Source: an uncultured Bacilli bacterium (lineage in GTDB: Bacteria; Bacillota_I; Bacilli_A; RF39; UBA660). From it: a DNA stretch of 64,000 nt. Within the stretch, counting starts at the first letter, position 1, and each line of letters begins with the position of its first letter. The stretch covers positions 13,643 to 77,642 of the forward strand of contig CAKOXX010000003.1 of assembly GCA_934130405.1 (NCBI GenBank). The letters run 5' to 3'. The notes under the pieces were generated by a model. The model was not told the origin of the DNA and searched no databases. It was given only the letters and a program-made list of their open reading frames with translations. Of the stretch, positions 1 through 64,000 are shown piece after piece. The translations under genes and the position numbers were made by a program.

Positions 1-234
1 TATATAAATGAAGTATGTTTCATTTTTTATATTTTTATCTGTAAATAATTTTCTTTCTAATTCAACCTGGTCCCAACAGACCCCTTTCTTTTTTACTAAT
101 AATTCTTCTGGTGACATAAGATAATAAACTTTACTAAAAACTTGTTCTACGTCTTTATCTTTGAAGATGTCGTTTAAAGACTTATCTAAAAACCCATACT
201 CGATAGTGTCCATTATTTTCATTATTTCATTCAT
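1..234 (-). CDS. hypothetical protein, N-terminal part only (gene continues past the left edge)
   Basis: ATG at 232-234 with AGGA about 11 nt upstream. The frame stays open to position 1 (MNEIMKIMDTIEYGFLDKSL...KKKGVCWDQVELERKLF...). It is absent from the ORF track because no stop lies inside the window. The G-x-C-W-D segment only vaguely recalls transglutaminase/papain-like Cys enzymes. Confidence 0.35.
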   Translation of the reverse strand, partial: MNEIMKIMDTIEYGFLDKSLNDIFKDKDVEQVFSKVYYLMSPEELLVKKKGVCWDQVELERKLFTDKNIKNETYFIYI

Positions 235-258
235 AAAGTTTCACATCCTATACTACTA

Positions 259-789
259 TTATCTTATATAATATATATAATTATCTTTACGAGGAGTTGC
301 TTTTGGAGTTTCTTTATTTTTGTAACCTAATGCACAAAAACCAATCCCTTCATAGTCTCCTTCTATTTCTAAATTTTTAAGTAATTCTTTTCCTAGTGGT
401 AATTCAAATTCTTCCTTCGCTCTATGAATCCAAATACTACCCAAACCTAAACTTTCAGCAGCATTTAACATATTGCCAAGAACTAAACTTCCATCATAAA
501 TATAGGTTGGTACAGTTTTGTCAGCTAAGACTGCTAAAATAACTGGTGCTCCATAAAATGGATCAATAGCTTCTTTAAAGTCAGCTATTTTTCTATTCTC
601 TTCAGCAACTTTATCACGTATTTCTTTATTAGTTATTGCTATAATGATTGGGGATTGTTTTCCATGCCCAGTTGGAGCATAAGTACCTGCTTCTATAATA
701 GCTTTTAATTCTTCTTCTGTTATCATATCACTCTTGAAATCTCTACAACTTCTTCTACTTTTTAAATCCTCTAATGTTTTATTCATCAT
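259..789 (-). CDS. nitroreductase family protein
   Basis: 176-aa ORF. The N-terminal RRSCRDF and GTYAPTGHGKQ segments are typical of FMN nitroreductase-fold enzymes, and the size fits the family. Confidence 0.8.
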   Translation of the reverse strand: MMNKTLEDLKSRRSCRDFKSDMITEEELKAIIEAGTYAPTGHGKQSPIIIAITNKEIRDKVAEENRKIADFKEAIDPFYGAPVILAVLADKTVPTYIYDGSLVLGNMLNAAESLGLGSIWIHRAKEEFELPLGKELLKNLEIEGDYEGIGFCALGYKNKETPKATPRKDNYIYYIR

Positions 790-873
790 TTATTCTCTCC
801 TTTACTATTATCATTTTCTAATACTACTTGATATTTATCAATAAAAACTTGATTGTTAATTACTTTTTCACTT

Positions 874-1758
874 TCAAAAAAATGAAATTTGCTTATTATT
901 AATTTTCATTTTTTTGTAAGCCTTTATAATATCTTCCATATTATACAAAATATTATATTTGTCACACTCTTCAGTAAAAACTTTATATAATTTCTTATAG
1001 TTTGGAACAATACAATCGTATCTATCTCCATAATATTTCATATATTTTTCCTTTAAATCTTTGAAGTTTTCGTCTAATTTTTCATAATAATAATCTCTTT
1101 GATTTTCTCTTAAAGTCATTCCCATATAAGTATGAATAAACTTAGCACCATTTTCAGAAGCAAGTTTTACTAATTCTTTTATGTCTTTCTCATTATCAGT
1201 AATAAATGGTAAAACTGGATTCATCATAATACCTGCAAAAATTCCATTATCATTTAATATTTTAATAGCTTTTAGTCTTCTAGAAGAAACACAAACATTT
1301 GGTTCAATTATTTTTGACAACTCATCATTTGGAGTTGTTATGGTGAATTTAACTATAACATTATTATTTAAGTTTATTTTTTCTAATAACTCTATATCGC
1401 GTAAAATTAAATCGCTTTTAGTATCTATTGAAACGCCAAAACCATATTTTGCTATAAGTTCTAATGCTTTTCTAGTTTGTTCATATTGTTGTTCTAGTGG
1501 ATTGTAGGTATCTGACATTGCACCAATACCAATTATTCCTCTTGATTTTTTGCTTAATTCTTTTTCTAAAATATAAAGTGCATTTTCTTTACCACGAACT
1601 ATATCAAAATTATCTATATGATAACAATTACTCCTACTATCACAATAAATACAACCGTGAGTACAGCCTTTATATAAGTTCATATTATAATCTATACCAT
1701 ACCAATTGGCACCATACTTTACTTTAGTTAAAATCGTTTTTGCTTTAATAAATTCCAT
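874..1758 (-). CDS. radical SAM protein (SplB/COG1533-like)
   Basis: CTHGCIYC (CxxxCxxC radical-SAM cluster motif) near the N-terminus. The 294-aa length is typical of the spore-photoproduct-lyase-related family. Confidence 0.8.
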   Translation of the reverse strand: MEFIKAKTILTKVKYGANWYGIDYNMNLYKGCTHGCIYCDSRSNCYHIDNFDIVRGKENALYILEKELSKKSRGIIGIGAMSDTYNPLEQQYEQTRKALELIAKYGFGVSIDTKSDLILRDIELLEKINLNNNVIVKFTITTPNDELSKIIEPNVCVSSRRLKAIKILNDNGIFAGIMMNPVLPFITDNEKDIKELVKLASENGAKFIHTYMGMTLRENQRDYYYEKLDENFKDLKEKYMKYYGDRYDCIVPNYKKLYKVFTEECDKYNILYNMEDIIKAYKKMKINNKQISFF

Positions 1759-1883
1759 TACTATCTTTCTTTCTATTAAATTATAAATAGTCCTAAAAGC
1801 ATTAATAATGTAAAGACAACTATTATTAATTTATTTAACTTTGTATTTTCTCTTACTTATATTATACTTCTCTTGAGCAAGAC

Positions 1884-1913
1884 AAAAAAGAAAAAACTAA
1901 CTGCTATAGTTAG
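1884..1913 (-). terminator. rho-independent terminator downstream of tRNA-Thr
   Basis: Hairpin CTAACT-N5-AGTTAG (1897-1913) followed on the minus strand by a T-rich run (plus-strand A run 1884-1896). Confidence 0.5.
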
Positions 1914-1964
1914 GATTATTACTTTTTATAAGAGTTTTATATTAACATTTTTTAAATTATTTAA

Positions 1965-2040
1965 TGGTGCCGACTAAAGGACTCGAACCTTCGACCTACG
2001 CGTTACGAATGCGTTGCTCTACCAACTAAGCTAAGTCGGC
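1965..2040 (-). tRNA. tRNA-Thr (anticodon CGU)
   Basis: The reverse complement folds by hand into a cloverleaf. Acceptor stem GCCGACT/AGTCGGC, D arm GCTT..GAGC, anticodon loop TTCGTAA (CGT), T arm GAAGG-TTCGAGT-CCTTT, and an encoded CCA. Confidence 0.85.
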
Positions 2041-2092
2041 ATGTAGAAACTTTACTACTTAAGTATAGCAAAGTTTTTTTATTTTTTAAAGA

Positions 2093-4393
2093 CTATTCTG
2101 TTCTAAGTGCAATAACTGGATCTTTTTTACTAGCCATCTTAGCAGGAATAAAACCACTAAGTACTGTTAAAGAAACACTAATTAGTAAGAGAATAATAGC
2201 ATGAATAGGATTAAGTTTAGCAACAGAAGCTAGTCCTGATAAATTTTCTATTATTTTATTAGCTGGAAATGTTAATAAATATGCAATAGTTAATCCTAAG
2301 ATTCCACTACATAAACCAATTAACATAGTTTCAGCATTAAACACTCTTGTTATGTCTTTAGCTCTTGCTCCTAAAGCTCTTAAAATTCCAATTTCCTTAG
2401 TTCTTTCCAAAACTGATATATAAGTAATTATTGCTATCATTATACTAGATACCACTAAAGAAATTGAAGAGAAAGCAATTAAAACTACTGTAATAGCATC
2501 CATTATACCACTTGATAAACTACTCATTAGTTTAGCCATATCGGTATAAGTTATCTTATCAGTATCTACTTTATTTTTATTATACCTATCTAAGTAACTT
2601 GTTATTTTATCTTTACTTTTAAAATCTTTTGGATAAAGATAAATAACTGCTGGAATTTCATCTGCTCCTAAATAAGCAAGAACATCATTCTTAGTTGTAG
2701 TATCATCAAAACTTGCTCCTGTTAAGATATTGTAATCTAATTCTTCTTGTCTCTTTACAATATCACTTGCTTTATTTATAGAAATAATCTTATCAACTAA
2801 TGCTCCTGTATAAAAAATAGCAGCTTGATTAGTAAACATTTCTTTATCTTCTTTACCCCTAATAATAGCTTTTATTTTAACAGTTATACTATTGGTACTA
2901 TTATACATTTTTTCATAATTACTATCAGGAATGAAGTTTGCCCCTAATTGTTTATAATAGTCATTATTAGTAATTAGTTTAATTTCTTTATTTAAGATAT
3001 CATCAAATGAGATATTTTTAGTTGAATCAAAGCCTAAACTTTCAATTAATGATTTATCAACACCATTTTTTGAATCTATTGCTAAAATTAAACCTATTTC
3101 TTTACTGTCAATACTACCAGCTAATACATCATAATTATCTTCCACTACACCAGTTTCTTTTTCACTAGTTCTAGTTGGAAATAATTGATATGACATACTG
3201 TTCGATATATCTATTTTTTTATAATTATTATCTTCATCCACAGTTACTAAATTAAGTCCAGTCTTTTTAAGATATGATATTCCACTCAAAAGATTTTTAT
3301 CAATACTATCTACGTAGTTTAAATAATCAGAAGTAATATTATTAGTATGAATCATTTTTTCCACAACTGATTCTGTTGGTTTTACTACCTTTTCATTTGG
3401 ATATTTATCTTTCTTATCAGTATTAGTTTGCATTTGTTCTTCAAGAGTTGATTCATCCATTTGCATAGCTTGACTACTAATAGTTATTGGCATTTGTGAT
3501 AAGGTGCTTTTCTCAAATTTATCTATTTGAAGTTGAAAACCATTTGATAAAGATAGAATTAAAGCAATACCAATTATTCCAATTGAAGCAGCAAAAGCTG
3601 TTAAAAAGGTTCTACCTTTCTTTGTTTTTATGTTATTAAAAGATAAATGAATTGCTGATAAATAACTTAATACTGTTTTTCTAATATGAACTTTACCAAG
3701 ATTTTCTTCTTCACTATTAATAGGATTTGAATCTGATAAAATTTTTCCATCTTTAAATTCTATTATTCTATTAGCATAGTCTTTAGCAAGCTCTGGATTG
3801 TGAGTTACCATTATTACCAATTTATCTTTAGCTATTTCTCTAATAAGATTCATTATCTGAACACTAGTAGCAGAATCAAGCGCTCCAGTTGGTTCATCAG
3901 CAAGAATTATATCAGGGTCATTTACTAAACTTCGAGCAATAGCTACTCTTTGCATTTGACCACCACTTAATTGATTAGGTTTCTTATAGGCATGGTCTTT
4001 TAAGCCGACTTTTTCTAAAGCTTCTAAAGCTTTTTCTTTCTTATTTTTTCTTTTATAGCCAGATAAAGTTAAAGCCATTTCCACATTTTCTAAGACACTT
4101 ATATGACTTATCAAGTTATAAGACTGAAAAATAAAACCGACACAATTATTTCGATAACTATCCCATTCTGTTGCTTTAAACTTTTTTGTACTTTTTCCAT
4201 TAATAATTAAATCACCAGAATCATATCTATCTAAACCACCAATTATATTTAGTAAAGTTGTTTTTCCACTACCTGAAGGGCCAAGAATAGCAACAAACTC
4301 ATTTTTTCGAAAACTTAAATCCACGTTTTTCAAAGCATGTTGAATAAAGTTGCCAGTTTTATAACTTTTATTTATATTTTTTAATTCTAACAT
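2093..4393 (-). CDS. fused ABC transporter ATP-binding/permease protein (MacB/FtsX-type)
   Basis: Walker A GPSGSGKTT, ABC signature LSGGQMQR and Walker B ILADEPT in the first ~225 aa. A large extracytoplasmic domain follows, and a C-terminal FtsX-like 3-4 TM bundle completes the protein. Confidence 0.85.
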   Translation of the reverse strand: MLELKNINKSYKTGNFIQHALKNVDLSFRKNEFVAILGPSGSGKTTLLNIIGGLDRYDSGDLIINGKSTKKFKATEWDSYRNNCVGFIFQSYNLISHISVLENVEMALTLSGYKRKNKKEKALEALEKVGLKDHAYKKPNQLSGGQMQRVAIARSLVNDPDIILADEPTGALDSATSVQIMNLIREIAKDKLVIMVTHNPELAKDYANRIIEFKDGKILSDSNPINSEEENLGKVHIRKTVLSYLSAIHLSFNNIKTKKGRTFLTAFAASIGIIGIALILSLSNGFQLQIDKFEKSTLSQMPITISSQAMQMDESTLEEQMQTNTDKKDKYPNEKVVKPTESVVEKMIHTNNITSDYLNYVDSIDKNLLSGISYLKKTGLNLVTVDEDNNYKKIDISNSMSYQLFPTRTSEKETGVVEDNYDVLAGSIDSKEIGLILAIDSKNGVDKSLIESLGFDSTKNISFDDILNKEIKLITNNDYYKQLGANFIPDSNYEKMYNSTNSITVKIKAIIRGKEDKEMFTNQAAIFYTGALVDKIISINKASDIVKRQEELDYNILTGASFDDTTTKNDVLAYLGADEIPAVIYLYPKDFKSKDKITSYLDRYNKNKVDTDKITYTDMAKLMSSLSSGIMDAITVVLIAFSSISLVVSSIMIAIITYISVLERTKEIGILRALGARAKDITRVFNAETMLIGLCSGILGLTIAYLLTFPANKIIENLSGLASVAKLNPIHAIILLLISVSLTVLSGFIPAKMASKKDPVIALRTE

Positions 4394-4450
4394 AATTCAC
4401 CTTCTCTTTATAAGTATATCATTATTTTACCTAAAATTTCCTCAATTGCA

Positions 4451-4477
4451 AAAGAAAAAACTGTTTTCCACAGTTTT
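4451..4477 (-). terminator. rho-independent terminator after the CotF-like cluster
   Basis: AAAACTG-N7-CAGTTTT hairpin overlapping the stop codon, followed by TTTTCTTTT on the minus strand. Confidence 0.5.
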
Positions 4478-4913
4478 ATAAGTATTCTTTTAGTTTATCC
4501 ACAGTTTTCTGTTGAAACTTTAAAAAGTCTTCGGCTAATTTCTTATCTTCCTTATTGGCTTCTTTAGTAAAGTCTTTGATTTTCTTTTCCATTTCAATAG
4601 AACCCATTGATACCCCTTTAATTAACATATCAGCTATAGCAGCATCGCTATTATCTTTCTTTACTTCCTTACTAATTCCCATAGTGGACATCATCTTGGC
4701 AATAAGTCCGTCTTCTTCTAGTTTGATATTTTCTTTTTTTAGTTGTTCCTTCGCTTTACTTTTAAATTCTTGATATTCTTTTAAAATATCTTCTGCTAAG
4801 CCTTTAATCTTATTATCTCTTTCTTTGAGTTCTTCTAATAAGTGCTCCATCGTATAACTTCCCATCGAAGCATCTTTATATATATGTTCTAATAATTCAT
4901 TTGTTTCTTTCAT
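4476..4913 (-). CDS. hypothetical all-helical protein (CotF-cluster associated)
   Basis: 145-aa Lys/Glu-rich helical ORF only 1 nt downstream of the CotF-like gene. I recognise no family motif with confidence. Confidence 0.45.
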   Translation of the reverse strand: MKETNELLEHIYKDASMGSYTMEHLLEELKERDNKIKGLAEDILKEYQEFKSKAKEQLKKENIKLEEDGLIAKMMSTMGISKEVKKDNSDAAIADMLIKGVSMGSIEMEKKIKDFTKEANKEDKKLAEDFLKFQQKTVDKLKEYL

Positions 4914-4914
4914 A

Positions 4915-5232
4915 TTATTCTCCTTCTATTTTTTCTTGTTCTTCTAATAACGTCTGATACTTTTCTGTGACTTTTATCTCTCCTGCTTCTTCTAATTTAT
5001 AAAAACCACATCTAAACATAACTTCAAATGTTTCTCTTTGTAGATTTAACAACTTATCATACATTTCTTTATATTTACTAAACAATTCTTCATTACTCAC
5101 TTCTGTTAAAGCTACTGTATAATCTTTAACCATAGCTTTTAGAGTTGTTAATAAGTCACTTATATAATCTTTATCATTTAGTTCTATTCCTTCTTCCACT
5201 TCTATCATAGTATTAGATATTTCTTTATTCAT
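4915..5232 (-). CDS. Coat F domain (spore coat protein F-like) protein
   Basis: NDKDYISDLLTTLKAMVKDYTVALTEVSNEELF...FEVMFRCGFYKLEE matches the CotF-domain pattern (N-D-x-D, L..EK, E.SN..L, GWY-like end). The start is moved to the ATG at 5232, which has a GGAGGAAG SD. Confidence 0.6.
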   Translation of the reverse strand: MNKEISNTMIEVEEGIELNDKDYISDLLTTLKAMVKDYTVALTEVSNEELFSKYKEMYDKLLNLQRETFEVMFRCGFYKLEEAGEIKVTEKYQTLLEEQEKIEGE

Positions 5233-5455
5233 GACTTCCTCCTTCATTTAGAATATCTAGTATGATATTCATATTTTCTTTAAAAGTATCTCCTGCTTTT
5301 TCTATTGTTTCTTCTATTTCTAGATTATTTATCATATCAATTGAATTAATCATTTTTTTATAAGCTAGATAATTCCAATTAAACATATCTTCTAAATAAT
5401 CTAAATCTTTTGTAGAAATAATAGTTGGTACTTTTTCATAATTCATTTTTATCAC
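5225..5455 (-). CDS. small hypothetical protein, first gene of the CotF-like trio
   Basis: 76-aa ORF overlapping the CotF-like start, with compact operon geometry. There is no recognisable motif beyond helical character. Confidence 0.4.
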   Translation of the reverse strand: MIKMNYEKVPTIISTKDLDYLEDMFNWNYLAYKKMINSIDMINNLEIEETIEKAGDTFKENMNIILDILNEGGSHE

Positions 5456-5494
5456 CTTCCACTATTATTATTGATAAAGTTTTTATTTTTATAC

Positions 5495-5522
5495 AAAAAA
5501 TATCAGTTGTAAGCAACTGATA
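5495..5522 (-). terminator. rho-independent terminator after the PPKTG protein gene
   Basis: Perfect hairpin TATCAGTTG-N4-CAACTGATA (5501-5522) immediately after the TAG stop, followed by TTTTTT on the minus strand. Confidence 0.7.
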
Positions 5523-6584
5523 CTAAACACCTGTCTTAGGTGGAATTATTTCATCACTTGGTTCTTCATCTACATTAATGATTTCTATTTCTTTTGGTTG
5601 TTCTTTTGTTAATTGAAATTCAATATAAGCACTAAATTCATAGTTCATATAAGCATTTGTAGTATATGGCCCATTTATATAGAAGTTCATTGTTGTTAAA
5701 CTATTTTCACTTGATGGATTAATTGTTCCTAAATCTTTTGTAAAGTAATCATTACCTAATTCTCTATTTCGCATGTAACTTCCAATTGCTGATAAATTAC
5801 TTGTTTTATAATCATATTTTTTATCACCAAACAAGACACTAAATAATACATTGTACCAATAGTCGTAACCAAGTTCTGCCACTTCTAAATTGCTTTCTTT
5901 GATAGGATAGTTATTTCCATTAAATAGTTCACTCACTACGTTTGCTGGTAAATCTTCTAGGTTAGTAGACTTTAGATTATATTTATTATTATAGAAATCT
6001 AAATAGTATTTATTTAATTCTTCTATTCCTTTGTAACCATTTTGTTGTAATTGATTTCCTAATGCTTCATCTGTTAACATATCTTTCTTGATACTTTTCT
6101 GATATAGAGCTCTTAATGCTGAATTTGCTGTTCTATTTGGTCCAAAAGTTCCAGCTATTACTTGTCCATCAAAGCCTTTACTATTTTCTAATTTTTCTTC
6201 ATAATTACTAATATCCATCGTTGATAAGATAAAGCTTTTATCTTTATATAAATATTTATTATTTGATTTATTTATTATTTGAATATTAACTTTAATTCCA
6301 TCTCCTGGAACATAACCATCACTTTCACTAATTGCTTTAAAGATGCTTGGTACTATATTTATAGCATCTTCATTATAATCTTCTGGTATTGTATAAGTTG
6401 CAGTTACCGAATCAATAACTTTTCTTGATATATGTACATCTATATTTTCCACAATTCCTGTGGATAAAACTTTTTCTGTCTCTTTTGTTGTTTGATATTT
6501 ACTTAAGTTTTTTGCAGATACTGGCATACTACTTATCAGTAACATTAATGTTACCAAACTCATAAAAAATAATTTTTTTATCAT
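5523..6584 (-). CDS. secreted protein ending in a PPKTG sortase-B-type motif (no hydrophobic tail)
   Basis: Signal peptide MIKKLFFMSLVTLMLLISSMPVSA|K. The C-terminus is ...EIIPPKTGV-stop. The start overlaps the stop of the sortase gene (ATGA). Confidence 0.65.
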   Translation of the reverse strand: MIKKLFFMSLVTLMLLISSMPVSAKNLSKYQTTKETEKVLSTGIVENIDVHISRKVIDSVTATYTIPEDYNEDAINIVPSIFKAISESDGYVPGDGIKVNIQIINKSNNKYLYKDKSFILSTMDISNYEEKLENSKGFDGQVIAGTFGPNRTANSALRALYQKSIKKDMLTDEALGNQLQQNGYKGIEELNKYYLDFYNNKYNLKSTNLEDLPANVVSELFNGNNYPIKESNLEVAELGYDYWYNVLFSVLFGDKKYDYKTSNLSAIGSYMRNRELGNDYFTKDLGTINPSSENSLTTMNFYINGPYTTNAYMNYEFSAYIEFQLTKEQPKEIEIINVDEEPSDEIIPPKTGV

Positions 6585-7261
6585 ATTTTCTCCTTTAATT
6601 TTGCCCCAATCACAAGATACTGTCCATCTTCATCTTGGGAACAAGTTTGTAGTATTAATATTTTATTTGTTTCATCTATATTTATACCTGTATCATATAT
6701 AGATTTTTTCTTTAATTCTTCTAAGTGACTTTTAAATTTTTCATCACTAAATGCCAATCTTGTGTAAAAATAATCTTCTTTCAAGAGCATAACTGTAAAT
6801 ATTTGATAAATTTCTTTTTTGTCCGGATAAGTTAATTCTATATTAGGATGATTTGTTAGAAATGATTGTTTTTTATATCCTAGTAATTTTGTAAACGGAA
6901 TATCTACAGTTGAAGAACTATGTCCATAAATAATTATTTTCCTTGTATTGTTAAGGTCTATTCGATAATCAACAAATAAGCTTCCACCAATAAATTTTTC
7001 TTTTTTATTATTATGATTCATATAAAATTCATTATCAGTTGTTTGCATTACTTTTTCATTTTGAATTAAATCATTTATTGATAATGTTAATTTTTCATCT
7101 TGATTTTTCTCTTCTTCCTTAACTGTGGCAGTGGTGTTTATATCTGTAGCTTGGACATTAGTGGCTTGTTTTTCCACTTGAGGAGTTTCTTTAACTCTAT
7201 CAGGAATCATAATTATTAATAGACATATTATTATACTGACAACTGCTACTTTTTTTCTCAT
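6581..7261 (-). CDS. class B sortase-like transpeptidase
   Basis: N-terminal TM anchor, the IIYGHSS His motif and the LILQTCS (TLxTC-type) Cys motif. The size and the FLF..Y/NHN region are typical of SrtB. No Arg occurs anywhere after the Cys. Confidence 0.75.
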   Translation of the reverse strand: MRKKVAVVSIIICLLIIMIPDRVKETPQVEKQATNVQATDINTTATVKEEEKNQDEKLTLSINDLIQNEKVMQTTDNEFYMNHNNKKEKFIGGSLFVDYRIDLNNTRKIIIYGHSSSTVDIPFTKLLGYKKQSFLTNHPNIELTYPDKKEIYQIFTVMLLKEDYFYTRLAFSDEKFKSHLEELKKKSIYDTGINIDETNKILILQTCSQDEDGQYLVIGAKLKEKI

Positions 7262-7336
7262 CTTCCCTCCTTTTTTCTAATATAACAGTTCAGATGAGAA
7301 AGTTTTGTCGAAAGAAAAAAATCAGTCTAACAAAGA

Positions 7337-8005
7337 CTAATTTTTATTTATTAACTCATATATTTCGTTATGTATAGCATTTATATCTTTCATTTTACCA
7401 TTTTCACTACATTCTATTATATTCCAAGATAGATACTTTGCTACAAATAGGGAATTATCATATATTTTTTTCATATGTTTAACATTTCTTTCATAAATAT
7501 CATTCGCTATACCAGCATTATCCGGTCTTTCTTCTCGAAGCTTATTAACTAGTTCAAATGGTGCCGTTAAAAAGATAACTATATCTGGTTCTTTCATACC
7601 CAATTTGTTATATTCATAATCACTAGCATAATTAATAAATTTTGTTCTTTCTTCTATATTATCAAAAAATGCTGATTGATAAATTAAACTTGAAGTTGTA
7701 TATCTATCTAATAATAGAGTATCTCCTTTTTCATAAGCTGTTTTTAGTTTTGTATACCAAGTAATTGCTCTATCACTAGCATAAAGATTGTTTATAAAAT
7801 AAGGACTTAATTCATCTAATTTACCATAGTTTCCTTTTAGATATTCCTCAACACCTTTTCCTTGATAAACATTATAACTTGGAAAATGGTGTGTTGTTAC
7901 TTTGTTGTTATCTGCTAAGAGATGTTTATACAGTAATTCATATTGAGTTGTTTTACCTATTCCATCACAAGCACCTTCAATAACGATTATTTTTCTTTGA
8001 TTCAT
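7337..8005 (-). CDS. thymidylate (dTMP) kinase-like nucleotide kinase
   Basis: P-loop IVIEGACDGIGKTT, then FPSY...YL, YASDR and LLDRY motifs of the Tmk fold. The start is moved to the ATG at 8005 (GGAGGAATAAGA SD). Confidence 0.7.
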   Translation of the reverse strand: MNQRKIIVIEGACDGIGKTTQYELLYKHLLADNNKVTTHHFPSYNVYQGKGVEEYLKGNYGKLDELSPYFINNLYASDRAITWYTKLKTAYEKGDTLLLDRYTTSSLIYQSAFFDNIEERTKFINYASDYEYNKLGMKEPDIVIFLTAPFELVNKLREERPDNAGIANDIYERNVKHMKKIYDNSLFVAKYLSWNIIECSENGKMKDINAIHNEIYELINKN

Positions 8006-8096
8006 TCTTATTCCTCCAGCCATTTTATTGTTTTCATTAATTATTATAGAAAATTCTAAAATAATATACAACTATTTTGAAATACAAAAACTTTTA

Positions 8097-9293
8097 CTAA
8101 ATTTTTTTTAATATTTTTCTAATAACTAGTGATTCTTTTGGATATTCTTCTAATCTACCTTTATTTTCATTTATTATAATAGGAGGAATAAAATCGATAT
8201 GCCACCCATTACTTATGTAATTGCCAAATTGATTTTCATAATCAATGCAACTGGTAGTAATAGTTTTTGTAGTTTGACTGGATATTTTATGAAAACCACA
8301 ACACCTTACTAATAAATCTTCCATTCCTAGTTCTTCAATATAATTTAAGTCTTCAACATAATTAGAGGACTTTTCTTTTAATTCTTCAAAAAATTTATAA
8401 AAGCAAATATGAGCATTATAAATACCTAATATTAATTTGATTAACTGTTTATCATAACTTTTGTTATTATCAAAACCAGGAAAATTATAAACTAAATTCA
8501 GCCCTTCTTTATAATCAAGATGAGTTATAAAACCATTTGAATTTATGATAGAGACTTTTTTTAGATAATATTTTGAAGTAGATTTTTTACTTAAATTTTG
8601 CTCAATTTCATCCATATAAGCATATTTTAGATTTGCTTCTTTATGACCAGTTTCTCCCATAGAATTATATAATTCACCAGATGGTGTAATATACCAAGAA
8701 TCAGGTAATAAAAACTGTATTTTTTTAGATTTTGCTGATATGATTAACTTATGATTATTCAATTCATTAATTTTTTGATTTATTTTCTTTTCTATGGTTA
8801 ATGATAATTTTCCTTGAAATCTTGCTACAGTTTTTACGGCAGTAAAATATTCAATTAAATCTTTTCTATCATTCAAAAATATCTTTGAATTGAGCAAATA
8901 GATATTTAATATTGAAGTAACGTACTGATATAAATAATCATAATAGTTATCTCCTGATGCTGAATAATTAAATTTTGTTAAAAGAAAATCAAGAACACAT
9001 TTAAAAGAATTAGAAATATCACATGTTTCCAAATTACTGCCTGCCAGATATTTATTAGCTATTTCATCAACATCAAAAAAGGTAAAGGTTTCTACTTTAT
9101 CAAAATTCCAAGAAACGGTATTCATATATAATAAATCAAGATTCCTTATTATATTAAACAATTCAAGATTTGTTTGATAATAATTTAATGGTATTGAGTT
9201 AACTTCGAGTTTGTAATTATTTTTATCATTATTTTCAAAAAATGTTAAATATTGATTTTTTCTATCTTCTAGTTCTTTATAAAATTCAATCAT
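8097..9293 (-). CDS. hypothetical protein (398 aa, no recognised family)
   Basis: Long uninterrupted ORF 6 nt downstream of the NUDIX gene stop, cytoplasmic with no TM. Notable segments are GETGHKEANL and LLVRCCGFHKI. Confidence 0.55.
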   Translation of the reverse strand: MIEFYKELEDRKNQYLTFFENNDKNNYKLEVNSIPLNYYQTNLELFNIIRNLDLLYMNTVSWNFDKVETFTFFDVDEIANKYLAGSNLETCDISNSFKCVLDFLLTKFNYSASGDNYYDYLYQYVTSILNIYLLNSKIFLNDRKDLIEYFTAVKTVARFQGKLSLTIEKKINQKINELNNHKLIISAKSKKIQFLLPDSWYITPSGELYNSMGETGHKEANLKYAYMDEIEQNLSKKSTSKYYLKKVSIINSNGFITHLDYKEGLNLVYNFPGFDNNKSYDKQLIKLILGIYNAHICFYKFFEELKEKSSNYVEDLNYIEELGMEDLLVRCCGFHKISSQTTKTITTSCIDYENQFGNYISNGWHIDFIPPIIINENKGRLEEYPKESLVIRKILKKI

Positions 9294-9299
9294 AATTAC

Positions 9300-9767
9300 C
9301 TATATTTTTTTAACATAAGCTCCATCTATTTTGCAATCATATGTTGTTATACTTTTATCTTTTAAAAACTCTCCTTCATAATTAATAAAAGGGTTAGGTA
9401 AATCATTAATGTCAGCCCATATTAATTCATCACACTTATCTTGTTCTACTATTGATGGGACACTTTGATATTTTGATATTTCAAAGTAATAATCAATGTA
9501 TGGTTCTAATTTTTTTCCATCAATTTCAAAATAATTTCTTCTTAATACTACATAACTATTAATTATATCTTTAGGATTAATTTCAATACCTAGTTCTTCT
9601 TTGGCTTCTCTAATTAGGGCTTCATACTGATTTTCACCAACATCAATATGACTAGCTGGAAGAGCATAATATCCAGGCCATAATTTTGTCCCTTTTCTTT
9701 TTTGGATTAATAGTTTATCATTATTCATTATTATCATATGGACAGCACTTTTAAACATTTCTTTCAT
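9300..9767 (-). CDS. NUDIX hydrolase
   Basis: Nudix box GENQYEALIREAKEELGI (Gx5Ex7REUxEExGU). The likely start is the ATG at 9767, whereas the ORF track begins at an upstream TTG at 9776. Confidence 0.85.
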   Translation of the reverse strand: MKEMFKSAVHMIIMNNDKLLIQKRKGTKLWPGYYALPASHIDVGENQYEALIREAKEELGIEINPKDIINSYVVLRRNYFEIDGKKLEPYIDYYFEISKYQSVPSIVEQDKCDELIWADINDLPNPFINYEGEFLKDKSITTYDCKIDGAYVKKI

Positions 9768-9882
9768 TTGAGACAAGCCTCTTTCTCACATTAATTAGTA
9801 CTTATTAAATTTAAAAGAACTACTCTCATTAATTCGAAAGTAGTAATATGTTATCTCGAAATAATCGAGTTTAATACTTATT

Positions 9883-10260
9883 TGGTGGAGATGAGGGGTA
9901 TCGAACCCCTGTCCAAAAATAGAGCTACATAAACTTCTACAAGTTTAGATTGTTTATTAAATTCAAATTATAGTAAAGAAACAATCAACCAAACTACAAT
10001 TCTAGTCTTATAATATTCAGCTATTTACTAAGACGATAAATAACTATATCTTACTAAAGTGAACCGTACAATCTTAACGTAAGAAATTAAGAAAGACAGC
10101 GTACAAGCCTATTCTTAGGCAAATGCTAAACTAGTGTTTCCACCAAAGTTTGCAAGTACATTTTTAATTTTGTTTCCAGTTATTCTGGTTTAATCTGTAA
10201 CGTAGATAATTCGACTTGCCATCTATGCTCTACTATTCCTGTCGAATCCAAGACATCCCC
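9883..10260 (-). ncRNA. ssrA: tmRNA (SsrA)
   Basis: 5' GGGGATGTCTTGGATTCGACAGG and 3' GGACAGGGGTTCGATACCCCTCATCTCCACCA form the tRNA-like domain. An internal tag frame reads ...GNKIKNVLANFGGNTSLAFA-TAA. It lies directly downstream of smpB. Confidence 0.9.
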
Positions 10261-10299
10261 AAGTAATATTATTGTACCATAATCTACTTTAAAAGTCTA

Positions 10300-10746
10300 T
10301 TACTGATACTTTATTTGTTTAGCTATATCCCTATTAATATCACGTTCTTTAATAGTTTCTCTCTTATCGTAATTTTTCTTACCACGACAAACACCAAGTT
10401 CTACTTTAGCTCTTCCTCTTACAAAATATATTTTTAATGGTATTAATGTATAACCTTCTTGTTCCACCTTCACAGCTAATTTCTTAATCTGTTTTTTATG
10501 AAGTAATAACTTTCTACTTCTTGTCTCTTCGTGATTAAATAAATTACCTTCTTCATATGGTGCAATATACATATTAACTAGAAAAACTTCATCATTTTTA
10601 ATTCTGGCATAACAGTCTTTTAGATTAGCACTACCTTTTCTAATTGATTTTATTTCTGTTCCTTTAAGAACAATTCCACACTCTAATGCTTCATCAATAA
10701 AGTAGTCATGTCTTGCTTTTCTATTTAGTATTTCCACATTTATCAC
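10300..10746 (-). CDS. smpB: SsrA-binding protein SmpB
   Basis: [15 protein letters not shown] and LLLHK motifs, 148 aa, adjacent to ssrA. Confidence 0.95.
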
Positions 10747-10748
10747 CT

Positions 10749-11924
10749 CTATATATCTTTCATTTTTACCTTATCCGTCTTTGATAAAACAACATTTTTA
10801 TAAGTATTATAGTACTCTTTGTATCCTGGTAAAATATCATCATTTAATTCACTATATGGATAAACTAAGAAATTTCTTTTTCGTGGATAAGCAGCAGAAT
10901 AAGTATAAATGAGTTCTGCTTCTGGATTTTCAAGACTGATAGTAGTATTATCTTTTTCCACAGTTTTGTGAATATTTACATTTACCATTAATCCAGTCAA
11001 GCGTTCCACTCCTATCTGATCAGAAATAAAATTTCCCAGTGAGTATATTACCATTGTTTTTCCAATAAATTCAATTGGTTCTACCACATGAGGATGACTT
11101 CCTATGATAATATCAACACCAAGATTTGATAAATAGTTGGCTATTTCCACTTGGGAATCACTTATTCCTTTGGAATACTCAGTACCCCAGTGCATTGCTA
11201 CTATTATAACATCAACTTCATCTTTTACTCTTTCAATATCATTTTTAGCTAGTTCTTCACTATAAACATTATTTAAATATTCTTTACCAGTAGGTGTTTC
11301 TAAGCCATTTGTCCAAGTAGTATAGGAAAAGAAAGCATATTTAATTCCATTTATTTCTTTAATTACTTTTTTATCTCTATCTTCAAAAGAGGTATAACTC
11401 CCAGCTGTTAAAACATTTGGCTGCTTACTCCAGTAAGATAGGGAATTTAATACACCTTGTTCACCCTTATCCATTGTATGATTAGTAGCAAGGGAAACTA
11501 AGTTAAAACCAGAATCAATGAAGGCATCTCCAACTTCATAAGGAGAATTAAATCTTGGATAGTTTGATAGACCTAATTCTACTCCACCTAAAACTGTTTC
11601 TTGATTGTAATATTCTAAATCATACTTACTAGCAATTGGTTTTATTTTTTCTAGCATAGGTTTAAAATCATAACTACCATCAGTTGTTTTAGCATCCATA
11701 TAAATAGTACTATGGATAAGAGCATCTCCCACCATAAAAAGTGAAGCTGACATTTCTTTTTTTGTTTCTTTCTTTTCTTCTGTTGCTGTTCTAATCGGTT
11801 CTACCACTTTGCTTTTCTGATTATTTTTAAAATAAAGGAAAGCAGCAAGTAAAAAGATTAAAATAATCATTATTACTCCTAAAATTGCTATTGTTACTTT
11901 GCTCTTTTTTTGCCTACTTTCCAT
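10749..11924 (-). CDS. CapA/PGA_cap family metallophosphatase-like membrane-anchored protein
   Basis: N-terminal TM, then MVGD..IH, ATNHTMD, HWGTEY, GSHPHV and YSLGNF motifs of the CapA (poly-gamma-glutamate capsule synthesis) family. Confidence 0.8.
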
Positions 11925-11934
11925 ATAAAATCAC

Positions 11935-14028
11935 CTAAATCTTTTTAACAATTTTAAAATCTATAGTTTTTGCTTGTTTATTAGCTGCTACTACTTTAAT
12001 TCTTACTTTTTCACCAATTGTATAACGTATATTTGTTCTTTCACCAGTTAAAGTCATTCTCTCTTCATCATAAACAAAATAATCATCTAATAATCTAAGG
12101 GGTACTAGTCCTTCTATTAAATTATCTAATTGAACAAACATACCAAAACTCATAACAGAAGAAATCATTCCATCATATTCTTCACCAATATGACTTTCCA
12201 TATATTCAGCCATCTTCATATCTTCCACTTCACGTTCACAATCAATAGAGGCACGTTCCATTGCAGAAGAATGATCTGCCACAAATATCAACTTTTCTTC
12301 CCAATGATGAAGAGTTTGAGGAGACATATCATGATTAAATAAGTAAGTTCTTAATAATCTATGAACAGTTGTATCTGGATATCTTCTAATTGGAGACGTA
12401 AAGTGGGTATAACAAGGACTAGCTAAACCATAATGTCCTAAATTCTGTGGTAAATAAATAGCTTTTTGCATACTTCTTAATAATAAGCTCGATAGAATAG
12501 GAAATTCTTTTTTATCTTTTAAACTATTCAAAATATGTTGAACAGTAGTTGGTTTATTATCTTTGATATTTCCAGTAATATGATAGCCAAGATTACTAAC
12601 AAAAGCCAAGAAACTTTGAATTCTTTCTTGTTTAGGATACTCATGTACACGATAGATAAATGGTAAATTCATATAGAAAATATGGCTTGCAACACATTCA
12701 TTAGCAGCAATCATAAAATCTTCTATTAAATTTTCGCCAAGACCTCTTTCTCTTAATACAACGTCAGTTGGTTTACAGTTTTCATCTACTAATATTTTAG
12801 GTTCATCAACATCAAAGTCAATATAACCACGTTTGGTCTTTGCTTTTCTTAAAATTTGTGCCAACTCTTCCATTGTTCTTAAATCATCAGCAAACTCTTC
12901 ATATCCTTCTGGAACAATATTTTTTTCTATTATGCTATTAACCTTTTTATAAGTCATTTGCTTCCTTGATTTAATAACGCTTTCAAAGATATCATAATCA
13001 ACTAATTTTCCTTGATTATCATACTCCATAACACAGCTTATTGCTAAACGGTCGACATTAGGATTTAAAGAACAAATACCATTTGATAACTCATGCGGTA
13101 ACATTGGAATTACTCTATCTACAAGATAAACTGATGTTCCCCTATCCATTGCTTCTTTATCAAGTGGACTTCCTTCTTTAACATAGTATGAAACATCTGC
13201 TATATGAACACCTAATAAATAATTACCATTTTCTTTTTTATCTATACTAACAGCATCATCAATATCTCTTGTATCATCACCATCAATAGTAAAAATTACT
13301 TTATCACGTAAATCTCTTCTTCCCTTCATATCAGCTTCTGATACTTCCATTGGTAAAGTTTTTACTTCTTCTACCACATCTTCTGGAAAACTACTATTTA
13401 TATGATATTTTTCCACAATAGATAAAATATCAACACCTGGATCATTTTTATGTCCAATAATTCTTAAAACTTTACCTTCTGCTTGATGATTACTAATTCT
13501 TTTAATTATTTCTACTACTACTTTATGTCCATCTACAGCATTTAAAGAATTTTCTTTACTTATTAATATTTCTAGATTAACTTTATCTTCATCTAATTTT
13601 ACTTTTCCAACATTTTTATAAAAGTTAATTTCTCCAACAAAAGTATTAGTTTCGTGCTTTAATACTCTAATTATTCTACCTTCTAGACGGCCTAAATCTT
13701 TTTTAGAAGTTAATTCTACAATTACATAATCACCATGAATAGCTCCATTCATATTATCAGCACTAATATAAACATCCTCAGTTAATGAATCAACATCTAC
13801 AAAACCAAAACCTTTTTTATTTGAGTGTAAATATCCTTTTAATAAGTGACTATCTTCGAATAACATATATTTATCTTTATTAGTATGATAAATACTTGTT
13901 TCTATTTCCATCTCATTTAAAATAGATAATAATTCTTCTAAGTTACTAGTACCCAGTTCTTCTTCTAATTCAAAGACTGTTAAACTTTTTCCTTTTTCTT
14001 TTAATATCTTTAGTATTCTTTCTTTCAT
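11935..14028 (-). CDS. rnr: ribonuclease R
   Basis: 697 aa with a cold-shock-like N-terminal region, an RNB catalytic core (IDGDDTRDIDDAVS) and a C-terminal S1 domain. Conserved position upstream of smpB. Confidence 0.95.
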   Translation of the reverse strand: MKERILKILKEKGKSLTVFELEEELGTSNLEELLSILNEMEIETSIYHTNKDKYMLFEDSHLLKGYLHSNKKGFGFVDVDSLTEDVYISADNMNGAIHGDYVIVELTSKKDLGRLEGRIIRVLKHETNTFVGEINFYKNVGKVKLDEDKVNLEILISKENSLNAVDGHKVVVEIIKRISNHQAEGKVLRIIGHKNDPGVDILSIVEKYHINSSFPEDVVEEVKTLPMEVSEADMKGRRDLRDKVIFTIDGDDTRDIDDAVSIDKKENGNYLLGVHIADVSYYVKEGSPLDKEAMDRGTSVYLVDRVIPMLPHELSNGICSLNPNVDRLAISCVMEYDNQGKLVDYDIFESVIKSRKQMTYKKVNSIIEKNIVPEGYEEFADDLRTMEELAQILRKAKTKRGYIDFDVDEPKILVDENCKPTDVVLRERGLGENLIEDFMIAANECVASHIFYMNLPFIYRVHEYPKQERIQSFLAFVSNLGYHITGNIKDNKPTTVQHILNSLKDKKEFPILSSLLLRSMQKAIYLPQNLGHYGLASPCYTHFTSPIRRYPDTTVHRLLRTYLFNHDMSPQTLHHWEEKLIFVADHSSAMERASIDCEREVEDMKMAEYMESHIGEEYDGMISSVMSFGMFVQLDNLIEGLVPLRLLDDYFVYDEERMTLTGERTNIRYTIGEKVRIKVVAANKQAKTIDFKIVKKI

Positions 14029-14078
14029 ATGTACCTCACTATAATCTTATTGTACCACATTAGTACTAAATTAAACTA

Positions 14079-16037
14079 TTATTTTTGAGTATCAACTTTC
14101 ATTTCAAATAGAATATTTCTTAATTCCATTGCACGTTCAAAGTCTAATTCTTTAGCAGCTTTCATCATTTCTGTTTCTATTCTTTCGATTTCGTTTAATC
14201 TTTCTTGTTTAGTTAATTTCTTAGTTTTTTTCTTGCTAGCTTTATCTACATTACTTACTACTTCTCTTATTTCTTTAACGATAGTTTTAGGAGTTATATT
14301 ATGTTCTTTATTATACTTATCTTGAATAGTTCTTCTTCTTGCTGTCTCATCAATGGCTTTTTGCATACTATCTGTTATTTTATCAGCATACATAATAACG
14401 TGACCATCTTTATTTCTAGCACAACGACCTATCGTTTGAATTAAGCTTCGCTCGCTTCGTAAAAATCCTTCTTTATCAGCATCCAAGATAGCTATTAATG
14501 ACACCTCTGGTATATCAATTCCTTCTCTTAAAAGGTTTATTCCAACAACTACATCATATTTACCAATTCTTAAGTCATGAATAATTTGTAAACGCTCTAA
14601 AGTTTTAATTTCCGTATGTAAATAAGCTACCTTAATATCAACATCTTTTAAATAATTAGTAAGTTCTTCTGCCATTCTAATTGTTAAAGTTGTAATTAAA
14701 ACTCTTTCATTTTTTTCTTTTCTAATTCTTATTTCTTCTATTAAGTTATCAATTTGTCCTTCAGAGCCTCTTACTTCGATAGTAGGGTCAAGTAAACCTG
14801 TTGGTCTAATAATTTGTTCAACATACTCACCATCTGTTTTTAGAAGTTCATAATCTCCTGGTGTTGCTGATACATAGATTGCTTGATTTATCTTCTTTTC
14901 AAACTCTTCATATTTTAATGGTCTATTATCTAAGGCACTCGGAAGCCTAAAACCATAATCGACAAGATTCATCTTTCTAGCCCTGTCACCATTATACATT
15001 CCTCTTACCTGTGGTAAAGTAACATGTGATTCATCTACAATTAGTAAATAATCATCATTAAAGAAGTCCATTAATGTGGTTGGAGTTTCTCCTCTTTCTC
15101 TACCAGCCATTGGGGCAGAATAGTTTTCTATTCCGTGACAGAAACCAGTCTCTTCTAACATTTCTAAATCATAATTTGTTCGTTGTTCTAATCTTTCTGC
15201 TGCTAATAATTTATTTTCCTTCTTTAGTTCCTCTAATCGTTCTTTTAACTCACTTTTTATTCTTTTAATAGCAGCTTTTAATTTTTCATCACTCACTACA
15301 AAGTGACTAGCAGGAAAAATACTTATTGTCTTTTTATTAGTAACAATTGCTCCTGTTAAAACGTCTATTTCACTTATTCTATCTATTTCACTACCAAAAA
15401 ACTCAATTCTATAACCAGTTTTATCTTGGTTAACTGGTATTATTTCCACTATGTCACCTCTTACTCTAAAAGTTCCACGATGAAAGTCAAAATCATTTCT
15501 TTCAAATTGCATTTCTACTAGTTTAGCAAGAACTTTATCTCTTTCAATTTCATCACCTATACTAAGAGTTAACATTTTATTTTGATATTCTTCTACTTCT
15601 CCAATACCGTATATACAAGATACTGATGCTACAACTATAGTATCTTTATAAGTTAAAAGTGAAGATGTAGCTTCGTGACGCAATTCATCTATTTCATCAT
15701 TTATGGATGAATCTTTTTCAATATAAGTATCAGTACTAGGAACATATGCTTCAGGTTGATAATAATCATAATAGCTAACAAAATAACAAACATGATTATT
15801 AGGAAATAATTCCTTCATCTCAGCATATAACTGACCTGCTAATGTCTTATTATGTGCAAGTATTAAAGTTTGTTTATTGGTTCTTTGAATAACATTTGCC
15901 ATAGTAAAAGTTTTACCTGTTCCTGTAGCACCTAGTAATACCTGTTCTTTTACTCCAGATTCTATTCCTTTAACTAATTTTTCTATCGCTTGTGGTTGAT
16001 CTCCACTTGGTTTAAATTTTGATACTAATTCAAACAT
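14079..16037 (-). CDS. uvrB: excinuclease ABC subunit B
   Basis: Full-length 652 aa with GATGTGKTF Walker A, DESH, helicase motifs and a C-terminal UVR domain (...[12 protein letters not shown]...). Confidence 0.97.
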
Positions 16038-16042
16038 ATCTT
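15877..16042. repeat. 166-bp direct repeat, copy 1 (uvrB codons 1-54 plus 5 nt upstream)
   Basis: Hand alignment with 17475-17640 gives 161/166 identical. All 5 differences are synonymous. Confidence 0.9.
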
Positions 16043-16252
16043 GTCCTCCTTATTATGACTCATATCAATCAGAAAATTCGTGTCCTAGAGCCGATTAAAT
16101 AGGTCAAAATTTTGGTGGATAGTGATGGTCTCACGTCTCGGCTACAAATTTATTAAATGTAAATGAATAATTAATTTTTTCAATAGATTATTTTAACATT
16201 ATTTTAATAATAAAACAATGAAGCTACTTTAATGCCTATCATTTTTGTCAAA

Positions 16253-17284
16253 TTATCTGAAGGACCTTTTTATATTACTTTCTGCTGTTTCTCTATCAAC
16301 ATTTCTATACTCATCATTTGTATATTTATCAAGTCTATTCATATCAAAATCAAATAAGAAATTATTAGATCTATATTGTTTAACAATTTGATTTTCTTGC
16401 CAATTTTGATACTTAGCATCTAAAATTCCTAGCAAAGAACTTACTACTATTTCTTTTTTCTTATGTGGAAAATTAACCCAAAGCATAGCATTTTCAACTC
16501 TAAATAAAGTATGTAAAATGTATAAGCTTTCAATTTGATTTTTATATTCCTCTGACAAACCTCTTAATTCCATTTGTTTTTCTACATTTTCCAAACATTT
16601 AATTATATCTAGAATATTAGGAATTTTGTTAATAAAATCTTTTATAGTTGTATTCATATTAACTCTATAATTATAAACAGGTTCATCCATATGAAATAAT
16701 TTTTCAGAACTTGCTACAATAACAGGTATAATTGCTAGATCTTCCCATTTTGTTTTTTCTGGAAATCTTAAATCACCTATTAAATCACGACTTATCAATT
16801 TATTTCCTATTCCAGGAGTTTCTGTTACTATATAATCTTTAATTTTTCTTACATCTACAACTTTGCTACCTTGTACATCACTCCAACTACATTTATCCTC
16901 TGCTCTAATTGGTCCTATTATAGTTTGATAATTTCCCCTAACTAATTTAACATTATGTTCTTTAGCAATGTTATACATTTTTTCTAAAATGTCTGTTTTT
17001 AGATAATCATCTGCATCAACAAATTTAATAAACTCTCCATTTGCATTTTCTATTCCAATATTTCTAGCAGACCCTGCCCCACCATTTTCTTTATCAAAAA
17101 TTTTTAACGTACCTTTATATTTTTGTGATAATTCATCTAATATATTTAAACTATCATCAGTTGAACCATCATTAATTACAAGTATTTCAATATCCTTCAT
17201 AGTTTGATTAGCTATACTTGAAATACATCGTTCTAAATACCTTTCTGCATTATAAACTGGAATAATAACACTAACTTTTCTCAT
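16253..17284 (-). CDS. family 2 glycosyltransferase
   Basis: VIIPVYNAERYL...INDGSTDDS...VDADD (GT-A fold, DxD) at the N-terminus; 343 aa. Confidence 0.85.
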   Translation of the reverse strand: MRKVSVIIPVYNAERYLERCISSIANQTMKDIEILVINDGSTDDSLNILDELSQKYKGTLKIFDKENGGAGSARNIGIENANGEFIKFVDADDYLKTDILEKMYNIAKEHNVKLVRGNYQTIIGPIRAEDKCSWSDVQGSKVVDVRKIKDYIVTETPGIGNKLISRDLIGDLRFPEKTKWEDLAIIPVIVASSEKLFHMDEPVYNYRVNMNTTIKDFINKIPNILDIIKCLENVEKQMELRGLSEEYKNQIESLYILHTLFRVENAMLWVNFPHKKKEIVVSSLLGILDAKYQNWQENQIVKQYRSNNFLFDFDMNRLDKYTNDEYRNVDRETAESNIKRSFR

Positions 17285-17443
17285 CTAATTTATCCTCCTA
17301 TTTTTATATTTTTACTCAAAATAACCACAATTTCAAATCAATTTTTTAAGACACGAATGGATACGAATTTTGGTCACAAATTTACATTTCGTTATATATT
17401 TTTATTTAGTCTTTTTATAGTATTTTTGAGGGATTGAATAAAC

Positions 17444-17635
17444 CTAAAAACTGTTGAAGTAAAAGTTTTTTAGGTTGGTTCTCTGGATAACGTTTGCCAT
17501 AGTAAAAGTTTTACCTGTTCCTGTAGCACCAAGTAATACCTGTTCTTTTACTCCAGATTCTATTCCTTTAACTAATTTTTCTATCGCTTGTGGCTGATCT
17601 CCACTTGGTTTAAATTTTGATACTAATTCAAACAT
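17444..17635 (-). pseudogene. truncated duplicate of the uvrB 5' end (54 codons, then 9 unrelated codons and a stop)
   Basis: Encodes [54 protein letters not shown], identical to UvrB residues 1-54. It then diverges (LKNFYFNSF-stop). Confidence 0.9.
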
Positions 17636-17640
17636 ATCTT
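17475..17640. repeat. 166-bp direct repeat, copy 2
   Basis: See copy 1 at 15877-16042. Confidence 0.9.
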
Positions 17641-17704
17641 TCCTCCTCATCTTTATTATAAACAGTTAATATATATTTTTCCCCATTTCTTATGAATTAT
17701 CTAT

Positions 17705-17733
17705 ATTATAATTATCAAATATACGTTCGTCAA
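17705..17733 (-). promoter_or_regulatory. sigmaA-type promoter with an overlapping LexA (Cheo-box-like) site, upstream of the truncated uvrB copy
   Basis: The minus strand reads TTGACG-17 nt-TATAAT. The motif CGAACGTATATTTG (17716-17729) overlaps the -35/spacer and matches the first half and spacing of the Bacillota LexA box CGAAC-N4-GTTCG. The second half is degenerate. Confidence 0.5.
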
Positions 17734-17767
17734 TAGTTTTTTTACAAAAAGAAAAGAGTAACTTCTT

Positions 17768-18505
17768 TTATAAAGTCTTACTCTTCTTTACATTTGACAT
17801 TCTTTCTTTTATCTCTTTCATCTTCGCTTCATTTGGTTCAAAATGTTGCCAATCACAAGACCATTCATCCCTCTGTAATGGCCATATTCCTCCACATTCA
17901 TAACCAACACTATCAAATACTTTACAAATAGAATCATTAAGAGTGATAATATGTTTATTCTCTTTGGCTTTTTCTTCTCTATCAATCAATAAACTCTTCT
18001 CATAATCAGTCAATAAACTATCATCAAATGTTCCATCACTATTTCTTGGTGTATATGGATTATCTAATGGATTAATATCAATAGCAAGTCCATAAGCATG
18101 ATTTGATAAAGTAGTTCTATTAGGTATCGTTCTATAACAAAAACTACTACTATTATTACTTGCAACGCTATTTCTATCAGTAGTTACACCATCTTTATCC
18201 CAAAAATCATCTATTAAACGCATAGAATTGATTTGATACTTTAATAAGAATAAATTAGAAAATACTTCTCGTACTTCATCAATTATTACTTTATTAACAA
18301 TCATCTCACCTACTACTACATCACCATCATAATTATAATGTAACATCTTAATATATGTTAAATCATCAAGAGATATGTCATCATTCGTTTGATAACTCTT
18401 TCCATTTATTCTTTGATAAACATCATCATTTTCCTTTATGTCTTTATTTTCAAAAATAAATTCTTTAGAATTAACTTTTTCTCCAATTTTTAAATTATCT
18501 AACAC
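17768..18505 (-). CDS. M15 family zinc metallopeptidase (VanX/VanY-like D-Ala-D-Ala peptidase fold)
   Basis: SNHAYGLAIDINP (SxHxxGxAxD) and DWQHFE motifs. No signal peptide. Confidence 0.75.
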   Translation of the reverse strand: MLDNLKIGEKVNSKEFIFENKDIKENDDVYQRINGKSYQTNDDISLDDLTYIKMLHYNYDGDVVVGEMIVNKVIIDEVREVFSNLFLLKYQINSMRLIDDFWDKDGVTTDRNSVASNNSSSFCYRTIPNRTTLSNHAYGLAIDINPLDNPYTPRNSDGTFDDSLLTDYEKSLLIDREEKAKENKHIITLNDSICKVFDSVGYECGGIWPLQRDEWSCDWQHFEPNEAKMKEIKERMSNVKKSKTL

Positions 18506-18529
18506 ATTTTTCCTCCTAAGTATTTTATG

Positions 18530-19021
18530 TTAATTATTAAGATTAATTGTAATTTTATCGACATCTTTGTTAAATTCTCGATAACTTACTCCACAAGTGT
18601 CAAACAATCTCCTAGAAGCAATACAACTGTCTGTATCTTTATATTTATTATCTAAATATATTACTTCTTTTATTCCTGATTGAACTATCGCTTTAGCACA
18701 CTCATTACAAGGAAATAATGAAGCATATAATTTAGATTCTTCTAAATCCCTTTTGTTTCCTCTAAAGTTTAATATAGCATTTAATTCAGCATGACAAACG
18801 TACATATATTTAGTATCTACTGGTTTACCTTCTCTTTCCCAAGGAAAATCTTCATCACCAAAACCATTTGGTGCTCCATTATAACCAATTGATAATATTC
18901 TATTGTCGCTACTTACAATACAAGCTCCTACTTGTGTTGAAGGATCTTTACTCCTTAATGATGATAGTTTAGCAATACTCATAAAATAAGTATCCCATGA
19001 TATATAATCTTTTCTTTTCAT
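18530..19021 (-). CDS. comEB: dCMP deaminase (ComEB-type)
   Basis: CHAELNAI and PCNECAKAI zinc-binding motifs of cytidine/deoxycytidylate deaminases; 163 aa. Confidence 0.9.
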   Translation of the reverse strand: MKRKDYISWDTYFMSIAKLSSLRSKDPSTQVGACIVSSDNRILSIGYNGAPNGFGDEDFPWEREGKPVDTKYMYVCHAELNAILNFRGNKRDLEESKLYASLFPCNECAKAIVQSGIKEVIYLDNKYKDTDSCIASRRLFDTCGVSYREFNKDVDKITINLNN

Positions 19022-19024
19022 TTA

Positions 19025-20452
19025 CTACTTCACTTCCTTTTTATATAATTTTTTATTTTTTTCTTTTAAAACAACTTGATAACTTTCATCTTTCTTTAAA
19101 TAATAGTATAAAGAGTCATCATCTTCTACTATAATATAATCAAAATCATATTTTTGCAAAAACTTTTTATAATTAATTGTTCCTTTCTTAACTTTACAAG
19201 CCTCATCAAAAATATCTTCTTTTCCATTATTCTTTTTAATAAATATTTCTGCTCTACTATCCATATATGGATGATAACCACTATATTCAAAGTAAGAACC
19301 ATTATTATAATCAGCATAAAGTTTTATATCTTTACTAGCATATTTATCAAGATAGTCAATATACTTTTGATTAGTATTTTTTAAGTAGTATTTATTATTA
19401 TTTATGTTAATACCTAAAATCAGCAAAACTATTACTATTTCTGAGATATATAATTTGGTAGGTATTTCCTTAGCAGCTGTTTCTTCAAATGGTAAATAAA
19501 TACTAAGATAAGGTAAAACACAAGCATAGAAGATACTTATATTTCGAAAATTAGAGAAAGCCATATAAATTATTCCAAAGCTCAAAAATATCTGTCTTAT
19601 AGTTGGTTTCTTTTTACTAAAAATCATAAAACTTAATAATATAAATAACGATACTAAAAAAAAATGATTAGGTAAGTCTAAAGGTTCTTTAAAGGTCAAA
19701 TTAGACATTTCTATTATTTCTTTGTTGATAATATCAACTCCATAGGAAGTAAGAGAGTAAAACATATTCTTTACACCATAAGGATTAACAAAACCAGCTA
19801 AAAAAGATATAAATAATATTACTATTAGTTTAGATATTCTTTTATCGTGTTGTTTATAATATAAGTAGAAAAGTTCTACTAGAAAGGGCATACTAAATAT
19901 GAATAAACATAACCACATCGAAGCATGAAAGTTAATTAGTAATAACGATACTACTGGTAACAGATAAATAGCTTTACTATTTTTCTTTACAAATAATTCT
20001 AATATATAGATGATAATAATAAATAGTAATAAGCTATATAGAAATGGCCTTGGTACTAGGAAGAATGTTTGCAATAATATATCAATAACACAAACAGTTA
20101 TTACTGAGTTAAAAACTTTGTTATCAGTTATTAACATACATAATTTGTATAGAAAATACATTATTAATAAGTTAACACCAAATACTAAGAGAAATAGTCC
20201 TGTCCCCCCTAGGACTTTATAAACAGAATAAAACGATACTGCCGATAACCATTGTTGCATTACAAATGATAAGTTACTATGCATCGATAAAAAATCATAT
20301 TTAGGAAAACCACTAGTTAAGACTTTTCTACCATAAGATAGTAAAAACCAAACATCACTTTCTTTATTACTATAAGTATTAAGCATAACTACAATAGGTA
20401 AGAGAAAATATAAGTAACATAAATATTTACTTGGTTTATATTTTTTAAACAT
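19025..20452 (-). CDS. polytopic membrane protein, GT-C-like (paralog A)
   Basis: About 12 predicted TM segments plus a ~110-aa C-terminal soluble domain. Clear paralog of 20462-21877, sharing [46 protein letters not shown] and KYDFDY. The function is inferred only from topology and neighbours. Confidence 0.5.
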   Translation of the reverse strand: MFKKYKPSKYLCYLYFLLPIVVMLNTYSNKESDVWFLLSYGRKVLTSGFPKYDFLSMHSNLSFVMQQWLSAVSFYSVYKVLGGTGLFLLVFGVNLLIMYFLYKLCMLITDNKVFNSVITVCVIDILLQTFFLVPRPFLYSLLLFIIIIYILELFVKKNSKAIYLLPVVSLLLINFHASMWLCLFIFSMPFLVELFYLYYKQHDKRISKLIVILFISFLAGFVNPYGVKNMFYSLTSYGVDIINKEIIEMSNLTFKEPLDLPNHFFLVSLFILLSFMIFSKKKPTIRQIFLSFGIIYMAFSNFRNISIFYACVLPYLSIYLPFEETAAKEIPTKLYISEIVIVLLILGININNNKYYLKNTNQKYIDYLDKYASKDIKLYADYNNGSYFEYSGYHPYMDSRAEIFIKKNNGKEDIFDEACKVKKGTINYKKFLQKYDFDYIIVEDDDSLYYYLKKDESYQVVLKEKNKKLYKKEVK

Positions 20453-20461
20453 CTAAATCAC

Positions 20462-21877
20462 CTACTTTTTCTTATATAAATAGCTATTTTCTACTTTTAG
20501 TATTTTTTCATATGATTTATTATCTTTTAAATAATAATAAAGTATCTCTTTATTACTAACTACTAAATAATCAAAGTCATATTTTGCTAAAAATTTTTCT
20601 GGTTTTAATTTTCCTCTCGCTAGCTTATAGCATTCATTCATTACATCATATTTTTTATTATTGGCTTTGACAAAGACTTCCACTCTTCCATCCATATAAG
20701 GATGATATCCATCAAATACATAATACGAGCCATTATCGTTATTAGCATAAAGTTTTATATCTTTTGTAGCATTTTTATCAAGATAATCAATCGCTTTTTG
20801 ATGAGGGTTTTTCAAAGTATAGCTTCCTGTTGCAATATTAACTATTAATATAGTTATAACTATTGTAGAAGTTATCATAAAATATTTACTATATTTTCTT
20901 TTATCATCTTCTAGGTCGCTATTTTCAAAAGGAAGATAGTTACTATAAAATGGTAAGGCACCAATACAGAAAAAACTTAAGTTTCGAAAGTTTCGTAAAG
21001 CCATATAAAATGTTCCAAAAATAAGTAATACTTGATGAATAGAGGCTTTCTTCTTTATTGACATATAAATATTTAAACCAAAGAAAGTTATCAGTAAAAC
21101 GTAATAAGCAGGAGATAAAACACCACTAAGTGTAAATGGTGACATTTCCATTACAGTTTCATTTATCGCTTTTATACCATAACTAGATAAAGCATAAGTC
21201 ATACTATTAATTCCATACGGGTTAATAAAGCCTACTAGAAAGGATATAATTAATAAAATTATCAATTTAACTATTTTTTTATCTTTCTTTAATAAAAATT
21301 CTGCTACAAATGGCATACTAAAAATAAAGAAACAAAGCCACATCGAAGCATGTAAATTTATTAATAGTAATGATAAAAGAGGAAGTAGATAGATGCTTTT
21401 TTTATTTTCTTTTCGATATATTTCAAGGATATAAATAAGTAATATAAATATCAAAAAAGTAAATATTTGTGGTCTTGAAGTAATGAAGTAAGTTTGTAAA
21501 AGAATATCAGTAACAGAAGCAGTTATAACAGAATTGAATGTCTTATTTGAAGATATTTTCATACAAAGTTTATAAAGAAAATAAAGGATTAAACAGTTCA
21601 CAATGAATACTATTAAATATATTCCTACTCCTCCTAAAGCTTTATAAGAAAGGTAATAAATTATATCAGATAACCACTGTTGAACTACTAAAGAAAAATT
21701 ACTATGCATTGATAAAATATCATTATGTGGAAAACCATTTTTTAATATATATCTACCATAACTTAAGATAAACCAAATATCTCTTTCTTTAATAATTATT
21801 ATCATTGTAGAAAGTAATACTGGAATAAAAAAGTATAAATAAGATAAATATTTACTTGGTTTATACTTCTTAAACAT
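20462..21877 (-). CDS. polytopic membrane protein, GT-C-like (paralog B)
   Basis: See paralog A. The start overlaps the stop of the upstream FAD oxidoreductase gene by 1 nt. Confidence 0.5.
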   Translation of the reverse strand: MFKKYKPSKYLSYLYFFIPVLLSTMIIIIKERDIWFILSYGRYILKNGFPHNDILSMHSNFSLVVQQWLSDIIYYLSYKALGGVGIYLIVFIVNCLILYFLYKLCMKISSNKTFNSVITASVTDILLQTYFITSRPQIFTFLIFILLIYILEIYRKENKKSIYLLPLLSLLLINLHASMWLCFFIFSMPFVAEFLLKKDKKIVKLIILLIISFLVGFINPYGINSMTYALSSYGIKAINETVMEMSPFTLSGVLSPAYYVLLITFFGLNIYMSIKKKASIHQVLLIFGTFYMALRNFRNLSFFCIGALPFYSNYLPFENSDLEDDKRKYSKYFMITSTIVITILIVNIATGSYTLKNPHQKAIDYLDKNATKDIKLYANNDNGSYYVFDGYHPYMDGRVEVFVKANNKKYDVMNECYKLARGKLKPEKFLAKYDFDYLVVSNKEILYYYLKDNKSYEKILKVENSYLYKKK

Positions 21878-23409
21878 TATTTTTCCTCCTGATATGATTT
21901 ATCAATGTTTATATTCCATAATTCATCTAGATTATGTTCGCCATTTTTAATCATTCTACCACAAACTATACCACTATAAATTGAATGGTCCATATTATTA
22001 TAAGAGTGTGTACCATTTCTACCAATACAATATAAATTATCTATCTCATTTAAATAGTTTCTTATTTTATCTATTTCTTTATAACTATCAAAATAAGCAG
22101 GATAAGCCTTCTTCACTCTGATAACTACTGAATCTAATATTTCTCCTCCAAAAAATTTCATTTTACTAAGTTCTTCTTTTGCCATAGCAACTATGTCCTT
22201 GTCTTTCATATTCCAAAACTCATCATTTTCATTACAGAAATACTCAAGTCCCATCCAGACAGTATTTACTGGATCTTTAACCATATATGGTGACCAGTTA
22301 TTAAAGATTTGAATTCGTCCTAATTTTACATTTTTATCTTGAACATATATCCAGTTATCATTTACACTTCCATGAATAGTATTACTATCTTCTACTTTAA
22401 AAGGTGGTACTAAAAGTCCTACTGTTAAAAAGTCTCTATAAGGTAAATCACTTGCTAATTTAACTATTTTTCTTGGTACATCATTCATTTCAGAAATCAA
22501 ATCTTTTAATGGCATAGAACTAACTAGAATATCACATTTACAAGTAATATATTTTTCATCTTTTAAATATACCACTGAAGTTAAATGGTTGTTATTCTTT
22601 TTAATCTTTACTACTTTGGCATCTTTAATTATTTTTCCACCTAAATTTTCGATTCTTTTAGCTAGAGTTTCATATAATTCACCAGGTCCATACTTTGGAT
22701 AGTAAAACGATTCTATCAAAGATGTTTCTTTATTTTTATTTTCTAAATGAAAAATTCGTTTAAAGTAATCAATAAATACTTTGCTAATTGATATTCCCTT
22801 TACTCTTTGACTACCCCAACTAGCATCTATTTCTTTAGGAGCTCTTCCCCAGACTTTTGTTGTATATCCTTCAAAAAAGATAGAATATAGTTTTTTTCCA
22901 AATCTATTGATATAAAAATTTTCTAGATTAAATTCATCTAATTTATGAACTGTTGACTTTAAATAACTCATTCCACAAGCACAAGTAGTTGTAAAACCTA
23001 GATTGTTAATTGTTTTAAGATTAAAGTTAACGGGATAATCAAAAAATTTATGATTATAATAAATTCTACTTACCCTGTTTCTAATTAGCATAACACTATC
23101 TTCTACTTCTGGATTACTTCCTTTTACTGGAAAATTTTTATCTGTTTTCAATATCTTGTCATCAAAAGCAGGTTTATTTTGTAATGGTAATAACTCAAAC
23201 CAAAGTTTCTTTACTTCTTCATTTTTAGTAAAGAAGCGATGTCCGCCAATATCAATTCTATTATCTTTATAATTTACCGTTTTACTGATACCACCAACTT
23301 CTTTATCTTCTTCCAAAATAGTTATTTCTACATCTTTTGTTGTTTTTAAAATTTCATAGGCACAAGATAAACCAGCTGGTCCTGCCCCAATAATTACTAC
23401 TTTTTTCAT
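21877..23409 (-). CDS. NAD(P)/FAD-dependent oxidoreductase (amine-oxidase/HemY-like fold)
   Basis: N-terminal dinucleotide-binding motif [16 protein letters not shown]...ILEE...GG; 510 aa. Confidence 0.75.
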
Positions 23410-23477
23410 ATTCTTTCTCCCTGTACTCTATACTCTTTTCTTAACTTAATTCTATCAAAGTGAAGATAAAAAGTCAC

Positions 23478-23506
23478 TAAAAAGAGCTATCTAAATCAAT
23501 AGCTCT
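23478..23506 (-). terminator. rho-independent terminator after the SDR gene
   Basis: AGAGCTAT-N8-ATAGCTCT hairpin followed by TTTTT on the minus strand. Confidence 0.6.
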
Positions 23507-23523
23507 CAAGTATTTGGTAATAA

Positions 23524-24303
23524 TTAGAAAGTATAACCACCATCTACAGCAATGTTTTGTGAAGTGATATATCTTGCTTCATCAGTACAAAGGAATGCTG
23601 TCATATAAGCAATATCGATTGGTTCTTGTGGTTTTCCATTTGGTGTAGACCTATTAGAAGAGTTCCAAACATTTTCTCTATTACTTTCTTCTTGGCCAGC
23701 CATTTGATCTAAAATATCTTCCCACATATTGGTTCTGATAATGCCTGGACAAATGCAGTTAACGTTGACACTATCTTTGGCAGCTTCTCTTCCCAAGCTA
23801 GCTGTTAAAGCTAAAACTGCTGATTTTGTACAACTATAAACACTAAATCCTGCAGAACAAGCTTTCGCTGCAATTGATGACATATTTACTATTTTTCCAT
23901 ATTTGTTAGGGCGCATAATAGCTAAAGCTTCACGACAAGAATAAATTGTTCCTTTTATATTTATATCTATTGTTTTATCAATATTTTCTAAGCTTTCTTT
24001 ATCTAATTCTCCTGTTAAACATACACCAGCAGAGTTAACAACAATATCTACTGTCCCCCATTCTGATACTATTTTTTCATACATTGCTGCTACTTCTTCA
24101 TAATTAGTAACATCTACTTGGTATGCAATGGCATTTACACCATAATTTCTAATTTCAGTAGCTACTTGTTCTGCTCTTTCAGGTAATAAGTCTGCCACTA
24201 AAACATCCGCACCATTCTTAGCAAAAAGTAAGGCACATTCTCTTCCTAAGCCACTTCCGCCTCCAGTAACAAGTGCTTTCTTTCCTTTAAAATTAAATTC
24301 CAT
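23524..24303 (-). CDS. SDR family oxidoreductase
   Basis: TGGGSGLG cofactor motif, NSAG, and the catalytic YSCTK (YxxxK); 259 aa. Confidence 0.85.
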   Translation of the reverse strand: MEFNFKGKKALVTGGGSGLGRECALLFAKNGADVLVADLLPERAEQVATEIRNYGVNAIAYQVDVTNYEEVAAMYEKIVSEWGTVDIVVNSAGVCLTGELDKESLENIDKTIDINIKGTIYSCREALAIMRPNKYGKIVNMSSIAAKACSAGFSVYSCTKSAVLALTASLGREAAKDSVNVNCICPGIIRTNMWEDILDQMAGQEESNRENVWNSSNRSTPNGKPQEPIDIAYMTAFLCTDEARYITSQNIAVDGGYTF

Positions 24304-24384
24304 ATCTTTAACCTCCCTATTATTAATTTTAACACAATTTAGAAAAGTTACTAATTTTTTTTAATTTTCAGTGTAAATATTCGT

Positions 24385-25365
24385 CTACTTCATGCTTAAA
24401 CCATATACTTTAGCTCTTTCAATATCATTCTCTTTGCCTATTACATTAGCACGATTTCCTTTTTTTATACTCCTATGTATAGATAAATCATAATTTCCCT
24501 CACTAAGTATAATATCTGTATTATCAAAATAAATTTGTTTTAAATCTACTTTTTCGACTTTTCCAAATCTAAAATATAAATTCATTTCTAGAGCAGTTGG
24601 TAAGGTATCACTTAAATTTGAAAGTGATGGAACTACTATATCTAGTCCACCATTTTCTTTCAGTTCTGTAACATACTTATGTGCATGACCATGAAGTGTT
24701 AATACTGAATCGCTTTCTTTTCTTGGAATAGAATCTATATGATGATACAAATCTATTTTTTCATTTTTGATTGCTACTGTACTATTAGCAAAGCCACCGA
24801 TTATAATATCATGACGATAATTGTTAACGGCTTTTATCAATGACTTAGCTTCTTTTAAGTAAGCTAAATAATCGTGATTTCCAGCAACTGCAAAAGTTAA
24901 GATATTTTTATCATGAGGATATTTTTTTATAAAATGCGAAATTTGTGCATCTACTGTACTATATTTTTTCTTACTTTTAGAAAAGTAGCAATCAATCATA
25001 TCTCCAGCACATAAAATTATGTGAATATCATTTTTTACACAATATTCAAATGCTCTATCTACCAAATCAGGTCTTTCTAATTCGTTTCCAAAGTGTAAAT
25101 CAGAAATTAGTAACATTTTAATATCATATTCTTCTTGTAATGAGTAGATAATATTTTCTGATGTTTTTACCTCAGCATATTCTTCTGGTACTTTATACAC
25201 TATTTCTCCATTACTAAAATATTTCTTATTTAAATTGAAGCCCTTATTACTTAAAGCTAATATTTTATTATAGAGTTGTTTATTTGAAATATTTAATCTA
25301 CCAGCAATTGTATTGCAAGTTTCTCTCTTATATAGTAATTTTATTAATTTTTGATAGTCTTTCAT
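24385..25365 (-). CDS. metallophosphoesterase with an N-terminal HTH-like domain
   Basis: LLISDLHFG, AGDMID, AGNHD and LHGHAH calcineurin-like phosphoesterase motifs, preceded by ~70 aa that look like an HTH (TIAGRLNISNKQLYNKI). Confidence 0.7.
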   Translation of the reverse strand: MKDYQKLIKLLYKRETCNTIAGRLNISNKQLYNKILALSNKGFNLNKKYFSNGEIVYKVPEEYAEVKTSENIIYSLQEEYDIKMLLISDLHFGNELERPDLVDRAFEYCVKNDIHIILCAGDMIDCYFSKSKKKYSTVDAQISHFIKKYPHDKNILTFAVAGNHDYLAYLKEAKSLIKAVNNYRHDIIIGGFANSTVAIKNEKIDLYHHIDSIPRKESDSVLTLHGHAHKYVTELKENGGLDIVVPSLSNLSDTLPTALEMNLYFRFGKVEKVDLKQIYFDNTDIILSEGNYDLSIHRSIKKGNRANVIGKENDIERAKVYGLSMK

Positions 25366-25425
25366 TTACATCTTCCTTCTTAGTAGTTATTATAAATTTT
25401 ACAAAGAAAAAAGACAAGAATAATC

Positions 25426-26676
25426 TTATCTTCCATTCCACCATGCTCTAAGACCTGCTGGAAAACCAATATATTGTCTTGGATTGATTGTACTTCTTTC
25501 ATAAGCAGCATAACTAGCACAACCACCACCAACGTTCCAATCACAACTAGTAACTTCTAAGTGTAAGTGAGCACCAGTTGAACAACCAGTATTACCCATT
25601 CTACCAATCATAGTATTAGTAGTAACTTGCATACCAACACTTATATTTCCATAACTACCTAAATGAGCATAAGTTGAATAAATATATCTACCATTAACTA
25701 AATGTCTAATTTTAACTATCTTAGCATTACCATTACAACCATAGCGACACCAATTACCAGTTGTACAAGAATCCGAATAGATTTTGAAAATTACCCCATC
25801 AGCAATTGGATAAACCGGAATTGATCTATCATTTGAATTGGATAAATCAATACCTAAATGTCCTCCATAACCTCCCCAGTTTTGAGTTACATATCCACTA
25901 GTCATTGGTCTAAAGAAACCACTTACAGAAGGAGGAATAGGAATGCTTCCACCACCACTACCAGTATTACTTCCACCTTGGGCTCTATCATGACGATATT
26001 GACAAGCATAGATATCTTCATTTGTACCACAACCTAACTTCTTATAATAAGCTAAGTTAGCTTTGGCTGCTTTTAATTGTTCTTGAACTGATGGCATAGA
26101 TTCTCTAATTGACTGCGTATCAGCATTTATTCTTTCTTTTTCACTTTCTAGTTTTGCTTTAATTGATTTAAATTCTTCCTTTTTAGCAGCTAATTCTTTA
26201 GTTTTAGCTCGATTAGTTTTGATTAGTTCATCTAATTCATTCATTACTTTTTGATTATATTCTGTTAACTGTTCAACAACACTTAAGCGATAAACCATTT
26301 CTGTAATGCTTTCTGCTCCAAAAACATATTCTAAATAAGCATTATTTCCATTACTTACTTGTAAATATTGAAATAACTGTTTACTTTCTTCAGTCTTCTT
26401 TTCAATTTCATCATTTGATTTATCAATTTCTTCTTCTAATGACTTCATAGAAGTTTCTAAGTCACTTATTTGTTTTTCATAAGAAGCAATGTTTTTCTTT
26501 ATTTCTGCTACTTCTTGGTCATTTTTAGCAATTTTGGCTTCTTTTTCTTCCAAACTTTTAGTAAAGTTATTTACTTCATTTTCAAAGTCTTTTATCGTTT
26601 TAGCATTAACACTATAAGGTATTAAACTAGTCATCACTAACAGTAGGAAAAGACCTATCTTTTTCTTACTACTCAT
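25426..26676 (-). CDS. coiled-coil M23 peptidoglycan metalloendopeptidase (EnvC/PcsB-like FtsEX partner)
   Basis: Signal peptide, ~200 aa of heptad-rich coiled coil, then an M23 domain (HLGIDL ... GCSTGAHLHLEV). It lies immediately downstream of ftsX. Confidence 0.85.
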   Translation of the reverse strand: MSSKKKIGLFLLLVMTSLIPYSVNAKTIKDFENEVNNFTKSLEEKEAKIAKNDQEVAEIKKNIASYEKQISDLETSMKSLEEEIDKSNDEIEKKTEESKQLFQYLQVSNGNNAYLEYVFGAESITEMVYRLSVVEQLTEYNQKVMNELDELIKTNRAKTKELAAKKEEFKSIKAKLESEKERINADTQSIRESMPSVQEQLKAAKANLAYYKKLGCGTNEDIYACQYRHDRAQGGSNTGSGGGSIPIPPSVSGFFRPMTSGYVTQNWGGYGGHLGIDLSNSNDRSIPVYPIADGVIFKIYSDSCTTGNWCRYGCNGNAKIVKIRHLVNGRYIYSTYAHLGSYGNISVGMQVTTNTMIGRMGNTGCSTGAHLHLEVTSCDWNVGGGCASYAAYERSTINPRQYIGFPAGLRAWWNGR

Positions 26677-26677
26677 A

Positions 26678-27577
26678 TTACACCTTTAAATACTTTCGAA
26701 CAGCAGATGATGAACCTATCATGCCTACTAAAATACCAATTATTAAGATTATTCCTGATACTATGTAAATAAACGGCTCAGGTTCTACTAGTTTAATTAT
26801 TTCTGTATAGACATAACCATTTAGATGATTATATAAAGCAACATAACCAAAGCATACAGCAAGAATTGGAAGGATAGAACCAATACATCCTAAAATCATT
26901 CCTTCTACAATAAATGGTGTTTTAATAGCAATATTACTAGCACCTACTAATCGCATAATAGATATTTCTCTTTTTCTTGAAAAGATTGTTAATTTGATAG
27001 TGTTAACAATTAAAAAGACTGTTACTAGAATTAAAGCTATTACTACTCCATAAGCTCCTTTTTCAATAACACTGAACATACTAATCATTTTATCAACCCA
27101 AGCTTCACCATAATTAACAACACTTACTTGGTCTAGTTTTTTAATTTTTAATGCAGTATCTTTGATTTTCTCAACGTCTTTAACTTTTACTTGAAAAGTG
27201 TCTTTTAAAGGATTATCATCATCTTTCCAAGTAGACATTACTTCATTAAACACTTCATTTTCTTTACGCATTTCTTCTTTAACTGCATTTTTACTTTGAT
27301 AAGTTAAACTTTCAACATTATTCATTTTTTCTAATTTTTGTTGAACATCTTTAACTTGGTCCTCAGTTGTATTATTATTTAGAAATACTACTATCGTTAA
27401 GTCTTTTTCCATTTCTTTAGTAAAGTTTTCTACGTTAAATGTCAAGATAATAGCAACTGCTACAATTAATAGAGTTATTATTATACAAGAAATTGATGCC
27501 AACGATAGAGAAAAGTTACGAAAAACTGATTTAAAAGCATCTCTGATACTTCTACCTAACATTCTGAAAAATCTCAT
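26678..27577 (-). CDS. ftsX: cell division permease FtsX
   Basis: 4-TM FtsX topology with a large first extracellular loop. It overlaps the ftsE stop. Confidence 0.9.
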   Translation of the reverse strand: MRFFRMLGRSIRDAFKSVFRNFSLSLASISCIIITLLIVAVAIILTFNVENFTKEMEKDLTIVVFLNNNTTEDQVKDVQQKLEKMNNVESLTYQSKNAVKEEMRKENEVFNEVMSTWKDDDNPLKDTFQVKVKDVEKIKDTALKIKKLDQVSVVNYGEAWVDKMISMFSVIEKGAYGVVIALILVTVFLIVNTIKLTIFSRKREISIMRLVGASNIAIKTPFIVEGMILGCIGSILPILAVCFGYVALYNHLNGYVYTEIIKLVEPEPFIYIVSGIILIIGILVGMIGSSSAVRKYLKV

Positions 27578-28263
27578 TCTTCATACTCTCCTTTCTCTAC
27601 GTGTTTTAATAAATGTCCATCTTTTAGAACTATTACTTCTTTTTTCATCTTATTAACAATATCTTTATCATGGGTTGCCATAATAATGGTTGTTCCACAA
27701 GACTTATTAATTTGTTCTAAAACTTGCATTATTTCCATACTCATATCAGGATCCAAGTTACCTGTCGGCTCATCACATAGTAAAAGTTTAGGTTCGTTTA
27801 CAATTGCTCTTGCTATTGCAACACGTTGTTGTTCTCCACCTGATAATTGGTCTGGATAATTATGTATTTTATGTTTTAAACCAACTAATTCTATCGCTTT
27901 TAATGTTTTCTTTCTGATTTCATCACGTCTTGCTCCTAAAACTTCCATAGTAAAAGCGACATTTTCATAAACAGTAGATTTTGGTAATAAACGATAATCT
28001 TGAAATACTATTCCTAGTTTTCTTCTTAGTTTATATACTTTTTTGTTTCTAAGCTTTAAAACATTTAGTCCTCCAACAATTATTTCTCCCTTTGTTGGTT
28101 TCTCCTCACGATATAACATCTTTATAAATGTACTTTTACCGCTTCCACTACCTCCGATTACAAAGACAAATGAGCCTTTTTTTATGGAAAGAGATAAGTC
28201 ATAAATTGCTGTTACACCATTTTTATATTGTTTGGTTACATTTTTAATTCTTATTAGTTCCAT
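27574..28263 (-). CDS. ftsE: cell division ATP-binding protein FtsE
   Basis: GGSGSGKST, LSGGEQQRVAIARA and LLCDEPTG. The start is moved to MELIRIKNV (ATG at 28263 with an AAGGTGG SD). Confidence 0.95.
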   Translation of the reverse strand: MELIRIKNVTKQYKNGVTAIYDLSLSIKKGSFVFVIGGSGSGKSTFIKMLYREEKPTKGEIIVGGLNVLKLRNKKVYKLRRKLGIVFQDYRLLPKSTVYENVAFTMEVLGARRDEIRKKTLKAIELVGLKHKIHNYPDQLSGGEQQRVAIARAIVNEPKLLLCDEPTGNLDPDMSMEIMQVLEQINKSCGTTIIMATHDKDIVNKMKKEVIVLKDGHLLKHVEKGEYEE

Positions 28264-28371
28264 CTTATCCCACCTTATATTCACTTAATATTTTAGCATA
28301 GTTCGACTTTTTTTGATAGTGATAAATAATTTCAAAAGAAAAAAAGTGTTAAAAATAGAAGCTTTTACACT

Positions 28372-28980
28372 TTAACTAGTAATTATTATTAATGATTTGT
28401 CTTTTCTTAAAATTTTGTCCATTACTATTTTACTGGTAAGTAAAAGAAAGATAGCATATAAGACTTTAGTATAAGTAAAGTACACTCCTCCTAGTATTAC
28501 TATTATCATATTAATAAATAAAGTTGTATTACTTAAAGGTATTTTAAAATATTTATAAAGTATTTGACTTATTATATTAATTCCTCCATTACTAAATCCT
28601 ACTTTATACATAAAGCCGTTACTTATCCCTAAAGAAATACCAATTATTAAACAGGTTAGTAATAAATCATTTGTTTTTATGATAATTATTTTATTAATGA
28701 ATGAGGTAAGTGAAACAAAGAATGGATAGATAAATGTTGCTAAAAGACTTGCTATTGTTTGTTCCTTTGATAAAAGAATAGTACTTAAAAAAAGACAAAT
28801 ACTACTTCCAATAAAGATAATTATTGACGGAGAAATTTTTAAAAGATGATTAATAATAATTGCTATTCCATTCATTCCTCCAGTTACTAATTTAATTGGG
28901 TATAAGAATAAATTAAAAATGATACTAGAAAAAAAGAGACAGATTATTAATACTCCATAGCGATATAGAATATTTTTCAT
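28372..28980 (-). CDS. YitT-family membrane protein lacking the C-terminal DUF2179 domain
   Basis: Paralogous to the membrane part of the upstream gene (GGMNGIAII, GFSNGG motifs). It stops after the TM bundle. Confidence 0.65.
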   Translation of the reverse strand: MKNILYRYGVLIICLFFSSIIFNLFLYPIKLVTGGMNGIAIIINHLLKISPSIIIFIGSSICLFLSTILLSKEQTIASLLATFIYPFFVSLTSFINKIIIIKTNDLLLTCLIIGISLGISNGFMYKVGFSNGGINIISQILYKYFKIPLSNTTLFINMIIVILGGVYFTYTKVLYAIFLLLTSKIVMDKILRKDKSLIIITS

Positions 28981-29844
28981 CTATTCTCCTCCAAATACCT
29001 GATAAGCATCGGTTACTACAAAGAAAGCATCTGGATCTATTAGATGTATTCCTTCTTTGAATTTATAGTATTCCTTAGTTGGGATAACACTCATTAAAAC
29101 ATCTTGGTCTTTATCTTTATAACCACCTGTTGCTTCAAATTTAGTAACTCCGTGTTTCATTTCTTTTAAAATATATTCTTTTACCTCTTTGTCTTTCTTC
29201 GTTATAATGTAGAAAGCTTTAGCATCACTTATTCCTAGTAATACTCTATCCATAGCCCAAGTAACTAGGTATAAAACTATTAAAGCATACATTAATTTAT
29301 TAAATCCAAAAGCAAAAAATCCAAGTAGAACAATTAATCCATCAGTAAATATCATTGCTTGTCCCATTCCAATTTTTAACTTTTTAGAAATAATCATATT
29401 TAAAATATCTGTTCCACCAGTAGAAAATCCTGCTTTAAAGATAAGTCCTGCTCCAATGCCTTGAAGTAATCCTCCAAAAATAGCTACTAAAAGCATTTCG
29501 CTTTCACTAAAACTAACATATTTAGTTAAAAAACTTGTTAGATTAACAAAAATCGGAAATAATATAGACCCCAAGATACTTAGTCTTGTTTTTTCTTTAC
29601 CTAAAAATGAATAAGACAAAATTAATAGAAATATATTAGCAATTAATATGACATAAGACTGATTAAATTTAAAGAAATGATTTAAAACTATTGATAAACC
29701 ACTTACTCCACCAGCTACTATGTTATTAGGGGAATAAAATAGATTAAATGCTAATGCTACTAGTAAACAACCAAAGATAAACTGAACATATCTTTTTATT
29801 TTATCATGTTGATAAATATTACTAACGATAGTCTTAGGATTCAT
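28981..29844 (-). CDS. YitT family membrane protein (DUF161 x2 + DUF2179)
   Basis: GGVSGLSI and GFSTGGTD repeats in the membrane domain, plus a soluble C-terminal domain (...TKFEATGGY...). This is the same position as yvjA in the B. subtilis prfB-ftsE region. Confidence 0.75.
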   Translation of the reverse strand: MNPKTIVSNIYQHDKIKRYVQFIFGCLLVALAFNLFYSPNNIVAGGVSGLSIVLNHFFKFNQSYVILIANIFLLILSYSFLGKEKTRLSILGSILFPIFVNLTSFLTKYVSFSESEMLLVAIFGGLLQGIGAGLIFKAGFSTGGTDILNMIISKKLKIGMGQAMIFTDGLIVLLGFFAFGFNKLMYALIVLYLVTWAMDRVLLGISDAKAFYIITKKDKEVKEYILKEMKHGVTKFEATGGYKDKDQDVLMSVIPTKEYYKFKEGIHLIDPDAFFVVTDAYQVFGGE

Positions 29845-30941
29845 TTTTTGCTCCTTTCAAATATGCTTCCATAAATGGAGTTAAGTCTCCATCTAAAACT
29901 TTAGTGACATTACTTGTTTCGTATGATGTTCTATGATCCTTTACCATTGAATATGGGTGCATTACATAACTTCTTATTTGTGAACCAAATTCTATATTCA
30001 TTTGCTCGCCTTTTTCTTTTGCTAATTCTTGTTCTTTTTTCTGTTGTTCTAATACATAAAGTTTAGACTTTAGAACTTGTAATGCGGTTTCTTTATTCTG
30101 AATTTGACTTCTTTCATTTTGACAAGTTACTACTATTCCTGTAGGAAGGTGTGTTACTCGTACAGCACTATCTGTTGTGTTTACTCCTTGGCCTCCAGCT
30201 CCAGTTGAACGATACACATCTATTCTTATATCTTTTTCTTCAATGTTTATATCTATATTTTTATCTATTTCTGGAGTTACATCGACACTAGCAAAGGAAG
30301 TATGACGTCTATTAGAAGAATCAAATGGAGACAATCTAACTAAACGATGAACACCTTTTTCTTCTTTTAAATATCCATAAGCATAACTACCATCTACTTT
30401 GAATGATACACTTTTAATACCAGCTTCTTCTCCTGCTTGATAGTTATATAAGGTTACTTTATAACCTTTTCTTTCACAATATCTTAAGTACATTCTATAT
30501 AACATTTCTGCCCAGTCACAAGCTTCTGTTCCACCTGCTCCTGAGTGAATATCAATGGTACAAGAATTTTCATCATATTCGTTATCAAATAGTAAATATA
30601 TTTCAAATTGACTAACTTTTTCTTCTAATTCTTTATAATCAGTTTCTAAAGTCTTTTCTAATTCTTCATCTTGTTCACTTGATAACAATTCTATCAAATC
30701 TAATGCATTTTTAGTATCTCCTTTATATGAAATTATATTCTCTAAAATTGCATTTATGCTGCTAAGATGAGAAAAGACATTTTCTCTCAATTCTTTATTA
30801 TCCCAAAATCCTTCTTCTAGCTGTTTTTTTTCTAGTTCTTCTTTTTCTTTGACTTTTTTATCACAGTCAAAGTAACCTCCAAAGTTCTTCTAGTTTTTCA
30901 TTTATTTTTTCATAATTTTTCTTAAGTTCAGTTAATTCCAT
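29834..30941 (-). CDS. prfB: peptide chain release factor 2 (requires a programmed +1 frameshift)
   Basis: Frame 0 runs from ATG 30941 through 24 codons (MELTELKKNYEKINEKLEELWRLL) to CTT TGA C. The +1 frame continues as DCDKKVKEKE... into the 29834-30790 ORF, which carries SPF and GGQ (GAGGQGVN) motifs. Confidence 0.95.
30866..30880 (-). promoter_or_regulatory. RF2 autoregulatory +1 frameshift site
   Basis: The minus strand reads GGAGG TTA CTT TGA C, i.e. an internal SD-like GGAGG 3 nt upstream of the slippery CTT followed by TGA-C. Confidence 0.9.
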
Positions 30942-31117
30942 AAAATAATCTCTCCTTTTACTCACATTTTAGCAAATTATTATTTTTTAAGCAATTAAAT
31001 GTATATTTTAATAAATATCACATATTCTATTAGTGGGAAGGGTTCACGAAGTAGTGAAGATTCCCATTATATATAGATGATACGTTTAAGTATCAAAAAA
31101 ACAATGTAATCAAAAGA

Positions 31118-32044
31118 TTAGATTGTTTTTTCCTTTATTTTAGTTTTAGTTGCTGCTACTAGTGATAACTCACTATCTAATGAAGAGATAATATCTTCTT
31201 TTTTTATTTTTGATAGATTATTTTGTAATTTATCACACTCGTCACGACTAGTAGTTTCTGTATACATTTTTAACGATGGTAATAAGATGATTGGTTCCTT
31301 ACACGTACCTACTGTTCTTTTGATGTAGTCAAGTTGATAATCCTCTTTTACTTCGTCTATTATTCTTAATGTTGGTATTAATAAACCTGTACTTTTATAG
31401 TAATCATTTTTAGACAACTTTTGGACAAATAAGGCTTGTCTTTTACTCTTTGAATTATTAATAGAATCAGCTGCTTTCAATACTTGGTTTCTATCAATAG
31501 TTTCTTGATCATATAATAATTCACTAATTCCACGAGCTTTATATTCTTCTTTACTTTCCATTACTTTCTTAGCAAGTTCAAAACTAATATTTTCTTTATT
31601 TGCTAAAGAATTTAGTAATATATTTCTTTCAGCTTCTCTTTGAAAGCTTTCTTTTGAAGTTCTTAATAATATTATAGCATCTAATACTATATTCTTTTCA
31701 TGAAGTGAAGAATTACATATAACATCTCGCATGCAAGTAAGTAAGACTTCATCTTCTACTCCTGACAAAACATTTGCATAATACATTATATCTTCTTTAG
31801 AAAGAAATGAATAACATAATAATTTATTAAGTCCTATTGAATATTTATTTTCAACTAATTCTTTCAATTGTGATTTAGATAATTTTCCTTCTTGAACAGC
31901 TGAAAGTGACATCATTTCTAATATTCTATCAATAATAACTTTATCATTTGTTTCTTTAAGTAATTCTACTACTATGTCACTTTTTCCTGCTAAATTTATT
32001 TCATATCCCATTGATTTTAATTTTTCTTTTACTTCTTCAAACAC
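31118..32044 (-). CDS. hypothetical helical-repeat protein
   Basis: 308-aa ORF with a good SD (AGGAGG). All-helical, with no motif I can name. Confidence 0.5.
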   Translation of the reverse strand: MFEEVKEKLKSMGYEINLAGKSDIVVELLKETNDKVIIDRILEMMSLSAVQEGKLSKSQLKELVENKYSIGLNKLLCYSFLSKEDIMYYANVLSGVEDEVLLTCMRDVICNSSLHEKNIVLDAIILLRTSKESFQREAERNILLNSLANKENISFELAKKVMESKEEYKARGISELLYDQETIDRNQVLKAADSINNSKSKRQALFVQKLSKNDYYKSTGLLIPTLRIIDEVKEDYQLDYIKRTVGTCKEPIILLPSLKMYTETTSRDECDKLQNNLSKIKKEDIISSLDSELSLVAATKTKIKEKTI

Positions 32045-32109
32045 TTTAAACCTCCTAAAACAGCGTTTAAATTAGTATAGCACAATATTAGTGATTTTTT
32101 ACATCCCTT

Positions 32110-33084
32110 TTAATTTTGAAAATAAATTTGTTCTCCAGTAATTAAAGGATAATGAATTAAAGTACTACCATTCAAATTTTCTTTATGCATATCTACTGCA
32201 GTAATCTGGTGATTATTATAAGTTGTATAGTAATATATTCCCTTATTCGTATTGCAACAAGATGTATATATTGTAATTTCAAATTTATTGTTACCTAAAT
32301 CACAGCAACCTCTTTGTTGATCAACTGAATTTAAGATATGAAAAAACTGACTAACACTTGCTATCTCATTTTCTTCTGATAAAGAATTCATTTTAACAAA
32401 TGCTACTCTGACAAAACGAGACATGCTTGATAAATCTCCTGGTAGTCCTAATGCTCCTAGGCCTCTACTATAGGAATCAAAGTTTAGTTTATTGTTAAAG
32501 GTATTTTCTTTATTTTTTGGAGACAAGCCACTATAATTATTTAAATTGAAAAGTTGTTTATCAAAGGTAGGATTATTTGTTAAGACACCTACTGGATTGT
32601 CATATATCTTAAGTCCTTCTTTTACTGATTCTAAAGTAATGCAGTCTTCTTTATCAGATATAATCCAGTGCAATTGAGCAAGTGGTAATTCTTCACTGAA
32701 TGCCTCATTAGTAATATTAATTTTTTCTAATAGTTTTTTTACTTCCTTTACAGAAGAACAACTTCCTAATAAATAAGGAATTAACTCAAATTGAGCAATA
32801 TTTTCTTTATTTAATTGTCTTTCGTTATAATAGGCATTACCTACGAAGTTTAATCCTGCTATTGCTAACCCTTCTTCATTAACTGCATCATAGTATAGAG
32901 GATAATCATCTGAAATGAATGCCATTCCTATTATTGCGTAATGACTAGTCAAATTATTAACATTTCTAAATTTAAATTCATAATTTCTAGGAGTTATAGT
33001 AACTTCTTCTTTATATGAGTATTCATAATCTAAAGTTCTACCAAAATAAAAATCTTTTGTTTTATAAGTTGCAGCTGTGCACAT
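32110..33084 (-). CDS. choloylglycine hydrolase family protein (bile salt hydrolase-like Ntn hydrolase)
   Basis: Begins MCTAATYKTKDFYFGRTLD. This gives the Cys2 nucleophile after Met removal and the conserved FGR.LD. Length is 324 aa. Confidence 0.85.
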   Translation of the reverse strand: MCTAATYKTKDFYFGRTLDYEYSYKEEVTITPRNYEFKFRNVNNLTSHYAIIGMAFISDDYPLYYDAVNEEGLAIAGLNFVGNAYYNERQLNKENIAQFELIPYLLGSCSSVKEVKKLLEKINITNEAFSEELPLAQLHWIISDKEDCITLESVKEGLKIYDNPVGVLTNNPTFDKQLFNLNNYSGLSPKNKENTFNNKLNFDSYSRGLGALGLPGDLSSMSRFVRVAFVKMNSLSEENEIASVSQFFHILNSVDQQRGCCDLGNNKFEITIYTSCCNTNKGIYYYTTYNNHQITAVDMHKENLNGSTLIHYPLITGEQIYFQN

Positions 33085-33150
33085 ATTTTTCCTCTTTTCT
33101 TAATATTTATACTAGATTTATTATTTTAATAATTTCTATAAATAATGGCA

Positions 33151-33672
33151 TTATCTATCACTAAATTTCGAACAAATCAATAAGTCTTGTATTACGTCAT
33201 CTTTAGATATAAATCTATTACTTAATGTAGCCTCAAGTTTCATTCCAATATTTTGCGCTACTTTTATACTTGCTATATTTTTGCTTGGAATTATTGCTTC
33301 TATAACATTATAATTCAAATCATATAGTAAATAATCACTTATCTTTTTAAGTGCTTCAGTCATAAAACCATTATTAAAATATTTGCTAGATATACTATAT
33401 CCCAGTTCTATACACTTATATTTATAAGAGTGTGTACCACTAATTACTCCTATAACTTGATGATTTTCTTTATATTCTATTACCCATTGGAAATCGTTAT
33501 TTTTACAGGACCTTTTTAGATTTTCTATAAATTTTTCAGTTTGTTTCTTTGAGGTATGAGCTTTAAATGTTAAGTACTTAGTGGTAATTAAATCACTACT
33601 CCAGTTATTAAATAAATCATCTAAATCACTATCTTCTACTGGTCTCAAAATTAATCTATCTGTTTCTAACAT
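33151..33672 (-). CDS. GNAT family N-acetyltransferase (RimJ/RimL-like)
   Basis: TDRLILRP start typical of RimJ/L-type GNATs, and an acetyl-CoA motif region ...NNGFMTEALK... Confidence 0.8.
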   Translation of the reverse strand: MLETDRLILRPVEDSDLDDLFNNWSSDLITTKYLTFKAHTSKKQTEKFIENLKRSCKNNDFQWVIEYKENHQVIGVISGTHSYKYKCIELGYSISSKYFNNGFMTEALKKISDYLLYDLNYNVIEAIIPSKNIASIKVAQNIGMKLEATLSNRFISKDDVIQDLLICSKFSDR

Positions 33673-33738
33673 TTTAGTACCTTTCTAATATATTTGGTTA
33701 TTCTTTTTAAATAATATTTTTCTAAAACAGTATTTAAA

Positions 33739-34395
33739 TTATTTTTTCATCTTGTTAAAAAAGAATTTTTTTGTTCCGTGATAATCACGAGAAACTAGTA
33801 TTTCATTATCTTTAAAATATGTAGATTGATGATATCCCACAAGTTCAAATCCTAACTTTTCCATAATTCTCCAAGAACCAGAATTTACTTCAGCTGCTGA
33901 TGTATAAATGTCTGTTATGTCAACTTCTTCAAACATAAAAGTAAGAACAGCTATTGCTGCTTCTGTAGCATAACCTTGTCCTTGATATTCTGGGGCAATA
34001 AACCAACCAACATCTCTAATATTTTCTGGTTGATTCTTTTTTTGTTGACAAGTAATTTGGCCAATTAAAATATCAGAATTCTTTAAAAATACACTCCACG
34101 TAAACTTTTGACTATCTTCCTGATTTTTTACAGTTTCTATTTTAGATTCATAAAATACTTTTTGTCTTTCCCAATCACAAAGTTGCTTTAAAAAAATTTT
34201 TCTTGCTAATTTTAAGTCATCTAATTTATTTTTACTCAAGTTATTTTTTTTAAATATTCTATCTGGTGTTGGAAAATAATATTGATTTACATTCTCGTCA
34301 CTCAATATTTCCCACAATCTATGTTGTTCAGACATTGTAGGAATTTTTAAATCCAATCTTTCTGTATATAAATTTTTAGAATTAATTTTATTCAC
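33739..34395 (-). CDS. GNAT family N-acetyltransferase
   Basis: TERLDLKIP start and YQGQGYATEAA (Q/RxxGxG/A acetyl-CoA motif). It overlaps the upstream gene by 4 nt. Confidence 0.8.
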   Translation of the reverse strand: MNKINSKNLYTERLDLKIPTMSEQHRLWEILSDENVNQYYFPTPDRIFKKNNLSKNKLDDLKLARKIFLKQLCDWERQKVFYESKIETVKNQEDSQKFTWSVFLKNSDILIGQITCQQKKNQPENIRDVGWFIAPEYQGQGYATEAAIAVLTFMFEEVDITDIYTSAAEVNSGSWRIMEKLGFELVGYHQSTYFKDNEILVSRDYHGTKKFFFNKMKK

Positions 34396-34826
34396 TCTAT
34401 ATCTTCCTCAATATTTTTAATTTCATCATCTAATTTCATATCTATATTTTCATTTACTAATATATTATAATTTTCATTACATTCATCAGCTATACAATTT
34501 AACTTAAAGTTGAAAGTTTTTTTATCTATTCTTTCAACAATACATTTGTGATAACCATAAACTAAAGAAATCCAACCCTTTTTATCTTCATAAGAAATAT
34601 CTGATAAGCTGTCACTTATATCCACTTGTTTACCTACATTTAATTTTGTAAATAAGTTTCTATCATACGTTGTTTCTATTCTTATACGAATTCTATCTTC
34701 TACCAATGTGAGTGTAATGATTGGTGATTCTCCTTTTATAACTTTACCTAATCTTTTCTTTTGATATTTACCATATGATACACTTATCACTGGATTATTA
34801 TAAGTAATTTTATTTATTATTATCAT
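34392..34826 (-). CDS. hypothetical protein
   Basis: 144-aa ORF translationally coupled (ATGA) to the downstream GNAT. No recognisable family. Confidence 0.45.
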   Translation of the reverse strand: MIIINKITYNNPVISVSYGKYQKKRLGKVIKGESPIITLTLVEDRIRIRIETTYDRNLFTKLNVGKQVDISDSLSDISYEDKKGWISLVYGYHKCIVERIDKKTFNFKLNCIADECNENYNILVNENIDMKLDDEIKNIEEDIE

Positions 34827-34868
34827 ATAAAAATACCACTCTTCCTTTATATCAATTAATGGTAATGC

Positions 34869-35414
34869 TTAACCAATTGATAAGTTTTTTTCAAGTATTT
34901 TACCACTTAATGAATCTACAATTGGAACACTATAATTATATTTTTCTAATAATTTCTTTATTTTCCAATATTTTTCATTAAAGTTATTATCATACATACC
35001 TATACCTACTAGTTGATGATTAAGATTAATAGATTCATTCAACCTTATTTCTCCGGCATCACCATATTGTAAACTATATTTTCTTGAATCAAGGATATTT
35101 GCTAGAAATATAAAAGATATGTTGAAACGTATATAATGATAAAAAGCAGTACTATAATTTTCGTTATTATAAACGTATGCAAATTGTTTATTTTTAGGAT
35201 GAATCGCTAAACATATTTCATTATTATCTTGTTCATATATATCTGGTAAATTATTATAATATGAATAATTGTCTGATAATAAATCTTTTCTTGATTTTAT
35301 TTTTCTTGTTTTTAATATTTGTTCAAATATTATCAAGTCACTAACTTTTTCTTTGTAAAATTCAAGATTTATTCCGTGAAAAATTTTATCTTCTATATTT
35401 ATCTTGTTAATCAT
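34869..35414 (-). CDS. hypothetical protein
   Basis: 181-aa ORF with no recognisable family. Weak H...Y...E spacing (FHGINL ... YHYIRF ... GEIRL) is noted under findings only. Confidence 0.45.
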   Translation of the reverse strand: MINKINIEDKIFHGINLEFYKEKVSDLIIFEQILKTRKIKSRKDLLSDNYSYYNNLPDIYEQDNNEICLAIHPKNKQFAYVYNNENYSTAFYHYIRFNISFIFLANILDSRKYSLQYGDAGEIRLNESINLNHQLVGIGMYDNNFNEKYWKIKKLLEKYNYSVPIVDSLSGKILEKNLSIG

Positions 35415-35451
35415 AGCTCAAATCACCTTGTTATATATTCCCTTATTCTAT

Positions 35452-35966
35452 TTATATTTTGTTCCTGATAAGTAGCTTTCTCATTAATTGATAAATTCTA
35501 TTTGCTTGCCAATCTATTTTCTCTTGATGAGCTTCATTAGTTTTTAATCTCTCAAATTCAGTTATTAAATATAATTTAAACTCTGGAGATAGCCAACTTG
35601 CAAATTCAAATGCAATATCTGGATGGGCATATGTTCCAATACTATATCGCCCGCCTTTTGAAATTATTCCTTAGTTCTTTTTATCCATTGTGTCGGTGAC
35701 ATTGCAAACGAGTTTCTACCGTACTCAGTTTTAATTTAGTCGAATTCGACCAAATTAAAATCTTGATTATGAATTTCTTCTCATAGTCCAATATAATCAA
35801 TAGTATTTATTCTTCTTAACCAGTTTTTAACTGTAAAAGATGGATTACTTGAATTTTGATATTTTGCTAAATCAGTTAAAGAAATGTAATTAACATTTCC
35901 AACTCTTAGTATTACCACCTTATTTTCTTTAACTATTATTTCTACTGTTACTAAATCTTTTTTCAA
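35452..35966 (-). pseudogene. KilA-N domain protein gene, inactivated
   Basis: The N-terminus (35781-35966, ...ISLTDLAKY...NWLRRINTIDYIGL) is interrupted by an in-frame TGA at the expected Trp of GLWE. A TAA then replaces an expected Gln codon. After a frameshift, an open frame reads GIISKGGRYSIGTYAHPDIAFEFASWLSPEFKLYLITEFERLK... Confidence 0.7.
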
Positions 35967-35989
35967 TATTTTTTTCTCCTTTCTATTTA

Positions 35990-36033
35990 GATTTTAAAAG
36001 GTGTCAACAAATATAATAATTGTTCACACCTTT
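35990..36033 (-). terminator. strong hairpin, probable ancestral secA terminator
   Basis: 14-bp stem with one mismatch (AAAGGTGTCAACAA / TTGTTCACACCTTT) about 95 nt downstream of the displaced SEC-C remnant. The T-run is short on the minus strand (TTTT). Confidence 0.4.
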
Positions 36034-36115
36034 ATTTTACTACATATTTTTAATATTTCGTAGACAAGTTATAAAACTCAAACCTATTTCTCTTTTTAAA
36101 AATTTAAATTCTTCA

Positions 36116-36186
36116 CTTATTTTATGTTACTTTCCACAACAGTTTTTATACTTTTTGCCGCTTCCACAAGTTGTAGAAACTCCCAT
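36116..36186 (-). pseudogene. displaced remnant of a secA 3' end (SEC-C motif)
   Basis: The minus strand reads ATG GGA GTT TCT ACA ACT TGT GGA AGC GGC AAA AAG TAT AAA AAC TGT TGT GGA AAG TAA, i.e. ...CGSGKKYKNCCGK-stop. Of the last 42 nt, 33 are identical to the real secA end (39374-39415). Both copies are followed by CATAAAATAAG. Confidence 0.65.
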
Positions 36187-36301
36187 ATTTATAATACTTA
36201 TAATATTTATAATATTATTGATATTTCAATGTTTTATCGTTTTGGGAACCTATTATATTTATAATATTTATAGTATTTTGGTTATTATAAATATTTCTCT
36301 C

Positions 36302-36330
36302 TTGCAAACAAATTGCAAACAATGTTTGCA
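36302..36330. repeat. TTGCAAACA repeat cluster A (two direct copies plus one inverted)
   Basis: TTGCAAACA-AA-TTGCAAACA-A-TGTTTGCA. The first 20 nt are identical to 39293-39312. Confidence 0.8.
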
Positions 36331-36696
36331 TTCATTTACTACGGTCATTATACTATCTATATCATATATTTACCAATGTGCGTTTTGTATTTTTGCACAT
36401 TTATTATACTATAAATATTTGTTTTTATCAATGAATCTATCCAATTATTTATATTTAATAATTTCTTCTATAATTTCAGATTTTGTTATCTTATCAAAAA
36501 CATCAGTTGCTAATTGTTTAGATTTTTCTGTACTTGAAATATAGTGATTTTCTAATAAATATTTAACAACTTCATTATTTTTATTTTATTTCATACAAAA
36601 ATCCTTCCTCGGTTCTATATTTCTATATTAACATGGAAAGGATTTTCTCTTTACAAAAAAGTATTTACAGACTCACTTTTAATCATCTTTTTAAAT

Positions 36697-37680
36697 TTAT
36701 TTTATTTGTTTATCAATTCTAGTTTCAATATGTTTTACTAACTTTATACTTGATTCAACTTCATTAGTTGTGTGTCCAGTAAACTCAGATAATTTTTTAA
36801 CATCACTATTAGAAGAAAGACAATATCTTCCTGCATAAATAACTTCACTAATTGTTATTAATGCTTCATTTTTATTTTGCTCATTAGAAATTGTTTCTCT
36901 TATAGTTTCACCAACGATTTTAATTATTTTTTTAGGCTCTTCGGCTAATTTTACACTATCTTCAAGACTACTTACTTCCCCTAAAGGATATAATTTATTA
37001 ACTCTTTGTTGTAATTCTAATGATAATGGCATATTTTCTTTTTCACATATTCTAAAGCCATAATTATCTCCTAAAGATATGCCAAACTCAGCTAAAATAC
37101 ATATCATTGTTTGAACTTTTATATTGATATCTTCTTTGGTAAAATCAGGATTTTCATCATAAAATAACTTATACATTTCTATTAATGCTTTGTCATCTGT
37201 ACCTAAAACAATGGTTGTGGTATTCTTTAAATAATAAATTTGTTGCATAATTTCAGTAATTTCTTTAGATACTAATTCAATACCTGGATAATCTACTACA
37301 TCGGTTGCATGATTATTGTAATCTAATTTTATACCATAAGGTAGTTCATATTTAATTTTATATTTATCAGAATAATCGCTATTTTCTTCTTTTTTGCTTC
37401 TGCTATATAAGAATAAATTAGAATTATCATACTTAACATGTTCTGAACCTTTTTCATCTTGATAAAAAATATCTAATAACTTTTCTTCACAATCTTTCAA
37501 TATCGTTCTTACAATGCGAACATTTTCTATCATATAATTATGTCTATGATTATTTATAAAATCTTCTAATAATACATCAATCTTGTCTAAATCCGTATTA
37601 TCACTTGATATACCTTTGTATCTTACTTCTATACTACCTTTTGCAAAATTTAATGTTTTACTAATACTTATTGGTTTCAT
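36697..37680 (-). CDS. hypothetical protein (327 aa), cargo of the decayed element
   Basis: Intact ORF with an AGGAGGAG SD. The C-terminal half (KVQTMICILAEFGISLGDNYGFRICEKENMPLSLEL...) faintly resembles DUF4065/Panacea-type domains, but this is not secure. Confidence 0.5.
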   Translation of the reverse strand: MKPISISKTLNFAKGSIEVRYKGISSDNTDLDKIDVLLEDFINNHRHNYMIENVRIVRTILKDCEEKLLDIFYQDEKGSEHVKYDNSNLFLYSRSKKEENSDYSDKYKIKYELPYGIKLDYNNHATDVVDYPGIELVSKEITEIMQQIYYLKNTTTIVLGTDDKALIEMYKLFYDENPDFTKEDINIKVQTMICILAEFGISLGDNYGFRICEKENMPLSLELQQRVNKLYPLGEVSSLEDSVKLAEEPKKIIKIVGETIRETISNEQNKNEALITISEVIYAGRYCLSSNSDVKKLSEFTGHTTNEVESSIKLVKHIETRIDKQIK

Positions 37681-37811
37681 TAAATCTCCTCCTAAATTGC
37701 TGTATATAATAGCAAAGGTTAGTTAAAATGTCAAATTCTATAATTCCATTAATATTTTTCAATAATCTTTTTTTACAATAGATATCTATTTTTCTTAAAA
37801 TAAATTTAGAT

Positions 37812-38027
37812 CTAAGTGATACCATACAATTTTTTTAACTTGTCCTGTTTTAATTTAAAATTATTCAATGCCATATATAATGTTTGACTAATATGAATTT
37901 TGCGAGTTCCTGTTTCTGTTTTTGTTGTACCTATAAACCATCTACCTTTTTCATCTTTTGGTTTATCATATACATTATGTTTGATAGATATTATTCCATT
38001 TTCTAAATCAATATCATCCCAAGTCAA
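37812..38027 (-). pseudogene. tyrosine recombinase fragment (start of the catalytic domain only)
   Basis: ...LTWDDIDLENGIISI...TKTETGTRKIHISQTLYMAL... is the conserved beginning of phage-integrase catalytic domains. It stops before the H-x-x-R/Y region. Confidence 0.7.
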
Positions 38028-38100
38028 AGCAAATAAAAAGACCAGAATTTTTTTCTGATATACACATATAAATTATTTTTCATATTTATTGTTATAACAG

Positions 38101-38697
38101 TTATTTAAGCTTATTTATTTTATCATTAAACTCAATTAATGATTTTTCGACATCTATTAAATATCTTTTATAAGTTACATTATCTCTATCTTTAACTTTA
38201 TCTATATATTCTCCAAAATTATTTTCAATTATCTTAGATGATCCTATATTATCTTCTTTACAAGTAATCATCACTTTACTAAGGTCATTTTCTTGTGCCT
38301 TTTCAAGTAACAAATGACAAAAATAAGTACCGAAACCTTTCCCTCTCTTATCAGGTCTTATTCCATAACCAATGTGCCCACCTGTTTCTTTTAAAATATT
38401 ATTACATTCAGGATTAATCCTTAACGAACCACTTCCTATAATCTCATTGTCATAAATTAAATAATATAAAAATATTGATACTCCACTATAGCATTCTTTA
38501 TCAGAGAATCCTTTACTATCATTTATTATATTATTTAACCAATATCCAAAATTAATATTTACCCACGAACTTAAACTTTTTTCTGATATACACCCTAGCT
38601 CAAATAATTTTTTTTCATAATTTATTATCATCTCTTTATCATTTTGATTAGGAAATTTTAAAAATAATTTATTATAATCAATAAAATCATTATTCAT
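38101..38697 (-). CDS. GNAT family N-acetyltransferase
   Basis: IGYGIRPDKRGKGFGTYFCHLLL acetyl-CoA binding motif; 198 aa. Confidence 0.8.
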   Translation of the reverse strand: MNNDFIDYNKLFLKFPNQNDKEMIINYEKKLFELGCISEKSLSSWVNINFGYWLNNIINDSKGFSDKECYSGVSIFLYYLIYDNEIIGSGSLRINPECNNILKETGGHIGYGIRPDKRGKGFGTYFCHLLLEKAQENDLSKVMITCKEDNIGSSKIIENNFGEYIDKVKDRDNVTYKRYLIDVEKSLIEFNDKINKLK

Positions 38698-38779
38698 TCT
38701 AAACCTCCAAAAATTTTAATACAACTTATCTTTTTATCTTTATATCACTATACACTAAATAATTGATTATTTAAAATAT

Positions 38780-39013
38780 TTACAAAAACTTTTTTCTTAT
38801 TTCATTAATTAATTTACTAATCTCTGAGTAATATAATTTTAAATCATTAAAATATATCTCCCAAGTTGTATTAGCAATCTTTGCAATTTGATTTATATTG
38901 ATTCCAATGTTATTAATTTTATTTAATAAGTCATAGAATTCTTTAGGTGGAACTTCTTTAAAAATAATATTATTTAAACTAGATCTAATAACTTCATTTG
39001 CACTTAATCCAGT
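38780..39013 (-). pseudogene. MobC-like mobilization protein, C-terminal fragment
   Basis: An open frame without a start reads TGLSANEVIRSSL...LLNKINNIGININQIAKIANTTWEIY...LINEIRKKFL-stop. The IGxNxNQIAK..N core is the MobC relaxosome-protein signature. It is fused at its 5' side to the integrase fragment's stop. Confidence 0.55.
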
Positions 39014-39225
39014 TAATCTAGATAATCAGAATATGACATTGTTTTAGGTTTAAAACTATGTCCAGTATTCAAATACTCATTGTATGCAATAATACCTGCT
39101 TGTTTTACTTCGCTTTTTGTTGTGAATCCCGACTTATTTTTAAATTTTCTTTTTCCATCGATTGAAGCAATTTCAAATTTATATTTATATCCTTCCCATC
39201 TTTTTTGAACTATTACATCAGCCAT
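39013..39225 (-). pseudogene. tyrosine integrase N-terminal fragment (AP2-like Arm DNA-binding domain)
   Basis: MADVIVQKRWEGYKYKFEIASIDGKRKFKNKSGFTTKSEVKQAGIIAYNEY... matches the Arm-type domain pattern (GKRK..K.GF.TK.EA). It is truncated after 70 aa. Confidence 0.65.
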
Positions 39226-39257
39226 AATAATTTCTCATCCATTTACAATTAAGTAAA

Positions 39258-39284
39258 TGAAAAAGTTGACACGAATGCCAACTT
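39258..39284 (-). terminator. rho-independent terminator between secA and the integrase fragment
   Basis: AAGTTG-N10-CAACTT hairpin followed by TTTTTC on the minus strand. Confidence 0.5.
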
Positions 39285-39289
39285 TATAG

Positions 39290-39312
39290 TGTTTGCAAAC
39301 AAATTGCAAACA
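39290..39312. repeat. TTGCAAACA repeat cluster B
   Basis: TGTTTGCAAACA (perfect 12-bp palindrome)-AA-TTGCAAACA. It lies between the secA stop and the integrase fragment. Confidence 0.8.
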
Positions 39313-39373
39313 TTTTGCCATTTTCAGCACTTTTTTAAATTTTCCAAAATTGCTCAAACCCTTATTTTATGGG

Positions 39374-41860
39374 CTATTTACCACAACATTGTTTATATTT
39401 TTTACCACTGCCACAAGGACAAGGATCATTACGACCTACTTTTGTACTCTTCTTAGGTTTCTTTACTGCATCTGATTTGTCATCATTAGTTTGAACACTT
39501 TTAGTGACAGGTTTACGTTCAATATTTTGTTGAATCTCGGCTTTTAATAAGAAAACACTAACATCATGATCAATCTTTTGTAACATTTGATCAAATAAAT
39601 CAAAACCTTCTGTACTATATGCTCTTAATGGATCTTCTTGACCATAACTACGTAAATAAATTCCTTCACGTAAATGACTCATTATGTTAATTTGTTCCAT
39701 CCAGTAATTATCAATAACTTGTAAAGATAGTGCTTTTTCAAATTCACTAGTAACTTCTACTGGAACATCACTAAGTTTTTCTTCATACTCAGATTTTGCT
39801 TTATTATATAGAAAATCAACTATTTCATCATCTATCATTGAATTAATTTCATCATCTTTAATATCATCTCTTAGAAGATTCTCATTAGCAAAAGAAACAA
39901 TTTCTTTCTTATCTTGTTCACTCATATCACCATCAACAGTATGAGACTTAACTAAATCAGTAACATAATTTCTCATACATTCAAGTACTTGTTCGTGAAC
40001 TGAATCACTATCTAGAATCTCATTTCTTCTACCATACATGATTTCACGTTGGGTATTCATTACGTCATCATATTGTAGCAATTGTTTTCTAGCATCAAAG
40101 TTATTTCCTTCAACTCTTTTTTGAGCAGTTGTAATGGCTTTTGAAAAATATTTATTTTGAATAGCTTGATCTCCGAAACCAAAACTAGTCATCATTTCTT
40201 TAATCTTTTCACTACCAAAACGAATCATTAAATCGTCTTCCATAGATACAAAGAATTGTGTAAATCCGGGATCACCTTGACGACCAGAACGTCCTCTTAA
40301 CTGATTATCAATACGACGTGATTCATGACGTTCAGTACCAATTACACAAAGTCCACCTAATTCTCTGATTTCATCTGATAACTTAATATCAGTACCACGA
40401 CCAGCCATATTAGTAGCGATAGTAACTGATTTATGTTGACCAATCTTAGAAATTATTTCTGCTTCTCTTGCATGATTCTTAGCATTTAATATTTCGTGAG
40501 GAATCTTTTCTTTCTTTAATAAAGTACTAATCAATTCACTAGTTTCAATAGCAATAGTACCAATTAAGACAGGTTGACCTTTGGCATATCTTTCTTTTAC
40601 TTCATTAATAATTGCTTTATATTTAGCATTTTTAGTAGCAAATACTAAGTCAGGAGCATCAATTCTAGCAACTGGTTTATTTGTAGGAATACAAATTACA
40701 TACATATTATAAATATCACGGAATTCTTCCTCTTCTGTTTTAGCAGTACCAGTCATACCTGATAATTTCTTATACATTCTAAATAAGTTCTGGAAAGTTA
40801 TAGTGGCTAAAGTCTTTGTCTCTTGATTAATACGAACTCCTTCTTTAGCTTCAATTGCTTGATGAAGTCCATCACTATAGGCACGACCTTTCATCAAACG
40901 TCCAGTAAATTGGTCTACTATAACAACTTCTCCATCTTGAACAACATAATCAACATCTAATTTCATTGAATAATTTGCTCTTAAAGCTTGATTAATATAA
41001 TGAACTAAAGTAGCATTTTCTACTTCATAAAGATTTTTAACTCTAAAGGCTTTTTCTGCTTTCTCACTACCTTCATCTGTTAATGTTACACTTTTAGTAG
41101 TTTCATCATATAAGTAATCAACATCATCCTTTAAACTCTTTACAAAGCTATCGGCATCTTGATAAAGGTTAGCACTAACTAACTGACCTCCAGAAATAAT
41201 TAAAGGAGTTCTTGCTTCATCGATTAAAACTGAATCTACTTCATCAACGATAGCAAAATTTAATGGTCTTTGAACTCTGTCTTCTTTTCTAATAACCATA
41301 TTATCTCTTAGGTAATCAAAACCGATTTCATTATTAGTAGAATATAAAATATCACAAGCATAAGCTTCCTGCTTTTCTTTTGGATTTAGTTCTCTTGTAT
41401 TAACTCCTACTGTTAAACCTAAAAATCTATGAATGCCACCCATCCATTCTGCATCACGAGTAGCTAAGTATTCATTAACAGTAATAATATGAACACCTTT
41501 TCCGTCTAAAGCATTTAAATAAGCTGGTAATACTGATGTTAAAGTTTTACCTTCACCAGTTTTCATTTCTGCTATATTACCATAGTGAATAGCTAAAGCA
41601 CCAACTATTTGAACATAGAAAGGTTTTTCTCCAATAACACGATAGGCGGCTTCTCTTGCTGTTGCAAAAGCTTCTACTAATATATCTTCTAATGTTTCAC
41701 CATTTGCTAAACGTTTCTTAAATTCTTCTGTTTTATTTTTTAACTCTTCATCTGATAATTTTTGGTATTCTTCATCAAGTGCAACTATTTTATCAGCTAA
41801 AGATTCAAATTTTTTTAATTCTTTATATTCATGATCAAACAATCTTGTAAATATTCCCAT
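39374..41860 (-). CDS. secA: preprotein translocase ATPase SecA
   Basis: Full-length SecA with MKTGEGKT Walker A, DEVDS, helicase motifs and a C-terminal SEC-C zinc motif CPCGSGKKYKQCCGK. The start is moved to MGIFTRLF (ATG 41860, GAGGAG SD). Confidence 0.97.
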   Translation of the reverse strand: MGIFTRLFDHEYKELKKFESLADKIVALDEEYQKLSDEELKNKTEEFKKRLANGETLEDILVEAFATAREAAYRVIGEKPFYVQIVGALAIHYGNIAEMKTGEGKTLTSVLPAYLNALDGKGVHIITVNEYLATRDAEWMGGIHRFLGLTVGVNTRELNPKEKQEAYACDILYSTNNEIGFDYLRDNMVIRKEDRVQRPLNFAIVDEVDSVLIDEARTPLIISGGQLVSANLYQDADSFVKSLKDDVDYLYDETTKSVTLTDEGSEKAEKAFRVKNLYEVENATLVHYINQALRANYSMKLDVDYVVQDGEVVIVDQFTGRLMKGRAYSDGLHQAIEAKEGVRINQETKTLATITFQNLFRMYKKLSGMTGTAKTEEEEFRDIYNMYVICIPTNKPVARIDAPDLVFATKNAKYKAIINEVKERYAKGQPVLIGTIAIETSELISTLLKKEKIPHEILNAKNHAREAEIISKIGQHKSVTIATNMAGRGTDIKLSDEIRELGGLCVIGTERHESRRIDNQLRGRSGRQGDPGFTQFFVSMEDDLMIRFGSEKIKEMMTSFGFGDQAIQNKYFSKAITTAQKRVEGNNFDARKQLLQYDDVMNTQREIMYGRRNEILDSDSVHEQVLECMRNYVTDLVKSHTVDGDMSEQDKKEIVSFANENLLRDDIKDDEINSMIDDEIVDFLYNKAKSEYEEKLSDVPVEVTSEFEKALSLQVIDNYWMEQINIMSHLREGIYLRSYGQEDPLRAYSTEGFDLFDQMLQKIDHDVSVFLLKAEIQQNIERKPVTKSVQTNDDKSDAVKKPKKSTKVGRNDPCPCGSGKKYKQCCGK

Positions 41861-41937
41861 TGTAAACATCTCCTCAAGGATTATTGTAACAAAAAAAGGA
41901 GACAATAGAAAGCATTTTCTCCCATTTTACACTATTT

Positions 41938-44232
41938 CTAAATGCTTACACAACTTTCTCCATGATACCAAGCATCTACTATAACTGGAGTCACAATATC
42001 ATCTATAACTTTTTCTATTTGTCTTGCTCCAAATTTTTCATAGTTCGTCTTTGAAATAATTTTTTCCACAATATCTGTGGATATTTCTACTTTTATATTT
42101 TTCTTTTGAAAAGCTTCTATCAATGTTACTAGTTTCATATTAACAATTTTTTCTATATCATTTTTTGTTAATTCTCTAAAATGATATTTTTTATCAATTC
42201 TGTTAACAAATTCTACTCCCAAAAATTCTTCAATATCTTTGTTACTTATTTCGTCAGTTGAAACAAATCCTATGTCTTTGTTAGCACCACCTAAATTAGT
42301 TGTCATAAAAAGAAAAATGTGGTCAAAAGACACTTTTCTGCCTTTAGCATCTTTCAAATATCCTTCATCCATTACTTGAAGAAATAATTTTAAGACTGAT
42401 GGTGAAGCTTTTTCTATTTCATCTAGGAGTATAACACAATGTGGATAAAGTCTTATCTGATCTAATACTGTCTGATGATTATCAAAACCAACATACCCTG
42501 GAGGAGCTCCTAAAATTTTACTAACTGAATGTTCTTCTTTATATTCACTCATATCAAGTCTTATAAAATGGTCTTTACCATATAAAAGCGAAGCATATTC
42601 TTTTACTAAGTAGGTTTTTCCTATTCCTGTCGCCCCAGATAAGAGAAAAGTATGTATCTTCGGAGTATCTTGGAAACCTAACTGTACTTTCTTAGTTAAA
42701 TTACATAAATCGTGAATAATTTCATCTTGCCCAACTATTTTAGCTAGTAATTCTTTTTCTATAGAAAACAATTTTGTTTTGTTTCCTTCTATTATTTCAT
42801 AAACAGGTATTTTTGTTTTTAAATAAATTACTTCTGCTATCATTTCTTTTGTTATTTTCTTGGGTTTCCTTTTACCAATTAGTGAAATCTCTAACTCATT
42901 CTTTTTAGTTATTAAGTTCTTTTCACTTTGTTTTAGTTTAGAAGCTTTTTTAAAATTTTGTTCTAACACAGCTTTTTTCTTTTCAGTTACTACCTTTTTT
43001 AATGAATCATTAAGTCTTTTTAACTCTTTATCTTTTTTATCCTCTACAAGACTTGCTCTTGAACAAACCTCATCTAGTATATCTATTGCTTTATCAGGTT
43101 GATAATAATCATAGATATATGTATTTGATAATTCAACTATCATATCAATCATTTCATCGGAAATAGAAACTGAGTGATATGCTTCATAAAGTGGTTTTAG
43201 TTTCTTTAAGATTTCTTTTGTTTTATCTTTATTTGGTTCTTCTACTAATATTATTTGAAATCTTCTATTTAAAGCTTTATCTTTTTCAATAAATTCTCGA
43301 TATTCTGCTACCGTAGTAGCACCAATTAAATGAATTTTTCCCCTTGCTAAAGCTGGTTTTAAGATATTTGATGCATCAATAGCTCCTTCTGCACCACCTG
43401 CTCCAACTAAAGTATGAATTTCATCTATAAATATTAGATATTCATCATGTTCTTCAATTTCTTTTAGTATTTTTCCTACTCTTTCTTCAAATTCTCCTCG
43501 ATATTTTGTACCTGCTACTAAGGAAGCCATTGATAATGAAAGAATCACTTTTCCCTTTAAAGAACGAGGTACATTATCGTTAACTATTTGTCTTGCTAAT
43601 TCTTCTACAATAGCAGTTTTTCCTACTCCTGCTTCACCTAATAATAAAGGATTATTTTTAGTTCTTCTGCAAAGAATTTCTATCATTCTTTTGATTTCAT
43701 CTTCTCTACCTATTACAGGATCTATTTCATTAGATACAATTCTTTTATTCAAATTGACAGAAAACTCTTCTATTAATAATTTTTTATGATTACTAACTTT
43801 TTTCTCACAAAATGAAGTAGAAAATTCTTGATATAAAGAATCTATATCTATATTCATTCCCATCAATAATCTTATAGCAATTCCTTCACCCTCTTCTAAA
43901 AGTGATAAAAATAATTCTGTTACTGATACTTCACTTTCTTTATTCTCTTTGCTATTAAGTATCGCTGTTTCTAAGACTCTTTTTAATAATGGTGTATATA
44001 AAAACCAATCATTAGTTGTTTTACCTATTCCTACTACTCTTATTAATTCGTCTTTAAATTTATCATAAGTTAGACCTAATTGTTTTAAATGACTAGTTAC
44101 TTTTAACTCTTTCATTGAGAGTATTGCTAAGAGTAAGTGTTCACTTCCAACATATGGATGCCGTAAAAGACGCATTTCTTTTCTAGCTAATACTAAAGCT
44201 TTCTGAGCATCTTCACTGAATTTCGAAAACAT
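41938..44232 (-). CDS. clpC: ATP-dependent Clp protease ATP-binding subunit ClpC
   Basis: Clp_N repeats, two AAA+ modules (GEAGVGKTA and SGATGIGKT), a UVR-like middle motif (VLEQNFKKASKLK) and an IGF ClpP-docking loop. Confidence 0.9.
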   Translation of the reverse strand: MFSKFSEDAQKALVLARKEMRLLRHPYVGSEHLLLAILSMKELKVTSHLKQLGLTYDKFKDELIRVVGIGKTTNDWFLYTPLLKRVLETAILNSKENKESEVSVTELFLSLLEEGEGIAIRLLMGMNIDIDSLYQEFSTSFCEKKVSNHKKLLIEEFSVNLNKRIVSNEIDPVIGREDEIKRMIEILCRRTKNNPLLLGEAGVGKTAIVEELARQIVNDNVPRSLKGKVILSLSMASLVAGTKYRGEFEERVGKILKEIEEHDEYLIFIDEIHTLVGAGGAEGAIDASNILKPALARGKIHLIGATTVAEYREFIEKDKALNRRFQIILVEEPNKDKTKEILKKLKPLYEAYHSVSISDEMIDMIVELSNTYIYDYYQPDKAIDILDEVCSRASLVEDKKDKELKRLNDSLKKVVTEKKKAVLEQNFKKASKLKQSEKNLITKKNELEISLIGKRKPKKITKEMIAEVIYLKTKIPVYEIIEGNKTKLFSIEKELLAKIVGQDEIIHDLCNLTKKVQLGFQDTPKIHTFLLSGATGIGKTYLVKEYASLLYGKDHFIRLDMSEYKEEHSVSKILGAPPGYVGFDNHQTVLDQIRLYPHCVILLDEIEKASPSVLKLFLQVMDEGYLKDAKGRKVSFDHIFLFMTTNLGGANKDIGFVSTDEISNKDIEEFLGVEFVNRIDKKYHFRELTKNDIEKIVNMKLVTLIEAFQKKNIKVEISTDIVEKIISKTNYEKFGARQIEKVIDDIVTPVIVDAWYHGESCVSI

Positions 44233-44311
44233 AACCTTTCCTCCTTGTATAATTCTATTTTAACGAGGAAAAATGGTTCTTTTCAACACTTTTAGTACCC
44301 TAAAAAATGAC

Positions 44312-44337
44312 AAAAAAAATTAGTCCAAGACTAATTT
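44312..44337 (-). terminator. rho-independent terminator after the orphan paralog
   Basis: AAATTAGTC-CAA-GACTAATTT hairpin overlapping the stop, followed by a T-run on the minus strand. Confidence 0.6.
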
Positions 44338-44888
44338 AATTGTTCTACTGCTGATATTCTAACTTTTCCATAATATGATTTTCCGATAGCATCATTTTCT
44401 GCTGTTAAGTTTAGCCAAGTACGTAATTCAAAATTCTGTGTAGTATTTCCTGCTATTGAATATGAACCAAGTTTATTACTACTACTTGCTAAACTTCCAC
44501 TTGCCACTGACGTTCCATCTTTCTTTAAATCATAAGATAAATAACTATACGTTACTAAGGAACAACCATTGCAAGATGTTGTATCATCATCTAAGTAAAC
44601 ATCATAATTAATTGTTCTTGTTCCTGTATTTTTTAGTGAAAAGTTATATGGGGTAGATGCTAAACCGTCGCTATCTTCTTGAGGAATAGCATTTGTTACA
44701 CTAATAGTAGATGTTCCTTCTACATAATTTAATTGTAAATCTTTTGCTACTAGTGTGACATTTTGTGTTCCGTTTAACGTCATTTTTGAAAGTGCAAAAC
44801 TAATACCTGCTATTAAAAAAATCAATATAAATAAGCCAACAATTAATAGTATGTTTTTACTATTATCAACTTTTATACTATCTTTCAT
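44331..44888 (-). CDS. membrane-anchored/secreted beta-rich protein, paralog of the sipW-locus family
   Basis: N-terminal hydrophobic segment, then ISVTNAIPQEDSDG...YNFSLKNTGTRTINYDVYL...FELRTWLNL...YYGKVRISAVE. These blocks are the same as in 61163-61678, 62534-63166 and 63261-63863. Confidence 0.6.
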   Translation of the reverse strand: MKDSIKVDNSKNILLIVGLFILIFLIAGISFALSKMTLNGTQNVTLVAKDLQLNYVEGTSTISVTNAIPQEDSDGLASTPYNFSLKNTGTRTINYDVYLDDDTTSCNGCSLVTYSYLSYDLKKDGTSVASGSLASSSNKLGSYSIAGNTTQNFELRTWLNLTAENDAIGKSYYGKVRISAVEQLN

Positions 44889-44977
44889 TATCTCTACCTC
44901 ACTTTATTATATATATTAAGTTTATAACCTATTTGAAAAAATGTATATATTTTATGCTTATATAGCATATTTTATTT

Positions 44978-45006
44978 GTAAAAAAAAAGAGAAAATCTCT
45001 TTTTTA
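44978..45006 (-). terminator. rho-independent terminator after the yfcC-like gene
   Basis: AAAAAGAG-N5-CTCTTTTT hairpin with a T-run, overlapping the TAA stop. Confidence 0.55.
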
Positions 45007-46590
45007 GATTAGAACTAAAATTGTAAAGACAATGAATGATACTGCTAGTAGTTCTAATAATATTTTCCAAATATATTTTAACCAATCTTTATATGATACT
45101 TTTAAGTATGCTAATGTTACCATTAAAGTTATACTTGTAGGTGCTACTAATGCAATTATACCATACAATGTTTGGAATATAACTGATACTACAGGATATG
45201 AATCTGTTGCTGTTACTACACTTACGAAGTAAGGTAAAACACTATAGAATGCATATACTGGGTCTCCGTTAATAATACTTGAAACAATTGCTACAAGACC
45301 AGTTGTAAATACATTGAATCCTTTGGTTAATCCTAATATAGCTTTATAAATAACTAATTGATAAGGATTATATGTAGTAAGAACTAAAATTAAGTAAACT
45401 ACAAAAGCAACAAATGCTGGTAATAGGGCTTTTCTTAATCCATTACTAAATCCTACAATCATATCATCCCAAGTAATTTTATAAACATATTTAATAATTA
45501 CAAGAGCAAGTAATAGTAGAATGATAACTTCAACTAAAGTCCAACTACCAAATGCTGGAACAGAGCTTCCTAGTATTTTTCCAAATATAGGGAAACTAGT
45601 ATTTAAAGTTTTAGTAATTCCTGTAAAGAATTTAGCTTTTACTCCAAAACTACCAATTAATACTACAACTGTAAATAAAGCAACAAGTCCATCAATAATG
45701 ATATATGTTTTTTTACTTGATTTTTTAGCAAATAGAATAACATTAATTATTACAAGTAATGCTAATAAAGCAACATAAGCTGGAACTGTAAATCCTGTAA
45801 CAGCTGTTTTAATGTCTTCAAATAAGTTAACATTAAATGAATTAGTCCAAGAAATAAATCCTAATATAGTAACTACTAGAATAGTATCAATTATAGCTAC
45901 TAATGGCCAATTTTTCTTTTTCTTCTTATCTTGTTTTACAGCTTCAGGAATATAGTCATCTTCATCTTTTGTTGATGTTGTACTTTCTTTCTTACCAAAC
46001 TTCAAAACATTAGCTAATAAAATTACTAATCCTAAAGCAAGTAAAATTATTTTAGTCCAGATTTGAGTTGTGGTTTTTACTGATAAATATTGTTGTAGCA
46101 TTTGTGTTGTGCTATATGCAAATGTTGTTCCCATTAGTCCAATAGCAACACTTCCTGCAGTTACAGCAGTAGCAGCTAATTTGTTATATCCTAGCATTAA
46201 TACTAAAGAAATAACAAATGGGAATAGCATTAGTAGTGCAAGTTGCATTCCACAGAATGATGTTAAAATAGCAAATAAAGAAGCAATTATAATAATACAA
46301 ATATGTTCTTTACCTTTAAACTTTTTAACAATGGCATCTAGCATTTTTCTATATGCGCCAACTTTTACTAATACTCCATAGAATCCACCAATTACCAAGA
46401 TGAATAATGATACATATCCAAAATAACCTAATACTGTATTTTGATAAGATAATAAATCAAATATTCCAACTTGTGATCTACCTATCTCTTGATAACTAGA
46501 TTGATAAGTAGCAGCTGGTAAAATCCAGGTCAAAAGCACAAATACAGATAGCGTAATTAAACTAACTTTCAATGCATTATGTTTTTTCAT
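45004..46590 (-). CDS. YfcC/DcuC-like anaerobic C4-dicarboxylate-carrier-family membrane transporter
   Basis: About 12 TM segments, an N-terminal ...LTWILPAATY... segment typical of YfcC-family proteins, and a central Lys-rich loop. The start is moved to the ATG at 46590 (GGAGAAG SD). Confidence 0.65.
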   Translation of the reverse strand: MKKHNALKVSLITLSVFVLLTWILPAATYQSSYQEIGRSQVGIFDLLSYQNTVLGYFGYVSLFILVIGGFYGVLVKVGAYRKMLDAIVKKFKGKEHICIIIIASLFAILTSFCGMQLALLMLFPFVISLVLMLGYNKLAATAVTAGSVAIGLMGTTFAYSTTQMLQQYLSVKTTTQIWTKIILLALGLVILLANVLKFGKKESTTSTKDEDDYIPEAVKQDKKKKKNWPLVAIIDTILVVTILGFISWTNSFNVNLFEDIKTAVTGFTVPAYVALLALLVIINVILFAKKSSKKTYIIIDGLVALFTVVVLIGSFGVKAKFFTGITKTLNTSFPIFGKILGSSVPAFGSWTLVEVIILLLLALVIIKYVYKITWDDMIVGFSNGLRKALLPAFVAFVVYLILVLTTYNPYQLVIYKAILGLTKGFNVFTTGLVAIVSSIINGDPVYAFYSVLPYFVSVVTATDSYPVVSVIFQTLYGIIALVAPTSITLMVTLAYLKVSYKDWLKYIWKILLELLAVSFIVFTILVLI

Positions 46591-46647
46591 ATTTTCTTCT
46601 CCTTCCATATATTAATTATACGAATAATAACTTTGTTTTACAAGCAA

Positions 46648-47244
46648 TTAGCGATTTTTTTTGTGAATTTTTTGTGAAAAATTCTCTTCACATTTTAAGA
46701 AAAATTCCTTAAAAATTCGTCTTGAAGCATCATCTTTTTCATATAAACTTTCAGGGTGCCACTGCACTCCTAGGAAAAAGGAATTATCTTTAATTTCTAC
46801 TGCTTCGATACAATTATCTAGACTTCTAGCACTAACATATAGTGATGATAGTTTGGGAATGTAATCGTTATGTCTTGAATTAACAAAAGTTTCTTCTTTT
46901 TTTACTATGTTATACAAAAAACTATCTTTTTTAATCGATATTAAATGTTCAGTACCATTGTGATTACTTATCTTTTTAGTTATATCTTTTTCCTCATTTA
47001 GTAAAAAAGCAGAAATTTCTTGCATTCCAAGACATACTCCTAGTATAGGAATATTGTTTTCCTTTGCATATTTGATTAGTTTAATGTCTTCTTTGTACCA
47101 ACCATCTCCACCTGGTAAATAAAAGCCATCATATTTAGAATATTTGTCTTCTTCTTTTGGACTAAATATTTCATAATTAATTTGTTCTTTTTCAAACGGA
47201 ATAAGTTTAAATTCATCACTTCGATAAGCTATTCCTATTAACAT
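46648..47244 (-). CDS. class I glutamine amidotransferase-like / peptidase C26 (gamma-glutamyl hydrolase) family protein
   Basis: GVCLGMQ nucleophile elbow and GVQWHPE motif. Confidence 0.75.
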   Translation of the reverse strand: MLIGIAYRSDEFKLIPFEKEQINYEIFSPKEEDKYSKYDGFYLPGGDGWYKEDIKLIKYAKENNIPILGVCLGMQEISAFLLNEEKDITKKISNHNGTEHLISIKKDSFLYNIVKKEETFVNSRHNDYIPKLSSLYVSARSLDNCIEAVEIKDNSFFLGVQWHPESLYEKDDASRRIFKEFFLKCEENFSQKIHKKNR

Positions 47245-47273
47245 TTTTTCATATACACCTCAATATATAGTAT

Positions 47274-47298
47274 AAAAAAAGAAGGAAATTAATTCCTC
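47274..47298 (-). terminator. rho-independent terminator after lysS
   Basis: AGGAA-N5-TTCCT hairpin followed by TTTTTTT on the minus strand. Confidence 0.5.
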
Positions 47299-49209
47299 CT
47301 AATATAATTTAGCACCTGCTGGTATATGTCCATCCACCATTAATAGATGTAACTTTTCTTCATTTTCTTCAGTATGAACAGCACTTAAAAGCATTCCACA
47401 AGAATCTATTCCCATCATTGTACGTGGAGGTAAGTTAGTAATTGCTACTAGGGTTTTACCAATTAATTCTTCTGGTTCATAATATGCATGAATTCCACTA
47501 AGAATAGTTCTATCAGTACCAGTTCCATCATCTAAAGTAAATTGTAATAATTTTTTACTTTTTGGAACAGCAACACAATCTTTAACTTTTACTGCACGAA
47601 AATCACTTTTACTAAATGTGTCAAAATCAACATAATCAGTAAATAATGGTTCTATTTCTACTTTAGAAAAGTCTATTACTTCTTTTTTAGGTTCAACTAC
47701 TATATCTTTTTTTACTGTTTCAGTACCATTTAATGGTTTCATGGTTGGGAATAAGATTACATCTCTAATTGATTCAGATTCTGTAAATAACATTACTAAT
47801 CTATCTATTCCATAACCAACTCCTCCTGCTGGAGGCATTCCATATTCTAAAGCTTCAACGAAGTCCATATCTATATCATTAGCTTCAGCATTTCCTAAAT
47901 CTTTTTCTTTTAATTGCTCTTCAAATCTTTCTAATTGGTCGATTGGGTCATTTAACTCAGTATAAGCATTAGCAAATTCACGACCAGCAATAAATAATTC
48001 AAATCTATCAACAAATCTAGGGTCTTCAACATTTCTCTTTGTAAGTGGTGATATTTCTACTGGATGTCCATATAAGAAAGTTGGTTGAATTAGTGTTTCT
48101 TCTACATATTTTTCAAAGAATAGGTTGATTATGTGACCTACTGTTTTTTCATGCTCTTCAACTACTATTTGATGTTCTCTAGCTAATTCTAGTGCTTCAT
48201 CAAGTGTCATTTCTTGTTTGAAGTCTATTCCTGTCTTTTCTTTTATGGCATCCACCATACTTATTCTCTTCCAAGGTCCTTCTAGATTAATTTCATAACC
48301 ATACCAGTTATAAGTCATTTTACCCATTACTTCTTTAGCAATAGTTTGATACATATTTTCCGTTAAATTCATCATACCTTCTAAATCACTATATGCTAAG
48401 TAAGCTTCCATTAAGGTAAATTCTGGATTGTGTTTTAAATCCATTCCTTCATTTCTAAATACTCTTCCTATTTCATAAACAGCTTCCATTCCACCTACTA
48501 ATAGTCTTTTTAATGGTAACTCTAAAGCTATTCTTAAATACATGTCTAAGTCTTGAGCATTATGATGAGTAATAAATGGTTTAGCACTTGCTCCTGTAAG
48601 TAATGTTGATAAAACTGGAGTTTCTACTTCTGTAAATCCTTGTTTATCCATATAATTTTGAATACATCTAATAATTTTTGGACGTAAGAAAGCTACTCTT
48701 TTTGAATCATCATTCATTATTAAATCAACATAGCGTCTTCTATAACGTTCCTCTTTATCTGTAAGACCATGGAATTTTTCAGGAAGTGGTTTTAATGCTT
48801 TAACTAGTGGAGTATATTCTAAGCATTTTATAGTTACTTCTCCCGTTCTTGTTTTCATTATCTTTCCACGTATTCCTACTATATCTCCAAGGTCAGCAGT
48901 TTTAAATAGACTGTATTTCTCTTCACCAATGTCATTAATTGATATATAAATTTGAATAAGTCCTGTTTTATCTTTAATAGTACAAAAAGAAGCTTTTCCC
49001 ATCTTTCTAATAAACATTATTCTTCCTGCTACTATGGCTTCATCTGTCATATTTTCAAATGCATCATGTTCTACATCTTTATATTTTTCTTTGATTTCCT
49101 GTGCATAAGCATTTCTTTGAAAACTATGACCAAATGGATCTAAGCCTAATTCTCTTAATTTTTCTGCTTTTTCACGTCTAACAACTTCTTGTTCTGTTAA
49201 TTCTCGCAT
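47299..49209 (-). CDS. lysS: lysine--tRNA ligase (class II) with a C-terminal tRNA-binding (EMAP/CsaA-like OB) domain
   Basis: The first ~495 aa are canonical LysRS (anticodon OB, motifs 1-3, GIDRLVM). The last ~120 aa read FRAVKVKDCVAVPKSKKLLQFTLDDGTG.DRTILSGI...GKTLVAITNLPPRTMMGIDSCGMLLSA, which is the tRNA_bind pattern. Confidence 0.9.
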   Translation of the reverse strand: MRELTEQEVVRREKAEKLRELGLDPFGHSFQRNAYAQEIKEKYKDVEHDAFENMTDEAIVAGRIMFIRKMGKASFCTIKDKTGLIQIYISINDIGEEKYSLFKTADLGDIVGIRGKIMKTRTGEVTIKCLEYTPLVKALKPLPEKFHGLTDKEERYRRRYVDLIMNDDSKRVAFLRPKIIRCIQNYMDKQGFTEVETPVLSTLLTGASAKPFITHHNAQDLDMYLRIALELPLKRLLVGGMEAVYEIGRVFRNEGMDLKHNPEFTLMEAYLAYSDLEGMMNLTENMYQTIAKEVMGKMTYNWYGYEINLEGPWKRISMVDAIKEKTGIDFKQEMTLDEALELAREHQIVVEEHEKTVGHIINLFFEKYVEETLIQPTFLYGHPVEISPLTKRNVEDPRFVDRFELFIAGREFANAYTELNDPIDQLERFEEQLKEKDLGNAEANDIDMDFVEALEYGMPPAGGVGYGIDRLVMLFTESESIRDVILFPTMKPLNGTETVKKDIVVEPKKEVIDFSKVEIEPLFTDYVDFDTFSKSDFRAVKVKDCVAVPKSKKLLQFTLDDGTGTDRTILSGIHAYYEPEELIGKTLVAITNLPPRTMMGIDSCGMLLSAVHTEENEEKLHLLMVDGHIPAGAKLY

Positions 49210-49844
49210 AATTCTTCCTCCTCTTTATTTTCTACGGTATTAGTACAAACAACTATTGTTCCTACTAGCTTATCATGAAGTCCTTGTTTTTCTTTCGTAA
49301 ATGCAATAAGAAAAAAGCTAACTAATAATATACTATATTGTACAAGATTTAGCAAACTATTAGTTGCTAGATAGGTATCTTTATCAAGAAATAGTATTGT
49401 ACAAAATCCTATGATACTTACTAAGGTTCCTTGTAATATCATAGTTCTAAATAATAAATCATTCATTGTTAATTGGTCATCGTTTTTCTTTTTGATTTTA
49501 ATCTTCATCATCTTCTTACCAATCGTTTGACCATCATTTTTATATACATATAAAACATAATACAAAAGTGATATTGCTATTCCTACTAATGTGGCTATTC
49601 CTGTTTGCTTGGCTATATCGTAACTAATATCTACAAGTTGATTTACATATTCTTCCATAGTTATTTTCTGACTTGTATAGTTTTCGATAATTTTTGTTTG
49701 TTGATCATATAGTTTATCAATAGTACCATTTGTTGGAATAAATGTTGTTACTAAGGTAGTTAAAGCTGATACTAAAAATAAATCTATCATAAATGCTACA
49801 AATCGTTGTGAAAATAAGGCTTTTACTTCTTTCTTCTCTTTCAT
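49197..49844 (-). CDS. RDD family membrane protein
   Basis: Three TM segments with the RFVAFMIDL... start and the GLHDKLVGT motif near the C-terminus. It overlaps both neighbours. Confidence 0.7.
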   Translation of the reverse strand: MKEKKEVKALFSQRFVAFMIDLFLVSALTTLVTTFIPTNGTIDKLYDQQTKIIENYTSQKITMEEYVNQLVDISYDIAKQTGIATLVGIAISLLYYVLYVYKNDGQTIGKKMMKIKIKKKNDDQLTMNDLLFRTMILQGTLVSIIGFCTILFLDKDTYLATNSLLNLVQYSILLVSFFLIAFTKEKQGLHDKLVGTIVVCTNTVENKEEEELCEN

Positions 49845-50818
49845 ACAAAGTTCCTCCTAAATACTTCTAACATATGTAGTATATCACAAAGACTAGTCAT
49901 TTGATAAATATTATTTTTTAACTGATTACTACCCTCTACACCTTTTAGATACCAAGCAATATGATTTCTAATTTCTAAAACTGCTACTTTCTCATTCTTT
50001 AATTCACTTAGTAGTTTTAAGTGTTTTATACACATATCTATTCTTTCTACAGGTGTTACTTCTTTGAAATATTTCTTTCCGTCAAGTAATGCTACAGTAT
50101 CTCTTATCAGCCACGGATTGCCTAATACTCCTCGTCCAATCATTATAGCGTCACAACCAGTTTCTTCTAACATTTTCTTTGCTAATTCTTTAGTAGTTAT
50201 ATCGCCATTACCTATTACAGGTATTGATACATTTTCTTTAACTTGTTTTATTATGTTCCAATCAGCTTTACCACTATATCCTTGTTTTCTAGTTCTTGGA
50301 TGAACGCATATAGCACTTGCTCCTGCTTCTTCACATATCTTAGCTATTTCTACAGCATTAATAGAATCACTATCCCAGCCACTTCTAATTTTAACAGTAA
50401 CAGGACATTTAACACTTTTAACTACTGCTGTGACTATTTCTTTTACTTTTTCGGGATTTTTAAGTAGGGCACTCCCTGCTTGAGCTCGAACAGCTACTTT
50501 AGGAACTGGACAACCCATGTTTATATCAATTATATCTGGATGCATAGTAGTTTCTATGTATTTTGCTGCTGTTACAAAACTATCTACGTCACTGCCAAAT
50601 ATTTGCTGGGTAATTGGTCGTTCTTCTTCACTCATATACAACATATCAATAGTTTTTTGATTATCATAGCAAATGGCTTTATCACTTACCATTTCAGCAT
50701 AGATTAAACCACAACCCATTTCTTTAATAATTCTTCTATAAGCACTATTACAAATTCCTGCCATTGGTGCTAATACTACTTGATTTTCTATTTCTACATC
50801 TCTAATTTTCCACTTCAT
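49841..50818 (-). CDS. dusB: tRNA-dihydrouridine synthase B
   Basis: LAPMAG.(C/T), DINMGCP and HPRTR motifs; 325 aa. Confidence 0.92.
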   Translation of the reverse strand: MKWKIRDVEIENQVVLAPMAGICNSAYRRIIKEMGCGLIYAEMVSDKAICYDNQKTIDMLYMSEEERPITQQIFGSDVDSFVTAAKYIETTMHPDIIDINMGCPVPKVAVRAQAGSALLKNPEKVKEIVTAVVKSVKCPVTVKIRSGWDSDSINAVEIAKICEEAGASAICVHPRTRKQGYSGKADWNIIKQVKENVSIPVIGNGDITTKELAKKMLEETGCDAIMIGRGVLGNPWLIRDTVALLDGKKYFKEVTPVERIDMCIKHLKLLSELKNEKVAVLEIRNHIAWYLKGVEGSNQLKNNIYQMTSLCDILHMLEVFRRNFV

Positions 50819-50827
50819 AAATACCCC

Positions 50828-51850
50828 TTATATTATTTTTTTTACTTTTGTTTTTAATTTTTGATTTTTGCTTTTGTAGTTTAATGATGCTTTTGCTAAA
50901 ATTAAATTTTCTAATAAAACATTTTCTAATTCTAAGTTGTTTTTATTTCTTATTTTACTTATAGTGACATTTGTTAAAAATGCTAAACTATCATATAGTG
51001 AATATTCCTCTACTTTTTCTGGTAAATTTAAGTTATCTAGTTCATCACAAACATCATATGTCTGTACAATTCGACCATTACTATATCTCTCATAAAAACT
51101 ATTAACATCTCTTGCTAGCTCTTGAACATTTACTGATTGCATAATAATTTTTCTATTATCAATTCCTTTGTGATAATTAGGATTAAGCGTTGGCATCTTC
51201 TTTCTAGTGCAAAAATCTGCTAATATCAGAGCATATGTTGTTTCATAAATAAGACTATCATTACTGTATACCTTTTCACCAACTTTTTCTAAATGGTTTG
51301 CTACTTCATTTATTTTAGAGATTGGTATGTTTAATTCTTCTGTTAATTGGTTAAAAATTGCAGCATTAAGATTTAGTATTAAATTAAGACTCCGTTCTTT
51401 GTCACCATATAATTCAGTCAAATGATACATAGTAACAGTAGTCATAACATTTATACCAGCTTTTTCTAAAAGTTTTATCATTGCTTCTTTTGTTCCTATT
51501 TCCTTAGTTTCATCTATTTGCTCAAAACTTCTTCTAATTAGTTGAGCAGGATTTTCAAAAGCAGACATTAAATCAACTGCTTCTGCTTTATAAAAGAAAC
51601 CATAGACTATCTTTTTTAACTCATTTATATTTTTAACTTCTAATGAGGGTACTTTTTCTAAAAAATAGTCATTCATATAATTATAATATTTATTCTTTAA
51701 GTAATAACTTTCCTTGCCATATAATATATCAGCAGATTTTATTATTTCTTTGATTTTTTTTAAGGTTTCTTTATCATAATTTTTTTCATAAAATTTATCA
51801 GGATAAGTTTTTAAAAGTATTAATATATTTGCTATATTATCATCAGTCAC
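50828..51850 (-). CDS. hypothetical protein, tandem paralog 2
   Basis: 340 aa. Shares YDK.TL..(I/L)KEIIK.AD.LYGK, FFYK...VDL, PNPNY, (E/D)YSLYD.L.(A/F)LT..T(I/L)SKI and LEN(V/I)LL.NL.L.K blocks with 51927-52916. Confidence 0.55.
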   Translation of the reverse strand: MTDDNIANILILLKTYPDKFYEKNYDKETLKKIKEIIKSADILYGKESYYLKNKYYNYMNDYFLEKVPSLEVKNINELKKIVYGFFYKAEAVDLMSAFENPAQLIRRSFEQIDETKEIGTKEAMIKLLEKAGINVMTTVTMYHLTELYGDKERSLNLILNLNAAIFNQLTEELNIPISKINEVANHLEKVGEKVYSNDSLIYETTYALILADFCTRKKMPTLNPNYHKGIDNRKIIMQSVNVQELARDVNSFYERYSNGRIVQTYDVCDELDNLNLPEKVEEYSLYDSLAFLTNVTISKIRNKNNLELENVLLENLILAKASLNYKSKNQKLKTKVKKII

Positions 51851-51926
51851 TCTATCATCTACTTTCTGTTATAATATGTTAATAATTATGTTCTTTAATA
51901 ACATTTTTCTATATTTATTGTTTAAT

Positions 51927-52916
51927 TTATAATTTTTTTATTTTAAGTTTTAAGCTATTTTTTTTAGCTTTAGGTTCTAATATCTTTTTTGATAAAGCTA
52001 AATTTTGTAATAGAATATTTTCTAGTGATATATTATTTTCTTTTGTTATTTTAGAAAGCGTAGTAGTTGTTAAAGCTGTTAAGCAATCATATAATGAGTA
52101 ATCTCCTATTTTTTTAGAAGAAGTTTTTAAACTTTCAATATCTGTTATACTTTCGTCTATACTTATATTTTTTTTGGAAGTATTTCCTTGAAAATATTGT
52201 TTAGAAATATCTTCTAAATCTGATATAGTCATTTTTCTTTCAATATTCTTGTTAGCTGTATTCTTTCCATCATAATTAGGATTAGGTCTGAACACTTCTT
52301 TTTCAATACAAAAATTTGCTAAAGTATTTCCATAAACAGCTGTGAAAAATTTAGAATCAGTAAGTAATACGTCACTACTCATTTCATAAAATTTATCAGC
52401 AATCAGTTTAGCACAAAAATCATCTGTTTTTTTTGTATTAAGTTTATTTGCTATACAAGCATTTATTCCTAATAATGATGTTAAAATTGGATTATCTATT
52501 ATAGAAGGCATTATAGAACAAGAAAGGACACCAATACTATCAATAGCAAATAACGCTTTAATAGAAGCTTCATCTCTTTTTCTTTTTACTTCGTTTATTT
52601 GATTAAAACAACTTTCTACATAATCTATAGCATCAGTTAAATCCACTCTAGGAGTTTTATAAAAGAAAGCTAGTGCTACTTTTTCTAATTCTTTTCTTTG
52701 TTTTACTCCTCTTTTGTTCATAAAAAAGTACTTTTCTAAAAATAAATTATATTTATTTATTAAATATGCACTTTGTTGTTTTCCATATAATGTATCAGCT
52801 TTTTTTATTATCTCTTTTAGTCTAGATAAAGTTCTTTTATCATATTTATCTTTACTTAATTCTAACGAACTAGTTTTAATATCACTTAATATTTTCAAAA
52901 TTGTTTCATCTTGCAT
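51927..52916 (-). CDS. hypothetical protein, tandem paralog 1
   Basis: 329 aa; see 50828-51850. Confidence 0.55.
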   Translation of the reverse strand: MQDETILKILSDIKTSSLELSKDKYDKRTLSRLKEIIKKADTLYGKQQSAYLINKYNLFLEKYFFMNKRGVKQRKELEKVALAFFYKTPRVDLTDAIDYVESCFNQINEVKRKRDEASIKALFAIDSIGVLSCSIMPSIIDNPILTSLLGINACIANKLNTKKTDDFCAKLIADKFYEMSSDVLLTDSKFFTAVYGNTLANFCIEKEVFRPNPNYDGKNTANKNIERKMTISDLEDISKQYFQGNTSKKNISIDESITDIESLKTSSKKIGDYSLYDCLTALTTTTLSKITKENNISLENILLQNLALSKKILEPKAKKNSLKLKIKKL

Positions 52917-52927
52917 TTAATCAATAC

Positions 52928-53353
52928 CTATTTATTATTCTTTAATAAATCTCTTATTTCTTCTAAAAGAATAACTTGTTCATCTTTCTTTGGTTTTTCT
53001 TCTTCTTTTTTATGTCCTAACTTCTTGTCGGCTTTTTCTTTTATACTATTAAGTATCTGTAACATAGTAAAGATACAAAGTGCAATTATTAGAAAATCAA
53101 CAACACTTTGAATAAAAGAACCATATTTGATAGAGGCATCCCCTACTTTAATACTTAGTGAACTAAAATCAAGTCCTCCTAAGACAACTCCTACTAATGG
53201 CATAATAATATCATTTACTAAACTACTAACTATTTTTCCAAAAGCTCCACCGATAATGACACCAATAGCCATATCCACAACTGATCCTCTACTTATAAAT
53301 TTTTTAAATTCATCTGCTTCTTTTTTTAGATTTTTATTCACTTTTTTATCCAT
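52928..53353 (-). CDS. mscL: large-conductance mechanosensitive channel MscL
   Basis: EFKKFISRGSVVDMAIGVIIGGAFGKIVSSLVNDIIMP is the hallmark MscL N-terminus/TM1. The start is moved to the ATG at 53353 (AAGGAGGA SD). Confidence 0.92.
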   Translation of the reverse strand: MDKKVNKNLKKEADEFKKFISRGSVVDMAIGVIIGGAFGKIVSSLVNDIIMPLVGVVLGGLDFSSLSIKVGDASIKYGSFIQSVVDFLIIALCIFTMLQILNSIKEKADKKLGHKKEEEKPKKDEQVILLEEIRDLLKNNK

Positions 53354-53410
53354 TTTATCCTCCTTTTTCACTCCTCGTGAAATTTCACACATATTATACT
53401 AAAAAAAGAA

Positions 53411-55375
53411 CTATTTCTCAAGTTCTTTTATAATTTCTTCCTTATCCATCTTTGAATAACCTTTAATACCTTTTTCTTTAGCTAATTCTTTAAGTTTAGT
53501 CAAACTCATTTTTTCATAAGTTGTTTCATCATCTTCACTAGGCATTTTACCATTTTCTACTAAGTAATCAATTTGTTCCTTAGTTAATGTTTCATATTCT
53601 AATAAGGTTGTTGCTAATAGTTCTAATAAATCACGATTATCATTAATAATCTTTGTAGCTTTCTTATAGCATTCATCAATGATTTTTCTCATTTCTGTAT
53701 CTATTTCATGTGCTACTTCATTAGAGAAGTTTCTTGATTTATTATAATCTCTTCCAAGGAAGACGCTTCCTTCTTGTTGTTCTAATTGCATTGGTCCTAA
53801 ATCGCTCATTCCGTATTCAGTAACCATTGCTCTTGCAATCTTTGTAGCTTTTGAGAAATCATTTTCTGCTCCAGTTGTAATTTCTCCAAATACTACCTCT
53901 TCAGCAACACGTCCTGCTAGTAGACCTGTTATTTGCTCTAATAAATCAGTCTTAGTAGAACACATTTTTTCTTCACTAGGAATCATCATATTATAACCGC
54001 CAGCGGAACCACGTGGAATAATTGTTACCTTTTGAACATCATTTGCTCCTTTTAGCTTAATTCCTACGACAGCATGTCCAGATTCGTGATATGCTACTAA
54101 TTTACGGTCATTTTCACTACGTGTCTTACTAGATTTAGCAGGTCCCATTAATACCCTGTCACTAGCTTCATCTATTTCACTCATTGTAATTGCTTCTTTA
54201 TTTCTTCTAACAGCAAGTAACGCAGCTTCATTTAATAAGTTTTCTAAGTCAGCTCCTGAATAACCTGGAGTTCTTTTAGCAAGAGCTGGAATATTTACTC
54301 CATCTGCTAAAACTTTGTTTCTAGCGTGAACTTTAAGAATCTCTTCTCTTCCTTTAACGTCAGGTAAGTTAACAGTTACTTGTCTATCAAATCTTCCTGG
54401 TCTAAGTAAAGCTGGATCTAAAACATCAGGTCTATTAGTTGCAGCAATTATGATAATACCTTCATTTTCACCAAAACCATCCATTTCTGTAAGTAATTGG
54501 TTTAAAGTTTGTTCTCTTTCATCATGTCCGCCGCCGATACCACTACCACGTTGACGACCAACTGCATCTATTTCATCAATAAAGATTAAACAAGGAGCTG
54601 TCCTTTTAGCCTGTTGGAACATATCTCTAACACGACTGGCACCTACACCAACAAATAGTTCTACAAAGTCAGAACCACTAATATAGTAGAAAGGAACATT
54701 TGCTTCACCAGCTACTGCTCTTGCTAGTAATGTTTTACCTGTGCCTGGAGGACCATATAGTAATACTCCTTTAGGAATTCTTGCACCAAGTTTCTGGAAT
54801 TTCTTAGGATTTTTCAAGAAATCAATTAATTCTTTTACTTCTTCTTTTTCTTCTTTTAAACCTGCAACATCTTTAAATGTTACTTTATTTTTATCACTTG
54901 ATAATTTAGCTTTACTCTTTCCAAAATCAAATGAGCCATTCTTTCCACCCATTTGTTTATTTAAGAACCAAAAACCAATGGCAAGTACTAATAACATAGG
55001 TAAATAATTAGCTACAATAATTAATAATGAATTTGATTCTGGATCAGCTACAGCAGTAAATTCAAAGTTATATTTATCACTTGCAGTAACTAACTTCTTC
55101 ATTACTTGTTCTGATAATGGAAGTCTTACATAAAAAGTTTCGTTTTCTTTATAATTTTTTAATTTACCACGTACTTCATAAATACTAGCTCTTTCTCTTG
55201 GTTTAACTTCTAGTTCAGTTACTTCACTAGAATCTAATGATTTCATAAATTCACTATAAGTTAAGTTATTAATTTTTTGATTAGCAATAGTAACAAAATA
55301 GAAAACGCCAAGCATGATAAGTAGTAAAAATACATAAGGAAGTAATCCTTGTCTTACTTTTTTATTTTGTGTCAT
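53411..55375 (-). CDS. ftsH: ATP-dependent zinc metalloprotease FtsH (with a C-terminal Rho_N/HeH-like tail)
   Basis: Two TM segments, an AAA module ([14 protein letters not shown]) and an HESGH zinc site. The last ~35 aa, [31 protein letters not shown], match the Rho-N/SAP-like helix-extension-helix pattern. Confidence 0.95.
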
Positions 55376-55392
55376 ATCAATATCTCCTTTAA

Positions 55393-56709
55393 CTATTCAT
55401 ATTTCAGTATTATATCATAGAATTCATCTTTTTTCTTATCGTATTTAGTTTTTTTGATACCTGGTATAAAGACTATTTGGTTTTTGCTATCAACTACTAC
55501 TGGCCATAAATCTCTATCTTTTAATGGTATTTTGCGATCTATAAATATCTTCTTTAATTTTCTATGTCCACCATTTTTAATTACTAATGTATCACCATAT
55601 TCTCTAGTCCTAACTCTTAATGGTAAAGTTAAATCTTTACTTGATAATCTTGTAATATTATTACTATTGCCCGATTCTTCTTCTACTACTTTTAAAGTAT
55701 GTCCATTAGGTAGTTTAGCATAATTTGATAATTCTATTTCGTATGTATCTATTATTTCTGTATTTCTATCAAATTCTATAGTATTATAACTCTTTCTAAT
55801 AACTACATCATTTGGAAAATTAAGTTTAACATTAGCTCTTTTGGAAGTAATTATTTTAAATATAGCATCTAGATGTTTATCAGATATTAAAACTAAGTCA
55901 TCCTGATAATATTTTTTTAATAATTCTTCTAAAACTAATTTTTGAATTATTTTATCTAATTCATTAAATGGTTCGATAAATAATTTATCATTTCTTACTA
56001 CTTTGGTCAAGGCTTTTTGAACCTCTTTATTTAGGTACTCTGATACTTCTTCTAAGGTAGTATGAAATTTAATAAATTTCCGTTCTACTTTACTATCTTC
56101 TTTCTTTAGAAATGGCAATACTTCTTTACGATAACGATTTCTTGTATAAACTGAACTGTTATTTGAAGCATCTATAGCATAAGGTATTTTATATTTATGG
56201 TCATAGTCTAATAATTTAGCTTTAGTTGTTTCAAAAAATGGTCTATAAATCGTATAGGTATCCATATTTACTATTTTTTTAAAACCAGAGTATCCATAAA
56301 TATTAGAACCTCTTACTATTCTCATTAAAATAGTTTCCATTAAATCATCGGCATGATGAGCTGTCATTAAGTATTTTGCTTGATATTTATTAACTACTTC
56401 TTCAAAGAAATTATATCTTATATTTCTTGCTTCATTGTGAAAATTATCATCACCATAATTTTTTATACGCATATATTCAAATACAACATCATGTTTAGCA
56501 CAATATTCTTCTAGTAAAACTTTTTCTTCTTCACTTTCTTTTCTCTTTCCATGATTAACGTGAGCACAAATTAGTTTTATGTTTATTTTTTTTCTAAGCA
56601 TTAATAACGTATGAAATAATGCCATAGAATCTGGTCCATAACTACATCCAAATACTATTACATCACCATCTTTTATTTTTATATCTTTATAAAGTAATTC
56701 TACATCCAT
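55393..56709 (-). CDS. tilS: tRNA(Ile)-lysidine synthase
   Basis: PP-loop FGCSYGPDSMAL (SGGxDS type), then a substrate-binding and C-terminal TilS domain; 438 aa, immediately upstream of ftsH. Confidence 0.9.
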   Translation of the reverse strand: MDVELLYKDIKIKDGDVIVFGCSYGPDSMALFHTLLMLRKKINIKLICAHVNHGKRKESEEEKVLLEEYCAKHDVVFEYMRIKNYGDDNFHNEARNIRYNFFEEVVNKYQAKYLMTAHHADDLMETILMRIVRGSNIYGYSGFKKIVNMDTYTIYRPFFETTKAKLLDYDHKYKIPYAIDASNNSSVYTRNRYRKEVLPFLKKEDSKVERKFIKFHTTLEEVSEYLNKEVQKALTKVVRNDKLFIEPFNELDKIIQKLVLEELLKKYYQDDLVLISDKHLDAIFKIITSKRANVKLNFPNDVVIRKSYNTIEFDRNTEIIDTYEIELSNYAKLPNGHTLKVVEEESGNSNNITRLSSKDLTLPLRVRTREYGDTLVIKNGGHRKLKKIFIDRKIPLKDRDLWPVVVDSKNQIVFIPGIKKTKYDKKKDEFYDIILKYE

Positions 56710-56734
56710 TTTTCCACCTCAATAAAAAGAATAC

Positions 56735-57031
56735 CTATTTATCTTCAGGTATTCTAAGAATATATTCTCCATCTTTTGAATAATAATACTTTTCTCTTGC
56801 ATACCTTGCTACATAATCTGCATCTTGTAATTTTAAAACGTCGGCTTTTAGTTCACTTTCTTTATCTTTTAAACTAGCAAGTTCTTTAGTAAGTTCTTTC
56901 TTTTCTTTATATTTACTATAGATACTAACCCAGTATTTTCCTACAGTATAGGTTGTGAACACTATCATAGCAAGAGAAAAAACACATAGAAAAAAGGGAC
57001 CCATCTTCTTTTTTTTCTTCTTTTTAGCCAT
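56735..57031 (-). CDS. divIC: septum formation initiator family protein (DivIC/FtsB)
   Basis: Short Lys-rich N-terminus, one TM and a coiled coil (LKDKESELKADVLKLQD). Position downstream of yabQ as in Bacillus. The start is moved to MAKKKKKKK. Confidence 0.75.
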   Translation of the reverse strand: MAKKKKKKKMGPFFLCVFSLAMIVFTTYTVGKYWVSIYSKYKEKKELTKELASLKDKESELKADVLKLQDADYVARYAREKYYYSKDGEYILRIPEDK

Positions 57032-57090
57032 AATATCACCCACTTTTCCTGATAATATTATAGACTTTTTTTCTAAGTTTTGCAAATTAA

Positions 57091-57381
57091 CTAATGGCTT
57101 TTTTGAAAGTTTGACATTATTTTCTGTATTTTCCTATAAGTAAGTAAATAGCCTAAAAAAATTAGTAAATAAAAAAGCGGATGAATCATTGCATTATTTA
57201 TCTTTTTCATTGATATAAAATATAGTAATGCCATATCTAAGGAGAAAAGAATGTTACCGATTATTTTTATTATTTTTTTACTTTGAAATAGAAATTTATA
57301 GTTAAGAGTAATAAGAAACGATAATAGTACTCCATATAGTCCTGAAAAAAAGATGGATATGATTTGTGTTTTTAAACTCAT
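57091..57381 (-). CDS. yabQ: spore cortex biosynthesis membrane protein YabQ
   Basis: 96-aa, 3-TM protein overlapping the yabP stop. Canonical yabP-yabQ-divIC order. Confidence 0.75.
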   Translation of the reverse strand: MSLKTQIISIFFSGLYGVLLSFLITLNYKFLFQSKKIIKIIGNILFSLDMALLYFISMKKINNAMIHPLFYLLIFLGYLLTYRKIQKIMSNFQKSH

Positions 57382-57677
57382 TATTTAAACAATCTTTGAA
57401 AGATACTACTTCCATCTTTATCTTTCTTAGAATTATCTTCTATATAGGTAAATCCATTAACATAACCTTTGATGGATACATTTCCTGATATAGTGTCTAA
57501 TTTTATAAGTTCTAGGCCATCTCCTTTTACTACTAAAAAGCCCATAGTGGTTTCTATTAAAAATTCTTCTTTATCAAAGTTTTCAATTTTTTTTACTCCC
57601 GTTATTAAAAGGTTTTTTCTTTCTGTTAAAGTTATACTGTGGTTATAGTTACTTATTATTGTCTCTTTAGTTTCCAT
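57381..57677 (-). CDS. yabP: sporulation protein YabP
   Basis: 98 aa with LTERKNLLITGV..I..F and GDGL.I..L...G.V.I.G blocks typical of YabP/YqfC. Confidence 0.85.
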   Translation of the reverse strand: METKETIISNYNHSITLTERKNLLITGVKKIENFDKEEFLIETTMGFLVVKGDGLELIKLDTISGNVSIKGYVNGFTYIEDNSKKDKDGSSIFQRLFK

Positions 57678-57723
57678 CTATTCTCCTCCTATTATAGAGT
57701 ATGAATTAAAAAATGGTAAAAGA

Positions 57724-57749
57724 ACAAAAAAAGAAGAACTAGTCTTCTT
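57724..57749 (-). terminator. rho-independent terminator after spoVG
   Basis: AAGAAGA-N5-TCTTCTT hairpin followed by TTTTTTT on the minus strand. Confidence 0.65.
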
Positions 57750-57756
57750 ATAATTA

Positions 57757-58026
57757 CTATTCTTCAGAATCCAAAGTATTTTGGTAAGCTTCTAGAATTT
57801 TATCTTGAAACATTGCTCTTACTTCAGGATTGATTGGATGAGCGATATCACGATATCCACCAGTTGGTGTTTTTCTACTTGGCATTGCTATAAACAAACC
57901 ATTTTCTCCTTCAATAATTCTGATATCATGAACTGCAAAACTATCATCCAATAAGACAGATGCAATTCCTCTCATACGAGAGCCTTCTTTGTCAACTTTT
58001 CGTACAGTGACTGATGTAATTTCCAT
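57757..58026 (-). CDS. spoVG: septation/sporulation regulator SpoVG
   Basis: MEITSVTVRKVDKEGSRMRGIASVLLDDSFAVHDIRIIEGENGLFIAMPSRKTPTGGYRDIAHPIN is near-canonical SpoVG. Confidence 0.97.
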   Translation of the reverse strand: MEITSVTVRKVDKEGSRMRGIASVLLDDSFAVHDIRIIEGENGLFIAMPSRKTPTGGYRDIAHPINPEVRAMFQDKILEAYQNTLDSEE

Positions 58027-58066
58027 ATATCTTCCTCCTTTTAAAGCACTGACACTTTATACTTTA

Positions 58067-58095
58067 ATTCTATCTTATCTTTTTTGTAATTGCAA
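58067..58095 (-). promoter_or_regulatory. candidate sigmaA-type promoter of spoVG
   Basis: The minus strand reads TTGCAA-17 nt-TAGAAT, ending about 40 nt upstream of the ATG. Confidence 0.4.
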
Positions 58096-58125
58096 GAAGT
58101 TTATAGGTACTTGACAGCAAACACG

Positions 58126-58344
58126 TCAACTGATTATTTCAACACTTTCTGTTATTAAGTCACTATAACTAAATGACTTGATTTTATTTTCTTCACCTTC
58201 CAATCTAACTAAAAATATTGAAGGATAAAGTTCAATTATTTCTCCATTGAATTCTTCTATTTGGTTTCTACTTCCATTAACTTTAAAGTGTAAAATAGTA
58301 CCTTCTTTTTCTTTTACTTTACTTCTCATACTATCTAGGTTCAT
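58126..58344 (-). CDS. veg: Veg protein (biofilm/sporulation-associated small DNA-binding protein)
   Basis: 72 aa with ...GSRNQIEEFNGEIIELYPSIFLV... matching the Veg family. Position between yabG and spoVG. Confidence 0.85.
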   Translation of the reverse strand: MNLDSMRSKVKEKEGTILHFKVNGSRNQIEEFNGEIIELYPSIFLVRLEGEENKIKSFSYSDLITESVEIIS

Positions 58345-59120
58345 CTTGGATACCCCACATACATAGTACCGTTAGTGATAATTCCACCCATACCAGCACT
58401 TCCATAATGAGTTTTATCTATAAGTGGTATCAAATCAATGGCTTTATTTACAGGAGAAAGAGCTACACAAGAAGCCACTATTGCCGGATCTAAGGCATGA
58501 ATATTTATTCTTTTAGGACTTGAGGCAAAGTTACTTCCTGCCTTTATTAATTCCTCATAGTTTGATTGACAAGCTCCTGCAATTATTATCAATTTATCTT
58601 GATTTTTTTCATACATTCTCGCTTTTTTTATAGCATTAACAAAGTTTTCTGAGTTTTGATAATTTTCTATTTTACTTTTATCTTTGGCATGTTTTTTTAA
58701 GAAATCATGTCCTGTTATTACTACTATATCTGGTTTATATTTTTCTAATGTGTCTGTTATGACATCTTCTATTTCACTTTCTTTAACCTTTATACCATAA
58801 GCTTCTAAATGCATATCTTTATAAAAGTTGATACATCTATCTAAATAAAATTTATCAGAATCAAATTGAACTATTTTACCAGGTAAATAGAAATATTCGT
58901 TTCTATCTAGTGAGATTAAACTTTCTACCTTTTCAATATCTACTCTATCTGTTTCTTTTTTAACTGAAACTTTAGTTAAATCAGTTAACTCACTATCTGC
59001 ATAAAGCCTAACATCTACACCTCTTAGATAAGCTATATCATCTTCTATATCGATTATTTGAAAGACTAAGTCATTATTATAAGATTGCCTAGTTACATAG
59101 TCACCTAACTTAAAATTCAT
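58341..59120 (-). CDS. yabG: sporulation-specific peptidase YabG (U57)
   Basis: FKLGDYVTRQSYNNDLVF.I N-terminus, VVITGHD, GACQS and the GGIITNGT..VGYPR end are typical of YabG. Confidence 0.88.
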   Translation of the reverse strand: MNFKLGDYVTRQSYNNDLVFQIIDIEDDIAYLRGVDVRLYADSELTDLTKVSVKKETDRVDIEKVESLISLDRNEYFYLPGKIVQFDSDKFYLDRCINFYKDMHLEAYGIKVKESEIEDVITDTLEKYKPDIVVITGHDFLKKHAKDKSKIENYQNSENFVNAIKKARMYEKNQDKLIIIAGACQSNYEELIKAGSNFASSPKRINIHALDPAIVASCVALSPVNKAIDLIPLIDKTHYGSAGMGGIITNGTMYVGYPR

Positions 59121-59158
59121 CTAATCACCCAGTAAAGTTTATGCAAGAATAGTTTAAA

Positions 59159-59953
59159 TTATTTATAAAGTTTATTTGCTATATCAACAAATATTTTATA
59201 ATCTAACTGTTCTGCTCTTACACTTAAATCTAGATTATACTTTTCTAAAACTTCACTAACTAATTTTAAATCGTATTTTTTTAAGTTATTTCTTAGTGTT
59301 TTTCTTTTAAATTGAAAGCTATCATGAACTATTTGTTGAAAAAATTCTTCACTCATTAATTTTTCTTTCGTTTCCTTTGGTTTAAATGATACTACTACGC
59401 TATCCACATTTGGTTTGGGAATAAATTCTTCTCTACTTACTAAAAATTCTTTTTTTGTATCAAAGTAATATCTTAATAAAACAGTTAATGCACCATATTC
59501 TTTCTTTCCTGGTGTAGAAGTAAATCTTTCTCCTACCTCTTTTTGTACCATCATCACAATTTTGCTAAAATAAAGACCAGAATTTATTAGTTTAAAAAGT
59601 ATTGGTGTAGTTATATAATAAGGAACATTACTTACAAAATATAAATTTTTATATTGATAATTGGCTAAGTCTTCTTTAATATCTTGTTGCAAAAAGTCTC
59701 CAAAATAGATAGAGATATTATCTGCTCCTCCTAAGTTCCTTATTAATATGTCTTCTAGAGTTTTATCTATTTCGTAACATAATACTTCGCCTTTATCTTT
59801 TAGATATTTAGTTAAGGCTCCTGCTCCTGGTCCTACTTCAATTATCAAAGATTCATCTTTAATATCTGCTGCCTCTACAATTTTTGCTAATACTTTTTCA
59901 TTTTTTAAAAAGTTTTGACCAAATTTTTTCTTAAATTGAAATTTTTCATTCAT
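59159..59953 (-). CDS. rsmA: 16S rRNA (adenine1518/1519-N6)-dimethyltransferase RsmA/KsgA
   Basis: KKKFGQNFL start, SAM motif EVGPGAGALT, and NVPYYITTPI. Confidence 0.95.
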   Translation of the reverse strand: MNEKFQFKKKFGQNFLKNEKVLAKIVEAADIKDESLIIEVGPGAGALTKYLKDKGEVLCYEIDKTLEDILIRNLGGADNISIYFGDFLQQDIKEDLANYQYKNLYFVSNVPYYITTPILFKLINSGLYFSKIVMMVQKEVGERFTSTPGKKEYGALTVLLRYYFDTKKEFLVSREEFIPKPNVDSVVVSFKPKETKEKLMSEEFFQQIVHDSFQFKRKTLRNNLKKYDLKLVSEVLEKYNLDLSVRAEQLDYKIFVDIANKLYK

Positions 59954-60037
59954 ATTAAAACCTCTTTCTCAATGTTGTTATTATATCATAGATATTTTGT
60001 TAAATTTTATAACTTTAACGTATAAAAAAAGAAAAGT

Positions 60038-60472
60038 TTATTTTTTCAACTCTTCCTTAGCTGGTTTAATCATAAATAATATATTAGAAACTGATAAACC
60101 ATATAGCATTATTTTCATATAAGATATAAATGTATTGAAATAGTTAAAATCAATTCCATAACCATATTTTTCATTAAGTACCATATTTTTATCAGCGAAT
60201 GCTCTATAGCCTACTACTATTATTGTAGTAAAAATTATACATGCTGTTAAATTATAAAATATGTTATTATTAACTCCTTTTTGTTTAAATACAAGGTTAA
60301 TTATGAATAATAAGAAGATAATTAAGAATGGAATAAATTCTGGCAGTAATGTTGCAAAGCTTTTTTCTAGTCTAACATTCATTCTTACCATTATAAATAA
60401 GGTAATTGCAAATGCACCTAATAGTAAAATATATTTCAATACCGCAAATATAATATTTAATATTTTCTTCAT
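60038..60472 (-). CDS. hypothetical 4-TM membrane protein, last gene of the sipW operon
   Basis: 144-aa hydrophobic ORF starting 1 nt after the stop of the upstream gene. No family recognised. Confidence 0.5.
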   Translation of the reverse strand: MKKILNIIFAVLKYILLLGAFAITLFIMVRMNVRLEKSFATLLPEFIPFLIIFLLFIINLVFKQKGVNNNIFYNLTACIIFTTIIVVGYRAFADKNMVLNEKYGYGIDFNYFNTFISYMKIMLYGLSVSNILFMIKPAKEELKK

Positions 60473-60473
60473 A

Positions 60474-61163
60474 TTAACCTCCTATTACTTCGTTATGATA
60501 CCAATCTGAAAGCTCTACTAAAAGGTCTAACGTATTTTGATAATTTGTATTAATCGAATTATAACTATCTTTAGCTAAGAAGAAAATACTTGATCTACTT
60601 ATATCATTTGTAAAATAATAATTATCGGCATTTTCTAAACTTGAAGTAATATAACCATTACTTGATAATTGTTCATTAATAGTTGTTTTGATAAATGGTC
60701 TTATATTTTTTAAGCTTTCAATATTAAAACTATTATCTTCATCAATAAAGGTATTTAATTGCATTACAACACAGTCATTTAAAATATTATTTTGATAAAA
60801 TTTTCCTAGTTTATAAACATCTCTTAATTCTACAGTTTGTTTGCTAGCTAATTCTTTATACTCATCACTTTCAAACACTTTAACACAATTATTTAATTTT
60901 ATTTGAATACTATTCATATCATATATATTATTTCTTCCTTGATATGAATTTTGTTGATATGAATTTATATTAGTTTTTATTTTTTCTAGTTTTTCTTTTG
61001 TTTTTTGATCATTAGCAACTACTTCACTGCTAACATCAATTTTTGTACTCAATTCTTTGTAATGATAGAAATTTAAAAATAATAGAAAGAAAGAAAAACC
61101 AAAAACTAAACCAGTTAGTGCGTAAGCAAATATATTTATATATTCCAATAACATTTTTTTCAT
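60474..61163 (-). CDS. hypothetical single-pass membrane protein with an extracytoplasmic domain (sipW operon)
   Basis: 229 aa with an N-terminal TM (FAYALTGLVFGFSFFLLFL). The start overlaps the upstream stop (TAATG). Confidence 0.5.
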   Translation of the reverse strand: MKKMLLEYINIFAYALTGLVFGFSFFLLFLNFYHYKELSTKIDVSSEVVANDQKTKEKLEKIKTNINSYQQNSYQGRNNIYDMNSIQIKLNNCVKVFESDEYKELASKQTVELRDVYKLGKFYQNNILNDCVVMQLNTFIDEDNSFNIESLKNIRPFIKTTINEQLSSNGYITSSLENADNYYFTNDISRSSIFFLAKDSYNSINTNYQNTLDLLVELSDWYHNEVIGG

Positions 61164-61678
61164 TAATTATTCTCCTTTACTATTATATTAACTTTATAGG
61201 CATAACTTTTATTTTCCCAAGTACCTTTTTCAACTGAATCTGGTATATATACTTTAAGTTCATAATTATTAGTCTTACCAGCTATAACATATCTTTCATC
61301 TAAGATATTGTTTTTTACTTTTGCTAAGTTTCCTTTTTTTATAATTTTGCCATTAAGTAATAATTCATAATTTAACTGACTTTTAGAAAGTTTTGCTTCC
61401 GTAATGTTTACTTCTTCAAAAACAACTTTATAAGAACTTTTAAAATCATTTACATTTTTTATACTAAATTTATAATTTGGAACAGATTGTGCTTCGCTTT
61501 CAGTCATTGGTACCAAGTTTTCATTTAATGCTACTTCGTCACTTTCTTTTTGAACCTGCAAAGTATTTATTTTTCCAATATCACCGTAGTAAAAAACCTT
61601 ATACCAAAGAAATGATGTACAAATTACAAAAGCAAAAAGAAGAATTCCTCCCAAAGCAAGAAATATTTTCTTTGTCAT
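61163..61678 (-). CDS. membrane-anchored beta-rich protein, divergent paralog of the secreted family (sipW operon)
   Basis: 171 aa with an N-terminal TM, then LVPMTESEA..VPNYKFSIKNVNDFKSSYKVVF...NYELKVYIPD...KSYAYKVNIIVKE. The block order matches the paralogs upstream of sipW. The start overlaps the sipW stop (TAATG). Confidence 0.6.
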   Translation of the reverse strand: MTKKIFLALGGILLFAFVICTSFLWYKVFYYGDIGKINTLQVQKESDEVALNENLVPMTESEAQSVPNYKFSIKNVNDFKSSYKVVFEEVNITEAKLSKSQLNYELLLNGKIIKKGNLAKVKNNILDERYVIAGKTNNYELKVYIPDSVEKGTWENKSYAYKVNIIVKENN

Positions 61679-62487
61679 TATCTATATCTTCTCCTTTCTG
61701 TTTTTGTATTACTATCTACCTTTTTTGACTTTTCTTTTGATTTTTTTTGCGTTGATATTTCTTTATCTTTATTTTTTTCTTTTAATTGTTCTTTCTTTTC
61801 TTTTAGTTCTTCTTTATTTTTGCTTTCTTTTTGATTATTAGGATCATTTTTAATTGTCTTAATTATTTTAATTATGTCTGCTCCAATAATTCCTACTGTA
61901 GGAACAATAATTAACAAGACCCATCCTACTACACTACTTAATATGTATTGTATATACCCAAGTTTTGGTAAACGTATAAGAACTTTTCCATAAATAGTGT
62001 CAAAGGTTTGTCGTGAGGCATCTTCTGTGTTATTAGCATCTCCCTTTGTTGTAAATAGATACTTACCATCATCTGTCTTTTCTATTTTTCTTACTCTGTG
62101 TGTAACCGTTACTCCAGAACTACGATAATCTGTTGAGTTAAAGGTTATTACGTCTCCGACTTTTATATTTGATGGATCCTTTACTCTCATTGTTACAATT
62201 ACATCCAATACATTTATATTTGGCACCATACTTGGGCTTACTATTGTATAGGCCGATACCAATGGCGGTTTGGTTACACCTTTTTTTAAATTATTTCGTT
62301 GGTCTAAAAAGTTTACAATTATTAGCAAAAAAACTAAAATCATTATTAATAAAACTGAATACATAATAACTGTAAATATATAGTGTACTATTCTTTTCAA
62401 TTTCTCAAAAAAAGAAAGATTAGAAAATGGTACTGTAATAGCTATTTCATTATCTTTCAAATTTATCACCCGCTTATCATTCTCCAC
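61678..62487 (-). CDS. sipW: signal peptidase I, SipW (archaeal/ER S26B) type, with a long charged C-terminal tail
   Basis: VSPSMVPNI (catalytic Ser), VTHRV (His) and TKGDANNTED motifs between two TM segments. A ~70-aa Lys/Glu-rich tail follows TM2. Confidence 0.85.
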   Translation of the reverse strand: MENDKRVINLKDNEIAITVPFSNLSFFEKLKRIVHYIFTVIMYSVLLIMILVFLLIIVNFLDQRNNLKKGVTKPPLVSAYTIVSPSMVPNINVLDVIVTMRVKDPSNIKVGDVITFNSTDYRSSGVTVTHRVRKIEKTDDGKYLFTTKGDANNTEDASRQTFDTIYGKVLIRLPKLGYIQYILSSVVGWVLLIIVPTVGIIGADIIKIIKTIKNDPNNQKESKNKEELKEKKEQLKEKNKDKEISTQKKSKEKSKKVDSNTKTERRRYR

Positions 62488-62533
62488 TATTATAAGTGTA
62501 TCACATCTTTATTTTTTTTAAAATAGAAGTTTA

Positions 62534-63166
62534 TTATTTAGATTTGGCTTTAGCATTAGCATGAAGTGATACTTGAACTGTAAATGTTTTTTGAGTTGCA
62601 TCAACTTTAGTATTTTCATCTACCCACATTCTAAAGCGATAGTTATCAGTTTTACTTGTATCAACTGTATTTTTATATAACAACATTGTTCCTTTTTCAC
62701 TTCCAATAGTTGTTGTTGAAGTTAACGGAACAAAATGTTGAGGTTTCATTACTTCTTCATATTCTCCACCAATTTTCTTTTCTAAATATAGTTTTACTTC
62801 ATTATTTTTTAATGTTGATGTGTCTTGCTTTTGTCCAGAGATTTCATATGTGATAGCTGCATTTCCTTGAATAGTTGATGTTACACTAAAATCAAAATAT
62901 TGATTAGTTCCAGACATTGCTTTACCACTTTCGTCTGTCATCGGCATTGCATTAGTAATCGTTATTCCGTTAGTATCTTCTGTATAGTCTAGTGATATTC
63001 TTCCAGTCGTAATAGAGTTGGTTTTGTCTCCTTTTTTTGTCACTGTTACTGATATGGCAGATATTCCTATTACTAGTAAAATTAAGAGTAATAAAATAAT
63101 AAGTACAAAATATAATTTTTCTCTTTTTTCCTCTTTTAGTTCTTCTTTATTTTCTTCTTTTTTCAT
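62534..63166 (-). CDS. secreted beta-rich protein, family paralog (proximal to sipW)
   Basis: Start moved to MKKEENK (ATG 63166, AGGAGTG SD). Charged N-terminus plus a hydrophobic segment, then ITTGRISLDYTEDTNGITITNAMPMTDESGK...QYFDFSVTSTIQGNAAITYEI...YRFRMWVDE...FTVQVSLHANAKA. Confidence 0.7.
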   Translation of the reverse strand: MKKEENKEELKEEKREKLYFVLIILLLLILLVIGISAISVTVTKKGDKTNSITTGRISLDYTEDTNGITITNAMPMTDESGKAMSGTNQYFDFSVTSTIQGNAAITYEISGQKQDTSTLKNNEVKLYLEKKIGGEYEEVMKPQHFVPLTSTTTIGSEKGTMLLYKNTVDTSKTDNYRFRMWVDENTKVDATQKTFTVQVSLHANAKAKSK

Positions 63167-63220
63167 AAACCAAGACACTCCTATTCTGTTTAAATTGTAG
63201 CATACTTTCATTTTATGGTA

Positions 63221-63249
63221 AAGAAAAAAGTGTCAGAGATTAGACACTT
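63221..63249 (-). terminator. rho-independent terminator after paralog 63261-63863
   Basis: AAGTGTC-N8-GACACTT hairpin followed by TTTTTTCTT on the minus strand. Almost identical to the hairpin at 63938-63959. Confidence 0.7.
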
Positions 63250-63260
63250 AACTATATTTA

Positions 63261-63863
63261 TTATTGAGCATTTGCTTTTCCGTATACATTTACTCTTAGC
63301 TTATATGATTGCTTAGTACTTGTATTAGTATATGTATCAGCAACCCACATTCTTAAACGATAACTAGTTGTTGTTGATGTTTTTGTACTTCCTGATACCA
63401 ATACAAATTGACCAGTTGGAGCTCCACTGGCTTCATTGGAAGCTGTTGGAGTTAGGTTTGATACTAATGTTGGAGCTAACACTACTTTGCTATCATCTCC
63501 ACTAGTTAGGTATACTTTGATTCCAGAATTTAAAGACGAACTTGCAGAATCAATTGAAGCTGTTATAGCATAATTAATTGTTGCAGTACCTTGAACAGTT
63601 GATGTCACTGTAAAGTCAAAAGTATTATTAGTACCAGTCAATTTTTTTCCAGAATCATCAGTCATTGGTAAAGCATCAGTTAGAGCTATACCATTTGTTG
63701 GTTCACTATAACTCATTGTAATAGTACCTGTTGTAACTGTATTTACTTTTGTACCTGTCTTTGAATAAGTGAATGCTGCAAATGATACACCAACTAAAGC
63801 AACCACTAAAATTGCAACTCCTAAGATGGAAACTAGAATCTGTTTTGAATTATTTTCGCTCAT
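63261..63863 (-). CDS. secreted beta-rich protein with a SipW-type (TasA-like) signal peptide
   Basis: Start moved to MSENNSKQ (ATG 63863, AAGGAGG SD). The signal region ILVSILGVAILVVALVGVSFAAFTYSK resembles the ALVGGGT.A.F.D region of TasA/CalY signals. It is followed by TVTTGTITMSYSEPTNGIALTDALPMTDDSGK...FDFTVTSTVQGTATINYAI...YRLRMWVAD...YKLRVNVYGKA. Confidence 0.75.
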   Translation of the reverse strand: MSENNSKQILVSILGVAILVVALVGVSFAAFTYSKTGTKVNTVTTGTITMSYSEPTNGIALTDALPMTDDSGKKLTGTNNTFDFTVTSTVQGTATINYAITASIDSASSSLNSGIKVYLTSGDDSKVVLAPTLVSNLTPTASNEASGAPTGQFVLVSGSTKTSTTTSYRLRMWVADTYTNTSTKQSYKLRVNVYGKANAQ

Positions 63864-63930
63864 TTGTCTAACCTCCTTACAATATAAAGATATCACAAAT
63901 ATTAGGAAATTAACAAGTAAATTTTTCACA

Positions 63931-63960
63931 AAAGAAAAAGTGTCAGTAATTAGACACTTT
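63931..63960 (-). terminator. rho-independent terminator after the partial paralog at the right edge
   Basis: AAGTGTC-N8-GACACTT hairpin plus a T-run on the minus strand. Confidence 0.7.
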
Positions 63961-63969
63961 TATAGGTTA

Positions 63970-64000
63970 TTATTTAGCAGGTGCTTGTCCATAAACATTG
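63970..64000 (-). CDS. C-terminal end of a further family paralog (gene starts beyond the right edge)
   Basis: The minus strand reads ...AAT GTT TAT GGA CAA GCA CCT GCT AAA TAA (NVYGQAPAK-stop). This parallels the ...RVNVYGKANAQ-stop end of the neighbouring paralog. Confidence 0.5.
   Translation of the reverse strand, partial: NVYGQAPAK

Follow-up and report, generated by a model that had tools for sequence, protein, structure and literature searches.

The question raised by this locus is how, in an uncultured bacterium of the human gut, the 5' end of uvrB, a core repair gene, came to stand twice in direct orientation on either side of a glycosyltransferase gene. The window, by which we mean the whole stretch of 64 kb that was analysed, carries all the genes of this region on the minus strand (Table 1). 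Five nt of leader and the first 54 codons of uvrB are doubled, and the repeat finder and the alignment agreed with the earlier note on 161 matches in 166 nt (97% identity, spacing of 1598 nt). Since all other repeat families in the 7-kb region measure at most 36 nt, with identities of 67-85%, the repeat is far beyond chance. In the alignment, the Shine-Dalgarno sequence GGAGGA also falls inside the similarity, with a 1-nt indel. The copies differ at CDS nt 42, 105, 144, 150 and 153, each time at a third-codon position and without changing the amino acid; five out of five random substitutions would be synonymous in this segment with P = 0.224^5 = 5.7e-4. The spacer of 1432 nt (16043-17474) holds one 343-aa ORF, the family-2 glycosyltransferase gene (GT2), with no other functional gene between the repeats, and the frame of the upstream copy runs from 54 UvrB codons into nine unrelated ones (LKNFYFNSF) and a stop. 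In all these points the earlier description proved accurate. Stubs of this kind, 63-92 aa long, annotated as 'ResIII' and adjoining uvrB, are handy markers of element boundaries in annotation.

Table 1. Features of the uvrB locus, in positions of the window.
Feature	Position	Strand	Evidence or remark
Intact uvrB, 652 aa	14079..16037	-	all UvrB Pfam domains present
Downstream direct-repeat copy (attR side), 5' end of expressed uvrB	15877..16042	-	alleles AATTA
Walker-A-coding palindrome GGTAAAACTTTTACT, second copy	15903-15917	-	
Right arm: AAATTTGTAGCCGAGACGTG, GGACACGAAT, TTGATATGAGTCATAATAAGGAGG and uvrB ribosome-binding site	16043..16154	-	
GGACACGAAT	16076-16085	-	inverted relative to left-end repeats
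Right-end start: degenerate terminator-like hairpin and T-tract, overlapping promoter-like motif	16186..16235	-	kept in 5 loci
Extended -10 promoter-like motif TTGTTT-17-TGTTAAAAT, cassette right end	16190-16218	-	conserved, right ends of 5 loci
GT2 cargo gene, 343-aa family-2 (GT-A) glycosyltransferase	16253..17284	-	Pfam PF00535 Glycos_transf_2, E=1e-34
Weak promoter-like site 5' of GT2, TTGAAA-17-AAAAAT	17308..17336	-	promoter scan 9/12
Conserved left end	17350..17474	-	81% mean column identity, 5 loci, different species
Left-end tandem repeat ATTCGTATCC/ATTCGTGTC	17350-17368	-	
Left-end hairpin	17441-17476	-	-9.8 kcal/mol, z = -2.9
63-aa uvrB stub ORF	17444-17635	-	Pfam ResIII N-terminal fragment
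Upstream direct-repeat copy (attL side), 5 nt leader and uvrB codons 1-54	17475..17640	-	alleles GTCCG
Walker-A-coding palindrome GGTAAAACTTTTACT, upstream copy	17501..17515	-	putative; within candidate crossover window
Native uvrB promoter TTGACG-17-TATAAT	17705..17733	-	promoter scan 11/12, best match of scan
LexA-box-like CGAACGTATATTTG	17716-17729	-	overlaps native uvrB promoter

The presence of the cassette is polymorphic. Among the 24 contigs read, 16 were filled and eight empty, and the 652-aa UvrB of the strains that have the cassette is identical to that of the strains that lack it. Empty-site strains, with which the earlier note had proposed to compare the locus, do exist: in five distinct contigs, the native promoter sequence lies directly 5' of an intact uvrB, at a distance of 132 nt. 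At the five diagnostic positions, empty strains read GATTA, the upstream copy GTCCG and the downstream copy AATTA and, judged by these alleles, the two copies are a reciprocal chimera. Such a topology is that of a single crossover with a circle carrying a uvrB 5' segment, and to this extent the Campbell-type insertion proposed in the earlier note stands. GATTA can also be read as the 5' part of the upstream copy joined to the 3' part of the downstream copy, as a deletion between the 166-bp repeats would give, and filled strains are the majority and fall into at least three flank lineages. The filled state may then be ancestral and the polymorphism a record of loss, not gain, a possibility that we take seriously although we would sooner doubt it than accept it: integration gives the same allele pattern, from which the direction of the event is not readable, and the nearest relatives (L014-L017) carry uvrB without the cassette. 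This alternative is only about the direction of the event and is compatible with an origin from an integrase-bearing element.

The points at which one uvrB copy switches to the other were located after nt 111 in L188, before nt 135 in L186, within nt 75-196 in L177 and within nt 105-144 in L009. Consistently in these four species, they point to a candidate crossover near the Walker-A codons, at uvrB nt ~112-134. Within the species of the window, the apparent breakpoints of three strains differ (nt 42-105, 105-144 and 144-150), which would not be expected of a fixed site-specific crossover; that model needs an extra mutation in the window lineage and an import by homologous recombination in L012. 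Over the 5 kb of downstream flank, the filled strains do not group as one clade. The upstream flanks of L012 and L104 match the window at 96-97% identity, and the cassette and the downstream flank are mostly at least 99% identical in 500-nt windows. As this mosaicism of the flanks shows, homologous recombination also spreads the cassette within the species.

Both edges of the insert are conserved outside the repeat. Flanks of ~125 nt and ~190 nt are kept in at least four other species of gut Bacilli, always at a truncated copy of the uvrB 5' end. In all five loci (the window and four loci of other MAGs), the left end lies directly 3' of the truncated copy, and it contains the motifs TTTAGGTTTATT and GTAAATTTGTGACC. 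The terminator-like hairpin of the right end is weak in the window, and the motifs of the right arm recur in L186, L188, L192 and L170, in the interval from the stop codon of the integrase gene to uvrB. A reading of the GC-rich flanks as an RNA element was dropped, since Rfam gave chance-level matches (at a permissive threshold, none in 15500-18200 reached the gathering score, and the three matches, with E of 3-10, were far below it) and the right arm is not unusually structured (z = 0.1). Occurrences of the 18-nt left-end motif in Verrucomicrobiota, Planctomycetota and other MAGs were rejected as parts of unrelated short tandem CCATTCGT repeats; in the viral contig collection, the motif was unmatched. 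The ends that bound the cassette appear homologous to those of integrase-bearing elements at uvrB in L170, L186, L188, L192 and L157. In L094, the left end is followed by the same GT2 gene as in the window, and the two loci share 88% nucleotide identity over the cassette versus 77% over the adjacent uvrB 5' end, which suggests that the cassette moves as a unit.

In L170, L186, L188 and L192, a tyrosine recombinase gene (PF00589, E=1e-20) is located directly 5' of the right-end motifs, abutting the uvrB copy; it is present in L186, L188 and L192 and reduced to a remnant in L170. In L192, a small ORF follows the integrase gene on its 3' side. The left end is followed on its 3' side by ParA, ParB and a surface adhesin in L105/L157 and L170. 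In L177, the cassette measures 2.4 kb and contains part of a dTMP-kinase gene, UDG and MazG but no integrase. The loci L188-L191 contain the tandem array uvrB'-ParA-ParB-DUF5684-int fragment-uvrB'-lysin-int-uvrB, to which the array of L192 is similar; the integrase-bearing elements of the relatives often stand in such arrays. This pattern of tandem accretion has been described for ICE, IME and CIME elements (PMC5704250).

These observations weigh on the remainder of the earlier proposal, here read as a one-off, RecA-dependent integration, at no dedicated sites, of a small circle or foreign fragment whose uvrB 5' segment came from a related lineage. The reciprocal chimeric alleles would fit such an event, as would apparent crossover points that vary between strains, the absence of a recombinase from both cassette and window, and the homologous recombination that clearly operates at the locus. 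However, it leaves unexplained why non-coding flanks are conserved at uvrB 5' copies in four other species with different cargo, and why these flanks adjoin tyrosine integrase genes and tandem arrays, and it does not account for an insert edged, beyond the homology segment, by element-specific ends with repeated and inverted motifs. We therefore consider it unlikely, and the stray foreign fragment is the part of the proposal that falls to the conserved ends. An artefact of assembly, or a repeat that was collapsed or joined in error, which the earlier note had named as a refutation and to which the GT2-bearing contigs of other MAGs that end at or near the gene might point, is hardly credible, given that the identical arrangement is found in many independent metagenome assemblies from different assemblers on contigs of 78-297 kb, that the copies differ at five positions and their longest exact identity (~62 nt) stays below the k-mer length of the assemblies (k141 in contig names), and that filled and empty alleles are both cleanly assembled.

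The 1.6-kb unit is thus probably an integrase-less, CIME-like derivative of a family of tyrosine-integrase elements that, in uncultured gut Bacilli, have the uvrB 5' end as their target; it resembles a CIME because both att-like ends are kept and the integrase is absent. In its circular form, such an element would carry an attP built round a copy of the uvrB leader and the first ~54-90 codons, and site-specific recombination would probably take place in the Walker-A-coding stretch delimited above, which is our candidate core site, with the motifs of the ends as putative arm sites, both proposed from sequence conservation. After integration, the attL end would consist of the native promoter and a truncated uvrB', while at the attR end an intact uvrB would be rebuilt with the ribosome-binding site, the first ~40 codons and a probable promoter from the element. 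The copy in the window would have retained both ends and the single cargo gene GT2 and lost the recombinase. The uvrB repeat of most relatives reaches codons ~88-91 versus codon 54 in the window, and the attL side may therefore be partly deleted. Synonymous-only differences between the copies had been taken as the sign of a functional donor allele; the coding constraint is real, and it is better explained by the need of the element to supply a working UvrB N-terminus.

The 64-kb window contains no integrase of the uvrB-element family, and searches for an excised circle or for a parent of the GT2 cassette with an integrase found neither. JGI metagenomes, scanned for the allele of the donor type (CCG) both with the left end and without it, had 0 matches, so neither a donor lineage nor a circle was found, and an exact look-up of the 63-aa stub returned chromosomal context only, with no circular junction or other context. 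Since the cassette has no recombinase, any movement at present would require an integrase acting in trans, accretion with an element that comes in, or homologous recombination.

Replacement of the 5' end of uvrB uncouples the native promoter from the gene. As the earlier note had stated, the strong TTGACG-17-TATAAT promoter occurs only 5' of the truncated copy, and the comparison with empty strains suggests that it now drives only uvrB'. The earlier note had found no equivalent promoter in the 215 nt 5' of the full-length gene; the conserved TTGTTT-17-TGTTAAAAT motif of the right end is a probable promoter for uvrB. The element replaces the 5' signals of uvrB, and therefore about two thirds of the sampled strains of this species probably express the gene from element-supplied signals. 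Control of the native promoter by a Cheo-box, as part of an SOS response, is unsupported: CGAACGTATATTTG deviates from CGAAC-N4-GTTCG at 2 of 10 fixed positions, the 64-kb window has five sites that match as well (only CGAACGTATATTTG overlapping a promoter-like site), a CGAAC box is absent 5' of uvrB in the nearest relatives L014-L017, and no LexA homologue was found within the 64-kb window with an approximate query sequence.

The cargo is predicted to be a polymorphic cell-envelope glycosyltransferase. Its N-terminal domain is similar to glycosyltransferases of the cell wall and of teichoic acids, including TarP and TarS, and no NCBIfam model matched the protein at its curated cut-off. Genes of cell-envelope glycosyltransferases often alter phage receptors or immune recognition. 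GT2 may now be transcribed from what used to be the promoter of uvrB; the region around the weak promoter-like site 5' of the gene is also kept in the cassette of L094. In other MAGs, the orthologues are orphan genes in varying contexts. Several of the contigs that bear them stop at or near the gene, and that of L094 is only 1785 bp long. Phage and plasmid collections gave nothing beyond uvrB itself and GT2 similarity of a generic kind, and the 'phage' records matching uvrB were rejected as they contain full-length host uvrB genes. The cassette does not stand out in base composition.

A broader reading would be that elements with their att site in uvrB sustain a pool of minimal cassettes, each with one function and no integrase, shuffled in trans by resident or incoming integrases and rewiring regulation. 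GT2 (window and L094) and UDG/MazG (L177) would be its examples. We judge this improbable; if true, a housekeeping gene would serve with its 5' end as the base of a cassette system similar to integrons, in which nucleotide excision repair loses its native, possibly damage-inducible promoter and a surface glycosyltransferase gains it.

As a probable derivative of a tyrosine-integrase element, the cassette is an ordinary kind of mobile element, and its target, uvrB, was not named as an attachment site or integration target in the literature that was searched. The uvrB 5' end near the Walker-A codons appears to be a hot spot for such elements in uncultured Bacilli of human and animal guts, and by targeting a 5' end they would swap the promoter, the ribosome-binding site and the N-terminus of a core repair gene. 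Like integron cassettes, that of the window would be a promoter-poor single cargo bounded by recombination sites, with the integrase encoded elsewhere. In contrast to them, it is without an attC-type hairpin, IntI, attI and a common promoter, and its ends are attP-arm-like and tied to uvrB. An integron gene cassette was rejected, as no Rfam match in 15500-18200 reached the gathering score and the integrases of the uvrB elements, which are of a generic phage type, score far below the integron-integrase cut-offs. In Streptococcus pyogenes, chromosomal islands of the SpyCIM1 type reside at the 5' end of mutL, and SpyCI elements have their own integrase and switch repair on and off by reversible excision. 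The uvrB cassette likewise places a mobile element at the 5' end of a DNA-repair gene, between the gene and its upstream promoter, whereas uvrB is rebuilt intact with signals that the element would supply and no excision was detected.

Tyrosine-integrase islands and prophages are known to split their target gene and to restore it from element-borne sequence, as stated for tRNA and tmRNA targets (Islander, PMC4383910). Here too, a displaced fragment at one end of the cassette and a regenerated gene at the other mark its limits, and the element-borne copy is under coding constraint. Unlike in those islands, the target is a protein-coding gene, its 5' end is replaced instead of its 3' end, and no tyrosine recombinase lies next to the att site of the window cassette, as it would in a full element. 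Another close comparison is with the CIMEs and with tandem accretion at the att sites of ICEs and IMEs, for example in the ICESt1/ICESt3-related islands of Streptococcus thermophilus (PMC5704250). Those lie at the 3' end of fda or of a tRNA gene and not at a 5' end, whereas an element in uvrB has to bring along N-terminal codons, a ribosome-binding site and probably a promoter; in addition, the cassette of the window is unusually small (1.6 kb), and its mobilization is putative. Like CIMEs, it appears to be flanked by the attL- and attR-like ends of an integrase-bearing family and has kept a cargo gene without genes for integration and transfer, and its relatives at uvrB, like ICE/IME/CIME arrays, form tandems of whole, decayed and minimal elements.

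Comparison of the cassette with related loci indicates that it carries the two ends of a family of tyrosine-integrase elements that integrates in the uvrB 5' region and rebuilds the gene. The genes of this region are all on the minus strand. A repeat finder returned a single outstanding direct repeat (166 nt, 97% identical, copies 1598 nt apart) and no other above 36 nt in the region. It comprises 5 leader nt and uvrB codons 1-54, and in the alignment the similarity extends, with a 1-nt indel, into the GGAGGA ribosome-binding site. The copies differ at nt 42, 105, 144, 150 and 153 of the uvrB CDS, and all five differences are synonymous, which at a synonymous share of 22% of the possible substitutions in this segment would occur by chance with a probability of ~6e-4. 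The earlier note had described the repeat, the synonymous differences, the truncated copy (uvrB', or stub), the GT2 gene and the promoter position, correctly in all details checked. In the stretch 11935-16037 (minus), uvrB is succeeded by genes for RNase R and a PGA_cap-family protein and then by smpB; uvrA is not there. The common arrangement in Firmicutes is uvrBA.

Features of the uvrB region in the window and gene orders at uvrB in integrase-bearing loci from other genomes
Feature	Position	Strand	Description
Direct repeat	15877-16042 and 17475-17640
Full-length uvrB	14079-16037	minus	intact
uvrB stub, 63 aa	17444-17635	minus	54 uvrB codons and 9 unrelated codons, then stop
GT2 gene, 343 aa	16253-17284	minus	GT-A fold family-2 glycosyltransferase; sole gene in the 1432 nt between copies
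Palindrome GGTAAAACTTTTAC	15903-15917 and 17501-17515	minus	within candidate crossover range
TTGACG-17-TATAAT	17733-17705	minus	best sigma-70-like promoter of the region (promoter scan); upstream of stub only
Promoter-like site of GT2	17308-17336	minus	weak (promoter scan)
Left end, ~125 nt after stub	17350-17474	minus	hairpin; motifs TTTAGGTTTATT and GTAAATTTGTGACC; tandem ATTCGTATCC/ATTCGTGTC repeat
Right end, ~190 nt upstream of uvrB	16043-16235
Extended -10 motif TTGTTT-17-TGTTAAAAT	16190-16218
L186			uvrB' (92 aa), ParA fragment, DUF5684, integrase, uvrB
L188-L191			uvrB', ParA, ParB, DUF5684, integrase fragment, uvrB', GH25 lysin and small genes, integrase, uvrB
L192			integrase, 70-aa ORF, uvrB', ParA, ParB, SpaA adhesins, RadC and further genes, uvrB

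Exact-protein look-ups found the GT2, stub and UvrB proteins on many contigs of 78-297 kb from independent human-gut metagenome assemblies. The arrangement is real and polymorphic: 16 of the 24 contigs encoding an identical UvrB carry the cassette and eight lack it. In these empty strains nothing interrupts the series of M15 peptidase gene, same promoter and uvrB, and the two genes are 132 nt apart. The nearest named relatives (uncultured Erysipelotrichaceae/'Bacilli' MAGs, UvrB identity 69-81%) are also without it. At the five diagnostic sites empty strains read GATTA, the upstream copy of the window GTCCG and the downstream copy AATTA, a pattern that bears the signature of one reciprocal exchange, be it integration into GATTA or deletion back to GATTA. 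Upstream alleles depart from this in two further filled lineages: L009 reads GACCG, and in L012 and L104 the upstream copy is more divergent and ends in ..ATCG.

The earlier note had attributed the duplication to a circular or foreign fragment with a uvrB segment from a related lineage, recombined by a single crossover. The reciprocal alleles bear out this topology, but the proposed mechanism and origin give way to the conserved ends of the cassette and to integrase-bearing relatives at uvrB in other species. Loci of four other MAGs contain the left end at 81% conservation, in each case immediately behind a truncated uvrB 5' copy. Beyond it lie genes for ParA, a ParB-like protein and a 1220-aa surface protein in L105/L157 and L170, the same GT2 gene as in the window in L094, and in L177 a 2.4-kb cassette without integrase followed by intact uvrB. 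The right end is also conserved across loci, and in L170 it directly follows the C-terminal half of a tyrosine recombinase (PF00589, E=1e-20). A search with this L170 integrase found full-length homologues at uvrB (table). When the stretch from integrase stop codon to uvrB was compared, the window and these relatives shared AAGTTTGTGAC, one or two CAACGAATTT/GACACGAATTT boxes and TTGGTTGATA..ATCATAA.AAGGAGG. The right-arm box GACACGAAT is the inverse of the left-end ATTCGTGTC repeats, a layout such as would be expected of arm-type sites around attP. Since its ends are conserved with integrase-bearing elements at uvrB, the GT2 cassette carries both ends of that family. It has no recombinase itself, and no integrase of this family was found in the 64-kb window.

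Two sets of matches were discarded. The 18-mer TTCGTATCCATTCGTGTC (L158-L185) is found as well in numerous MAGs of Verrucomicrobiota, Planctomycetota and other groups, where it belongs to short tandem CCATTCGT(A/G)T repeats that often end in CATTCGTGGTTAA; this intergenic repeat is widespread and has no relation to the uvrB element. The unverified 'phage' records OR846742.1, OR846593.1 and MT837702.1 (L197-L199) hold full-length bacterial uvrB genes, which probably derive from host DNA and not from phage attachment sites.

To place the crossover, the two uvrB copies of each locus were compared with each other. The copies of L188 show 23 differences up to nt 111 and almost none beyond, those of L186 three up to nt 66 and 29 from nt 135 on, and those of L177 differ up to nt 75 and not again until nt 196, while L009 needs a switch between nt 105 and 144. 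We infer a crossover at uvrB nt ~112-134, the single range satisfying all four loci; this stretch encodes the Walker-A motif and holds a palindrome highly conserved at the nucleotide level. The element's own uvrB segment would then carry A42, C144, C150 and G153, T105 of the window stub would be one later change, and the L012 pattern would stem from homologous recombination. Function would explain why none but synonymous differences are seen, as the element-borne codons become the N-terminus of a working UvrB. The window repeat ends at codon 54 and that of most relatives at codons 88-91; in the window, AACCA is common to the junction and to the beginning of the left end, and a small deletion is therefore a possible cause of the short repeat.

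An alignment of 5 kb of downstream sequence separates the filled strains into three lineages, which resemble one another no more closely than they resemble empty strains. Compared with the window, L012 and L104 show 96-97% identity over 1.5 kb on the upstream side of the cassette; over the cassette itself and the downstream flank, identity is mostly at least 99% in 500-nt windows except for one variable block, and the left breakpoint falls within the stub. Within the species, then, either homologous recombination exchanges the cassette or it is gained and lost repeatedly. Between the window and L094 the cassettes are 88% and the adjoining uvrB 5' ends 77% identical, and the cassette thus moves as a unit between species. 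A JGI metagenome scan for the donor-type allele and a look-up of the exact stub yielded neither an excised circle nor a donor allele nor an integrase-bearing parent.

The unusual point is the target, the uvrB 5' end at the Walker-A codons, and insertion there forces the element to supply expression signals for uvrB. Searches of the literature found no mention of uvrB as an attachment site. The native promoter probably now reads the stub; a junction hairpin (-9.8 kcal/mol, z = -2.9, then UUUAUU) could be a weak terminator, and GT2 could be read through from this promoter. The terminator-like hairpin seen after GT2 in relatives is degenerate in the window and overlaps the conserved extended -10 motif, ~155 nt upstream of the uvrB start, which is the best candidate for an element-supplied uvrB promoter; another candidate is the invariant TCATAAT that shortly precedes the ribosome-binding site. 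The SOS/LexA control that had been proposed for the native promoter found no support, since the site has two mismatches to CGAAC-N4-GTTCG, five such sites occur in the window, no box of this type lies upstream of uvrB in relatives L014-L017 and there is no lexA within the 64 kb. Loss of SOS control of uvrB is possible.

The N-terminal GT-A domain of GT2 resembles many cell-envelope glycosyltransferases, including the teichoic-acid enzymes TarP and TarS, and no NCBIfam model matched at its curated cut-off. Other gut Bacilli MAGs have orthologues of 60-94% amino-acid identity, found singly and in unrelated surroundings; some adjoin what we take, from N-terminal sequences, to be a transposase of the IS30 type, or a large serine recombinase together with a Mob_Pre-type relaxase, as would suit an accessory and mobile gene. 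Adjoining the cassette, two paralogous ~470-aa membrane proteins (19025-20452 and 20462-21877, minus; ~67% nucleotide identity to each other; no Pfam or NCBIfam match) are hypervariable between strains: identity falls to 65-74% in L012 and L104, and L012 has a single gene in place of the pair. Next to them lies a PRK07208-family FAD oxidoreductase, and the region is possibly a variable locus for cell-surface glycans. Just downstream of smpB, the tmRNA gene (9883-10260, minus) is followed by a gene set that varies by strain (7337-9776: NUDIX, a 398-aa unknown and a thymidylate-kinase-like protein), other strains having unrelated ORFs, including a Mob_Pre relaxase fragment in L013. This pattern suggests that ssrA is a further hot spot of integration.

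At uvrB of another species, the integrase-less cassette of L177 (CAKOSH010000010.1, ~2890-5270) carries nucleotide-hygiene genes adjoining the repair gene (thymidylate-kinase fragment, UDG-family protein, MazG-like pyrophosphatase). L105 has two different uvrB fragments 0.9 kb apart (9323-9421, codons ~57-89; 10305-10571, codons 1-88), with a decayed GT2 copy, an EEP-family gene and an SGNH-like gene upstream; the fragments indicate several rounds of insertion and decay at the site. By its mechanism the cassette falls into a well-known class, the site-specific integrative elements by which a target gene is split and then restored. A recombinase-less cassette between family ends matches the published definition of a cis-mobilizable element (CIME), and the tandem arrays at uvrB in relatives match the tandem accretion of integrative elements described in the same work (PMC5704250); the cassette is a CIME-like remnant at an accretion hot spot.

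Follow-up and report, generated by a model that had tools for sequence, protein, structure and literature searches.

The island of about 3.2 kb that directly follows the essential secA gene in the window (the whole stretch of 64,000 nucleotides analyzed here) appears, with a probability of roughly 0.85 judging from sequence comparison, to be a non-autonomous remnant (36116-39415) of a tyrosine-recombinase element whose family, including IMEs, inserts into the last codons of secA. The island is bracketed by the live secA end and a 19-codon remnant. The family is a known kind of element with a new target, the last codons of secA. The core of the initial annotation, namely a site-specific mobilizable element that brought along a secA 3' end of its own, inserted in frame into the SEC-C codons and subsequently decayed, is borne out by a survey of 80 related loci, by relatives encoding a Mob_Pre relaxase and by the junction found in a sister species (L100). 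The features described initially are all there, with coordinates that are exact or off by a few bases. The relevant features are as follows:

39374-41860, minus strand: secA, intact, 828 aa from the ATG at 41860 (ORF list)
39361-39415, minus strand: common segment of the putative attR, consisting of the last 13 secA codons, the stop, CC and CATAAAATAAG (33/42 match to the remnant; pattern statistics)
39381-39388, minus strand: TGTTGTGG (Cys-Cys-Gly codons) in live secA, the likely crossover block, identical in both copies
39226-39360, minus strand: P' arm, with spacer, arm-type sites and a terminator-like hairpin just upstream of the integrase start
39293-39312, minus strand: P'-arm arm-type pair, TGTTTGCA ATT TGTTTGCA A, 11-nt period, 20/20 identical to the P-arm pair
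39262-39285, minus strand: element-borne hairpin, AAAGTTGGCATTCGTGTCAACTTT then a T run (terminator scan)
39013-39225, minus strand: integrase N-terminal fragment, residues 1-70, arm-binding domain with the GKRKF signature (Arm-DNA-bind_4)
38780-39025, minus strand: MobC C-terminal fragment (PF05713)
38101-38697, minus strand: GNAT acetyltransferase gene, 198 aa, intact (Pfam Acetyltransf_1 and Acetyltransf_3)
37812-38027, minus strand: integrase middle fragment, residues 215-283, IntB type (identity to intact integrases)
36697-37680, minus strand: 327-aa gene, intact, conserved family
36445-36579, minus strand: integrase C-terminal fragment, residues ~388-421 with the stop, IntB type
36187-36444, minus strand: P arm, arm-type sites then AT-rich repetitive spacer (homology to other P arms; repeats D2 and I1)
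36302-36321, minus strand: P-arm arm-type pair (TGTTTGCAATTTGTTTGCAA), with an inverted third copy overlapping at 36314-36330
36116-36186, minus strand: putative attL, consisting of the 19-codon SEC-C micro-ORF (36127-36186) and CATAAAATAAG (36116-36126), with TGTTGTGG at 36134-36141
35997-36033, minus strand: terminator-like hairpin downstream of the remnant (folding; shared with the sister species)
35452-35963, minus strand: frameshifted KilA-N pseudogene, outside the 3.2-kb island (Pfam KilA-N, E = 5e-18, stitched translation)

The open frame of secA extends to a TTG at 41905 in the ORF list; in identical contigs, the gene is called as 828 aa with SecA and SEC-C Pfam domains, and its product ends in a SEC-C motif (CPCGSGKKYKQCCGK before the stop). 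The micro-ORF encodes MGVSTTCGSGKKYKNCCGK followed by a stop and, as originally annotated, 33 of its last 42 nt are identical to the secA end (39374-39415), with eight of the nine mismatches in the third codon position, one in the first, and a single amino acid change (Q/N). Both copies are followed by CATAAAATAAG (36116-36126 and 39361-39371), which at secA is shifted by two extra bases (CC) past the stop. A degenerate SEC-C-end pattern is found exactly twice in the 64 kb, on the secA strand in both cases, against an expectation of 0.00 from shuffles. Taken alone, the 33/42 match is weak, since the peptide itself is conserved and few codons are in common use at 27% G+C; the case for a candidate att pair rests on the arms and the comparative data rather than on this match.

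Just inside each end of the island lies one copy of a perfect 20-nt direct repeat, TTGCAAACAAATTGCAAACA (36302-36321 and 39293-39312), which the initial annotation had missed. The arm-site 9-mer occurs six times, compared to 0.87 expected. In many loci, the P'-arm sites are located at a fixed offset of +103/+114 from the SEC-C pattern, and in the relatives the arm motifs are confined to the ends of the units, at +103, +114 and +183 on one side and at -143/-154 on the other. The motif agrees between both ends of each unit and falls into four classes (TTGTTTGCA, TTGTCGCCA, TTGTTGCC and TTGTCCAC) that co-vary with the integrase arm-domain residues GKRKF, KRKR and RKW; the combination in the window is GKRKF with TGTTTGCA. 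The same P'-arm layout is present in L001, L004, L005, L008 and L010, and the P arm of the window is homologous to those of L001, L008, L010, L056 and L057.

Both ends also carry hairpins. The 56-nt segment 39235-39290, which includes the hairpin at 39262-39285 and an adjacent second hairpin, folds at -18 kcal/mol (z = -5.6); homologous hairpins are present in other P' arms, and the one at 39262-39285 now lies between live secA and the integrase remnant. The hairpin at 35997-36033, previously proposed to be the original secA terminator, is real (the 61 nt of 35985-36045 fold at -16.8 kcal/mol, z = -4.96, with 0/200 shuffles as good). It also follows the full-length secA of the sister species (L100, L090), and a similar hairpin is found after the distal site in L056. 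Its proposed role as the old secA terminator is possible, although the flank in which it lies is itself mosaic mobile DNA.

The two integrase fragments recognized initially are both genuine, but the actual count is three, and the fragments are collinear, aligning with positions 1-70, 215-283 and 388-421 of a family whose members are 425 aa long. The N-terminal fragment matches Arm-DNA-bind_4 at 21.7 bits (cut-off 22.3) and shares 61-70% identity with the first 70 residues of intact 425-aa integrases; the databases searched contained no intact integrase above ~70%, and all 27 closest database relatives of this fragment are likewise truncated. The middle fragment shows 65-74% identity to residues 215-283, reaching 74% with IntB versus 37% with IntA. 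The C-terminal fragment (36445-36579, minus strand), previously unnoticed, has its stop 277 nt before the SEC-C remnant, and the equivalent gap is 254-340 nt in 20 intact relatives. The three fragments represent at least one and probably two integrase types. The MobC fragment was confirmed, with an exact extent of 38780-39025 on the minus strand (PF05713 at 25.9 bits, cut-off 23.2), and its tail is joined out of frame to the N-terminal integrase fragment. The island retains neither a relaxase nor an excisionase.

The survey encompassed 80 related loci from different GTDB species (1.01 Mb); at E<=1e-20, the databases contain at least 2400 members of the integrase family. The association with secA is family-wide: the intact integrase relatives in every case adjoin secA or a SEC-C remnant and share one orientation, with 83 SEC-C-end patterns on the integrase strand and 0 on the opposite strand. 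All 15 IntA-type genes begin 273-294 nt past such a pattern, 20 of the 55 IntB genes finish 254-340 nt ahead of one, and full-length secA is located upstream in 22 loci. In five loci (e.g., L044), prfB lies 0.4-3 kb past the last remnant. Some of the relatives encode a Mob_Pre relaxase, an excisionase and an integrase, and the gene order in L019 is secA, IntA, TnpV, cargo, AAA_25, Mob_Pre, HTH_17, IntB, remnant. IntB identity between L009 and L010 is 98%, compared to 65% for the adjoining secA halves. Relatives commonly show tandem arrays and hybrid junctions at this site (L001, L004, L008, L010, L013).

In the sister species L100, secA831 is directly followed by sequence 92.9% identical to window positions 36159-35484, so the same distal junction exists there without the island; an intact 294-aa ortholog of the KilA-N pseudogene comes after secA. 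The 5.3 kb between the remnant and prfB, with the KilA-N pseudogene and other genes, probably represent mobile debris accreted earlier, and would therefore not mark the original chromosomal side of the site. Within the species of the window, the 18 contigs with the exact secA protein all carry the island, at ~99.9% identity or more; none of them shows an empty site, and no circular junction or excision product was detected.

The left 27 nt of the micro-ORF match the P arm of L057 at 25 positions and that of L004 at 24, compared to 21 for the window's own secA, which suggests that its coding part is probably the SEC-C mimic of the element and not the displaced native end. When the attP-like junction of L004 and the island-free junction of L090/L100 are compared, the halves to the left and right of TGTTGTGG swap partners. 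The exchange most likely occurred within the shared TGTTGTGG, in the Cys-Cys-Gly codons, and therefore the element would have contributed only about two final codons of live secA, its stop and its terminator. This mapping relies on proxies, with L004 standing in for attP and L090/L100 for the right half of attB (L090 being a recombinant or chimeric assembly), and because each of the two types of right-half sequence is also found in arms belonging to other elements (L101), native and element-derived halves are not assignable with certainty. Thus, the earlier suggestion that the SEC-C zinc-finger coding sequence was replaced likely holds for the last two or so codons, the stop and the terminator, but is overstated for the rest.

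In its literal form, that suggestion takes the micro-ORF to be the entire displaced native 3' end of secA, with all of the live SEC-C end (~13 codons) borne by the element. Such an arrangement is the standard picture for most elements targeting tRNA or gene 3' ends, and the live secA end differs at only 2/56 nt from the element-borne copy at the L001 tandem junction. Nevertheless, it is improbable given that the left part (27 nt) of the micro-ORF, together with the preceding ATATGGGAGT, resembles P arms more than any secA (17-21/27), that ATG-started micro-ORFs of the same form are present in the P arms of L056, L057 and L076, and that the sequence directly upstream is conserved, non-coding P arm. 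The same upstream sequence bears on the possibility, raised in the initial annotation itself, that an unrelated SEC-C gene (YecA/UPF0149-like) decayed in place and left the micro-ORF as its terminal piece, the likeness to secA reflecting only a zinc-finger peptide and AT-rich codons. At 27% G+C, two independent SEC-C motifs would share about three quarters of their bases through codon bias alone, so that the 33/42 match is not decisive. However, the region upstream has no coding similarity and consists of AT-rich spacer and arm sites common to dozens of elements, 11 non-coding nucleotides match past the stop, the 83 of 83 copies on the integrase strand in the relatives lie at fixed distances from integrase genes, and L100 has full-length secA in the same position. 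This candidate was rejected as extremely improbable.

A more serious, although still doubtful, alternative to a decayed remnant is that the island is alive as a CIME-like unit whose att and arm sites are used by integrases of incoming relatives, that it excises or moves after tandem accretion, and that the GNAT and 327-aa genes are maintained cargo. In favor of this, the two arm-site pairs agree at 20/20 positions, compared to 9/42 differences between the SEC-C repeats, neither cargo gene is disrupted and the 327-aa protein belongs to a conserved family, tandem arrays and hybrid junctions are common in relatives, as noted above, and in one sample the assembly is broken inside the P arm (L097 ends at 36403, L093 starts at 36543). 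Against this stand the occupancy of all 18 contigs, the lack of an intact GKRKF-type integrase within the 64-kb window, and the shortened P' arm, from which the inverted third arm site located at +183 in intact relatives is absent.

Under the preferred reading, a remnant of a secA-targeting element, attP of the circular form would consist of a P arm in which two to three arm-type sites precede an AT-rich spacer, a central imitation of the SEC-C coding end of ~45 nt, and a P' arm with a ~60-nt spacer, tandem arm-type sites repeating every 11 nt and a terminator-like hairpin. When this attP recombines with the 3' end of secA, probably in the invariant TGYTGYGG block (Cys-Cys-Gly codons), the secA frame would be kept, with the element providing the final codons, stop and terminator, and the SEC-C imitation would land at the far end, joined to the former downstream DNA of secA. 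Subsequent decay in the window would have spared both att sites and both arm-site pairs and eliminated the recombination and transfer genes: one integrase was apparently cut to 70 codons and fused to the MobC tail, an IntB-type integrase was reduced to its middle and C-terminal pieces, and two apparently intact cargo genes were left. The island is fixed in the lineage and, in this CIME-like state, would be movable, if at all, only by an integrase acting in trans. The anatomy, the family-wide link to secA, the co-variation of arm sites with arm domains and the island-free junction of the sister species are observed directly, whereas we infer where exactly the crossover took place, in which order the deletions arose and that the island no longer moves.

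Of the two remaining genes, the GNAT gene (38101-38697), confirmed with Pfam, is probable cargo; GNATs with ~31% identity are encoded in L017, L073, L066 and L011, and the L017 copy is located inside a delimited element. The 327-aa gene is intact, as annotated, but is not an orphan: its family includes 299 cluster representatives at E<=1e-3, 82 of these at E<=1e-30. The protein has no match in Pfam, PHROGs, PADLOC, NCBIfam, PDB or BFVD; its AlphaFold model has a pLDDT of 92.

The secA 3' end had been flagged as an unusual att site, and a full-text literature search found no paper describing one, which is absence of evidence only; in a text search, the word secA was absent from surveys of streptococcal ICEs and IMEs. 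Elements that insert at gene 3' ends and carry a replacement copy in attP include ICESt1/ICESt3 at fda and Tn5801 at guaA, and streptococcal ICEs and IMEs at rplL, rpsI, rpmG and lysS display the same type of targeting. Shared with the secA family are the tyrosine integrase adjoining the att site, direct repeats with the last codons of the gene, an intact target, and tandem accretion and decay at the site; the secA family is distinguished by its target, the SEC-C zinc-finger end, and by its hosts, which are uncultured gut Bacilli of low G+C content or 'Clostridium' MAGs. Pavlovic and colleagues (2004, Microbiology 150:759) reportedly described CIMEs together with tandem accretion at the ICESt1-type sites of Streptococcus thermophilus. 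Like CIMEs, the island has functional-looking att flanks without working recombination or transfer genes, would be derived from an ICE or IME by deletion, and sits in a hot spot of tandemly stacked relatives; unlike them, it keeps recognizable fragments of integrase(s) and mobC.

With lambda-type heterobivalent integrases and Tn916/Tn1549 Int, the family shares the N-terminal arm-binding domain (Pfam Arm-DNA-bind_4), two to three arm sites per arm at helical-repeat spacing and, in IntB-type relatives, the gene order xis-int-attP. The closest solved structure is Tn1549 Int (6EMY, E = 5e-14), whereas identity to characterized integrases is low, at most 32% (Clostridioides difficile phage integrases), and, in contrast to lambda-type integrases, many units of the secA family have two paralogous integrases, one per end, with a common arm specificity. 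As in tRNA/tmRNA 3'-end integration, a short, near-invariant host sequence is exploited and restored from the copy in the element, but at secA the invariance comes from zinc-binding Cys codons and AT-biased codon use rather than from RNA structure.

The island at the 3' end of secA is an element of a known type, in which integration is directed to the conserved 3' end of a gene and the replacement is supplied by the element, and with it the SEC-C-coding end of secA joins the attachment sites used by integrative elements. In the window (G+C content 27%), two copies of the SEC-C end lie on the same strand, 3247 nt apart, namely the live secA end (the attR side) and a remnant contained in a micro-ORF (the attL side). 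The features of the island and its surroundings are the following.

39374-41860, minus strand: secA, 828 aa on identical public contigs, C-terminus ...CPCGSGKKYKQCCGK and stop
39293-39312 and 36302-36321: 20-nt direct repeat TGTTTGCAATTTGTTTGCAA (secA strand), identical at 20/20 positions, just inside either island end
39013-39225: integrase N-terminal fragment, residues 1-70 of the 425-aa family
38780-39025: MobC tail of 81 residues, PF05713 above cut-off
within the island, before the next fragment: GNAT gene
37812-38027: second (middle) integrase fragment, IntB type, residues 215-283
36697-37680: uninterrupted 327-aa ORF between the two IntB pieces
36445-36579: third integrase fragment, C-terminus, residues 388-421, stop kept, ending 277 nt before the remnant
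36127-36186, minus strand: 19-codon micro-ORF, translated as MGVSTTCGSGKKYKNCCGK and stop
35997-36033: hairpin, -16.8 kcal/mol, z = -4.96
35452-35963: frameshifted KilA-N pseudogene; an intact 294-aa ortholog follows secA in the sister species

The last 42 nt of the micro-ORF are identical to the secA end at 33 positions, with eight of the nine differences at third codon positions, and CATAAAATAAG is found 3' of both copies, with a 2-base offset at secA. A degenerate pattern of the SEC-C coding end has exactly two matches in the 64 kb, each of them on the secA strand, and none in 100 shuffles; a protein-motif scan in six frames revealed no third copy in the window. The duplication reported in the initial annotation, including the block that follows both copies, is therefore borne out, and the same applies to the strong hairpin beyond the remnant. 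The secA reading frame is open up to its own stop in the ORF list, so that the target gene is left whole. The integrase and MobC fragments and the GNAT gene were also recognized correctly in that annotation, which counted two integrase pieces where there are three and included neither the 20-nt direct repeat nor the KilA-N pseudogene. Two ORFs of 70 and 71 codons in the window are integrase-pseudogene pieces. Relatives encode whole 425-aa proteins, but the window holds only three fragments and no working tyrosine integrase gene, and the element in it is thus a remnant rather than a working member of the family. The MobC tail is the sole piece of a transfer gene, no relaxase being encoded in the island. 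The window remnant, with both att sites and arm sites in place and every mobility gene fragmentary, accordingly has the make-up of a CIME rather than of an IME, which would carry its own relaxase/oriT module without a conjugation pore. It might also be mobilized by a related element after accretion, and relatives do contain tandem arrays. As for a prophage, there are no phage structural or lysis genes in the window (PHROGs yields a single weak acetyltransferase match) or in the relatives examined. Among solved integrases, that of Tn1549 comes closest (E = 5e-14), and the closest phage integrases are 32% identical. Rfam and tRNA scans gave no match inside or next to the island.

The crossover point was approached by aligning the live end, the remnant, an attP-like junction in the related contig L004 and the island-free end of secA831, the 831-aa secA of a sister species. 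In the left halves, the remnant pairs with L004 or with another related locus, L057, over 24-25 of 27 nt. In the right halves, the live end pairs with L004 (TAAATAGCCCATAAAATAAGGG) and the remnant with secA831 (AAAGTA[A/G]CATAAAATAA), and the switch of partners falls at the common TGTTGTGG. This pattern fits a crossover in the Cys-Cys-Gly codons, in which case the live secA would owe to the element no more than its last two codons and stop, along with the hairpin downstream, and the micro-ORF would in its coding part be the element's imitation of the gene end. The last codons and the terminator of secA are probably foreign. The initial proposal of a site-specific element at the secA 3' end holds up, but the wholesale replacement of the SEC-C codons that it included gives way to an exchange that appears to involve only the last two codons and the stop. 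Both types of right half are also present in the arms of other elements. An alternative origin of the remnant is a YecA/UPF0149-like gene that decayed in place; upstream of the SEC-C motif, however, there is an AT-rich spacer with arm sites, that is, a conserved P arm (the element arm at the remnant end), and no coding similarity is left, so that this candidate was rejected. ATG-started micro-ORFs of 19-20 codons that end in the SEC-C motif are found in the P arms of the window and of three related loci (L056, ~11544; L057, ~4124; L076, ~6365), with peptides such as MGVQS[SF]CGSGKKYKNCCGK and MVKGRACGSGKKYKNCCGK, each followed by a stop; none of these P-arm micro-ORFs has an obvious ribosome-binding site.

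Every SEC-C copy is surrounded, at fixed offsets, by 8- to 9-mers arranged in tandem with a period of 11 nt (+103, +114 and an inverted copy at +183 on one side, -143 to -156 on the other). The motif is found only downstream of true secA ends and only upstream of terminal remnants; the motif on the P' side (the arm just downstream of the live secA) of one SEC-C copy is the same as that on the P side of the next copy, and there are no arm motifs inside the 3-12-kb units. The four motif classes, TTGTTTGCA, TTGTCGCCA, TTGTTGCC and TTGTCCAC, co-vary with the integrase arm-domain residues GKRKF, KRKR, KRKR and RKW/RQW, respectively, which is true of both paralogous integrase types, IntA and IntB, in one unit; in the window, GKRKF is paired with TGTTTGCA. 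These repeats carry the signature of genuine arm-type sites and are putative binding sites of the lambda type. Given the matched arm sites at both ends, the window island is one bounded unit. The natural co-variation of arm motifs and arm-domain residues is a ready source of data on how integrases recognize their DNA. In the window, the part of the P arm that separates the arm sites from the SEC-C copy is filled with AT-rich periodic repeats (TATAATATTTATAATA-like, 36176-36297) that include a direct 52-nt pair (77%) and an inverted 40-nt pair; equivalent AT-rich tracts are present in the P arms of relatives, and the repeats may be bending or accessory-factor sites.

The 70-aa integrase N fragment, used as a query, returned only truncated proteins of 48-123 aa (27 of 27 matches), and no intact close relative was found by this route. 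In the gut-metagenome contig L001, one of the truncated matches adjoins an intact 425-aa integrase, which is 61% identical to the window N fragment and 65% to the middle fragment and opened the way to a family whose members in the databases number at least 2400 (E<=1e-20). In the window, the middle and C-terminal pieces belong to the IntB subtype (74% identity to IntB vs 37% to IntA), and the N piece is compatible with either type. A scan of one genome per GTDB species with the integrase alignment yielded 80 loci, together 1.01 Mb. The MAGs that contain them are all of low G+C content and bear the labels uncultured Clostridium, Clostridia, Bacilli, Mollicutes, Tenericutes or Coprovivens. The SEC-C-end pattern is present in 60 of these loci, with 83 copies on the integrase strand and 0 on the opposite one, which places intact relatives of the integrase next to secA or a copy of its end; 22 of the 80 have a full-length secA upstream in the same orientation. 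All 15 IntA-type genes begin 273-294 nt past a SEC-C copy. IntB genes end 254-340 nt ahead of a copy in 20 of 55 cases and begin 274-294 nt past one in 5 of 63. In five loci, prfB, the usual downstream partner of secA, is located 0.4-3 kb past the last remnant, the clean case being L044, where secA is followed by a 6.6-kb element, the remnant and prfB.

The units vary in content. The L019 unit follows the order secA, IntA, TnpV, MntP, HTH regulator, AAA_25, Mob_Pre relaxase, HTH_17, IntB and remnant, with no conjugation-pore gene among the scanned ORFs; Mob_Pre and HTH_17 accompany the integrase in L001 and L003 as well. The 4.5-kb unit of L010 encodes only an integrase and five cargo genes. 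The IntB proteins of L009 and L010 are 98% identical vs 65% for the adjoining secA C-terminal halves, and further pairs show 92% vs 67% and 89% vs 62%. One attP would thus serve hosts whose secA is only about 65% identical because protein function allows hardly any change in the Cys-Cys-Gly codons. Tandem arrays and scar junctions are common (e.g., L001, L004, L008, L010 and L013), and attP-like junctions were seen only within tandem arrays (L001, L004 and L010). At 8007-8300 of L010, a distal SEC-C copy and the P' arm up to its arm repeats are fused directly to a P-arm-like AT-rich tract, which looks like the scar of a whole-unit deletion via recombination between both arm-site pairs.

All 18 contigs with the exact secA of the window carry the island, so that no empty site was found among them. 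The usable island-free reference is the arrangement of the sister species typified by L100 and found in four places, with secA831, the same hairpin, an intact KilA-N gene and no island. The 686 nt past the Cys-Cys-Gly codons of L100 are 92.9% identical to 36159-35484 of the window, a flank that is itself mobile debris, and compared with this arrangement, the DNA inserted in the window amounts to the P' arm, the island and the P arm, plus the left part of the remnant, and nothing else. The species with secA831 also has occupied variants (L101), and in L100, the KilA-N gene is followed by an integrase N fragment and a vanRS/vanG-type cluster; the flank itself is thus a mosaic of mobile DNA. Between the two species, the KilA-N stretch shows 93% identity vs 71% for secA, which points to recent exchange of that segment. 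Another contig, L090, joins secA831 (71% nt identity to the window secA) directly to the window flank; it was ruled out as a same-species empty site because its secA comes from a different abundant species. Near 36007 it becomes identical to the window, 25 of its 26 mismatches being confined to the first 150 nt, and this switch of species implies that the contig either is a recombinant between species that arose at the hot spot or was assembled as a chimera from the metagenome. In L090/L099 (ERZ27287162 k141_1386450), the secA and upstream genes of the other species are joined to 11 kb that are one base off the window. In sample ERZ27287188, L097 (ending at window 36403) and L093 (starting at window 36543) overlap inside the P arm by roughly the length of an assembly k-mer, which hints at strain-level structural variation at this point. 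The DNA from the remnant to prfB (about 5.3 kb) comprises part of the window at 31118-35414 along with the KilA-N pseudogene and encodes, besides the latter, 181-aa and 144-aa proteins, two GNATs, a choloylglycine (bile-salt) hydrolase and a 308-aa protein. No further SEC-C remnants were found there, and this DNA is probably cargo of an older accretion between secA and prfB, which normally form a tight pair.

Many arm-bounded units encode two paralogous tyrosine integrases (L009, L011, L013, L016, L019, L021, L023, L029, L038, L056, L066, L069, L078 and L086), with IntA directly after the P' arm and IntB either directly before the P arm or internal. The two types are about 42% identical overall, with nearly identical N-terminal arm domains within one unit. 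In the single integrase of L044, an N-terminus identical to that of IntA is combined with an IntB-like body, a mosaic suggesting that hybrids form by recombination between the two genes. That such units are two joined elements was considered and rejected since the arm motifs occur solely at the unit ends, with no internal att arms. The simplest ancestor of the window island would be an L019-like unit in which the P'-end integrase was truncated at codon 70 and fused to the mobC tail, the relaxase and excisionase were lost, and only residues 215-283 and 388-end were left of the distal IntB. Alternatively, several accreted units may have been brought down to the present island by deletions. One junction in the island is marked by a 19/20 direct repeat (38046-38065 and 38574-38593). 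One copy of this repeat lies within the GNAT gene, towards its 5' end, and the other at the junction with the integrase middle fragment, and it may be the footprint of the rearrangement behind that junction.

A broader reading, that the secA-prfB interval of these uncultured gut Bacilli is a dedicated accretion hot spot for a large family of units with dual co-evolved integrases, the gutted remnants of which keep working att sites, is tentative and, with all its parts taken jointly, rather unlikely. Within this reading, the shared arm specificity of IntA and IntB suggests a division of labour or a route for making hybrids, and single-integrase derivatives could arise via recombination between the near-identical 5' ends of the two genes. 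If so, incoming relatives could pick up remnant cargo, vanG-type clusters included, and shuffle it between species.

Full-text searches identified no description of the secA 3' end as an att site, and secA is nowhere mentioned in the surveys of streptococcal ICEs and IMEs that were searched; the only near match is a group B Streptococcus ICE described as lying "between uvrB and secA", given without site analysis (PMC12441131). As regards the window, the outcome is modest because its island is fixed and decayed, and the value lies in the family and the attachment site. The SEC-C-end copy combined with arm repeats of 11-nt period at fixed offsets provides a simple signature by which islands of a large, undescribed family can be delimited in uncultured gut Bacillota; some of these islands carry resistance-type cargo.

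Among 87 related loci, the MobC fragment and the 327-aa gene have no match, and the GNAT gene is the sole island cargo with counterparts, distant ones. For the 327-aa protein, initially taken for an orphan, 299 cluster representatives were found at E<=1e-3, almost all of them 310-330 aa long, but no family match in Pfam, PHROGs, PADLOC or NCBIfam. Its AlphaFold model (pLDDT 92) consists of an N-terminal beta region followed by a helical domain, a predicted fold with no significant match in PDB or BFVD. In related gut species, vanG-type clusters are located at the same secA-linked hot spot, directly after a truncated integrase N fragment (L001-L004, e.g., L001 8627-15851, and L100 from 11230), and encode vanR, vanS, VanW, a D-Ala-D-Ala-ligase-family protein, VanY and an acyltransferase with alanine racemase.

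Follow-up and report, generated by a model that had tools for sequence, protein, structure and literature searches.

The locus described here is best explained as a chromosomally fixed, TasA-superfamily-like and SipW-dependent fibre or surface-display system of small-genome uncultured gut Bacilli, an explanation that we hold as modestly probable. It lies at one end of the window, that is, the whole stretch of 64,000 nucleotides that was analysed. The first-pass annotation had proposed a fibre or matrix system at this site, and its components all stood: a signal peptidase, an array of paralogous subunit genes, a membrane-anchored paralog (D) and two further membrane proteins (E and F). The polymerisation of the subunits into a fibre is what we infer from this assembly. 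The minus-strand open reading frames and motifs were confirmed where they had been placed, and the features, all on the minus strand, are the following.

63970 to 64000, minus strand: 3' end of A2, an A-type subunit gene truncated by the window edge; its translation ends ...NVYGQAPAK*
63936 to 63961, minus strand: hairpin terminator 3' of A2, AAGTGTC-TAATTACT-GACACTT followed by a T-run
63261 to 63863, minus strand: A3, an A-type subunit of 200 aa with a predicted signal peptide (S-F-A|A-F), a conserved N-terminal strand region and a β-sandwich domain
63228 to 63249, minus strand: hairpin terminator 3' of A3, whose loop TAATCTCT is the commonest form
63194 to 63222, minus strand: predicted σA-type promoter with an extended -10 element, TTTACC-17-TGCTACAAT, heading the A4-peptidase-D-E-F operon
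62534 to 63166, minus strand: A4, an a-type subunit of 210 aa whose long N-region is rich in Lys and Glu
61678 to 62487, minus strand: archaeal/ER-type (SipW-like) signal peptidase I, with two TM segments, Ser/His motifs and a Lys-rich C-terminal tail
61163 to 61678, minus strand: D, a divergent paralog of 171 aa with an N-terminal TM anchor, predicted to be uncleavable
60474 to 61163, minus strand: E, a single-pass membrane protein of 229 aa; its helical bundle is extracytoplasmic, and two of its Cys are invariant
60038 to 60472, minus strand: F, a small membrane protein of 144 aa with 3-4 TM segments
44331 to 44888, minus strand: a solo fifth family member of 185 aa (...GISFA|LS...; family HMM E=3.6e-31)

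At 61678 and 61163 the genes overlap in a TAATG and at 60473 they are separated by 1 nt, all as the first-pass annotation had it, and the peptidase gene has an alternative start, GTG, at 62469. The extension of the array into a near-identical contig, where A2 is complete (200 aa, L001:9292-9894), brings the earlier count of at least three tandem genes to four (A1-A4), with tatD on one side of the array and rsmA on the other. That these tandem genes encode one family is borne out by the alignment of A3 with A4 (38% identity, E=2e-42). The solo member, flanked by clpC and a DcuC-type transporter gene, is a full-length paralog outside the array.

The linkage of the peptidase with the array and the membrane proteins is tightly conserved among relatives: the order of one to seven subunit genes, peptidase, D, E and F is kept, at the same chromosomal site, in about 60 of 77 loci from uncultured gut Bacilli. 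In 57 of 59 loci the gene after F is rsmA, and 48 of 51 have tatD upstream; an A4-type gene is always the last subunit gene ahead of the peptidase, and the peptidase, D, E and F genes overlap or abut throughout the clade.

The expression signals are conserved as well. The motif TGnTAYART occupies a fixed upstream position in 53 of 62 a-type genes (background, 0.077 per 190 nt), and each of A1-A3, which encode proteins of about 20 kDa, has a predicted σA-type promoter of its own and a conserved terminator. Terminator-like sites number three, against 0.9 ± 0.9 in shuffled sequences. The two near-identical hairpins AAGTGTC-N8-GACACTT with their T-runs (63961-63936 and 63249-63228) had been correctly noticed, but the recent tandem duplication deduced from them has to be rejected: the same 22-nt hairpin, loop included, occurs in 71 copies in 40 of 78 loci (0.0075 expected by chance), the species that share it have proteins merely about 60% identical, and the paralogs are only 38-64% identical.

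These promoters bear on a decidedly improbable reading, according to which the locus would specify a spore-associated structure (coat, appendage or extrasporal matrix) made during sporulation. The neighbourhood contains yabG, veg, spoVG, yabP, yabQ and spoVT, and TasA was itself first described as spore-associated, PDB entry 5OF1 naming it "Spore coat-associated protein N". The linkage to spore genes nevertheless says little, because this neighbourhood is a conserved origin-proximal housekeeping region, and the predicted σA-type extended -10 promoters conserved ahead of the subunit genes disfavour the spore-appendage role suggested earlier. Ena-type appendage subunits are not known to carry signal peptides, and they are cross-linked through their cysteines; A1-A4, by contrast, possess signal peptides and are devoid of Cys, and no Ena-type match came out of the Pfam or Foldseek searches.

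The peptidase carries the motifs SPSMVP, VTHRV and KGDANN, and its assignment to the S26B (SipW) type holds, with a TIGR02228 score of 91.6 bits for a cut-off of 51.85. It also matches SEC11A (E=1e-5), and its Ser/His/Asp catalytic blocks, accompanied by two TM segments, are conserved in 64 homologs. This evidence supports its identification, from its sequence, as a dedicated SipW/Sec11-type enzyme.

D, as had been claimed, is a distant but true member of the subunit family: with the N-termini removed, its profile aligns with those of the A and a classes at an HHalign probability of 96.5% (E=1e-9). Leu and Trp occupy P1 and P1' in D, which probably stays anchored in the membrane and is a candidate for the base of the fibre there; it has also lost the conserved N41 and E54. 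The membrane proteins E and F are limited to this clade, and the description of both as novel components is upheld. The single TM segment announced for E was found, whereas F has 3-4 segments where four had been claimed. None of the 58 homologs of E contains a Pfam domain, and its AF2 model, all-alpha with a pLDDT of 81.6, has no structural neighbour, nor has E a sequence neighbour in profile searches; F, co-conserved with the locus, has no relative in Pfam, NCBIfam or the PDB.

Could D, E and F be accessory subunits of a bacterial signal peptidase complex, comparable to SPCS1-3 of the Sec11 complex, rather than parts of a fibre? The locus would then serve mainly to process a large family of substrates scattered over the genome. 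The Sec11-like character of the peptidase, the clade-wide translational coupling of the four genes, the family members encoded beyond the locus and the helper role proposed for TafG beside the Tafi peptidase all agree with such a function, which we nevertheless consider improbable as an account of the whole, since D is paralogous to the substrates and searches of the PDB with profiles of D, E and F found neither an SPC subunit nor another matching chain. As regards E and F, it is compatible with the fibre or surface-display system that we favour.

The subunit array forms one paralog family with signal peptides, and its predicted export is supported by a strongly conserved cleavage motif: among 167 A-type genes, S is present in 95%, F/Y in 99% and A in 99%, followed by A (94%) and F (81%). 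The motif persists across 150 representatives sharing at most 50% identity (A29 in 95%, F31 in 89%), and in the A4 of the window Ile replaces the usual Ala at P1, a variant found in 6% of a-type genes. The strand signature that follows comprises N41 (97% conserved), E54 (93%) and K73 (75%). The resemblance of this region to that of TasA had been noticed in the first-pass annotation and is real, S-F/Y-A|A-F here standing for T-W-A|A-F in TasA. In a highly improbable alternative, the subunits would be type IV pilin-like, a short leader being removed and the N-terminal hydrophobic segment kept as the core helix of the filament. Profile matches to the archaeal type IV pilins 6nav (E=0.12) and 8tib (E=0.6) and a sub-threshold Pfam Pilin_N hit in 7 of 94 members point that way, but these matches are insignificant and driven by the hydrophobic segment. 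Moreover, the N-region reads ...S-K-Q and the K/R-G/A class III cleavage motif is absent. A prepilin peptidase, an assembly ATPase and a platform protein are missing from all of the approximately 60 loci, whereas each has a type I peptidase, and the cognate site of this enzyme is conserved where the hydrophobic segment ends on its C-terminal side.

With 5,089 clusters at 50% identity, the family is very large, and it is unannotated. The domain often forms the N-terminal part of long proteins that carry repeats of the Big_2 (up to 158 bits) or Flg_new (up to 193 bits) type. Dozens of the 150 representatives listed have it at the extreme N-terminus of a protein with adhesin-type repeats, the longest reaching 1,743 aa, and 53 of 58 long members retain all six signature features. 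The AF2 model of A3 is a nine-strand β-sandwich whose pLDDT is 80-94 in the stretch of residues 80-200; for residues 1-45 it falls below 50, a feature also reported of the BsaA and AbpA monomers. A TasA-like jelly-roll, to be expected from the first-pass annotation, did not emerge. Profile searches with the mature domain gave no match in Pfam or among PDB sequences. Foldseek returned nothing at E<=1e-3 for the A3 model, TM-scores did not exceed 0.36 and TasA stayed outside the top 50, the weak matches including the donor-strand pilins AbpA (7ueg, probability 0.77), the Saci_0406 thread (7pnb), FimG and CS20. Pfam Peptidase_M73 (PF12389) had no hit above threshold; of 94 members, 3 touched it, the best with E=0.005.

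The long members and the lack of significant likeness of the core to filament proteins are what one would expect of a non-polymerising display or stalk module, in which a membrane-proximal β-sandwich tethers cargo (Big_2, Flg_new, CBM-like), or of a lone surface coat protein. The tether would be the uncleaved N-terminal helix, the peptidase would shed or mature the proteins, and D would be the permanently tethered variant; the hydrophobic region of the subunits, about 19-20 residues, is long enough for a stable TM anchor. We regard this reading as unlikely. The small P3/P1 residues are strictly conserved and lost specifically in D, which argues for a real cleavage. The nearly invariant Asn and the conserved amphipathic strand, located in a segment that the model leaves disordered, would not be explained by a simple stalk, and the several short, cargo-less paralogs with strong promoters and terminators of their own look like structural subunits.

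The fibre model that we prefer combines these observations as follows. The subunits would be exported by the Sec pathway and then cut by their dedicated peptidase. The N-terminal segment thereby set free (AF.YSK.G...N-T-I-T-T-G-T-I.M.Y), which the monomer model leaves disordered, would insert as a donor strand into the β-sandwich of a neighbouring subunit, and this strand exchange would generate a heteropolymeric fibre. An isopeptide bond between Asn and Lys, of the kind described for BsaA, might lock the fibre in some members, but such a lock could not be general because no lysine is invariant in the family. D, held in the membrane by its uncleaved TM helix, would accept a strand and donate none, which would make it the cell-proximal anchor, like TafF of the Tafi pili. 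The long paralogs, which share the N-terminal module, would be built in as adhesive subunits, and E and F would assist the peptidase or a membrane step of the assembly.

The first-pass annotation considered that the gene order, the number of paralogs and the two membrane proteins did not match the described operons, but the architecture does have precedents among known systems. The archaeal bundling pili AbpA/AbpB (7UEG) and the Saci_0406 threads (7PNB) are among the best, albeit weak, neighbours of the A3 model (E of 4e-3 to 8e-3, TM-scores of 0.23-0.28). In the ABP operon, too, there are genes for 4-TM proteins (three) and for a single-TM protein; it has no dedicated peptidase. AbpX has a dedicated TIGR02228 peptidase. 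Our locus has no TapA/AbpB-like protein. The sipW-bsaA-bsaB-bsaC locus of C. perfringens likewise joins a SipW-type peptidase to several TasA-like paralogs, multiple paralogs in one operon being known in the BsaA/TasA family. BsaA oligomers are membrane-anchored and an "exchange and lock" mechanism involves N35-E56-K74 (PMC7395162, PMC11580942). Going by these published residues, N35/E56/K74 would correspond to N41/E54/K73 here, with a conserved Asn in the N-terminal strand, a conserved Glu and, 18-19 residues after the Glu, a Lys, although Lys73 is conserved in just 75% of our family. Our locus differs from bsa by the absence of a VWA protein (BsaC), of a two-component system and of an adjacent sortase, and by the position of the peptidase after the subunits.

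The tapA-sipW-tasA operon of B. subtilis also has a dedicated SipW-type peptidase. The cleavage sites have nearly the same layout and are followed in both by a G-T-hydrophobic strand motif; mature TasA in PDB 8AUR begins AFNDIK, right after ...TWA. Mature TasA, like our subunits, is β-rich, and its N-terminal segment is the donor strand. HHalign of the two families gave P=1e-3 over the signal peptide, the cleavage site and the first strand (0.10-0.27 for TM-bearing controls) and P=0.24 for the mature domains alone, so that the detectable sequence similarity is confined to the N-terminal part with its predicted signal peptide and cleavage site. The domain measures about 170 aa here and about 234 aa in TasA, and our locus has no TapA-like gene but possesses a TM-anchored paralog, E, F and one to seven subunit genes.

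The closest architectural match is provided by the Tafi pili of haloarchaea. Our system is bacterial with Sec-type signals where Tafi uses Tat, and the two show no detected sequence relationship. Pfam scans did not link E or F to TafG/DUF5305, the locus has no regulator gene, and its filaments are predicted from the genes. The Tafi system comprises the pilins TafA/E, the tip TafC, the anchor TafF (a single TM segment and a jelly-roll), the signal peptidase TafD and TafG, a proposed assistant of the peptidase (PMC12337348, PMC11821415). Both systems thus bring together several pilin-like paralogs, a dedicated signal peptidase, extra membrane helpers and larger members that may serve as tip or adhesin.

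The genes that the first-pass annotation had described at this locus are all present, on the minus strand and where it had placed them, and the overlapping stop and start codons and the pair of hairpin terminators that it claimed are as described. When Pfam and NCBIfam were run on all six locus proteins, the peptidase alone was matched.

Features of the window
61678-62487, minus strand: peptidase gene (S), matching TIGR02228; alternative GTG start at 62469
62534-63166, minus strand: A4, ORF of the subunit family
63261-63863, minus strand: A3, ORF of the subunit family
171 aa, minus strand: D, TM-anchored divergent paralog with a profile-profile relation to the subunit family
44331-44888, minus strand: fifth full-length paralog, 185 aa, reading ...GISFA↓LSK..., with two Cys
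63228-63249 and 63936-63961, minus strand: 22-nt hairpin AAGTGTCTAATCTCTGACACTT, with 71 copies in the relatives' loci L001-L070

The number of tandem paralogs, which was to be settled by extending the contig to the right, is four as read on L001, a near-identical contig of 154 kb that covers the DNA past the window edge. The order there is tatD, A1 (211 aa), A2 (200), A3 (200), A4 (210), the peptidase, D, the single-pass protein E (229 aa) and the membrane protein F (144 aa), followed by rsmA-yabG-veg-spoVG-yabP-divIC-tilS-ftsH. A3 and A4 share 38% identity (E=2e-42). The similarity of D to the subunits is marginal by pairwise BLAST, and the profile-profile comparison of D with the family gives a probability of 96.5% (E=1e-9, 128-142 columns) when all the N-terminal regions are removed; because this match holds without them, D is a true but divergent member of the subunit family. 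The fifth paralog lies 16 kb from the locus, not far from secA (39374-41905), with clpC (41938-44232) on one side and a DcuC-type transporter on the other; the A-type and D-type profiles give it equal scores. Beyond the window edge, two genes with no Pfam match on record were also seen: an unannotated 210-aa Lys-rich gene between mfd and spoVT (L001:4293-4925) and a 61-aa two-TM ORF between metS and tatD (L001:7463-7648). Within the window, a 29-nt direct repeat with 90% identity (61792-61820 and 63125-63153) codes for NKEELKE in the cytoplasmic N-tail of A4 and in the cytoplasmic C-tail of the peptidase; both copies lie in Lys/Glu codons of low complexity, and the match may be fortuitous.

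Species-representative genomes were scanned and yielded 77 loci, which were submitted to our own ORF and HMM analysis. Every one of them belongs to an uncultured gut MAG labelled Bacilli, Tenericutes or Firmicutes, including Ca. Onthousia spp., Clostridium sp. CAG:451 and one closed 1.52-Mb chromosome. In about 60 of the 77, 0-5 A-type genes (the upstream subunits) and 1-3 a-type genes (the last before the peptidase) precede S-D-E-F on one strand, the departures from this order being contig ends or solo paralogs. Between one and seven subunit genes stand upstream of the peptidase (mode 4), and the smallest loci consist of a single a-type gene and S-D-E-F. In most loci the S and D genes share 4 nt or 1 nt, as do D and E; E and F are separated by 1-3 nt. 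The linkage of the peptidase to the array, on which the original proposal had been made to depend, is kept in relatives, in 64 of the 64 loci complete at that position. The constancy of the flanking genes (rsmA directly 3' of F in 57/59 loci, tatD upstream of the array in 48/51) indicates that the locus is ancestral and vertically inherited, and not a mobile island.

The peptidase is SipW-like and is not a SipW ortholog: it scores 91.6 bits against TIGR02228 (archaeal/ER-type signal peptidase I, S26B), above the cut-off of 51.85, and 76.7 bits against NF046067 (the Bacillus SipW equivalog), below the cut-off of 190. Among solved structures it comes closest to the human catalytic subunits SEC11A/C (E=1e-5), and its Ser and His motifs fall in register with theirs. 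SPSMVP, VTHRV and KGDANNTED align to SEC11A and are conserved in 64 homologs; the catalytic type is Ser-His, not Ser-Lys, and the GDxN..D block is conserved. The TIGR02228 score and the SEC11A alignment thus bear out the S26B-type signal peptidase first recognized by its SPSMVP, THRV and GDAN motifs.

In 167 A-type genes the hydrophobic segment ends with G(91%)-V-S(95%)-F/Y(99%)-A(99%)↓A(94%)-F(81%)-x-Y/F(99%), followed by G(99%)-x3-N(99%)-T-I-T-T(98%)-G(98%)-T-I-x-M-x-Y(99%). The a-type genes carry S(98%)-x-A(80%)-T/A-F and then N(100%)...T-G(100%), and D carries T-S-x-L-W(97%)-Y-x-F-F(100%)-Y, in which the small P1 residue is absent. The family site S-(F/Y)-A↓A-F, conserved at 81-99%, combines small P3 and P1 residues, an aromatic P2 and Ala-Phe at P1'-P2'. 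In PDB 8AUR the fibre subunit starts AFNDIK, which puts the TasA cut at ...T-W-A↓A-F, so that TasA and the family agree in layout from P3 to P2'. This conservation supports the SipW-dependent, TasA-like signal region that had been noticed in the sequence. A4 itself reads G-I-S-A-I-S-V at residues 36-40, where Ile replaces the usual P1 Ala and Val the usual P2' Phe, a variant found in only 4 of 64 a-type genes; its cleavage may be shifted by one residue (I-S-A↓I) or lost.

The extent of the likeness to TasA was delimited by comparing 94 diverse family members with 57 PF12389 proteins in HHalign. At full length 61 columns are aligned (P=1e-3, probability 22%), corresponding to the stretch from the signal peptide through the cleavage site into the first strand (ISfAAF...NtItTGtItM versus GTWAAF...nsfAAGTLDL), and the TM-bearing controls are much poorer in the same test (D 0.12, E 0.10, F 0.27); judged by these controls, the sequence similarity of the signal/cleavage region to TasA is specific. 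When the signal peptides are removed, the comparison of mature with mature domains falls to P=0.24 and reveals no homology; a direct relationship of the mature domain to TasA is rejected on this comparison, and the detectable likeness thus resides in the SipW-cognate signal/cleavage region and not in the folded domain. Neither the window proteins nor 73 close members contain PF12389 (Peptidase_M73, the TasA/camelysin family) above the gathering score, and 3 of the 94 diverse members touch it below threshold (best E=0.005).

The PDB was searched by sequence and by profile with the subunit family, D, E and F, and no match reached significance. The AF2 model of A3, built on a 73-sequence alignment, is all-beta with nine strands, and its pLDDT is 80-94 over residues 80-200 and below 50 over residues 1-45. 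The TasA-like fold initially suspected fares unevenly in this model: the beta core is confident, but Foldseek against the PDB returns no match at E<=1e-3 and TasA is absent from the top 50. The weak matches (TM <=0.36) are generic jelly-rolls, CBMs and several donor-strand filament subunits, namely AbpA (7ueg, rank 2, E=4e-3, TM 0.28), the Saci_0406 thread (7pnb, E=8e-3), FimG and CS20. Because members of the TasA superfamily are often related only at the level of such weak structural matches, we count this outcome neither for nor against such a fold. The superfamily (TasA, AbpA, AbpX, CanA, the threads and Tafi) is marked by a jelly-roll core and by donor-strand polymerisation, and a dedicated SPase I is often, though not always, encoded alongside. 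The N-terminal strand of the subunits is conserved, yet disordered in the AF2 model, the only indirect sign of a putative donor-strand polymerisation; the main rival reading, a surface-display module that does not polymerise, appears improbable to us. BsaA of C. perfringens forms polymers by strand exchange, and an isopeptide bond that joins N35 of the donor strand to K74, catalysed by E56, locks them (PMC7395162, PMC11580942). Among the 150 divergent representatives listed, N41 (97%) and E54 (93%) rank with the residues that vary least, K73, 19 residues past E54, is conserved in 75%, and K116 in 63%, with Arg there in 29%. A1-A4 all possess N41, E54 and K73; D has neither N41 nor E54. On these alignments a BsaA-like lock would be possible for the majority of members and not a rule of the family, because the lysines are incompletely conserved.

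The window array contains three terminator-like sites against 0.9 expected. The exact AAGTGTC-N8-GACACTT hairpin occurs in 71 copies in 40 of 78 loci, for a chance expectation of 0.0075, and its loop is TAATCTCT in 55 of the 71. It is always located 10-24 nt past the stop of A-type genes that are not the last subunit gene (60/168 such genes), and never, in the 78 loci, after the last a-type gene, S, D, E or F. No Rfam match was found in window 59000-64000, so that the hairpin belongs to no known RNA family. The likeness of the two window hairpins had been taken as a mark of recent tandem duplication, an explanation ruled out by the recurrence of the hairpin across species, loop included, where the flanking proteins are only about 60% identical. 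Such conservation, unusually strict for an intrinsic terminator, suggests recognition by a protein or RNase or the setting of read-through. An extended -10 element, TGnTAYART, is found at a fixed distance upstream of 53/62 a-type genes, of which 51 also have a -35 with 4/6 or more matches, and of 49/162 A-type genes; it is essentially missing before S, D, E and F (background 0.077 per 190 nt). In the window, the A4 promoter is TTTACC-17-TGCTACAAT. From the placement of promoters and hairpins, each A gene would therefore be a separate unit and a-S-D-E-F one operon.

These promoters look sigma-A-type, which argues against a sporulation-specific expression. Ena-type appendages are defined by an Ena/DUF3992 domain, the lack of a signal peptide and a Cys-containing N-terminal connector. 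The subunits have signal peptides, A3 and A4 have no Cys, no Pfam or Foldseek match to Ena was obtained, and the F-ENA/Ena paper offers no match to the subunit family. The subunits thus do not fit the Ena type, and the spore-appendage function first entertained is disfavoured by the promoters, the signal peptides and the absence of an Ena match.

The profile searches proposed for E and F brought 58 homologs of E, but no Pfam or PDB relative of either protein. All the E homologs are 228-235 aa long and unannotated; their TM segment hardly varies and leads into N-F-Y-H, and two Cys are invariant. The AF2 model of E (pLDDT 81.6) consists of a TM helix and a helical bundle, for which Foldseek gives no match at E<=1e-3, the best being designed bundles (E=0.08). 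F is small and has three to four TM segments. When all members of both families were scanned with Pfam, only noise came out, and the D, E and F profiles matched none of the PDB chains, SPC accessory subunits included, so that a homology of these proteins to such subunits has no sequence support in the PDB profile searches. In a few distant loci (L064:2905-3729, L067:10520-11278), F has a long, highly charged, low-complexity C-terminal extension, reaching 252-274 aa against the usual 145 or so.

An exhaustive profile search placed 5,089 clusters at 50% identity in the subunit family at E<=1e-3, and 2,392 at E<=1e-10. In dozens of the 150 representatives listed, the subunit domain (A-domain) stands as a module at the very N-terminus of proteins of 300-1,743 aa, whose C-terminal parts contain Big_2 (up to 158 bits, four copies), Flg_new (up to 193 bits), Big-like domains and DUF6273; 53 of the 58 long representatives listed keep the six signature features P3, P2, P1, P2', N41 and E54. 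Proteins that begin with an A-domain and extend C-terminally by as much as about 1,500 aa were also seen at L045:2133-5495, L069:67-1545 and L053:7977-8975, in the family proteins P0195 and P0214, and in others; some extensions contain Big_2, Flg_new or DUF6273, some are Cys-rich, and one 1,120-aa gene sits within the L045 array. More speculatively, and doubtful as yet, the family could be the general sortase-independent route of these reduced-genome gut Bacilli to pili and adhesin display, with thousands of proteins sharing one N-terminal module. This module would comprise a SipW-type signal, a donor strand and a beta-sandwich; the peptidase would cleave first, and the cleaved proteins would co-polymerise by strand exchange onto the membrane-anchored base D. 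E and F would form a new membrane assembly or peptidase-accessory complex, and the exactly conserved 22-nt hairpin would set the subunit stoichiometry.

The hosts are gut Bacilli with small genomes, all uncultured, Ca. Onthousia and 'Clostridium sp. CAG:451' among them. NCBI taxonomy classifies Ca. Onthousia as Bacilli incertae sedis, and we take these MAGs to belong, probably, to the GTDB order RFN20. RFN20 is reported to have no srtA/B sortases and, because of this lack, is assumed to display few surface proteins (PMC10868615). Two RFN20 families are predicted to be walled spore-formers, which fits the sporulation genes adjoining the locus. If our broader proposal is true, the conserved core-chromosome locus and the 5,089-cluster family with Big_2/Flg_new would give these bacteria a route to pili and adhesins, with a bearing on gut colonisation and host interaction. 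The three unannotated protein families (A-domain, E and F) merit curated models.

Two known assembly pathways are set aside by motif and gene content. The N-region ...S-K-Q-hydrophobic has no K/R-G/A of a class III signal and the loci contain no prepilin peptidase, ATPase or platform genes, which rules out type IV pilins; the C-termini ...NVYGKANAQ, ...HANAKAKSK and ...IIVKENN have no LPXTG and the locus no sortase gene, unlike sortase-assembled Gram-positive pili. The best reading, to which we incline by a little, is a system for fibres or surface display that depends on SipW and resembles the TasA superfamily, with a paralog anchored in the membrane as its base. If true, SipW-dependent TasA-type fibre biology would reach past Bacillus and Clostridium biofilms, and archaeal Tafi architecture would have a bacterial counterpart. 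The haloarchaeal Tafi locus, the nearest architecture to the window locus, encodes pilins, a tip protein, the signal peptidase TafD, the helper TafG and anchors made of one TM helix and a jelly-roll-like domain (TafF) (PMC12337348, PMC11821415). AbpX likewise has a dedicated TIGR02228 peptidase, and ABP operons too code for 4-TM and single-TM proteins; multi-paralog operons are known in the BsaA/TasA family. The earlier statement that the gene order, the paralog number and the two membrane proteins match no described operon has to yield to the Tafi and ABP precedents as regards architecture. What is new, as far as sequence comparison reaches, is the subunit family itself, unannotated, very large and with a core not detectably homologous to TasA; new as well are the accessory proteins E and F, a TM-anchored paralog in bacteria, the modular use of the A-domain on adhesin-type proteins and the conserved terminator element.
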